DNA of 64,000 nucleotides from Eledone cirrhosa. Lineage: Eukaryota. Positions 1-64,000 of this stretch are shown here, one piece after another. The translations under genes and the position numbers were made by a program. Location: contig OZ024743.1 in NCBI GenBank assembly GCA_964016885.1, positions 364,932,001-364,996,000 on the forward strand, written 5' to 3'. How positions within the stretch are numbered: the first letter of the stretch is position 1; each line of letters begins with the position of its first letter. The notes beneath the pieces are model-generated. The model was not told where the DNA came from. It made no database searches and saw nothing but the letters and a program-made list of their open reading frames with translations.

Positions 1-110
1 TGACTGGTACTTTATTTTATCAACCCTGAAAGAATTAAAGAGACATTAGCTTCGACAGGATTTGAATACAGACAGCAGATACCGCAAAGCCTTTTGTCTT
101 ACACTCAGCC
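1..110 (-). mobile_element. Degenerate SINE fragment, same superfamily
   Basis: ACTGGTACTTATTTTATCAACCC...GGATTTGAA. Confidence 0.6.
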
Positions 111-849
111 AATTTTTCTTCTCATCTTTCTACCAGACGGCAATCCCTGACCGTTAAAACACTTGGAACTTCAAGCCAAGCAACTGGCTGTAATTTAGCT
201 AAATCTACGCTGTCTATCTTTGGCAAAATATGTACTACACCTCTAATTTTATCTCGTTAGGTATGATGCGTCTCCACATGCTCTACACAATCAAAGTACT
301 TAACCCCCCATCAAACCTTCCCTTTGATGTAAGGCTCAATGTATTGACCATCTGCTAGTGTGAAAATACACTGATTATAGAAACAGCTAAACGGAGATAC
401 TTTTGGTAATCTTATTTTTATAATTATGTTTTCAAAATGTTTGGACTAAAACTCTTTCCAGAAGACTATAACAAGAATTATCTGAGAATTTATGGGGAAA
501 GCAGCAAAACACTGCAAATAAAACTAAAATGATTAGATTGGAGAGAGAGAGAGAGAGAAAGAAAGAGAGAAACGGGGGAAGAGAGAAAGAAAAGAAAAGC
601 GAGGTGTTAGTAAATCGAAAGGACAGACTATAAACACTGGGACATCATTATGACGTCGGTAGCATAAAGTCTTAACCAGAAATCTCCAACTATACATACA
701 TACATACATACATACATACATAATACATACATTATACATACATACATACATACATAATACATACCTACATACATACATAATACATACATACATAATACAT
801 ACATACATAATACATACATACATAATACGTACATACATAGTAACTAGGT

Positions 850-2300
850 ACCAGATGGTATCTGGAAAATAGTTATTGCAGCTTGGTTTGTGGTATGTAG
901 GTGCGTTGATGTGGGTTAATTAGGATGTAAAGGAAGTTTAAGTGGGATTCTATTGTACTTCTTGTAGTGTCATATGTATCATTGTAGTGTCATATGTATC
1001 ATTGTAGTGTCACATGTATCATTGTAGTGTCACATGTATCAGAATGTGATGTATGCAATTGAAGATCCACTAATCTAAAGGCGGAGGTTGATGGTGTGTT
1101 AAGTTGTAGCTGAGATATATAGCATGGTAGAACTGGTAAGCTTTCTGGCGGCATGCATGTACTATATGTTGATAATGTTTATGATTTGGCAATTGCTCAT
1201 TTTTAGTTGATTAAAAATAAAATGACTTAGTCAGGGGAGGAAGGGTAGGGCACATGGCATTTTTCAAGGTTGCTGAGATTGGTGGAAGGTAGTTATCTTC
1301 AGACCAAAGACCTGGTTCACATGCTTACAACAGAGTGTACTCCGTTAAATGCACTCATGAATCAAGTGGTAGTGTTAAATCTCGGATGTTTATTTAGTTA
1401 CCGACTATCAAATTTCTCCCCCATTTGAACCACATCCAAAATCACGTAGATGTGAAATAAAATTCTTAACCACACAGCTTTTGTATTTGTAGTGTTTTGT
1501 CATTATCAATTAGTGTTTGGATGTCGTATATATACACTCAGTGTAGCGATCTATGTATGTTATAACACATTCATCGTAGTTTGGCTTATCTTGCCTTATC
1601 GCGGTGAACAGGGGTCTAGTGTTCGAGCTGTGGTTTTATTTCATGTATAATTTCTATGTTAATGTCATGTGGAGAGGTGGTGAAGGTTTTCATTTTTACC
1701 AAAGTGCTTTGTAAGTCATTTGGGTAGTATTGTAAAATGTTTAGTTTTTTTTGCTGTTTATCTAAGGTCTTCTATAATTGAACTGACCTATGATCAAAGA
1801 GGTTAAAGACGTGAGCTTCCCGTGTTTTCAGACACAGTGTATCAAGAATTATATTATCTAACATGTCTTTCCCCACTAAAGATAAAAAAATATATATATA
1901 TTTGAAACTGAAACTACTGTTTAAGTATTTTAGTAATAAATACATATAATTTATGTATTTGGTTATTGGTATGTACATGTAGTATACGTAATTAATTAAT
2001 TGATGATATTTCTATGTGGAGCTAGTCAGCTCTTTTGCTGGCCAGTGTAAGTGTTGCTTCAACTGGACACAATTCTCAACCAGTCGTCCGTATGTTGAAA
2101 GCCACTTTTTCTCGGCTCTTGAATACTCAATTGATCATATATGTATCCGGTTGGTGAAGGATGTGGTCAAGCCATTGGAGTCGGTGATTCTAAATGACTT
2201 GGACAATCGTATTATTGGCTCCCAGGTTGCATACTACTACGGGATCCATTTTTCTGTCTTTCAGCGTTACTCCTGTTATAAGCATTAGGAATCACACCTC
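850..2300 (-). mobile_element. Highly decayed Penelope-like remnants
   Basis: Weak translated similarity (e.g. TLCLKTREAHVFN resembles the PLE C-terminal LKT..P.GLN); segments are not clearly colinear. Confidence 0.3.
962..1041. repeat. 20-bp tandem repeat (TTGTAGTGTCAYATGTATCA), 4 copies
   Basis: Read directly. Confidence 0.92.
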
Positions 2301-2489
2301 ATGATCTACTTACAAATACAAATAATAGAAAACGAAATTAAAGAACTAAAGCATGAGACAAATAAAACCCCTCAAAATCCGCGTTCCGTTCCTCCTCCTC
2401 CACCACCACCACCACCACAACAACAACCACATCTTCCTCCCCTCCTCTTCCTCCCCCTCCTCTTCCCATTCTTCCCCTCTCATCCTTCA

Positions 2490-2711
<222 letters not shown>

Positions 2712-3502
2712 AAAATAAGAAGTAATAGCACTCTCATGACAGATTTACTCTAATGGAAGTAATGAGTATTAGAGCAACACAGTCGGTCTATGGATACGGA
2801 GTATACAGAAGAAACATTCTTATGAATATAACAATAATAATAATTACTAAAACAACAAAAATAAGGATTACTACAACAACAAATGAAAAAAACAAAAACA
2901 AAGGAACAAGATCTTCTACCACCCTCTTTCCCTCCTCAGCAACAACCATAACAAAAGTAATAACAACACAACAAATACAATAATAATAATAAAACAACCG
3001 GAAATAAGGAATAAATAGCAAAGTACATTGGAACTGAAGAAGTTCCAAAGGGATTGAATAAAATATACCCAGAAGTATAGTTAAGCTCAATGGTTCAAGA
3101 TGGGACTTGAACTGATGAATAGTTTTAGTGTATTAGTTTCAAAACCTGTGGGAAGAAGAGAAAGAAATAAAGGAAGAGGGGGACGAGAGGAGAAGGTGGA
3201 CAGGAGGAGGAGGAGGAGGAGAACAACAGATGTACAATAATGCAATGATAACAATGACATAAGGAATGCCTTTTCTTTATCAACAATACTTTACTCTCAA
3301 CCCTCTCACTCTCATGTGTGTATGTATGTATACACATACACTCACTCACTCACACTCACACACATACACATACATATATATATGCATGTACAAATTGAAT
3401 ATACATGTATATGCGCGTGTGTGTAAGTGTATGAATATATATACTTACACGTGCACACACATGCATGTTCAATTTGTATATACATACTTTTAATATATAT
3501 AC

Positions 3503-3562
<60 letters not shown>

Positions 3563-3565
3563 GTT

Positions 3566-3629
<64 letters not shown>

Positions 3630-3667
3630 CGTTTATATACATATATATATATATATATATATACGTT

Positions 3668-3725
<58 letters not shown>

Positions 3726-4199
3726 CAGATACATATATATATGTATCTTTCGTATTTGTACACACACAATTACACATACACACATACACTCTCCCTATAT
3801 ACATTTACACACACTATCTATCTCCCTCTATATATACACTGTCAGCAAATAATGCACACAGAAAAGCATTTACAACAGACAACTGCATCTCTTGAGCTCT
3901 TCATCCACCTTTTTATCTGCAATTTCGCACATAAAAGTGGGATTGCACTTATAAGACTAGTTTACACAACAGATTGGAGAACAGCTCTGTTGATATAATG
4001 TATATTAGACAATATCACAGCAGAGAATTGACAGAAATATAACGGATGTCTTTCGACTAAAAAACAGAAAAACACACCAAGATCTGTGAACAAAAGTAAG
4101 TGTAGAATCCCTAAAAGTAGAAAAACTAATATTAGAAAAATAAAAAGAATTAACAAAACAAATAAAATAAAATAAAATACCACCTGCAGCAACAGGCGA

Positions 4200-5330
4200 C
4201 TGCTATTGCACTGCTCGAATATAAAAACATAATCTTCAAAAATGCATGATGACCATCATCAATAACCCAAGAACCACTAAAGAGGAGTGGACCATTGGAA
4301 AATATTCAAACTCAATCCCAATGTATATTTTTTTATTTGCCACAAAATATAAGGTCTCTCTCTCTCCACTGTTGGCCCTCTGATTGAGGAAAATAACACT
4401 CTCCATGATGGTGTTAAAACAATGGGTGAGCTACTGCAGGATCTATACTGCTTTGTTTTCAGCAATCCTGATATGGATGATCTGGGCTCTATCAGTAATG
4501 TAAACCCCTAACACACTATATCTAACATAATGTTTGGCACCCCTAATAACTTAGCGGCAATATACAAAGTTAAATGTAACTCAGTAGTAGGCCACGGTAG
4601 GTTCCTTGCTAGTGTCTTAATGATTTTTTAACACCAACTAGCATCTCCTCTAGCTAATCTGTGGAAGAACTCACTGGATGCTGGCTATATCCCTGAAAAT
4701 ATTCTCTCAGTCTGTCGTCTCTGTTTTCAACAAGAGAAACCAGGCCCTTGCAGTGAATTACCGTCTGACCCCACTCACCTTTTATATAATTAATGTAAGT
4801 GAGAGATCACGAATAACCTGTTGAACTCCAACCATAAAATCTTAAAAGCTTTGGGAGAGGCTCCATCACTGATGTTAATAATTTGATTTCAGCAAAGCCT
4901 TTGACAGGATTGATCATAGCATTCTGTTGAAGAAACTACCAATCATTCGTGTCATACTACGATGAATAAATCCCAGCATGCTGTGGTCGAAGGAATACGA
5001 TGAAGCTCAACCAATGTCAGTAGTGACGCCCCAAAGGCACCGTGTTGGGCAAATCTTTTCATTATTTATACCAATGACATTATTGACGTCATCAAGCACA
5101 GCTGCATAAGAATCATCGCAGATGATTCCAATCTCCAAAGTAAAAGATAGGTCATATCTTCGATCTGCTTGCTGTTATCCAATGGGCGAAAAATAAAACA
5201 ACATGCTGCGAAACGAAGATAAATTTGAACTAATCCACTTTGGAAAAAAGATGCAATGAATTTACCTTATTCTCACATACAGGTCTAACAAATTAGTTCA
5301 GAACATGGTTAAAAATACATTCTCAGGTAC
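4200..5330 (+). mobile_element. Decayed CR1/L2-like LINE RT remnant
   Basis: VNYR, DFSKAFDRIDHSILL, GTVLG, IADDS; many stops and frameshifts. Confidence 0.7.
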
Positions 5331-5361
5331 AGTACAATTATTCAAATTCCTATCGTCTACA

Positions 5362-5990
5362 CCAGTGTTTTTTAACCACGACTCATTTTCGCAAATAAAT
5401 ACTTCTCCATGTCCCCATTATCAATATTTAAATTTAAAAAATGCAATTTCCAAATATTTATATCATTAATATTTTATACATGTTTCGTTGAAACATTCTC
5501 CAGTTCTTGTTTACAGGAAATGTTGTGATGTAGCTTCCCTTATGTATTCTATGAGAATTACAAAATGTTGGTCCTCGCGACTCTTAGAATTACACCGCTT
5601 TACAGGGTCTCCCAGAGAAATTTCACAAGGCGGAACAAAGCTGCTTTCGAGATCCCATTGTGGTAGTAGGACTTCTTTCAAAATACGCGGGTTTCGAGGC
5701 GTTTTTGAAAGAAGCCCATCAGTTATCCACCAGCTCCTCCTTCGTTATTCACTGTACTCCGCACCCCAGTTTGACTTGCAAAAAAGTGCTGCTCTATGCA
5801 GATGAAGTTTTTTGATATGGCTTGATATGTATGAAGAATATCACCGAGAGAACATGTGTGGTTCTAACTGTACCGAAGCTGATTAGAAGAGGCGATTAGA
5901 AACTATGTGGAAATTGCTATCTTTCGGTTGTTTAACACGCATATCATCACTTAAGGTTATAACACTAGAATTGTTTTAGAGCGAGGCATG
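5362..5990 (-). mobile_element. Decayed hAT (Charlie/Buster) transposase remnant
   Basis: Terminal CAGTGTTTTTTAACC; translation HLHRAAL and PRNPRIL resembles the C..HR.AL / N.R.F region. Confidence 0.45.
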
Positions 5991-7542
5991 ACATGTTTTC
6001 CTGTATAGAATTAGTTCACAGATGCAAATATTCTGGGCACTGTAGAATATCTTATATTGAAGAAAGTTGTGATTCACACCCAAAACTACTTCGACACGAG
6101 CCGGGCGTTGTCACAAAACTGAATTCTAATACAAGCAAACCGAGAAGAAAAAAAAACAGCAATAACAACAGCGCATTGATAAACAATTAAAGGATTTTAT
6201 TTTACGCTGTCTTGTGTGTGTATGTTTGTGTTTGTGTGTGTGTGTGTTTGTGCGTGTGTGTGTGTTTGTGTGTGAGTTTGTGTGTGTGTATGTGTGTGTG
6301 TGTATGTATGTGTGTGCGTGTATGTATATATATATATATATTAAAATAACAGATTAAAGTTAAGCAAAGAATTGCTGCTTTCACCCTTAACAGGATCTTC
6401 TGAAACTAAAAAAAAATCAATCTGTAAACGCAGAAGTAAATATTTCGAAAAACGTTGCAGCCGAAGGAAAACAGGAAGACGATATTTTGGTTCGTGAAGA
6501 GGTTCCATGGCAATGAACGGAAAAAAGCGAAGATAATACGTTGTTATGTGGAGCGATGACAAAACCAAGTTTATGGTATAAATGGAGTCATTAGACTAAT
6601 ATTCTATTTAGGAACGCGAATAATTCTCGGCTTCGGAGTTAAGAATAATGTAAATAAATTAGTTGAACGAAAATGACAGAGGTTATTAAAATCATGAAAG
6701 TAATAATAATTAAATATATATATACATACATCTATATACGTACATACACGTGCATACGCAAAAAAACACACGCCATGGATGTATATATATGCACGTACAC
6801 ATAAACACGCGCACACGTACGTAATCCTGCACGACACATATACCCGCACACATACGAACGTATACACCAAATATATATATAAATATGTGAGTGTGTATAC
6901 ATATACTTATATATATACATATATATATATATGTGTGTGTCTTCGTGTGTTTTTCCTGCTCCTGTTTCTTTATATTACAAAACCAAAGAATTAAAAAGAC
7001 GTGTAAATCAAATATAAAAGAACAATGAAAACAATTATATTCCACAATAACTGATGGTAAATATATCCAGGTGTTATCCTCGTTTGACCCATATACCCAG
7101 TAATCTGGGATAAAATTTAAAAAGTAAACTTAATAAAACGAAATAAAACAAAATTAAAAAAACAACACAAATTTCAGGCGTCTAATGACGTCATCATTTC
7201 ATATCAGTTTAGTTTTGTTATTATTTGATTTTTGCACCATGTCTTCTAATATTTTTTCATATTTCATTTTTAATTATTTTTTGTTATAAGTAGCGTCATT
7301 TAATTTTTATATTGGAGCTCATGGATAACCTATTGTGCAACTGGTATCATTTTTTTCAGTTCAGATAATATTTTAAGATTTTAATTTTTGAAGGTAAGAA
7401 AATATGATATTAAATTATGATTTAAGTAAATTACAAGTGACCATCTGGCAAAATCCCTCTGTATATATATATATATATGATCCCTAGCGGATTGCTGGTG
7501 AGTGGGATGTTGATTTTATTGTCGTCTGTGTTCAATTTTCGA

Positions 7543-7586
<44 letters not shown>

Positions 7587-7607
7587 ACACACACATATAT
7601 ATATATA

Positions 7608-7940
7608 TAAAATTGAAAAAGTGGAGAATAACAAGGTCAACAGTACAAAAAAGGGGATTTATTTGCAGTCTAACAGTTGTTTCACTGATAGAGTTGTCTA
7701 AAAATTGCTGAACACTAAAAACAGTGCCACTCAATTTTAAATACGATGTTAACTCTACTAGATCATCAGAAACTGTTTCTGATGATTTAGTAGAGTTAAC
7801 ATCGTATTTAAAATTGAGTGGCACTGTTTTTAGTGTTCCGCAATTTTTAGACAACTCTATCAGTGAAACAACTGTTAGACTGCAAATAAATCCCCTTTTT
7901 TGTACTGTTGACCATGTTATTCTCCTCTTTTTCAATTTTA
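7608..7940. repeat. Near-perfect palindrome, 166-bp arms, 1-nt spacer
   Basis: Axis at 7774 (TCATCAGAAAC-T-GTTTCTGATGA); about 4 mismatches between arms. Confidence 0.97.
7775..7880 (+). ncRNA. Type I hammerhead-ribozyme-like motif with a 79-nt helix II region (mirror copy on - strand at 7668-7773)
   Basis: GUUU-CUGAUGA(7779-85)...UAGAGUU/AACUCUA stem...GAAAC(7865-69)-AACU-GUU-AGAC. Confidence 0.68.
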
Positions 7941-8083
7941 TTACTCCAAGATAAACATACATAGGAATACAAGTGCAATCATAAACTCGTGATCTACGTA
8001 AACCTCTTGTTGAGTCAAGCAACGCCGTACGATAAAACTATCCATAATAAGAAGTATTCACAACCTCTAATTGGATTACCTAT

Positions 8084-8241
<158 letters not shown>

Positions 8242-8242
8242 G

Positions 8243-9135
<893 letters not shown>

Positions 9136-9147
9136 ACACACACACAC

Positions 9148-9218
<71 letters not shown>

Positions 9219-10109
9219 TGTTGTAGTTTGCTTGAAGCATTGATGAATAGGAAATATAAATTTAAATAATTTTAAAAAGCCATACAATGCATTAGAAAAT
9301 TAAAGGTGCCAATAGAATCATACCTTAACAAATTTAATAATCCCAAATATTTTCGGGTTTAAAAACTCATTATCAAGGGAGTAACTCTGTATAGCTTCTT
9401 TCTCATAGGTGATTTAACTCGTAAGTATTGTGCTGTAATTACAATACAATTAATTCTCGTTGATTCAGTTAAAAGGAGAGGAAAAGGGGCGATGATTTGA
9501 TAGAACTAAGGAAACAATGTTTTCATTAGTCTTTCCACTGGTGATACTATCTATTGGACACAACTCTTAGCAGAAATAGAAACGTGAAATAAAGTATTTT
9601 TCTGAAGGACAAAACGTGCCGCTCTTGACAAGAAATCAAACCCACGACCTTTTTTTATCGCAAGTCCAACACTATAATCACTAATTCCCGTTTACCAGGC
9701 TGTAAATGTATGTACGTATAATCGATTCAACGATAAGAAATTTTCTCTTGCACCTTTTTCTATAGCTGGAAAGGAGTAGTGCCCAGGATTATCGAAGGCT
9801 CTCCATTCAATGTTCATAGAAAATACATGAATGTTATATATTTCGGTGGATGCAGACAAGACAATGCAATTAATTATCATGCAATTAGGAAGTTTGCATG
9901 ATAATTAAGAGGTTTCAGGTTTGATTCCTTTGCGCGATAAATTGGACAAATGCTTTCTGCCATACCCTCGGGTTGTTCAAAGCATTCTGAGTGAAATTTA
10001 GTTGATGGAAATTGTATCGAAAGAACCGTACCCGTTTTTGGGTAGTAGATGTTACCTATTCGCCCAATTAATACCACTATCTAGCTCTTGTGTATCTTTA
10101 GTGGTTTAA

Positions 10110-10296
10110 TGATAATTGTTTCTACTTTAGGCACAAGGCCAGCAATTACCCAGTGCATTACTGGTACTTTATTTTATCGACCCAGTAAGGATGAAAGGCA
10201 AAGTCAACCTCGGCGGGATTTGAACTCAGATCGTAAAGGGACGTAACTATGCTGGAAAGCATGGCGTCCGACCCTCTACCGATACTGCCAATCCAA
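10110..10296 (-). mobile_element. tRNA-derived SINE, same family
   Basis: Matches the unit at 25341-26135. Confidence 0.85.
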
Positions 10297-10898
10297 ATGA
10301 TAATTTCGTCCAATCCTCCCATCAGTCACCGAGGCTCCGAAAACTGTTGTGGGCACTGCCGCTCACCCCTGACCAAGTCATAGCAAAAGATTCTCTGCCT
10401 ATTTATATTTCCTAATTTATACAAGTGTAATAAATAATTCGTTTTTGAGTTGGTTATATTAATTAACCTACAAGAGAGTGATTTCCATACATTTCTGGAG
10501 TGTATTAGTTTATTTATTCCAGTGAAATAAAATAGCTGCCACTTGACGGATTTGACACTTCAGGAATAGAGCATCTCTCCATAGTGGCTGGATTTACTAG
10601 AAATATAACACCATGTCGTCTTAAACTTCGATAGTCATTTAGTGCTAAATATCCTACTCAGGGGCGAACTGGTAGAAACGTAAGAGAGTTCACCTGCGTT
10701 CTATGTAGTATTCGCTCCGACGATTTGAGTTCGAATATTTCCGAGGTCAATTTTGCTTTTCATCCTTTAATATATGTAATATTGAATTATCGTTACTTAA
10801 GACGGTAGGGGTAATATTTGAAGGGGATGTGGCTGTTATTTCTAGCAGTTCATTCTAAGACGATGGCATCCATTTCACCAAATTGGGTGAAACAAAAA

Positions 10899-11021
10899 TT
10901 CTTCTTCTTCTTCTTCTTCTTCTTCTTCTTCTTCTTCTTCTTCTTCTTCTTCTTCTTCTTCTTCTTCTTCTTCTTCTTCTTCTTCTTCTTCTTCTTCTTC
11001 TTCTTCTTCTTCTTCTTCTTC
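10899..11021. repeat. (TTC)n microsatellite
   Basis: Read directly. Confidence 0.97.
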
Positions 11022-11401
11022 ACGACGGATATTAACAATTTTGCTAGTTTTTGAAAAAGTTTTTTTTATTATTTATTATGCTTTTTCTTTTAAAACATAT
11101 TATGAAGCCTGCGGTTGAAATGGCTGGGGTGGTGGTGGTGGTGGTGGTCATAACTCAACTCATTTTATTTATTTTATTGGTTTTGCTAAATTCGTCTGAT
11201 TTTTTCAAGTAAAACATTTTTTTTTTATTTTATATATATATATTTTAATAGAAATAAGCCACCGCATGCTTTTAGTACGTCAATAAAGCTTGTCAGCTAC
11301 TGATGTTAATGAGCATAGAGACAATGTCAGCTAGTAAGGTAGTAAGATATAATAATATAGATATTACTGATTGGTTGTGACAGCTTGGGTGGTATTAGAA
11401 G

Positions 11402-11469
<68 letters not shown>

Positions 11470-11739
11470 GGATAGTGATGGATAGAGAGGGGAGAGAGAG
11501 AGAGTGAAGGAGAGAGAGAGAGAGAGACGGAGAGAGAGAGAGAGAGAGAGAGGGAAAGAGAGAGAGAGAGAGAGGGAAAGATAGGGATAGTGATGGATAG
11601 AGAGGGGAGAGAGAGTGAAGGAGAGAGAGAGAGAGACGGAGAGAGAAAGAAAGAGAGTGACAAGGAAGGGATAATGAGTGTGTAAGAGAATGAGAAAATT
11701 AGTGCGTGTATTATTCATCCATCTATCTATCTACATGTT

Positions 11740-11778
<39 letters not shown>

Positions 11779-11785
11779 CACACAC

Positions 11786-11841
<56 letters not shown>

Positions 11842-12299
11842 GCACACACATATTTATATATATATATATATATACACTCACACACGCGCACACACACACA
11901 AATATTAATAGAAAAAGATTGAATGAAGGAGTATATAGAAGGAGACAATGCTGTGGACGAAAGCTAAAATGTAATATGAAACAGTAACGGACTAGACAGA
12001 GTAAGAGTTAGATAAATATGGAGAGTTAGAGAAAGAGAAAAGCGAAAGATAGTGAGAGAGGGAGAAAGAGAGAGAAGGGGGGGGGGGGAGAATGTGTGAA
12101 AGAGAGGGGGAATGAGATATAGTGAGACAAAGAAACAGATAGAGATAGATAGATGTAGAGAGAAAAGAGTGTGAGTATGTGAGAAGAGTATGAGATGTAG
12201 AAAGAATGAAGAAAATAAGACAGATTAATGTAAGTAGGGTGATAAAGATAAAGTGATAAAACAAAGAAAGAATAGGTAGATAGTTAGACAGATAGGTAA

Positions 12300-15200
12300 G
12301 TAGATAGGTAGGTAGATAGGTAGATAGATAGATAGATAAATTTCTTTATTAGCCACAAGGCAAAAGAAGGGGACGAATACAAATGGGGAGTTTACATACA
12401 GGTATATGAAAATAAAACTATTAATAAAATAACAAATAACAATTGAAATCCCCACTAGGGGGGAGGCGTTACACAGGGGTTGTACACACCCCGAAAAAAT
12501 GTACAACCCTCATCTCCAGGAGCACCAAAAGTGAGTACTTCCCTCCTCTCTTGTTCTTTTTCCTCAACCTACAGGCTTATATAGAGAGAAGGCCCAATCA
12601 CTCGGGCCATTCTCGCCACTTTCACCCACCTTTTATAAAATTTGCTGGGGTACAGTACCTCTCTCTCCATCCTGATTCTTCTTCCAAAATGATATTTGAA
12701 AAAGTGAATCAGTTGTTCGCCGGAGAGAAAGGTGTCTGACCTCAGCCCTTTTAACCTCGTCCACCATATAACCTCTTTCACCATAGCCATAACACATAGG
12801 AAAACCGCCTCTCCTTCGTTTTTGAAGGAGGATAGCGGTTTGATCATGACAATGGACTCGGTGGTCAACTGGATTGGTCCCACCCGCGACAATAGTCGTT
12901 CTACATAGCCCCACAGGTCAGTGACGCCCGGGCAGTGTATGAATGCGTGCGCGACGGTTTCTTCGTCTCGCACGCACCTCGGACAGATCTTTTTTGCAGG
13001 GTCCCTGCCCGGGCGCCCATGTCTGTAGAGCTTGTCTCGAACTGGTAGAGCTCCTCGGTAGCACTGCCAGGCCAGGGACTTTTGGAAGTTGTCCATCGGT
13101 CCCGGGCGGAAGGTCTTACCGAACAGACTGGCCAGTTCGTCTTCCTCTACGCCGAGAGTTTCTCCGAGCGCGTCGTCACACTTGCTGCGGACCAACCCCC
13201 TATAGAATGACGAAGTGGAGTCTCCACTGATCGCCGGGTCCGTTTGCCAGAGGACGGTGAGCGCCTGAGCACATTCGATGTGCCAGTCGCCCATTTTCCT
13301 CGGTCTTTGCTTGACCCAGGACTGCAGCACGGTCAGCGAGACGAGTCGTGAGAAGGCTTGCCTCACGAACGGGGCCCATACCGGTTGCCCGGTGAGGAAT
13401 ACGTGGAGGTGCCGCAGCCTGAGCGCGTGCTGGCGCATCGTCAGCGACGGCATACCCAGCCCTCCGTTGGAAGGGTGTTGGCAACAGATGAATCTTCTCA
13501 CGAAAGGAGCCCGTTTCTTCCAAAGGAATTGGAAGAGCGCGCGCTCCATTTTGGTGAGCGTTTTGGCTGCACAAGGCACGACGGTCAAGCGTTAGTAGAT
13601 GACGGACGCTATAAAAGTGTTCGCCACCTCCGCTCGACCTTCCAAGGATAGTTTGCACTCGGCCCACTTCTGGGTGATCGCAAACATCTTGGCCGTCACC
13701 TCGTTCCAGTTCTTCTCCATCTGGAGGTCCAGACCAAACCAGACCCCGAGCAGCTTTACCAGTCCTTCCGTCCAGCGTCCGACGACGCCATCGGAAGGCA
13801 TCGGTTTGCCTCTCCACGATCCGAGTTACAAACCGACGGATTTGTCCCGGTTCAGCTTCGCTTCTGTGAACCTTTCGTATTCTTTCAGTAAGGTGCCGAC
13901 CTCCCCGATTTGCGAGGTGCTCGACACCATTACTGTTACGTCGCTTTTCGCAGCCCCGGTTCCAAAGGGATGCCCTGCAATAGCTCCAACTTCCGCAGTA
14001 GTGGCTCGAGAGTCAGTACGTACAGAAGGGAGGAGAGAGGGCATCCCTGTCGGATGGATCGCGTGATATGGAACGGCTCCGAGAGGGAGCAGATGTTGCT
14101 GCTGTGAATTGCAGCAATCCAGCCCCTCAACACGAGTCCGAAGCCTGCCGCCTCGAGCACCACATCCAATTAACAATGGTCAACCCTATCGAAAGCCTTA
14201 GACTGATCCAAGTTGATCAGGGCCCCACCGAAGCCGGGTTTACACCCTACCCTCTCTATGATGTATCGCATGAGATGGAGGTTGTCGTGTATGGACCTGG
14301 TCAGGATTGCGCATGTCTGCGCTTCTCCCACCAGGTTTTTGACGACAAGCGCCAGCCTCTTTGCCAACACCTTGGCCAAAATCTGTAACTCTGTGTTTAG
14401 CAGAGTTTTGGGTCGGAAGTTTCCTATGTCATCCGCCTTATTCTCGTCCTTCCTGACCAACGTGACTACGCCCTTGGTCACAGAACTGAGAATTCTCCCG
14501 TTCTGCTGCCAGTTGCAGTAGACCGCTTCCAGGAGACCGGAGAACAACTCCGGCATTGCTACGTAAAATTCGTAGGGTAGACCGTCAAGACCTGGAGATT
14601 TCCGTTTGCCGCATTGGCTCAGCGCGTCCCCTATCTCAACGGCCGAAATCGGCCTTGCAGAACTTCGCCTTGCTGTTTGAGAGTCGCGGCAGGCCGTCGA
14701 GGTATGGATCGAAATCCATAGCCCCTCCCGGAGTGCCGCCCTGCCCGAATAGTTGAGCAAAGTGCCGCTGAAAGGCCGCGCATATCTGCTTCGGCTCACG
14801 TATCACGCATACGTCTTGGTCCTTCAAAGACCGAATCGTGGAATTGTTGCCACTCTTCGCCTCCGTCACTCGGGCCCAGCTAACAGCTTTGTCTCCAACT
14901 CTTATATTGGCCATGTTGGTACTGAAAAGTTAAAAGAAGAGGAAAAGAAATCACTCACCTCATCGTCTCCTGGGGACCAGGCTGCAAAATTTCCATGGGG
15001 GTGTTGGCGGGGTTGTTTGGTGGGGTGGTGGTTTCTGGCGGGGTGGGGACGGAGATGTTTGGTGGGCAAGGAGTGTCTGGTGGGATGGGGGTGCCTGGGG
15101 TGGGGGTGTCTGGGTGGAGGTGGGGAAACATTTTAATAGGACTCGATTGTAGGGTTTGACGCAGGGGTTTCCTATGTCGTTAGGAAATTTTCCTTTTAAC

Positions 15201-30490: not shown

Positions 30491-32482
30491 CTAGCAGAAA
30501 ACCACCCACCGGGTGGTTTTCTGCTAGTATATATATATATTACACACACAGAAATGTATATATATTTCTGTGTGTATATATATATATTTCTGTGTGTGTA
30601 TATATATATATATATTACACACACACAGAAATGTATATATGTTTCTGTAGCACTCCCCAATTCCCCCCTCTCTCCCTCCCACTATCCCCCTCTTGTAGTC
30701 TGTCTCTTTCTTTCACTCTCACTCTCTATCTACCCGTGCGCAAAAAACATTCGCACGCGCGCACGTGTTTTAGCGTCTATTCACTCTCTCTCTCCCTTCC
30801 GCTATCCCCCTCTCGTAGTCTTCTTTTTTTTTCACTCTCACTCTCTCTCTACGCGTGCGCAAAAAACATTCGCACGCGCGCACGTGTTTCCACTGTCGGA
30901 GAGACAGACAGAGAAATTGCTCGTTATATATTATAAGGAGATTACATATACATATGTAACTATGTATATCATCATCATCATCCCCATTATATATATATAT
31001 ATCATATGGGCCGAAGCCGAAAAAAATTTTGTTTGGCAGCTCTAATTGCGCCTTAATTTTATTCAAAAAATTGTATACTAACATATTCGAATACCAGGCA
31101 CTATTGGAATCAACAATAGCAGCGTCCTGAGGGTCATTACAAAACACAAATTCGCGAGAATTAGTGTTTAAGGTTTGGAAGGTGGTAAAAAAAATCCACA
31201 AAATCTTCCATTCTTTTAAAAAAAAAATTTATTTTTAATAATATTTAAATAACTGGTGGTTAGAAAAAAATATTCCTATGAAATTTTAATCATACCATTA
31301 GGTGTGAATAAGGAAATATTTTTTTATTGTCAAAACAAATGTTCAAAAGTTAAACTTCAATATTTTGAATTATTTCCAATTTTTACATGAAATTGAACAC
31401 TGGACATTGGCTGCTGGAAATGGAAATTAAATCGTATTTAATTGTATTTAAATTTCTAACCTTATTTTATTATTTATATTTTTTCAATGAGAAGTAAAAA
31501 AAAACAACAAAAATTGAAGAAAAAAATTGAACAAATCAAACGTAGGTTATGGAACTGCGCAATCTGATTAATAAATTACCTCATCAGCAGCAACCTTCTT
31601 CAAATGGTCCTTATTATCAGCAGCAACAACCACAAATTCAATGGCAACCTTCTTCGCATGGTGTCAAGTCAGAACCGCCTCGAACTGGTTACTTCTGGCT
31701 TGTGCAAGGTGTCTCTATAGCAACCAGCGATTCCCTCGGCCTCAGTGACCAAAGTCAGTGGAGAGGGGAAGGTAATGTTTCTGTAGCACGTGTTTTAGCG
31801 TCTATTCACTCTCTCCCTCCCCCTCCCGCTATCCCCCTCTCGTAGTATGTCTCTTTCTTTCACTCTCACTCTCTCTCTACGCACGTGTTTCCACTGTCGT
31901 ACAGACAGACAGAGAAATTGCTGGTTATATATATAAGTAGACTAGCAGAAAACCACCCGGTGGGCGGTTTTCTGCTAGCAAATCTAGTGTATATACTGAT
32001 ATTGTTGAGATTTGGATGAGAAATGTTTTCGGCACCACATGTTCACCGTCTCTCGGTGTGTCTTTTATGCATGTATAAATATATATGTTATCTATACGGC
32101 GAAATCTTTGAAATAAATATATGTTAAAACGAAAAAGGAGAAAAAGAGATTAGTGACGGAAATATAAACGTTATGATACATAAACGTTATGATATAACGA
32201 TGGAAATATATCTTCAAATGGTCCTTGGCATGGTGTCAAGTCAGAACCGCCTCGAAATGGTTACTTCTGGCTTGTGCAAGGTGTCTCTATAGCAACCAGC
32301 GATTCCCTCGGTATCAGTGACCAAAGTCAGTGGAGAGGGGAAGGTAATGTTTCTATAGCGACAGTGTTTCTCTTGGTAGTACCAAAGTGGAGAAAGGAAG
32401 GGGAAGGTAATATTTCTGTAGCACCTACATTTGAGTTTTAGGGAAGGACAGACGGACAGACAGACAAACAGAGAAATGCCCA

Positions 32483-32490
32483 TATATTTC

Positions 32491-32547
<57 letters not shown>

Positions 32548-32573
32548 CACACACAGAAATGTATATATATTTC

Positions 32574-32604
<31 letters not shown>

Positions 32605-32901
32605 TACACACAGAAATGTATATATATATTTCTGTGTGTATATATATATAATACACACAGAAATGTATATATATTTCTGTGTGTATATATATATATTTCT
32701 GTGTGTGTATATATATATATATATTACACACACAGAAATGTATATATATTTCTGTGTGTATATATATATATATATTACACACACAGAAATGTATATATAT
32801 TTCTGTGTGTATATATATATATTACACACACAGAAATGTATATATATTTCTGTGTGTGTATATATATATATATTACACACACAGAAATGTATATATATTT
32901 C
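32483..32901. repeat. Minisatellite of palindromic units ACACACAGAAAT-GTATATAT-ATTTCTGTGTGT separated by (TA)n (also 30530-30648)
   Basis: About 7 hairpin units read directly. Confidence 0.85.
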
Positions 32902-33019
32902 TTAGAACAAAATTATTATTAATGTTTTGCTGTTCATAACAATTGGAATTGAAAAATTACTTTTGAAATTATTAGTTATTTTACTAATGCTTAGATATGT
33001 AAAAATGAAGCAATGTTTC

Positions 33020-33213
33020 TAATAATTGTTTCTACTTTTGGCACAAGGCCAGCAATTACCCAGTACATTACTGGTACTTTATTTTATCGACCCCGTGAGG
33101 ATGAAAGGCAAAGTTAACCTCGGCGGTATTTGAACTCAGACCGTAAAGGGACGTAACTCCATGCTATGAAGCATGGTGTCCGACTCTCTACAGATTCTGC
33201 CAATCCACCGCCC
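33020..33213 (-). mobile_element. tRNA-derived SINE, same family
   Basis: Matches the unit at 25341-26135. Confidence 0.85.
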
Positions 33214-33846
33214 TAATGTCTGTACGTAATGAGGGAGTGAGAGGGGAGAGAAAGAAAGGCAGAGGTGAAGTGACGAAGTGACTCTCTCCTCCTCCATCTC
33301 CTCATTCGTCACAGCGATAGAGGGGAGGAATGTTAGTGTGTTACAAAGAGAAAGAGTGAGAGTGAGAGAAACAGACTGACTAAAAGAGAGGGATAGCTGG
33401 AGAGAGAGAGAGAGAGAGATAGCAACCACGCGCGCACGTGTTTCCACTGTCGGACAGACAGACAGAGAAATTGCTGGTTATATATTATAAGGAGATAATA
33501 GACACATTGAATAGATGGAAGAAAAAAGTATCGTCAATTTGTACGTGAAATACTTTTGTCCGCGGGGCGCAACACTCCTGCCTCCTTGCCCTAGACCCAA
33601 AGCCCAATCCCCTCCCCCTCACCCCTCTCTTTTGCGACACCAGAGCTTTTGCCCCCCCCCTTTCCTGTTCTTTTTCTTCTTCCTTTCTCTCTTTTTTTTC
33701 TATGTTTCCCTATCTTTTCTTTCCTTTTGTCCCCCCCCCTTTTTTTTCTTACTTAACTTACTTTTTTTTCGTTCTTATACATTTATGAGGAAAGGTTTTT
33801 AGGCAAATAAAAACATTTTAGTCATATATAAATAAATAATAAAAAA

Positions 33847-34655
33847 GTGAGGAATTGGGAATGGACTAGGAAAAGTGACTTAAAAGTAGAAAATGAGACC
33901 CTTATTTTTACAGCCCAGGCACTGATAACGAACTATATCAGGTTCAATATTGACAAGTCAGAGAGATCCCCACTTTGTAGGCTGTGTGGTGAGAAAGGTG
34001 AGACAATAAACCACATTATTAGTGAATGTAAGATACTTGCTCAGAAAGAGTACAAAAGAAGGCACGCCAACATTGCCATATTGGTTCATTGGAAGTTCTG
34101 TCATAAGTTTGACATGAGCAGAATTGAGAAATAGTTTGAACACCAACCGGAAAGGGTGGCTGAAAACGAACAGTATAAGATCTTGTGGGACATGACTATC
34201 TAGTGTGACCATTTTATTGTGGCTAGAAAGCCTGACATTGTTGTAGAAAAGAAGAATAACAAGGCATGTATTGTGGATATTGCTTCTCTGTGGGACCACA
34301 GGGTGAATGAGAAGGAAATTGAGAAAGTTGAAAAATACCAGGAGCTGAAGAGAGAAATCAGGAAACTATGGAGAATCAGACACGTAGAAGTAGAACGGAT
34401 TGTAGTTGGTGCACTGGGAGCAGTTAGTAGGTTGGATATATAGCTTGATAAGCTAAGAATTACCATCAGGACACGATTGTTGCAGAAAGCAGCCTTGCTA
34501 AGAACAGCAAGAATTCTAAGAAAGGTGTTGGAAGAGTTGAAGGAGAAGGAATGACTCAAAAGACCTTTTGCCATTGGCTATAGCTCGCTCTTTTGGTAGT
34601 GTCGATATAACATCTGCCAGAACAAAAGCGTTACGAATAATAATAATAATAATAG
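33847..34655 (+). mobile_element. 3' fragment of an R4/Dong-like LINE with a (TAA)n tail
   Basis: CRLCGEKGETINHIISEC, YKRRH, ARKPDIV, EKYQEL, IVVGALG. Confidence 0.85.
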
Positions 34656-34840
34656 TAATAATTGTTTCTACTTTTGGCACAAGGCCAGCAATTACCCAGT
34701 GTATTACTGGTACTTTATTTTATCGACCCCGTAAGGATGAAAGGCAAAATTAACCTTGGTGGGATTTGAACTCAGAATGGCAAGGGCATGCGTCAAAGCA
34801 TGGCGTCCGACCCTCTACCGATACTGCCAATACCCGCCTT
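34656..34840 (-). mobile_element. tRNA-derived SINE, same family
   Basis: Matches the family with a small internal deletion; tail abuts the Dong-like (TAA)n tail. Confidence 0.82.
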
Positions 34841-34869
34841 TAATAACAATAAAAATAATAATAATAATG

Positions 34870-37800
34870 TTGTTAAGAAAAAGTTACTAACTGACATAGA
34901 AATTTATCAGATCAAGCAATTAGCACAAAGTCAGCGAAGGGAAAATGAAACATGTGTCAATGAAACCGAGGTAAATTGTAACACTTCGAATCCCAGGGTT
35001 GGGGCGGAATCACTGACAGCAGAACAAATTAAAGAAAGGCTCGAAAAAGTGGAGGGAGTGCATGCTCAAGATGAAACTCAAAATGAAAACAATGAGATCG
35101 TAAATGATAAAGAAATGAATGAGAACTTGCCAACTTGAAGAATGAAATTATCATCGAATGGATGAAAATTAAAGAATCTGACATGGGGGAACGAGACACT
35201 CTCCCTAAGATCCAGAACTCCAAACAGAACCAAAAGATAATACACAAGACTAACATAATTCTCAAAAACATTATCATCACAAACAAACTAAACATTACTG
35301 ATCTAAATCATCTCTATTATGCATCGGTTAAAGTCACAACTCACTTATGTGGAGTGAAAATGAAAAAACAAAGGAATTCCCACAAGAAACCTACTTGGCA
35401 AGAAAACATCAATCGCCAAATAAACCTTCTCCGATCTGACATAGAAATTTTAACAAACTACAAAGTAAGTGAACATGTTAAACAAACTAAACTTAGAAAA
35501 TTGAAAAGAAAATACAGTGTAAAATCAACAAGTGACATAGACATACTGATAGAAATAATCAAGCAAAAAGTATCGGCCAAAGCTGCTCGTATAAGGCGCT
35601 TTGAAAAACGATCTAGGACAATAAAGGACAATAATATGTTCAAAGGACAATAAAGGACAATAATATGTTCAAAAACAACCAAAGAAACTTCTACAGAAAA
35701 ATTGGCAAGTCAACAATAACTGCTAAATCAATACCACCCAAGGAGGAAGTGCAAGAATTCTGGGAAAAGATCTGGGCCGAAAAAAAAGTTCATAATATAC
35801 ATGCCCCATGGATAGACAGACAAATGAAAGATACAGCTCACCTTGAGGAACAAACATGGGAAAATATAACAGTTGAACAGTTGCGTTTGGCTCTTAGAAA
35901 AACCAGCAAATGGAATTCCCCAGGAAAAGACAAAATACCAAATTTTTGGATAAATGCCTTCACAGAGTCTCATGAGCTGTTAGCCCAACTTTACAATGAA
36001 ATGGTTAAGGAGCCAGAAAAGATACCATCATGGCTAGTTAACGGCATTACATTCCTACTTCCGAAGAATGATGAGACAAACAATCCCCACAATTACAGAT
36101 CGATAACTTACTTGACCACAATGTATAAGATTTTAACATCAGTCCTAACTGAATATACATATGATCACCTGATAACAAATGATCTATTTCCCAATGAGCA
36201 GAAAGGGTGTAAACGAGGCTCATATGGCTGTAAAGATCAGCTTTTGGTTAACAAAATGATACTGGAAGATTGTCATAATAGACACAAAAATCAATCAATT
36301 GCTTGGATAGATTACAAAAAAGCATTCGATAGTTTGCCACACAGTTGGATTGAAAAATGTTTAGAGATTTTCAAAATATCTCCCGTTGTCAGGAGGTTCC
36401 TGTCATTCAGTATGAAGACATGGAAAACGACATTCCTTTTGAATAGTGAAAAAAAATCACCTGAAGCTGGAGAAGTTAATATTAATTGTGGAATTTTTCA
36501 GGGTGACTCTTTATCACCGCTTTTATTCTGCATCGCACTTATACCATTAAGTAAAATGCTCAATGAAACAAAAATGGATATAAAGTCTATGACAAAACCA
36601 TTAATCTACATGGATGACCTGAAACTATTTGCAAAAAATGATGAACAATTGCAAGGGCTATTATCCACTGTGAAGCAGTTCAGTGATGACATTAAAATGG
36701 AGTTTGGACTAGATAAATGCGCCAAGCAACATTCACCAGAGGAAAGCTGCTGAAAAGTTCAGACATTAATCTTGATCGGGGGAATGTGATTAGAGAACTT
36801 GATCAAGAGGAAACTTACAAATATCTAGGTGTTTGTGAAGGAGACGGAATCAAGCACTCGACAGTGAGGGAAAGGATAAGGAAGGAATGTTACCGCAGAG
36901 TAAGAGCAATCTTAAGAATGGAATTGAATGCAAGGAATAGGATCGATGCCATAAACACGCTTGCCATACCAGTAGTAACCTACAGTTACAATGTCATCAA
37001 CTGGTCAAGCACAGAGATCCGTAGGCTCGATACAAAAATTAGAAAATTCTTAACCATTCACAGAATGCATCACCCTAAGGCAGATACAGATAGAATATAT
37101 CTCCCTAGGAAAGAAGGAGGACGTGGGTTAATCCAGTTAGATATTGCGTTGAAAACTGCAACAATTGGATTATCTACATATCTAAGGGAATCACATGATT
37201 GGATGATCAAACTCATTTTGAAACACGAAAGCATCAAAAGATCATACTCCATTACAAAAGATGCACAAAGATACAGTAATGGACTACACATTTCAGAAGG
37301 TCTATTTACTGCTGAAATGAAAAACACAGAAAAAGCAAAACAGGTAAAAGTAACTGCAAAGAAAGAACTGCTACAGAAACTGGCTAAGAAACGGCAAGAA
37401 AAGCCTCTGTATGGAAAATACCCAGAAAGAGCTAACAATCCTGATGTTGACAAAACTTTAACCCATCAGTGGTTGGCATTCTTTGGACTGAAATCGGAAA
37501 CTTAAGGACTAATTATATCAGCACAAGATCAGTGTCTGCCAACAAAAAAAAACCAAGCCAACATAATAAAAAATGGATGCAACCTATTATGCTGTGTATG
37601 TAAAAAAACAACCAGAGAACATTGATCATATAATTTCAATGTGCAGTCCTATAGCTCCAACCGAATACCTAAACAGGCACGACAGAGCTGGACAATACAT
37701 ACATTCGATAATGTGTAAGCATTTTGACCTGCCCCATCAAAAGAATTGGTGGGAGCATCAACCACCTCCCGTACTTGAAAAAGATCACATCTCAATCTTG

Positions 37801-38310
37801 TGGAACTTTAGCATCCTAACAGACCAAAAAATAGATGCAAATAGACTTGATGTAATATTGAAGGACTTTCAAAGGAGGGTGTGCCTGCTAATTGATATGT
37901 CTGTTCCAATAGACAAGAATGTATTTATAAAAACATTTGAAAAATTGAGCAAGTATAAGGACCTGGAGATAGAAATTAGAAAATGTGGAAATTGAGAACT
38001 AAAACAATACCAGTAGTTGTAGGCGCTCTAGGAATGATACCCAAGGTGTCTAATGATTACTTATCGCAAATCCCAGGAAACCCGCGTATAGGAGAAATAC
38101 AAAAGATAGTACTAATGGGAACTGCCCATACACTAAGGAAGATTCTGTCAATATAAGTACATCACCTAAAGATGCATGTGTGAGTATGTATGTTCTTTCT
38201 TGAACATGGCGGACTTTGTTGTCTCTTCAGGTCACTGGTTGTGACTTGGTGATAACTCGTATGAACATAAAGCAAGATAAATGCAACTGTAATAATAATA
38301 ATAATAATAA
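34870..38310 (+). mobile_element. R4/Dong-like non-LTR retrotransposon (RT plus restriction-like endonuclease), frameshifted, between (TAA)n tracts
   Basis: SPGKDKI, EQKGCK, WIDYKKAFDS, GIFQGDSLSPL, YMDDLKL, YKYLG, RKEGGRGL, RHD and (P)DV..D..VP motifs; TAA repeats at 34850-34868 and 38290-38310. Confidence 0.88.
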
Positions 38311-38506
38311 TGGTTTCTGATTTAGGCACATGGCCAGCAATTTTGGGGGGAGGGGAAAGTCGACTAAATCGACCCCGGTGCATTACTGGTACTTTATTTT
38401 ATCGACCCCGCAAGCATGAAAGGCAAAGCTAACTCAGGACGTAACGGGACGTAACTCTATGCTGCGAATCATGTTGTCCGATGCTCTACCTATACTGCCA
38501 ATCCAT
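38305..38506 (-). mobile_element. tRNA-derived SINE, longer subfamily
   Basis: Family match plus about 30 extra nt (TTTTGGGGGGAGGGGAAAGTCGACTAAATCG). Confidence 0.8.
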
Positions 38507-38539
38507 AATAATAAAGATGATAATTATTATTATTGTAAT

Positions 38540-39075
38540 ACAGAAAGGGAAGAATGCCGGATTAGTGCCTTTTATGGCAATGTACCGGACTAAATTCTTT
38601 TCGCGGTAGACGCAGGACTAAATGACTTTCAGAACTTTACTTACTAAGGTCGGGCAGATCCCTGGTGAGTATGGTATCCCAGATCATCAAGGTATGTGAT
38701 ATAAGGTGAACCACATTTTTTCACTCCGTACTTGGATCCTATAGAACTAATTTTGAATCTCCCTCTACAGGATGTCGTGCAGAACGTCCGGATAGAAGGA
38801 GTCAGAGTTCTCCAATCTTGTCACCTTTGGGGGGTTTCCATACAAGAATTCGTTTGCACATGCTGCTGCCACTTCACAACACGAGTCATGCAGCAACTAT
38901 CAAGAGTCTTTCTGTTCGTTTCGTCAAAGTCCAGGCAGTACAAGAGCCTCGTGGCTAGGAAGAAATTTATCTTCGTTTCTCTTGGCAGACTTGACTTCCA
39001 GATTTGAAAACACGCTGTCCAAAACTGAAGCAGGTGATGGTGTTGAACAGGGTAACACATTAACCCCAAAAGAAC
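38540..39075 (-). mobile_element. Degenerate RTE-like LINE 3' fragment
   Basis: KINFF...LLY...KTLDSC...KWQQHVQTN resembles the RTE C-terminus. Confidence 0.55.
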
Positions 39076-40419
39076 AATTCCTTACATCATCGATTGTTTA
39101 ATAGAATTAGTATTTTTAACTGCGAGTAGATAATCACTCAATCAATAATGGTATTCAGACATTGGCACACTACCAGAAATAATCTTTTTCATATTAGTTC
39201 CATATGCGACACACTTTTAGTCTAATTTTGACTTCAATATATTAATATATTTGTGATACAGTTATTACTAAGCAGACAATTGTATTTATAAAACCTTTTT
39301 GTCTCTCCTTTTATACTGGAGCTTTTCAACTACTGAAGCTTTTGTTCGTTGTTTTGATCCGGTCTATTTCATCACATCAATTTACGGTCATTTCATTTCC
39401 TTTTTGTTGTTTAATTCGACCTCAATTATTTATTTTATTCACAAATACACACACTCTTCGCACACAGACACATGTATATATATGTGTGTGTATTGTAATA
39501 TCTAAAGGGCAGACAGTATTCAAGCTAATAACAAAATCTAGAAAGTGTCTGTATAAGGTACTTTGTTAAACTGCTATATATGTTTCCAAACCGTACCCTG
39601 TTACGGCTTATCACTAGGCTTCTCAATAGAATGATAAACAAATACCTCTAAAAAGAAAATGCGAGAAATTGCGTTAGGAAACGAGATACAAATGGAAAAG
39701 AGTAAAACTAAGAAAAGAGGTGTAAATCCGTGGTCTCTTCCCGTGATGGTGTCAGATGCAAACCTTACTTTTTAACGCATTTCTCGTAACTTCTCGTAAA
39801 GCGCCATATTTGTTTAGTCATCACACAGCCGGACGAATGGCCATAGCGATGTACGATTGTGAAATATTTAGAGCAATTTATCCAAGTACTATATAAAGAC
39901 AAGCACACACACACACACACACACACAATACACACACAATACACACACACAATACACATACACAATACACACAATACACACAATACACACACACAATACA
40001 GACACACACACACACATACACATGCACACATACACACATGTACACACACACACACTCACATATGCACGCATGCACGCGCACACACACATGGGCGCACATG
40101 CATGAACACGCACACACACACACACACACACTTGTGCATACACGCACGCACACTAGGTATGGGAACTTAACAACTGGAAAAAAATTCGTAACTGAAGATT
40201 GTAATCTGAGAAAAGAGAAAACATCTGAAAGAGAAACAATTTTACTTTTTTTGCGTAATTCTCATTTAGACCCAAATGTTAAATATCGAATTTTAATGTA
40301 CCTCAAATGTCGGATCCCGATTCAACCAGCTTGAAATTGAAAAGACACAGGCAAAGCAATAGGCTGCTAAACTTGGAGTTTGTATTTTTAGGCATGATAA
40401 TAAGATAGCGTTTCTTCCC

Positions 40420-40880
40420 CGAAACTCGGAATATCGTTGTCTGGCTCAGGACATCTCTCGTTCTTTAACATCCCAATTGTGAATAGGTGGCAGTAGCTAC
40501 CACGTTGTATATTCTTGATTTTGCGATAATAAACAATTTTATAGGAGGATTACTATCTCGTCTGTTGTTTATAAGCCAAATGTATTTTGAAAGTAAAGTA
40601 GCGTTGCTGTCACTCGTGGCTCTAAAATGAATGGGTGGGCTATGTGTATCTATGATAGTTTTAAAAGTGTTCTCGTTTAACCTGATATACGTTATTAACA
40701 TACTATTTATTAAGTCTATGCCTGCTCTGTATACTATTTCTTACGGGAGGCATTTTCTCTGTAGACGGTAATTAGTTGTTTCTACAATTACATTCAGGCT
40801 GGAATTTTGGTCGTAGCTTGAGATCATACAATTGTAGCTGGTCTTAAAGGAATTTTTATTGACGATATAGTGATAGATAT
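40420..40880 (-). mobile_element. Degenerate Penelope-like (Naiad-type) GIY-YIG fragment
   Basis: CNCR... followed by TYIRLNENTFK and ATLLSKYIW, resembling the YIG.TE..FK.R / LSK.IW motifs. Confidence 0.6.
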
Positions 40881-40935
40881 GAGAAGTACCTATTAGAATC
40901 AACTTACATACATACACTTACACTCACACACACAC

Positions 40936-40989
<54 letters not shown>

Positions 40990-41112
40990 ATCTGGATATA
41001 TATAATGAATACATACACGCCATGAATACACACGGGTATCCATACATACAAACCCACTTACACACCACACACATATCCCAAAACAAAAAGGGAAAAAACG
41101 AAGGGAGCGAAT

Positions 41113-41199
<87 letters not shown>

Positions 41200-41564
41200 G
41201 GCTAGTAATCTATATAGACACATCAAACCATAGAGATAGACTCTACAGTGTCGTTCGACAGGTCAGAAATAGCAGCCAAATTCCAAAACTGTACACAACC
41301 ATTGTCTTGAAAATGGACAGAAACATACTAAAAATAAAAAAAAAAACGCACAAAAAAAAAACGACGAGATGGTCAGTACTGGAATGCCTTTGATTATAAG
41401 TATGTTCAATGGTGACCGACCCGCAGCTAATCACGAACAAAAACAACAACAAGAAGGATAAATATTAACAGATGTTCACAATATATTAGCTTATTAGTTA
41501 CATTCTAAGTTTTCAACATCCACAACAGATCGCTTCTCCACTGTAGAATTTAATCAGTCCAGCT

Positions 41565-41686
41565 GATACTATTAAAGCGATACTATTAAAGCGATACTAT
41601 TAAAGCGATACTATTAAAGCGATACTATTAAAGCGATACTATTAAAGCGATACTATTAAAGCGATACTATTAAAGCGATACTATTA
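41565..41686. repeat. Perfect 14-bp minisatellite (GATACTATTAAAGC), about 8.7 copies
   Basis: Read directly. Confidence 0.95.
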
Positions 41687-41783
41687 TTTCCTATGTCGTC
41701 AAGAGATACGCCTATTTCTTCTAGGGCAAAAGAATATCTTGATTTCCACAATGTTTTTATTACTTATTCGTTTGTTCGGTGGT

Positions 41784-43885
<2,102 letters not shown>

Positions 43886-44053
43886 GTAGCTGAGCTACGT
43901 GCCTGTGTTTTGTATGTTCATGTATTTCTCTCCTTGCTTTGCTCAACAATCACTACAGATGATTCTGGTGATACATATAGGGATCGACGATAGTTGGATC
44001 AAGATTCAATGTTTTTGCAGTCTTACGTTTTATCTATCGATATAGCTATAGCA

Positions 44054-44119
<66 letters not shown>

Positions 44120-44136
44120 ATATCTATCTATCTATC

Positions 44137-44730
44137 TGGAACTACGCAGAACAACTGCTGTCGCGTGTGGGACAAACCCCGTTGACCACCGAGTCCATTG
44201 TCATGATCAAACCGCCACCCTCCTTCAAAAACGAAGGAGAGGCGGTTTTCCTTTGTGTGATAGCTATGGCGAAAGAGGTTGTATGGTGGACAAGGTTGAA
44301 AGGGCTGAGGTCAGACACCTTTCTCTCCGGCCAACAACTGATTCTTTTTTTCAAATACCACTTTGGAAGAAGAATCAGGATGGAGAGAGAGGTGCTGTAC
44401 CCCAGCAAGTTTTATGAAAGGTGGGTGAAAGTGGCGAGAATGGCCCGAGTGAATGGGCCTTCTCTCTATATCAGCCTGTAGGTTGAGGAAAAGGAGGAGG
44501 AGAGGAAAGGAGTACAAGCTCTTCGTACTCCTGGAGATGAGGGTTGCACATTTTTTTCGGGGGTCTGTGTTACCCATATAAACTGTCTCCCTCTATTGGG
44601 GAAAATCGACTAACTTTTAAATTCCATCTGTGATAACATTTTACACGTTTTTATTGTATGTAAACTTCCCCCTTTGTATTTGTCCCCTTCTTTTGTGCCC
44701 CTGTGGCTAATAAAGAAATATATCTATCTA
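44137..44730 (+). mobile_element. 5'-truncated Tx1 copy with a chimeric first 40 bp
   Basis: About 44181-44730 matches the young element 3' end; 44137-44176 is identical to the start of the old copy at 51616-51655; preceded by (TATC)n 44054-44136. Confidence 0.9.
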
Positions 44731-45720
44731 CTGGCACATCGAATGTGCTCAGGCGCTCACAGCCCTCTGGCAGGCGGACCCGGCGATCAGTGGAGACTCC
44801 ACTTCGTCATTCTATAGAGGGTTGGTCCGCAGCAAGTGCGACGACGCGCTCGGTGAAACTCTAGGCGTGGAGGAAGATGAACTGGCCAGTCTGTTCGGTA
44901 GGACCTTCCGCCCGGGACCGATGGACAACTTCCAAAAGTCCCTGGCCTGGCAGTGCTACCGAGGAGCTCTACCAGTTCGAGACAAGCTCTACAGACATGG
45001 GCGCCCGGGCAGGGACCCTGCAAAAAAGATCTGTCCGAGGTGCGTGCGAGACGAAGAAACCGTCGCGCACGCATTCATACACTGCCCGGGCGTCACTGAC
45101 CTGTGGGGCTATGTGGAACGACTATTGTCGCGGGTGGGACCAATCCAGTTGACCACCGAGTCCATTGTCATGATCAAACCGCCACCCTCCTTCAAAAACG
45201 AAGGAGAGGCGGTTTTCCTTTGTGTGATAGCTATGGCGAAAGAGGTTGTATGGTGGACAAGGTTGAAAGGGCTGAGGTCAGACACCTTTCTCTCCGGCCA
45301 ACAACTGATTCTTTTTTTCAAATACCACTTTGGAAGAAGAATCAGGATGGAGAGAGAGGTGCTGTACCCCAGCAAGTTTTATGAAAGGTGGGTGAAAGTG
45401 GCGAGAATGGCCCGAGTGAATGGGCCTTCTCTCTATATCAGCCTGTAGGTTGAGGAAAAGGAGGAGGAGAGAAAAGGAGTACAAGCTCTTCGTACTCCTG
45501 GAGATGAGGGTTGCACATTTTTTTCGGGGGTCTGTGTTACCCATATAAACTGTCTCCCTCTATTGGGGAAAATCGACTAACTTTTAAATTCCATCTGTGA
45601 TAACATTTTACACGTTTTTATTGTATGTAAACTTCCCCCTTTGTATTTGTCCCCTTCTTTTGTGCCCCTGTGGCTAATAAAGAAATATATCTATCTATCT
45701 ATCTATCTATCTCTCTCTCT
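44731..45720 (+). mobile_element. 5'-truncated copy of the same Tx1 element (equivalent to 50611-51580)
   Basis: Near-identical to the 3' kb of the full-length element; begins directly after the TATC tail of the previous copy. Confidence 0.93.
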
Positions 45721-45940
45721 ATCAGTCGTGTGTCACTTCGCGGAGAAGTTTCCGTTAATTTATGTAAGGAAAAAACGTGAGTTTTTAGTTCAATTTTATA
45801 TCATTGTGTAACTTGACCACCCGTCTGGACCTTCAGGTGGTGGGTCAACTCATTTTCGCCCCTTCAGGGGCGGAATATCCATTTAAAAAATTTTTCTCCA
45901 TCGAATCTTGGAAAAAATATTGTAAAATTTTGATTACGTT

Positions 45941-47857
45941 ATGAACGCTGCGTCCAACGATAATGGTGGTGGAGAGGCGGTAAGACTACAAAGCTCGCAG
46001 TCAACAACGTCTTCTTCACTAGATACTATAGAGATGGAAAGACAAAATGAAAATAAAAAAACGAATTCACATCCAAACAACACAAATGACACCAAACAGC
46101 TCAATGACAACAAAAATAACAGCAAAACCAATAATGATGATAAAAGCAACAATGATAACAACAACAAAGAAAAAAATAAAGACAACGCCAATAACACCAG
46201 CATCAAAGACAACAACAACACCAAGGAAAATACGGATGATACCAACATCGGTGACAACAAGAATAACAACAAGAATAACAACAATAATGACAACACCACC
46301 AATACGGATTCCACAAAGAAACCAAAAATCTCCTTTGCGGAGAAAGTTCAAAAGAAAGAACAATTGATATATCTCGACATAACAAATGCTGAACACCTTT
46401 TAAAGGACGCTAAGAGATATGTCACCTTCGAAAAAAATGGTGCTTTCAGCATCAATTCTCCGGTAGAAATTCGCAAGGAAACTGCTCTCAAAACGATAGT
46501 TTTTAGGACAGTTTCCAATTCTACCCGAAAACCAGTCCAATTGTCACAGAAAGATATTGAACTGGTTTTCAAAGATTCAATGAATGATATTGCATTCATT
46601 CAAAGAAGCAAACTTTTTGGGAGTATTTCGGTACTGATGAAGGATCAATTGACGGCCCAAAATTACTCTGTGTCGCCAATTGTATCCAACCTGTACACCT
46701 TTTTCCCTACATACATGGGAAAAAGGACACAAAAGATCAGAATCACAAGTGTCACACCAAAGGTGAACATATGGTGGATACTGTGCGGCTTCATCAATTT
46801 TGATGAAGACAGAATACTGTCAGTAGGCAAGTCCCCCAGAGATGTATTCAATGGGACTAGCATTGAAGTTCTGGTGCAAATGAGCCCAGAGCGAATAGCT
46901 ATGATCCCACAGCGTGTACTCCTGGACGGACTTACCTACATAAACCTTTCGGTTGAGGGTAGGCGGCCTTCATGTTACCATTGCTTTAGCAGGGGTCACC
47001 TGAGGGCTTCCTGTCCTAAACTAATGAACCAAAAAAAGGCTCTTCTGCCAACACCCATCAAAACAACACAACCACCAACACCACCACTACAACAACAACA
47101 CCAACACACAAAAATAACCACAACAAACACAGTCCCACCCAACCTCACTCCACCTAAAACCACTGCAAAATCACATACAGACACAACAGCTCCCCAAGAC
47201 ATACCCCTCCCCAATCACACAGACGATACAACAGATGAGGCTATCTCGCCATCACCCAGTGAAGACGAGGGAGAACCCCATCGCTCGAAAAGAAAGAAAA
47301 GACATCACAAAAGCAAAAAACCAGCAAACACTACCACAAACATACAACCACCAACACAAACAACAAAAATATCACAAACAAAACCCCCACCTCCTGAAAA
47401 CAAAATACCTACAACAAAACGAAAGCACACACAAGAACTACAGACAAAAACAAACACAACACAAGAAAATTACACTTACACTTACATAAACACTGAAAAC
47501 AAAACACTAATGGAGACCATTACGAACGACCCTTCGGTTTTCACCGAAGGGAAAACTTTCGCCCACTCTATAAAAAATAGCAAAAAAATGAACCTAAAAC
47601 TGATTAGGGTCCCTATACAAACTTATAGGTCCCTAAAAGAAACATTTGAGAAGGATGTGGGGAATTCCTGCGTGAAACCACTCAACCGCGTCCTTCTCAA
47701 ATGCCTCCCCACCCCAGACACCCCCATTCCACCAGACCCCACCCCACCAAACATCTGCGTCCCCACCCCGCCGGAAACCACCACCCATCCAGACAACCCC
47801 TCCAACACCCCCATGGAAATCGTGCGGCCTGGTCCCCAGGAGGCGAAGGGTGAGTGA
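45941..47857 (+). CDS. LINE ORF1 protein (gag-like, one CCHC zinc knuckle; Asn-rich N-terminus, Thr/Pro-rich C-terminus)
   Basis: 638 aa open ORF; CYHCFSRGHLRASC matches CX2CX4HX4C; homologous decayed ORF1 at 14960-16640 (-). Confidence 0.9.
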   Translation: MNAASNDNGGGEAVRLQSSQSTTSSSLDTIEMERQNENKKTNSHPNNTNDTKQLNDNKNNSKTNNDDKSNNDNNNKEKNKDNANNTSIKDNNNTKENTDDTNIGDNKNNNKNNNNNDNTTNTDSTKKPKISFAEKVQKKEQLIYLDITNAEHLLKDAKRYVTFEKNGAFSINSPVEIRKETALKTIVFRTVSNSTRKPVQLSQKDIELVFKDSMNDIAFIQRSKLFGSISVLMKDQLTAQNYSVSPIVSNLYTFFPTYMGKRTQKIRITSVTPKVNIWWILCGFINFDEDRILSVGKSPRDVFNGTSIEVLVQMSPERIAMIPQRVLLDGLTYINLSVEGRRPSCYHCFSRGHLRASCPKLMNQKKALLPTPIKTTQPPTPPLQQQHQHTKITTTNTVPPNLTPPKTTAKSHTDTTAPQDIPLPNHTDDTTDEAISPSPSEDEGEPHRSKRKKRHHKSKKPANTTTNIQPPTQTTKISQTKPPPPENKIPTTKRKHTQELQTKTNTTQENYTYTYINTENKTLMETITNDPSVFTEGKTFAHSIKNSKKMNLKLIRVPIQTYRSLKETFEKDVGNSCVKPLNRVLLKCLPTPDTPIPPDPTPPNICVPTPPETTTHPDNPSNTPMEIVRPGPQEAKGE

Positions 47858-47890
47858 TCTCTTTTCCTCTTTTAACTTTTCAGCACCAAC

Positions 47891-50800
47891 ATGGCCAATA
47901 TAAGAGTTGGATGTGTGAACGTACGCGGCCTGGGGATGCCCTGGAAACAGGGCAAACTCTTAAACGACCTCAGGTCGCACAGTTTGGATGTGGTAGCCAT
48001 TTGCGAGTCCAGGATCCACGGCGAGCGACAGCTGGCCCCCATCTTCGATGACTTTGAGATCTACGCATCTCTCTGTCAACCGGGGGGTGGGGGCGGAGTT
48101 GCCGTTTTGCTGCGGAAACACCTGGGCCTCGTAACACAGACGGTACATCTGGACCCGGAGGGTCGACTGGTGGTCCTAGACGTTGACGGTAGTGAAGGTG
48201 GAGCGTTCAGGCTGGTGGCCGCATATGCCCCATCCGGGACACCGCGGCCAGACTTCTTCAAACGTCTAGAGACTTTTCTGGGAACGTCCCGCTCCTTGCT
48301 TTTAGTGGGGGACTGGAATGGAATCCTAGATGCACGTTGGGACTATGTGGGAGCATGTCCCGATAAAGGGGGGTGTAACAGCCTCAAACAGTTAATCGAC
48401 CGATTTGACCTGGCCGATAGATATCGACTAGATTTTCCGACTGCGCCACTGTGGACGTGGAGTAATCGTAGCGGAACATCTAGATCGTACCTAGATAGGG
48501 TTCTAGTTAGAAATAAGGATAGGGACATGTTAAGCTGTCCACAAATGTTCATGGTTGCCTATTCAGATCACAAACTAGTGACCTGCATGGCCAACCTTGA
48601 TAGAACCCATAGACAAGGACCCGGCTACTGGAAGCTGAACTTGTCGTTACCGACAAGCAAAGCCTACAGTAGACGGATTAGCACTTTAGTTAAACAGCAC
48701 TTGACAGGGGCCATTGTCAACAACAGATGGTGGTACTCTCTCAAGAGGGCAGTTAGATTAGACTCGATAGTTTTTAGTAAAGAATTAGCGTTAGATAGAA
48801 ATAGAACCGAGAAGGAACTGGTAGATAAAGTAGAAGAGGCTATTAGAAGTGGCAACGTAGCCAGCGTGCTAGCAACGAGAACGGCCTTGGACCAGTTCTT
48901 CGACGCAAAGCACGAGGGCTGCGTTGTCAGAAGCAAAATACGTGCTCTGGGAAACGAGGGAGCCAAAGCTGTTAGCTGGGCCCGAGTGACGGAGGCAAAA
49001 AGTGGCAACAAGTCCACGATTCGGTCTTTGAAGGACCAAAACGGACGCGTGATACGTGAGCCGAAGCAGATGTGTGCGGCTTTTCAGCGGCACTTTGCTC
49101 GGCTGTTCGGGGGGAGCGGCGCGCCGGGAGAGGCTATGGATTTCGGTCCATACCTCGACGGCCTACCGCGACTCTCGGACAGCGAGGCGAAGTTCTGCGA
49201 AAAGCCGATTTCAGCCACTGAGATAGGGGACGCGCTGAGCCAATGCGGCAAACGCAAATCTCCAGGTCTCGACGGTCTACCCTACGAATTTTACGTAGCA
49301 ATGCCGGACTTATTCTCCGGTCTCCTGGAAGCGGTCTACTGCAACTGGCAACAGAACGGGAGAATTCCCAATTCTGTAACCGGGGGCGTGGTCACACTAA
49401 TCAGGAAGGACGAGAATAAGGGGGATGACATAGGCAACTTCCGGCCCATAACTCTGCTAAACACAGAGTTACAGATTTTGGCCAAGGTGTTGGCAAAGAG
49501 GCTGGCGCTTGTCGTCGAGAACCTGGTGGGAGAAGCGCAGACATGCGCGATCCCGACCAGGTCCATACACGACAACCTCCACCTCATGCGATACATCATA
49601 GAGAGGGTAGGGTGTAAACCCGGCTTCGGTGGGGCCCTGATCAACTTGGATCAGTCTAAGGCTTTCGATAGGGTTGACCATCGTTACCTGGATGCGGTGC
49701 TCGAGGCGGCAGGCTTCGGACCCGTGTTCAGGGGCTGGATTGCTGCAATGCACAACAGCAACATCTGCTCAAGGGTCAAGGTGAACGGTTACCTCTCGGA
49801 GCCGTTCCATATTACGCGATCCATTCGACAGGGATGCCCTCTCTCCTCCCTTCTGTACGTACTGACTCTCGAGCCACTACTGCGGAAGCTGGAGCTATTG
49901 CAGGGCATCCCTCTGGAACCGGGACTGCGGAAAGCGGCGTCGGCCTACGCCGACGACGTGACAGTAATGGTGTCGAGCGCCTCGCAAATCGAGGAAGTCG
50001 GCACCTTACTAAAGGAATACGAAAGTCTCACAGGAGCGAAGCTGAACCGGGACAAGTCCATCGGTTTGCAACTCGGATCGTGGAGAGGCAGACCGATGCC
50101 TTCCGATGGCGTCGTCGGACGCTGGACGGAAGGACCGGTAAAGCTGCTCGGGGTCTGGTTTGGTCCGGACCTCCAGGTGGAGAAGAACTGGAACGAAGTG
50201 ACGGCCAAGGTGTTTGCACTCACCCAGAAGTGGGCCGAGTGCAAACTATCCTTGAAAGGTCGAGCGGAGGTGGCGAACACTTTTATAGCGTCCGCCATCT
50301 ACTACCGCTTGACCGTCGTGCCTTGTCCAGCCAAAACGCTCGCCAAAATGGAGCGCGCCCTCTTCCGATTCCTTTGGAAGAGGCGGGCTCCTTTGGTAAG
50401 AAGATCCATCTGCTGCCAACACCCTTCTAACGGAGGGCTGGGGATGCCGTGGTTGACGATGCGCAAACACGCGCTCAGGCTGCGGCATCTCTACGTATTC
50501 CTCACCGGACAACCGGTGTGGGCCCCGTTCGTGAGGCGAGCCTTCCCACGACTCGTCTCGCTGACCGAGCTGCAGTCCTGGGTCAAGCAGAGACCGAGGA
50601 AAATGGGCGACTGGCACATCGAATGTGCTCAGGCGCTCACAGCCCTCTGGCAGGCGGACCCGGCGATCAGTGGAGACTCCACTTCGTCATTCTATAGAGG
50701 GTTGGTCCGCAGCAAGTGCGACGACGCGCTCGGTGAAACTCTAGGCGTGGAGGAAGATGAACTGGCCAGTCTGTTCGGTAGGACCTTCCGCCCGGGACCG

Positions 50801-51328
50801 ATGGACAACTTCCAAAAGTCCCTGGCCTGGCAGTGCTACCGAGGAGCTCTACCAGTTCGAGACAAGCTCTACAGACATGGGCGCCCGGGCAGGGACCCTG
50901 CAAAAAAGATCTGTCCGAGGTGCGTGCGAGACGAAGAAACCGTCGCGCACGCATTCATACACTGCCCGGGCGTCACTGACCTGTGGGGCTATGTGGAACG
51001 ACTATTGTCGCGGGTGGGACCAATCCAGTTGACCACCGAGTCCATTGTCATGATCAAACCGCCACCCTCCTTCAAAAACGAAGGAGAGCGGGTTTTCCTT
51101 TGTGTGATAGCTATGGCGAAAGAGGTTGTATGGTGGACAAGGTTGAAAGGGCTGAGGTCAGACACCTTTCTCTCCGGCCAACAACTGATTCTTTTTTTCA
51201 AATACCACTTTGGAAGAAGAATCAGGATGGAGAGAGAGGTGCTGTACCCCAGCAAGTTTTATGAAAGGTGGGTGAAAGTGGCGAGAATGGCCCGAGTGAA
51301 TGGGCCTTCTCTCTATATCAGCCTGTAG
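47891..51328 (+). CDS. LINE ORF2: APE endonuclease, reverse transcriptase and C-terminal zinc finger
   Basis: 1145 aa; NVRGL, VGDWN, YLDRV, SDH (APE); GPGYWKLN linker; KSPGLDGL, FRPITLLN, DQSKAFDRVDH, RQGCPLS, YADD (RT); CPRC...ETVAHAFIHC. Confidence 0.96.
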   Translation: MANIRVGCVNVRGLGMPWKQGKLLNDLRSHSLDVVAICESRIHGERQLAPIFDDFEIYASLCQPGGGGGVAVLLRKHLGLVTQTVHLDPEGRLVVLDVDGSEGGAFRLVAAYAPSGTPRPDFFKRLETFLGTSRSLLLVGDWNGILDARWDYVGACPDKGGCNSLKQLIDRFDLADRYRLDFPTAPLWTWSNRSGTSRSYLDRVLVRNKDRDMLSCPQMFMVAYSDHKLVTCMANLDRTHRQGPGYWKLNLSLPTSKAYSRRISTLVKQHLTGAIVNNRWWYSLKRAVRLDSIVFSKELALDRNRTEKELVDKVEEAIRSGNVASVLATRTALDQFFDAKHEGCVVRSKIRALGNEGAKAVSWARVTEAKSGNKSTIRSLKDQNGRVIREPKQMCAAFQRHFARLFGGSGAPGEAMDFGPYLDGLPRLSDSEAKFCEKPISATEIGDALSQCGKRKSPGLDGLPYEFYVAMPDLFSGLLEAVYCNWQQNGRIPNSVTGGVVTLIRKDENKGDDIGNFRPITLLNTELQILAKVLAKRLALVVENLVGEAQTCAIPTRSIHDNLHLMRYIIERVGCKPGFGGALINLDQSKAFDRVDHRYLDAVLEAAGFGPVFRGWIAAMHNSNICSRVKVNGYLSEPFHITRSIRQGCPLSSLLYVLTLEPLLRKLELLQGIPLEPGLRKAASAYADDVTVMVSSASQIEEVGTLLKEYESLTGAKLNRDKSIGLQLGSWRGRPMPSDGVVGRWTEGPVKLLGVWFGPDLQVEKNWNEVTAKVFALTQKWAECKLSLKGRAEVANTFIASAIYYRLTVVPCPAKTLAKMERALFRFLWKRRAPLVRRSICCQHPSNGGLGMPWLTMRKHALRLRHLYVFLTGQPVWAPFVRRAFPRLVSLTELQSWVKQRPRKMGDWHIECAQALTALWQADPAISGDSTSSFYRGLVRSKCDDALGETLGVEEDELASLFGRTFRPGPMDNFQKSLAWQCYRGALPVRDKLYRHGRPGRDPAKKICPRCVRDEETVAHAFIHCPGVTDLWGYVERLLSRVGPIQLTTESIVMIKPPPSFKNEGERVFLCVIAMAKEVVWWTRLKGLRSDTFLSGQQLILFFKYHFGRRIRMEREVLYPSKFYERWVKVARMARVNGPSLYISL

Positions 51329-51615
51329 GTTGAGGAAAAGGAGGAGGAGAGGAAAGGAGTACAAGCTCTTCGTACTCCTGGAGATGAGGGTTGCACATTT
51401 TTTTCGGGGGTCTGTGTTACCCATATAAACTGTCTCCCTCTATTGGGGAAAATCGACTAACTTTTAAATTCCATCTGTGATAACATTTTACACGTTTTTA
51501 TTGTATGTAAACTTCCCCCTTTGTATTTGTCCCCTTCTTTTGTGCCCCTGTGGCTAATAAAGAAATATATCTATCTATCTATCTGTATGTCTGTCTATCT
51601 CTTTATCTATCTATG

Positions 51616-52197
51616 TGGAACTACGCAGAACAACTGCTGTCGCGTGTGGGACAAATCCAGTTGACTGCCGAGTCCATAGTATGGATCAAACCGCCACTTT
51701 TATTTCCTCTGTATAGTGGCTATGGTGAAAGAGCTTATATGGTGGACAAGGTAGAGAAGACTGAGGACAGATGCCTTTCTTCCAGGAGAGCAACTCATTC
51801 CCTTCTTTAGGTACCACTTTAGAAGGAGAATCGGAGTGGAGAGAGAGGTACTGCACCCCAGTAAATTTACTGAAAGGTGGGTGAATGTAGCGAGAATGGC
51901 CCGAGTGATTGGTCCTTCTCTGTATATAAACCTGTAGGTTGAAGAAGAGAGCGAAAGGAAGAAAGGATCACTTGCACAACATGCTCCTGGAGTTGAGGGT
52001 TGTTCTAGCTACGGGGTATAAAGCAACCCATTTGTAATGCCTCCCCCTATTGGGGATTTCGATTGTTTTATTTTCATGTTAAAACTTTTTTACACGACTG
52101 TATGTAAAATTCCCGCATGTATCTTTGTATTGTCCCCTTTTCTTGTACGCCCTTGTGGCAGATAAAGAAATATATCTATGTATCTATCTATCTATCT
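51616..52197 (+). mobile_element. Older, diverged 5'-truncated Tx1 copy with a (TATC)n tail
   Basis: Homologous to the ORF2 C-terminus and 3'UTR with many substitutions and a deletion; ends GATAAAGAAATA-TATC. Confidence 0.88.
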
Positions 52198-52287
52198 AGC
52201 TAGCTTCCTTTGTATTTCTAATTATATAACTATCTATCCATCCATCCATTCATTCATCTATCTTCCTTTTTTCAGCTCGTGTATAAT

Positions 52288-52550
52288 ATATATGTGATGG
52301 GATGTGATTGGATGGTGGAAGAAATGTTTTGAAAGAAATGTGATAGGTGAAATATGATGTAGGAAATGTGATGGGAGAAAAGTGATGCAAGGAATGTGAT
52401 AGAAATTTATTGTAAGACATGTGATAGGAGAAACGTGATTGGTGAAATGTTATGAGAGAAGTGTGATGGGTGAAATCTGACGGATTAATCATGATGGGTG
52501 AAATGTAAATAAATAAATATATTTGATTGAAGAAATGTGATGGAAGATGT
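52288..52550. repeat. Degenerate 14-bp minisatellite (GAAATGTGATGGGW)
   Basis: Recurrent GAAATGTGAT. Confidence 0.65.
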
Positions 52551-53229
52551 CATAAAAGACTAGTATGTTGTGCGATATTTTGAACAAAGACATATAACAG
52601 ACATAGGAAGGAAGACATATTTTATGATAATAAAATGATCCACCTTATCTAAGCGATGAAGTATCTAGGTAAAAGGTCTATAATATATAACCACCTGCTT
52701 AAGAATTCTTAAGATATTCAGAAGAAAGAACTTTTTTATTGTAATACAACCAGATTTTAAAATGAATGTGGGAGAACTGGTAGGTGTTTAGTAATAAATA
52801 AACATTAAATCATTCAATTATATATGAGAATCTTATAGTAGCAAATTACTTAAAGATAGGAGTGGAAATTGAAACTCATACATAAATATTATTTACAATT
52901 GTTCATAAATCTCCAGTATAACCAACTAAGAATAATAAATAGTTAGACAAAAGAAATATCTAAGGCGACTATGCTCTACGTGGGCCACTCTATCTGCTAG
53001 AAATAGCAGATATATTTCCCTCAAATCATGACATTCTGTCTTTATAAAATTAAATGCAATCCTAGACACATTTTATCTGAAATACTATTCATAATTATGT
53101 TCCAGCTGGGTTGACACAGGAATCAACAATAGGTGTTTTGGATCAGGTTGTACTCTAGGCTTCATTGCATTTTTCAGGATTAAATGTCCACTAATTTGGC
53201 CCGGAGAAAGAGACTGAGCCGACAACCTT

Positions 53230-53720
53230 TGTAGGTATTTTGTGTCACATGATATTAACGTAGTTGATTTTCTTCAACAGCTGACTGTTGATAAAACACG
53301 AGGGAAGAGCGACGTTCTGAGGGGGGAAAGACTGGGTAAAAGTAGATACTGCTGGAACTGGATTAGAGGAAACAAGAGAAGGAGAGGTGAATGAGCTGGG
53401 TAGGCCTGAATAGAACAAATGTCCTTGTAGCGGTGAAAAAGGCAGAGTGAGATGATACACGTCTGTAAGCTAGAGGTTGGTGACTGAATCGTGTGAACTT
53501 GATATGCGATTTTGAATGTTTGAATAGAAGATAAATCGAATGCTGCAATATTCAAGTTACATGTTCTTCAAATTAGTAGTGTAAGTTATTTTAATTACTG
53601 TTTAGTCAGAGAAAGAAGAGCAGCGCTCAGGGTCCTGAGACTGGAAGGAGGAGGTTATCCTCAATTAAGAAGCCTGGTCCAAATGCTTGCAACAAAGTGG
53701 ACTCCGCTTTTAAGGGTCAG
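53230..53720 (-). mobile_element. Possible decayed LINE endonuclease N-terminal remnant
   Basis: Weak translated resemblance only. Confidence 0.25.
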
Positions 53721-54277
53721 GAGGTGAAGTTAAAAACTGGACTAAGGATTAAGTCTACCATCAAAGAAAGGCCAGAGCAAGATTTGAATCTAGAATGAAG
53801 AGAGTCGGAATAAAAACCTGCAAGACATCTCGTCTGACGTTATTTGTTCACCGCCTTAGACTCGTACTTTATTTTCTCTAGTTCGGAAGGATAAAAGGTG
53901 GTGTTTAAATTTAAAGTGCAAAGAGCTGGAACAAATAACGTAAGACATTTTGTTATACGGTCTATTGATGCTTTAAATTCAAAACGCTTCGTCAAATTGA
54001 AATACTGCAACAGGCATGTATGTTTCTCTCAAATTACCAGGATAAGTGAAGTATAATGACTTCATGGGAGAATCGAAAGCTAGCCGCAGTCTCGGTTTAC
54101 CTGAAACTGAAGTTTTCTAATTCATACAACACTACTTATGAAAAAAACTATTTAAATTCTATTATATTTCTTGAGGCAGCCATTTTTCACATTTAAGAGT
54201 GTTCTAAATTCTCTTGTAAGTCTTTATATTCAGTCTTATAACGAAATCATTCCCCATGTCAGAGTTGGAATGACTGA

Positions 54278-54690
54278 TATGTATATACACACACACACAT
54301 ATACATTATATATATATATAGATATATATAATGTATATGTGTGTGTGTGTGTATATACATATATATATATATACACACACACATATATATATATATATAC
54401 ACACACACATACATATATATACACACACACATACATATATATACACACACACATACATATATATATATACACACACACATACATATATATATATACACAC
54501 ACATACATATATATACACACACACATACATATATATATATACACACACACATACATATATACACACACACACACACATATATATATATACACACACACAC
54601 ACATATATATATACACACACACATATATATATATACACACACACATATATATATACACACACACACATATATATATACACACACACACAC

Positions 54691-54722
<32 letters not shown>
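54278..54722. repeat. Compound (TA)n(CA)n tract
   Basis: Read directly. Confidence 0.95.
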
Positions 54723-54726
<4 letters not shown>

Positions 54727-55006
54727 TATGTATGTGTGTCTATGTGTGTTTCTGTGAGTGTGTATAAATCAACAAATCCTATTGAAATAGAATTAATGGT
54801 AATATGAGATAACTGGTTAAACAAATGACTTTTAACTAATGAGTTTTTTTATGTTTTACATTTTTCTAAGTGTTAACAAACTATGTAAAAGAATAATTAA
54901 GGAACAGAATATACTCCCTATAAAAACACACATAAACGTATCTATTTATCTATCTATCCTCTCCCTCTCTCTCTATCTCTCTCTATATATATATGTATAT
55001 ATGTGT

Positions 55007-55095
55007 AATAATAATTGTTTCTACTTTAGGCACAAGGCCAGCAATTACCCAGTGCATTACTGGTACTTTATTTTATCGACCCCGTAAGGATGAAA
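55007..55095 (-). mobile_element. 5'-truncated SINE, same family
   Basis: 3' half only. Confidence 0.8.
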
Positions 55096-55176
55096 TAATG
55101 TGTAATAATAATTAGAGTTTATATATATGTATATATAATAGCAGCAGCTAAATCTTCAGTTTGAAACTGCCCACCC

Positions 55177-55207
<31 letters not shown>

Positions 55208-55341
55208 CATACATACATGCATACATACATACATACATACATACATACACAGATACCACTGTCATTTGAATAAATATGGTTTTTTCTCTCCTTTTTTTTT
55301 CATCTGAGCCCGTTTTCTTCTCTCATAAAAACCGCCTTTTC

Positions 55342-55377
55342 TTTTCAGATGAAGGACAAACATCTGAAACGCTAAAA
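55342..55377 (+). ncRNA. Degenerate minimal hammerhead (core mutated)
   Basis: UUUU-CAGAUGA-A-GGA-caaaca-UCU-GAAAC-GCU-AAAA, same layout as 59482-59517. Confidence 0.45.
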
Positions 55378-55380
55378 TAT

Positions 55381-55470
<90 letters not shown>

Positions 55471-55722
55471 ATATAACGGTATGAAAACCCCTGATAAGAA
55501 GTGAAATATTGAGAGGATGCTCGCCGCACATCAGGACGGCTTTATGCAGTTTCTGTCTCGCAGATTCTCCTCCCTCAGGCACTGGTCAACTCAAGTCTAT
55601 AATAGAAGACATTTGCTCAAGGTGGTACACAGCAAGAGTGAAACCAGAACAAACTGGTGGTGAAGCGGACTCCTTAACCACTCAACCATATACATGTGTA
55701 CATATGTATATATATATATATA

Positions 55723-55830
<108 letters not shown>

Positions 55831-55841
55831 GGAGAGAGAGA

Positions 55842-55889
<48 letters not shown>

Positions 55890-56505
55890 GGAGGAGAGAG
55901 AGGGAGAGAGAGAGAGAGGGAGAGAGAGAGAGAGGGAGAGAGAGAGAGAGAGAATTAGAGAAGTGGGGTCATGTGAGCATTTAGGATTGCTGGGTTTAAT
56001 CGGTTTTAAGTTCTGTGTAATACTAGCCTGTGTTTTTCTTTGCACTGAAAATGTATCAACTTCTATGTCAAGAGACAAATTATTAATGCATGATTGCTTA
56101 TATACAAATGTATGTATCTATGTATGTATGTACATACGTACGTACGTACGTTTGTATGTATGTATCTATATATGTATGTATACACACGCACGCACACAGA
56201 CACACAGCTATATATATATATATATATTCATGTAGAAATGACTTCTACAAAACTAAGACTGTTTCATTCTTCTGAAATCCGTTCTCTACTAATGAGTTGA
56301 ATACCTTATTTAAAAGGGGGTCCCTTTCGCTCCTATTTGGCAAACATTTTAAAATTATATATATTATGAAAGGTACGTTCAACTTTTATAACCCTATTTT
56401 CATGGCTAGACTAAGATTTTACAGAAAATCTAAGTCTAGTCCTGAATGGTAAGGTAGCCTTATCATATTTGAATATATGATTCATAATAGATAAATTCTG
56501 TTACA

Positions 56506-56583
<78 letters not shown>

Positions 56584-57030
56584 TTTCTTCTTGACTCTCA
56601 CGCTACACACCCACATGCGTGCCTACGCGCACGCACACACTGAGGGACACACATATTGTCCTTAACCAATTATTTAATCGAGATAAATTAGACGAAATAC
56701 AAGAATGTTCGAATGGAATATGGACAGGGAAGATAAAATGTTAGAGACAAAAATACAAACCCATATAGGTTTGAGTGAATCTGATATTGAGGGAACCTAG
56801 CCCCTAGTTTGTCTTATTACACGCTAGCGGAAATCGATAAAACATGTACCATTAATATACTAATATCGATTCACTCATATATACTCTCCTCTTTACAAAA
56901 AAAATCACATTACTTTGTGCAAATAAATCATCTTTATTACTTTTGATTTTGTTGATGACATTGTTGTGCTTTCTGTATAACATGAGCTATATCATATATA
57001 TATACACACACGCACACATATTTATATATT

Positions 57031-57063
<33 letters not shown>

Positions 57064-57214
57064 CAGAATGGAAGCGGTAAAAACCAGTTAGACCATTACT
57101 CACCAGAGTACTCGATACTTGGGGTAGTAGAGTGGGTAATATGAAAAATTCGGGGCCCCGATGGCTGAGCTCCTACCGTTTCAACAGCTAGATCCGAATG
57201 TTTCATATTTATAT

Positions 57215-58110
57215 ATATGTAGCAAGACAGAGGATCAGATCACCCTCACTGCACACTTCATAGATGTACTGAAGACGAACATCCACAATGAATTGACTTA
57301 AGAATCGAAGGCGCCGCAGACATAAGACCTCCTCTAACACCTGCTTCATGAAATTATCACATTTCAGCGAAAGCATAACCACAGCCATCCGTAGAGATAT
57401 CCGCAAAGAAGGACTGGACATACAGTTAGCACACTCCGGCCCTTCACTGCGTGGATATCTATCTCAAAAGCAATCCAGAGACAACAACAATCAATGCTCG
57501 CTGACTAACTGCCTATCTGCAATACTGGTATGTGCCAGCGGACACATGAGGTATTCCAGATCGAATGCAACAAATGTAAGGTGTTCTACATTGGTAGCAC
57601 AACTCGAGCACTCCACACTTGCATTAAAGAACACCTCAACACACGCGTATCTTCATTCAAAAACACATTGAAAAATGTAGAAACACCAACCAACATATTA
57701 CCGTCACCATTAAAGCCAGTGATAGAAATGTGGGAAACTTAAGAATTAAGGAAGCCGTGCTCATACGTAGACTCAACCCGCAAATGAATAATAGATTAGA
57801 ACTCGGCACACAGTACTTGACATAAAAAGACACACCTACAGGCACACAAACTAAATATCTCATACAAAAAAGAAAATTAATTTCGCGAAATACTATATTG
57901 GCAATTGACGTCATTTGACGTGGAAAGCGAAGTAACCATGGAAAAACGCATGAAAACGACTTAGAAAAAAATTTAAATCAAAATCAAAATTCTATCCCAA
58001 AGAGAGGAAATTGTAACATTATCCACTGAAGGGTCCTTAAACCCTGATAAAGGGACATTTAGGTCCCGGACAGATAAAAGAACAACAAAACAAAGGTTAC
58101 CGGGTAACTT
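57215..58110 (+). mobile_element. Penelope-like element 3' part (GIY-YIG endonuclease), decayed
   Basis: EVFQIECNKCKVFYIGSTTRALHTCIKEH; degenerate hammerhead-like motif downstream at 58044-58071. Confidence 0.8.
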
Positions 58111-58428
58111 TTACTTTTCGTTATCTCATCTTACAGTACATTTTGCATTGTTCAGCCTTCTATCTCCTTCCACGTTATATATTATATACAATGATTCAAG
58201 CAAGCTATAACATTTTATTATAAATATATAAATATAAATATATATAAATATATAAATATATACATAAGTAGAAGAGGTATTTAATTTGTTGGAAGTCCGA
58301 CAAATATAAATGTTTATAACTGATTTAGAGCACTCCACAGAAACGGGAGTAAATATTCAATGATATCCAGTGAATATCCAACCGATAAGGTATGATTTTC
58401 ATGGTATGTCTATTTATAAAACAAACTG

Positions 58429-58488
58429 TATTTTATCTGATGAAAGCGTACCAATGTGTCTTGGTACCCTTGAAATATATATAAAATA
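58429..58488 (+). ncRNA. Hammerhead-ribozyme-like motif
   Basis: UAUUUUAU-CUGAUGA-AAG.GUACCAA-loop-UUGGUAC.CUU-GAAA-UAUAU-AUAAAAUA; cleavage register ambiguous by 1 nt. Confidence 0.65.
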
Positions 58489-58534
58489 AATATGGTTTTA
58501 TAAATATAGTTTCCATTTATTTAATATCATTGTG

Positions 58535-58565
<31 letters not shown>

Positions 58566-58829
58566 TATTATTATTACTATAAATTTTTACTATATAAATT
58601 ATTACTATAAATTATTACTATAAATTATTGCTATGAATTATTACTTCAAATTTATTATTATTACTATATATATATATATAGTAATAATAATAAATTTGAA
58701 GACTAAAATCCAAAGAGGGTTCGATAAAGATAAATATATATCAAATATATAAGAACCGTAGAGCAAATATTTATTAAAATAACAGATTAAACTTTAGTCT
58801 GTTATTTTAATAAATATATATATATATAT

Positions 58830-59195
58830 TCATGGATCACAGGCCTCACGTACGAGGACTGAACAAAGTCTGATTCACCACCTTGGGTCCTATTCCCCTC
58901 TTCGTCTCAACTCACCTCCCCAATTTCTCTAATACCCCTTTCATTATCACACCACTAGATTCCTATCGCTTTCACTGATCATTAGCAGCTTCTCTTACAA
59001 CTAATACAGGCCGACTATATATGCTCACTCCACCTTTCCCTTCACTGTTCTCTATACACACATACACACCCTTATATTAACATACTGTTGCTCATAGCTT
59101 CGTACTTACACGCACACACACTCTTTTACCCACATATACACACACATTTCTTCTTAGCTTCGTACGGACGTATAATAACACACACACACACACGC

Positions 59196-59252
<57 letters not shown>

Positions 59253-59606
59253 CTTACGCACGTGCACAAGTATAGCTCTTTTTACAAAACGTTTTTTCTT
59301 TTCATTTCAGGTAGACGCGTTCCATCATCCCCTTTTCTAAAAAATAAATCATACACAAAACGCCAGCACCAACAGTTTTGCAAGAGACGTCAACATGAAT
59401 GGACCTGTTACTTTTAGCTAAAGACATTTTTTTTCAATTCCAACCCACCCGTCCCCTCAATCTATCTTATTTCTCATTCTTTCTTCTGATGAAGGACCAG
59501 CGTCCGAAACGTTAAGACCCCCTTCCTGCTATATCAAGCGTTAACCTAATATATCCCTTCCATATACTGTACCGATTGTGTTGTTATTTCTGTCTACCTT
59601 TTACAT
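58830..59606 (+). mobile_element. Penelope-like 3' end (GIY-YIG C-terminus plus terminal repeat with hammerhead)
   Basis: EQSLIHHLGSYSPLRLNSPPQFL* resembles the PLE terminal E..LI..LGT..P.GLN motif; hammerhead core at 59482-59517. Confidence 0.72.
59482..59517 (+). ncRNA. Minimal type I hammerhead ribozyme (Penelope type, palindromic helix III)
   Basis: UCUU-CUGAUGA-A-GGAC-cagc-GUCC-GAAAC-GUU/AAGA; predicted cleavage after 59513. Confidence 0.8.
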
Positions 59607-59622
59607 ATATATATATATATAT

Positions 59623-59810
59623 CTAAGGCGGGTAAAATTCCCGAGATCCATGGACGAGTTCTCTCCAGCGGTCTCTGTCCCTCATTATCGCTGCCATGTC
59701 CTGCGTCTCCAACAGACCAGTGTCTGTCCTTAGGGCATCAACATACGTTAACCTTGGTCTTCCTCTTCTAGTGTGTCCATGTAGGAGGTCTGACAGTGTG
59801 CTGTACTGAT
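59623..59810 (-). mobile_element. RTE-like LINE 3' end with (TA)n tail
   Basis: HGHTRRGRPRLTYVDALRTDTGL...MRDRDRWR. Confidence 0.75.
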
Positions 59811-59996
59811 GAAGGGTGATACCCAGAAACATTAGTGTCTGCAGTTCTGTTCGCATGCCAACACAAGAGCAAGAATGAAATGTTGATTCTACTGACATGG
59901 CTATAAAATTGAGGCTTGTTTGCAAAATTGCAAAAGAATCGAATGTTATTATTAATATTCGAAACACTCAAATTATATTCATATAAATATAAATAA

Positions 59997-60061
<65 letters not shown>

Positions 60062-60093
60062 CAAATAAATAAATATATATATATAAATAAATA

Positions 60094-60132
<39 letters not shown>

Positions 60133-60489
60133 GTGAGCGATTTGAGTCATAGTTAGAAATGGAGGCAGTAAAAGTGATAACGATGTGTTGAGGGGTTGGT
60201 AGGGCAGGTGGTGGTCTGAGTTGTGGGAAAGGGGTGTTACAATTGCTCCCCTCTCTTGCTACGAAAGAAAACAACGACTCTATTAAATCCTGATTGGGTG
60301 CCAAAGGAAACGTCTAACAATACGTTATGTCGTAAATAGGTGCTTAGCAGATTATTAATGAATCTCGTTTAATAATAACAACAATAAGAGTAATAACAAT
60401 AGAAATAATAATAAAAACACCAGCAAGAATGTTAACAATAGTCATGAAAATGGTTACAACAAAACAACAACAACAATAATAATAAACAA

Positions 60490-60490
60490 C

Positions 60491-60522
<32 letters not shown>

Positions 60523-63500
60523 TTTCTTTATTATTGGCCACAAGGGACAATACAAAGACAAGCACTGTGGGGGGGGGGGGATATACAATAATATCGAGTA
60601 AAAATTCACAATAGCAAAAACAATTAATAATGAAAATATATAAAAATATATAAAAATATATAAAATATGATAAAATAAATTCCCCAATAGTAGGATAACC
60701 ACCTAGGGGCGATTCAGGTACCCCATCAAACCTGAACTACCCGACGCTTCGAGAGCACCCGAGAAAGGCGCCCCTCTCCTCCTCAAATTAACCAGCCTAC
60801 AGCCGCATGCTCAGAGTAGGCCCATTCACTCGGGCCATTTTCGTTACATCCATCCACCTTTTAGCAAATGTACTGGGCGCAGCACTTCTCTCTGCACTTT
60901 CCTCTTTCTTTCTATGTGAAACTTGGAAAAGTTGATGAAGGATTGGCCGAGAGAAAAATATTTGTCTACAGTCCTTTCAACCTGCTCCACCATAAAACCT
61001 CTTTCGCTATTGCCACCAGACAGAGGAAAACGGCTTGCCCTTCCCCGCCAAAATAAGACGGCGGACAGATTTTCACTATGGATTCGTTGGATAGCCGGAT
61101 CCGTCCTATACGCGACAATCGCTGTTCGACATAACTACATAAGTCAGTAATGCACTGACACTAGACAAGTGCATGCAGAACGGATTTGTCTGCGCGCATT
61201 TCAAGCAGGCCCGTCTGACAGCACTTCCGTGCCTGTAGAGTTTATATCGAATCTGCAGTGCTACCGAAGAGTACTGCTAAGTGAGGGATTTTTGGAATTT
61301 ATCCTTAGTCCCGGCTCGAAAGTCCCTTGGAACTGACTGGTCAGTTCTGTTTCGTCGACGCCCAGAGCCTCTCCGAGTGCGTCGCCGCACAGGCCCACCA
61401 CTAATCTCTATAGAACACAAGAATGGAATTTCCACTAATCGCATTGCCCGCCTGACATTCAAGATGCCAGGCACCCAGTCTCGGTATTTTCTTAACCCAG
61501 GACTGCAGCTCAGTCAAAGAGACGAGCTGCAGAAAAACTTGTCTCACAAACGGCGACCACACCTGTTCACCGTATAAGAATATCTGAAGATGCCGTAGCC
61601 TCAGTGCATGTTTACGGATTATCAACCACGGCATGTCCAGTCCTCCACTTAAAGAGTACTGGCAGCAGATAGACCGCCTCACCAATGCAACATGTCCCTT
61701 CCACAAAAAGGGTTAGAGGAGCCGTTCCAATTTGGTGAGGTGCGAACGGGGAAAAGGCACGGCGGTCAGGTGGTAATAGATGATTGACGCGATGTACGCA
61801 TTCGCCACCTCCACCTGAACTTTCAGGGATAACTTCCTGTTGGCTGATTTCTGAGTGAGAGTGGCTACCCTGTTGGTTATCTCGTCACAGTTCCTATATA
61901 CCTGGAAATTCGGTCCGAACCAGACCTGGAGCAGCTTCACCCGTCCACCTTTCCTATTCCCCCAATCAGGTGCTGACCATCTCGATTTCTGAGGTGTTCT
62001 ACACCATCAAGGTGATATCACTGTATATGCCGACACAGCTTTTCCACGTCCTGGTTCGATCGGGATGCCCTGCAAATGCTCCAGCTTCCACAGTAAAGGC
62101 TCGAGAGACCGATCGGGAGATCTGAAACGATTCAGAAGGATGGCTATTAACTTTGACCACCGAGCAAATGCTGCTGTGCATTGCAGCGATCCAGCCCCTG
62201 AAGACGGGATGGAAGCCAGCAGAGTTATGTGCCTGAAATTGTCTAATATACCCCTCTTGCTCTCGTCTTTCCTCATCAGCGTTACTACGACCTGGCCCAC
62301 AAAATTGGGAATACTTCCGTTTTGTTACCAGTTGCAGTAGACCGCTTCGAGGAGATCGGAGAACAAGTCTGGCATTTCTATGTAAAACTTGTAGGTTAGA
62401 CCATCCAAGCCAAGTGACTTGCGCCCCGTGCAGTCGACCAGGGCATCCCGAATCTCCGCTGAAGTTATCGGCGCATCATCTGGGGAGGTTCGCGGGAGGC
62501 CGTCGAAGTAGAAAATGAAATCTGTCACCGTCTCCGACAACCCACCGTCCCCGAATAGTCAAGCAAACTGCAGGCGAAAGGCCGCACACATCCGCCTGGA
62601 ATCGTTCAACATGCTTTGGTCTCAGTCCGTCAGAGACCGAATCGTGGTTATGTTACCACGCTGCACCTCCCCTACACGGGCTAATCGGACAGCTTTCGTT
62701 CCCGCGTTTCTTAGAGCACTCGCTTTAGCTTTGACAATGCAACCTTTGTGCTTCGCATTGAAGAAATTGTATAATGCCATTCTCGCTGCTAGTAGGTCAG
62801 TTGCAATACCATTTCTAATCGCCTCATCTAATTTAGCTACCAACTCCCTTTCCTTTCTGTCTTTCTTTTCTAGCGATCCTTCTTTACTAAAGTTCATTGA
62901 CATTACTCTAATCTCTCTCTTGAGAGCCACCACCACCACCTGTTGTCTACGACCTCTCCTGTCAACTTACATTTGACTAAAGTGGTGCCCCTATCCCTGT
63001 AAGCTTTACGTGCCAGGAGCGACATGTTCAGCTTCCTGTAACCAGGTCCTAGCCTATGAGTTCTATCTAGGTCGACCATGCAGATCACAAACTTGTAATC
63101 TGAACAGGCGACAGTTCGGAAATGTAGACAACCTATACTATCCTTATCTACTGTCCTAAAAAAAAAGTATCTATATACGATCTAGATGATCCTATGCGGT
63201 TGGTTCAGGTCTATACTGGCGCATTAGGGAAATCTAGTCGGTACCTGTCAGACAGTTGGTACTGGCTGATCAGGTACTTGAGGCTTTTGCCCCCCCCCCG
63301 CTCCTATCAGCTACTCCCACATAGTCCCGCTAAATGTAAAGGGCGAGACATTCAAAGAAAGGCTTCCAGGCGCCTACAGATATCCGGCCGTTCGGTCCCG
63401 GTCGGGGCGTAGACGGCCACCAGTCTAAAGGCATCACTTTTGCTATTGCTCACATCCAGGACCAACAACTTGCCATCCGGGTCTAGGAAGATCGACCTTA

Positions 63501-63660
63501 CTTCGAGGTCCAGGCCTTTCCTAAACAGCAATGCCACCTCACCTCCCATTCCCGACCGACTAAGATATGCGAAGATCTGATAGTCGTTGAAAATAGGGAC
63601 TAGTGCGTGTGTGTCGGAAATTCTGGTCTCATTGACGGCACATCCATATTTAGTGACATG
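60490..63660 (-). mobile_element. Degenerate sister-family Tx1 LINE (ORF2 only) with an (ATT)n tail
   Basis: Fragments LDPDGKLLVLDV, AFRLVAVYAP, LDRTHRLGPGY, KSLGLDGL, RKHALRLRHL align to ORF2; 3' end AATAAAGAAATC followed by (ATT)n. Confidence 0.88.
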
Positions 63661-63664
63661 AGCT

Positions 63665-64000
63665 CGTTCATCAAGCGACTCCAGAGCTGGGTCAATAATA
63701 AGATATAGTGTTGGAATCATCAACTGGACGGTCAACGAACTGAAAACAGATAGAAAAACAAGAAAGACCTTGAATATATATCAAGGCTTACACCTCCAGG
63801 CTGAACGACACTATGCGAAAAGAGCAGAAGTTGGGAAAGGACCGATCGGTGGTGAGTAGATAGTTTCAGTGGAGAAAGAGAGCTTGAGCGAGTATCTAGG
63901 AAAATATAAAGAAAATTTGTTAAAGGAGGTCATAAAAGAAGGAATCTATGATGGAAAGGGAGACTCACAAAAAAGGAACGTCAAAATAGCTACAGAACGG
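63665..64000 (+). mobile_element. Degenerate R4/Dong-like RT fragment
   Basis: Translates IRYSVGIINWTVNELKTDRKTRK, resembling YSYNVINWSSTEIRRLDTKIRK of the 36.7-37.5 kb ORF. Confidence 0.6.

What the first reader, a model, noticed from the sequence alone, without database searches (positions are those of the whole stretch)
7608..7940. 333-bp palindrome whose arms are divergent hammerhead ribozymes with an oversized helix II
Seen: reading outward from the axis (7774), each arm gives helix I GUUU, CUGAUGA, a 79-nt helix II region closed by UAGAGUU/AACUCUA, GAAAC, quasi-palindromic helix III ACAACUGU, a GUU site and AGAC pairing back to helix I. The fold-back point is exactly the 5' edge of helix I, and the left arm abuts (TA)n. 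Known: Penelope-like elements carry minimal type I hammerheads in their terminal repeats and can form inverted ends, but helix II is usually short. Inference: a non-coding fold-back, ribozyme-bearing mobile unit (inverted terminal repeat or retrozyme-like).
Basis: partly seen in the sequence, partly recalled or inferred. Interest (0 to 1): 0.75.

Follow-up and report, generated by a model that had tools for sequence, protein, structure and literature searches.

The report
Penelope fold-back stub, long-helix hammerhead
This palindrome is the mirror-image end of an abundant jumping gene, likely of the Penelope (Hydra) type, inserted in a TA repeat in a known arrangement and predicted to be inert; the family's ribozyme-like motif has an unusually long second helix, and many copies fold back at the very same base.

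Summary
The palindrome is real: two 167-nt arms, 4 mismatches, axis 7774. It is not a free-standing non-coding unit. The arm is the 3' end of a repeat with at least 324 exact-motif copies. Longer copies carry a broken ORF with the Hydra-clade Penelope motifs. The insertion runs on to 8081: one arm stops at the family's short end (+167), the other enters a ~170-nt tail, and both end in (TA)n, as in 35 of 39 head-to-head junctions. The type I hammerhead motif is family-wide, with a 79-nt helix II, a palindromic helix III and, in 119 of 158 arms, a CCGA (U4C) core. Structural support is modest (two compensatory pairs); cleavage is untested. The window copy has a damaged helix III and would be locked in a hairpin. 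The axis is not the edge of helix I, which extends further in intact copies. It is a recurrent junction: 27 loci match the same-axis pattern, across subfamilies, centred on a self-complementary AAC-N-GTT. Likely mechanism: two separately primed cDNAs joined by microhomology. The scan reported this kind of insertion earlier on other DNA. Known architecture, minor new ribozyme variant.

The parts
7595..7606 (.). (TA)n target remnant left of the insertion (after a CA tract at 7544-7595)
   Evidence: sequence; tandem repeats
7607..7773 (-). Short arm: element positions +1 to +167, ending at the family's short 3' end
   Evidence: 85 of 188 family arms end at +156..+168, 82 of them into (TA)n
7666..7775 (-). 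Type I hammerhead motif, left copy: 6-bp helix I, CUGAUGA 7769-7763, 79-nt helix II, GAAA, helix III with a T>C change at 7676, predicted cut after 7672
   Evidence: activity not tested
7771..7777 (.). Junction heptamer AAC-T-GTT (family AAC-A-GTT), self-complementary at 6 of 7 positions; axis base 7774
   Evidence: same-axis pattern at 27 loci
7775..7882 (+). Type I hammerhead motif, right copy: helix I cut to 4 bp by the junction, CUGAUGA 7779-7785, helix II 7786-7864, GAAA 7865-7868, helix III 7868-7875 with T>C at 7872, predicted cut after 7876
   Evidence: activity not tested
7775..7941 (+). Long arm, mirrored part: element positions +1 to +167
7942..8081 (+).
   Evidence: 94% identity to the full-length copy in L038 over 7771-8084
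8081..8241 (.). (TA)n/TAAA array right of the insertion

Best explanation
The palindrome is a 5'-truncated, head-to-head pair of 3' ends of an abundant retrotransposon, likely a Hydra-clade Penelope-like element, likely made at insertion into (TA)n by two separately primed cDNAs joined at a short self-complementary site, and predicted to be inert at this locus. Shown: the arm is the 3' end of a 3.5-kb element with a (broken) RT-endonuclease ORF; the family has two fixed 3' ends (+167 and about +338), both into (TA)n; head-to-head pairs nearly always have one of each; junctions cluster at the 5' edge of the hammerhead motif. Inferred: the element's endonuclease breaks (TA)n; the RT primes each broken end at one of two internal start sites on the element RNA, as shown in vitro for an Anolis PLE; both cDNAs run towards the 5' end and often stop near the U-rich stretch just upstream of the ribozyme; their 3' ends anneal through AAC-N-GTT with a central mismatch and are repaired into a palindrome with one unpaired base. 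The hammerhead is a passenger of the pseudo-LTR. In the parent element it would need a second copy (palindromic helix III) and probably protein help, and with U4C it is likely slow. In the window a transcript across both arms would form a perfect hairpin that buries both motifs.
For: Family and ORF: 45 matches from 40 scored of 2203 candidates; 324 exact pattern matches; RWK, DKT, YRDD, YIG, CxxC and CxH motifs in order in the full-length copy L038; CNCHLPDKC linker and one Cys only before YIG; 101 homologues of 571-810 aa at E<=1e-10, the best aligning along the whole ORF. These match the Hydra description in PMC8557442 section 11. Two ends: 85 short, 87 long, 16 other of 188 arms; (TA)n follows 82 of 85 and 75 of 87; 35 of 39 direct junction pairs are long+short. 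Against copying of one cDNA by snap-back: in 14 of 39 pairs the long arm starts more than 10 nt downstream of the short arm, in four (L003, L023, L176, L190) beyond +167 so that the arms do not overlap; the RNA-sense A sits in the tail-bearing arm in 8 and in the other arm in 5 of 13 same-axis pairs; a 1-nt hairpin loop is sterically impossible (established knowledge). Hotspot: 9 of 57 5' ends picked without regard to the 5' end fall in -7..+7, against 1.4 expected of the 36 in -300..+95 (p 6e-6) or 2.3 of the 30 in -100..+95 (p 3e-4); 39 same-axis matches at 27 loci, control 0. Precedent: two RT start sites bounding the tail, both target strands extended, uncleaved RNA as template (PMC11167929). 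Inertness: hairpin -264.7 kcal/mol against -114.6 with the hammerhead enforced; helix III self-duplex -1.0 against -6.4 for the family form.
Against: Clade assignment rests on motifs and by-eye comparison with the published alignment; no tree was built, and Pfam and PDB searches named no RT or GIY-YIG domain. The unit is about 3.5 kb, longer than the usual <3 kb of Hydra elements. The two-primer model is inferred from end geometry only; the two arms usually share subfamily markers and private changes, which also fits one template copied twice or later conversion between arms. Junction positions come from BLAST ends (a few nt of error), the uniform null is crude, and the 39-pair set includes loci picked for the axis or the tail. 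Why cDNAs stop at -7..+7 is not settled.
Confidence: 0.88

Rival explanations
1. A non-autonomous fold-back or retrozyme-like unit that spreads as the palindrome itself.
For: 27 loci match the same-axis pattern; 19 of the 21 fetched have a mirror arm; the window unit is non-coding and carries hammerhead motifs. Animal retrozymes are proposed to derive from PLE pseudo-LTRs (bioRxiv 10.64898/2026.07.22.740005).
Against: Same-axis copies carry different subfamily markers at 12 diagnostic positions; most junctions lie elsewhere; arms are unequal; no head-to-tail array of a short monomer was seen in the loci aligned, only partial tandems.
Confidence: 0.04
2. Same element, but the inversion arises by snap-back or template switch of a single cDNA that then copies itself.
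For: 16 of 39 junctions are symmetric within 10 nt and 9 have the long arm reaching further 5'; tiny hairpins without a second arm occur at the junction (L007, L084); arms share private changes.
Against: Cannot make the 14 pairs whose long arm starts downstream of the short arm, nor explain the A/T centre falling either way. It may still act in some insertions.
Confidence: 0.2
3. The junction hotspot marks an RNA processing boundary (a 3' splice site or transcription start at the 5' edge of helix I) and not a sequence-driven stall plus microhomology.
For: Young copies read as a pyrimidine tract plus CAG at this place; in D. virilis Penelope the intron end maps to the 5' end of helix I (PMC4209133). 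Several cDNAs end at -4..+2 without using the heptamer symmetrically.
Against: The older subfamily lacks the pyrimidine tract; CAG is also required by helix I pairing; no junction showed a shared foreign exon upstream of +2.
Confidence: 0.25
4. The motif is a decayed hammerhead that no longer cleaves in any copy of the family.
For: U4C in 119 of 158 arms; U4C lowers activity considerably in vitro (PMC3088659); 0 of 57 5' ends lie at the cut site (+98..+108); the hammerhead fold is 3-11 kcal/mol above the monomer MFE; covariation was not significant in the 58-sequence set; flanks are almost as conserved as the core.
Against: Between subfamilies the core differs only at N7, the cut-site base varies between U and C (127 and 28 of 158, G once), helix I keeps pairing (U-G to C-G) and basal helix II has two compensatory pairs. 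PLE hammerheads are known to be weak as monomers and protein-assisted.
Confidence: 0.3

Closest known systems
Hydra-clade Penelope-like elements (Craig et al. 2021, PMC8557442), e.g. Penelope-13_HM and Hydra-1_Obim
   Same: RWK, DKT, CxCX5C linker, no CCHH, CxxC/CxH in a C-terminal GIY-YIG; (TA)n insertion; sense type I hammerhead near the 3' end, often with U.U at the base of helix II and a palindromic helix III; Penelope-13_HM is listed with a 5'-truncated inverted copy.
   Different: A distinct family from Hydra-1_Obim (different N-terminus and hammerhead, by eye). Helix II spans 79 nt with a 55-nt interior against loops of 3-10 nt in the listed Hydra hammerheads; the majority core is CCGA; the unit is about 3.5 kb; the tail is about 170 nt against the 30-40 bp given as typical.
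PAc (Poseidon from Anolis carolinensis; Frangieh et al. 2024, PMC11167929)
   Same: Two fixed 3' ends bounding an optional tail; AT-rich targets; hammerhead in the pseudo-LTR; no sign that cleaved RNA is the template.
   Different: Other clade; there the ORF starts inside the hammerhead, here about 290 nt downstream of the cut site; inverted-pair formation was not described in the parts read.
[quoted passage not shown]
   Same: Palindromic helix III, predicted dimer dependence, pairs on opposite strands 100-700 bp apart reported in Schistosoma.
   Different: Helix II there is 6-8 bp at most in the passages read; here 11 bp plus two nested predicted helices.
Non-LTR retrozymes (Cervera and de la Pena 2020, PMC7229834)
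   Same: Type I hammerhead, non-coding at this locus, low GC.
   Different: Retrozymes are head-to-tail arrays of 170-400-nt monomers; this is a head-to-head pair continuous with a coding retroelement.

Membership tests
Hydra-clade PLE | Single ORF with RT followed by C-terminal GIY-YIG-type endonuclease | tested here: met
   YRDD and YIG in order upstream of the hammerhead; homologue P0001 aligns over residues 23-714 of 715. The copies translated are broken by stops or frameshifts. Pfam gave no name.
Hydra-clade PLE | N-terminal RWK motif and DKT in place of DKG | tested here: met
   IRWKAY and ADKTSN
Hydra-clade PLE | CxCX5C linker; CCHH absent; CxxC and CxH flanking the conserved E and N | tested here: met
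   CNCHLPDKC, one Cys before YIG, CGLC before E and CRH
Hydra-clade PLE | Insertion into (TA)n | tested here: met
   82 of 85 short ends and 75 of 87 long ends
Hydra-clade PLE | Length generally under 3 kb | tested here: not met
   Repeat unit about 3.5 kb in L038; the paper gives this as a tendency, not a rule
Hydra-clade PLE | Phylogenetic placement of the RT | not tested
   No tree with reference PLE sequences was built
EN+ PLE insertion architecture | Pseudo-LTR from partial tandem, adjacent inverted 5'-truncated copy, tail at one end only | tested here: met
   L038 and L059 have a 5' partial copy before the ORF; 35 of 39 junction pairs have the tail on one arm only
Type I hammerhead ribozyme | Core CUGANGA / GAAA / NUH | tested here: inconclusive
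   Met in both window arms; family majority has U4C (119 of 158), other core positions 150-155 of 158
Type I hammerhead ribozyme | Three helices around the core with covariation | tested here: inconclusive
   92-93% of cells paired; two compensatory pairs in basal helix II, score above 500 of 500 shuffles in the 37-sequence set but only two inherited events; not significant in the 58-sequence set; inner helices show no double changes
Type I hammerhead ribozyme | Match to Rfam hammerhead models | tested here: not met
   No match at gathering score in the window; no hammerhead family among 22 matches at E<=10; the long helix II likely explains this
Type I hammerhead ribozyme | Self-cleavage after H17 | not testable with these tools
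   Needs an in vitro assay
Non-LTR retrozyme | Head-to-tail array of short monomers, no link to an ORF | tested here: not met
Fold-back / MITE-type DNA transposon (features recalled) | Fixed terminal inverted repeats at both ends, spread as one unit | tested here: not met
   Arms unequal, junctions variable, same-axis copies from different subfamilies

The most novel reading that the evidence does not exclude
This family records at genome scale how Penelope inversions are made: the two ends of a (TA)n break are primed at two fixed RNA sites about 170 nt apart, and the 5' edge of the hammerhead is a programmed stop-and-join site that yields about one in nine of the arms reaching it as exact palindromes. 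The ribozyme is an active, dimer- or protein-dependent hammerhead with a U4C core and a 79-nt helix II that standard models miss, one of several long-helix hammerheads (up to 96 nt) in this genome.
Probability: 0.3. Interest if true: 0.6.

Novelty: new variant of a known kind. Interest (0 to 1): 0.3.

Why it matters
The locus itself is most likely neutral transposon debris. The family matters modestly for two reasons. First, hammerheads with helix II spans of 30-96 nt escape Rfam and short-spacer descriptors, so ribozyme counts in PLEs may be too low, and a natural U4C core kept across subfamilies is a ready test of protein- or dimer-assisted cleavage. Second, how PLEs form inverted ends and tails is an open question named in PMC8557442; the long-end/short-end rule and the recurrent junction give concrete predictions for an existing type of in vitro assay.

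Tried and rejected
Rfam: nothing at gathering score; sub-threshold hits were generic hairpin families driven by the palindrome. RNAalifold on 58 copies gave only the inner hairpin, not the hammerhead, with no double changes. Pfam on ORF pieces and four homologues, and PDB sequence search, named no relevant domain. The protein Atlas gave no result. Sequencing runs: no RNA holder listed; three contig sets of unknown kind were laid and showed family variation and strand-changing joints only, which says nothing on expression, splicing or cleavage. A first strict same-axis pattern found 3 loci; the looser one found 27. The idea that the window's CUGA is only CpG decay of CCGA: genome-wide, the first 100 listed matches were CCG 53, CTG 44, CCA 3 (hand count), so CTG lineages exist; within the window's own subfamily C is the majority (41 of 45), so decay or reversion remains likely for this copy. 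Insertion from cleaved RNA: 0 of 57 5' ends at the cut site. A first tally with too short a duplicate key dropped real loci and was redone. A by-sequence look-up in earlier scan findings found nothing.

Full report
Numbering: arm position +1 is window 7775 on the right arm and 7773 on the left arm (minus strand).

1. The observation. The inverted repeat has arms 7607-7773 and 7775-7941, 167 nt each, with one T between them and 4 mismatches. Rfam does not recognise them. My own descriptor, allowing up to 130 nt in helix II and U or C at position 4, found both window arms and no other site in the window.

2. It is the end of a high-copy repeat. A search of the own genome gave 45 matches from 40 scored of 2203 candidates, and a 21-nt pattern has 324 exact matches, control 0. 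In most copies family sequence continues upstream of +1 and often downstream of +167. In the window the right arm continues to about 8081 and ends in a TA array, so the insertion is 7607-8081 and the palindrome is only the overlap of two unequal arms.

3. The parent element. Upstream of the motif, longer copies carry a broken ORF. L059 and L038 reach the N-terminus and have a partial 5' copy of the terminal region before it; L038 also has an inverted copy attached. The repeat unit is about 3.5 kb. Motifs RWK, DKT, YRDD, YIG, CxxC and CxH lie in order, with a CNCHLPDKC linker and no CCHH. These are the features given for the Hydra clade (PMC8557442 section 11), and the sequence resembles the published Hydra alignment by eye. 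A homologue search among longer proteins found 101 at E<=1e-10 of 1725 candidates, mostly 700-720 aa; the best covers the whole ORF. Pfam and PDB gave no domain name and no tree was built, so the clade call rests on motifs.

4. Architecture of insertions. Of 188 distinct arms, 85 end at +156..+168, 87 at +310 or beyond and 16 elsewhere; (TA)n follows 82 of 85 and 75 of 87. Of 39 direct head-to-head junctions, 35 pair a short end with a long end (the set includes loci picked for the tail or the axis). This is the structure drawn for EN+ PLEs: an inverted 5'-truncated copy and a tail at one end only (PMC8557442). The tail here is about 170 nt.

5. The hammerhead. In 158 arms with the whole motif, core positions other than 4, 7 and 17 are kept in 150-155; position 4 is C in 119 and U in 39; N7 is U or A; the cut-site base is U in 127, C in 28, G in 1; helix III is the perfect palindrome ACAATTGT in 137; helix II spans 79 nt in 130. 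Helix II opens with U.U, as in many Hydra hammerheads of the paper's File S2, whose loops are 3-10 nt (35 nt at most in that table, in a non-Hydra PLE). An older subfamily has GUC at the cut site, a bulged helix I and a basal helix II of 9 consecutive pairs. Pair counts: in 58 mostly young copies 93% of cells pair but covariation is not above shuffles (65 of 500). In 37 ungapped copies (17 young, 20 older; copies with indels left out) two adjacent pairs change on both sides and the score beats all 500 shuffles, but these are two inherited events and the count of such pairs is not significant. The inner helices show only one-sided changes. Flanks differ between subfamilies at 1 of 55 and 4 of 163 positions, so core conservation alone proves little; basal helix II differs at 7 of 22 and mostly keeps pairing. 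The helix II domain folds at z -2.7 and -2.9 in the window arms and -0.3 to -2.5 in four other copies. Other hammerhead-like families in the fetched loci have helix II spans of 11 to 96 nt (35 hits beside 73 of this length class), so long helix II is not unique to this family here. I put a real, still selected ribozyme in the parent at about 0.7.

6. The window copy. Both arms share two departures from their subfamily (C to T at +6, T to C at +98); within the mirrored part the right arm has three more and the left one. The +98 change drops the helix III self-duplex from -6.4 to -1.0 kcal/mol; the junction cuts the right helix I to 4 bp; a transcript across both arms folds at -264.7 against -114.6 kcal/mol with a hammerhead enforced. 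The locus is predicted inert.

7. The axis. It lies inside helix I, not at its edge. It is, however, a real hotspot. The same-axis pattern has 39 matches at 27 loci (my count), about 11% of the 341 arms matching this region exactly (324 plus 17 T-centred). Of 21 loci fetched, 19 have a mirror arm, and they span several subfamilies. Among 57 arms picked by downstream sequence, 9 have their 5' end in -7..+7 (p 6e-6 or 3e-4 under two uniform nulls) and none at the cut site. The centre is the heptamer AAC-A-GTT, which pairs with itself at 6 of 7 positions.

8. Mechanism. For the Anolis element PAc, RT starts at two internal RNA sites that bound the tail, both target strands are cut and extended, and uncleaved RNA is the template (PMC11167929). 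Applying this, I infer that each end of a (TA)n break primes one cDNA, at +167 and at about +338, and that the cDNA 3' ends are joined by microhomology. This resembles L1 twin priming (recalled). It explains the long/short rule, the 14 of 39 pairs whose long arm starts downstream of the short arm (four without overlap) and the centre base falling either way (8 against 5). Single-cDNA snap-back may account for some. Why cDNAs stop near -3 is open: a U tract with weak RNA:DNA pairing, or an RNA boundary such as the intron end that maps to helix I in D. virilis Penelope (PMC4209133); the older subfamily lacks the pyrimidine tract.

9. Literature seen. PMC8557442: passages, section 11, supplement part 2 and supplement passages. 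PMC11167929: parts 1-2 of 4. PMC4209133: abstract and parts 1-2 of 4. PMC3088659, PMC7229834, PMC13725137, PMC6431247: passages. bioRxiv 10.64898/2026.07.22.740005: part 1 of 5; its supplements were not seen and concern vertebrates mostly. Six searches showed no listing that describes a natural PLE hammerhead with a helix II this long or a twin-priming account of PLE inversions; the library lacks most subscription papers and Repbase or Dfam may hold this family. 'Long helix II' in PMC13725137 means 6-8 bp.

10. Verdict. A known insertion by-product of a probably undescribed family of a known clade. Earlier scan notes reached the same reading on other DNA. The residual interest is the long-helix U4C hammerhead and the junction hotspot. 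Interest 0.3.

Noticed in passing
window 8241-8660, minus strand: A second dispersed repeat ends in the same TA array. Copies elsewhere are 85-95% alike and also show two 3' ends (into (TA)n, or with a ~40-nt extension). It has CTGATGA near its end but no complete hammerhead by my descriptor; likely another (TA)n-targeting PLE end.
   Followed up: partly
window 40402-40899, minus strand: Remnant of a Hydra-type linker/endonuclease region from another family (tblastn E about 1e-10).
   Followed up: no
L076:2109 (+), L034:5139 (+) and 4245 (-), L066:7849 (+) and 7480 (-), L018:99 (+): Other type I hammerhead-like motifs with palindromic helix III and helix II spans of 96, 54, 45 and 36 nt; several occur as inverted pairs. 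The L076 motif folds into a full hammerhead-like three-way shape with a branched helix II.
   Followed up: partly
L005, L009, L012, L075, L110, L172 at element position about -61; window 25337-26137: Several family copies are interrupted at about -61 by the same short repeat, which also forms a 4-copy 199-bp tandem in the window; a preferred insertion site in the AT-rich 3' UTR or one duplicated composite.
   Followed up: no
window 45926-51325 (+), 35635-37502 (+), 12572-14802 (-), 18538-19452 (+): Long ORFs that look like non-LTR retrotransposon proteins, including an open 1150-aa frame at 47876-51325; identity judged by eye only.
   Followed up: no
L041, L043, L133, L151, L156 junctions: Some same-axis junctions carry 14-25-nt duplications of the hammerhead's 5' end, suggesting repeated priming attempts at this site.
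   Followed up: partly
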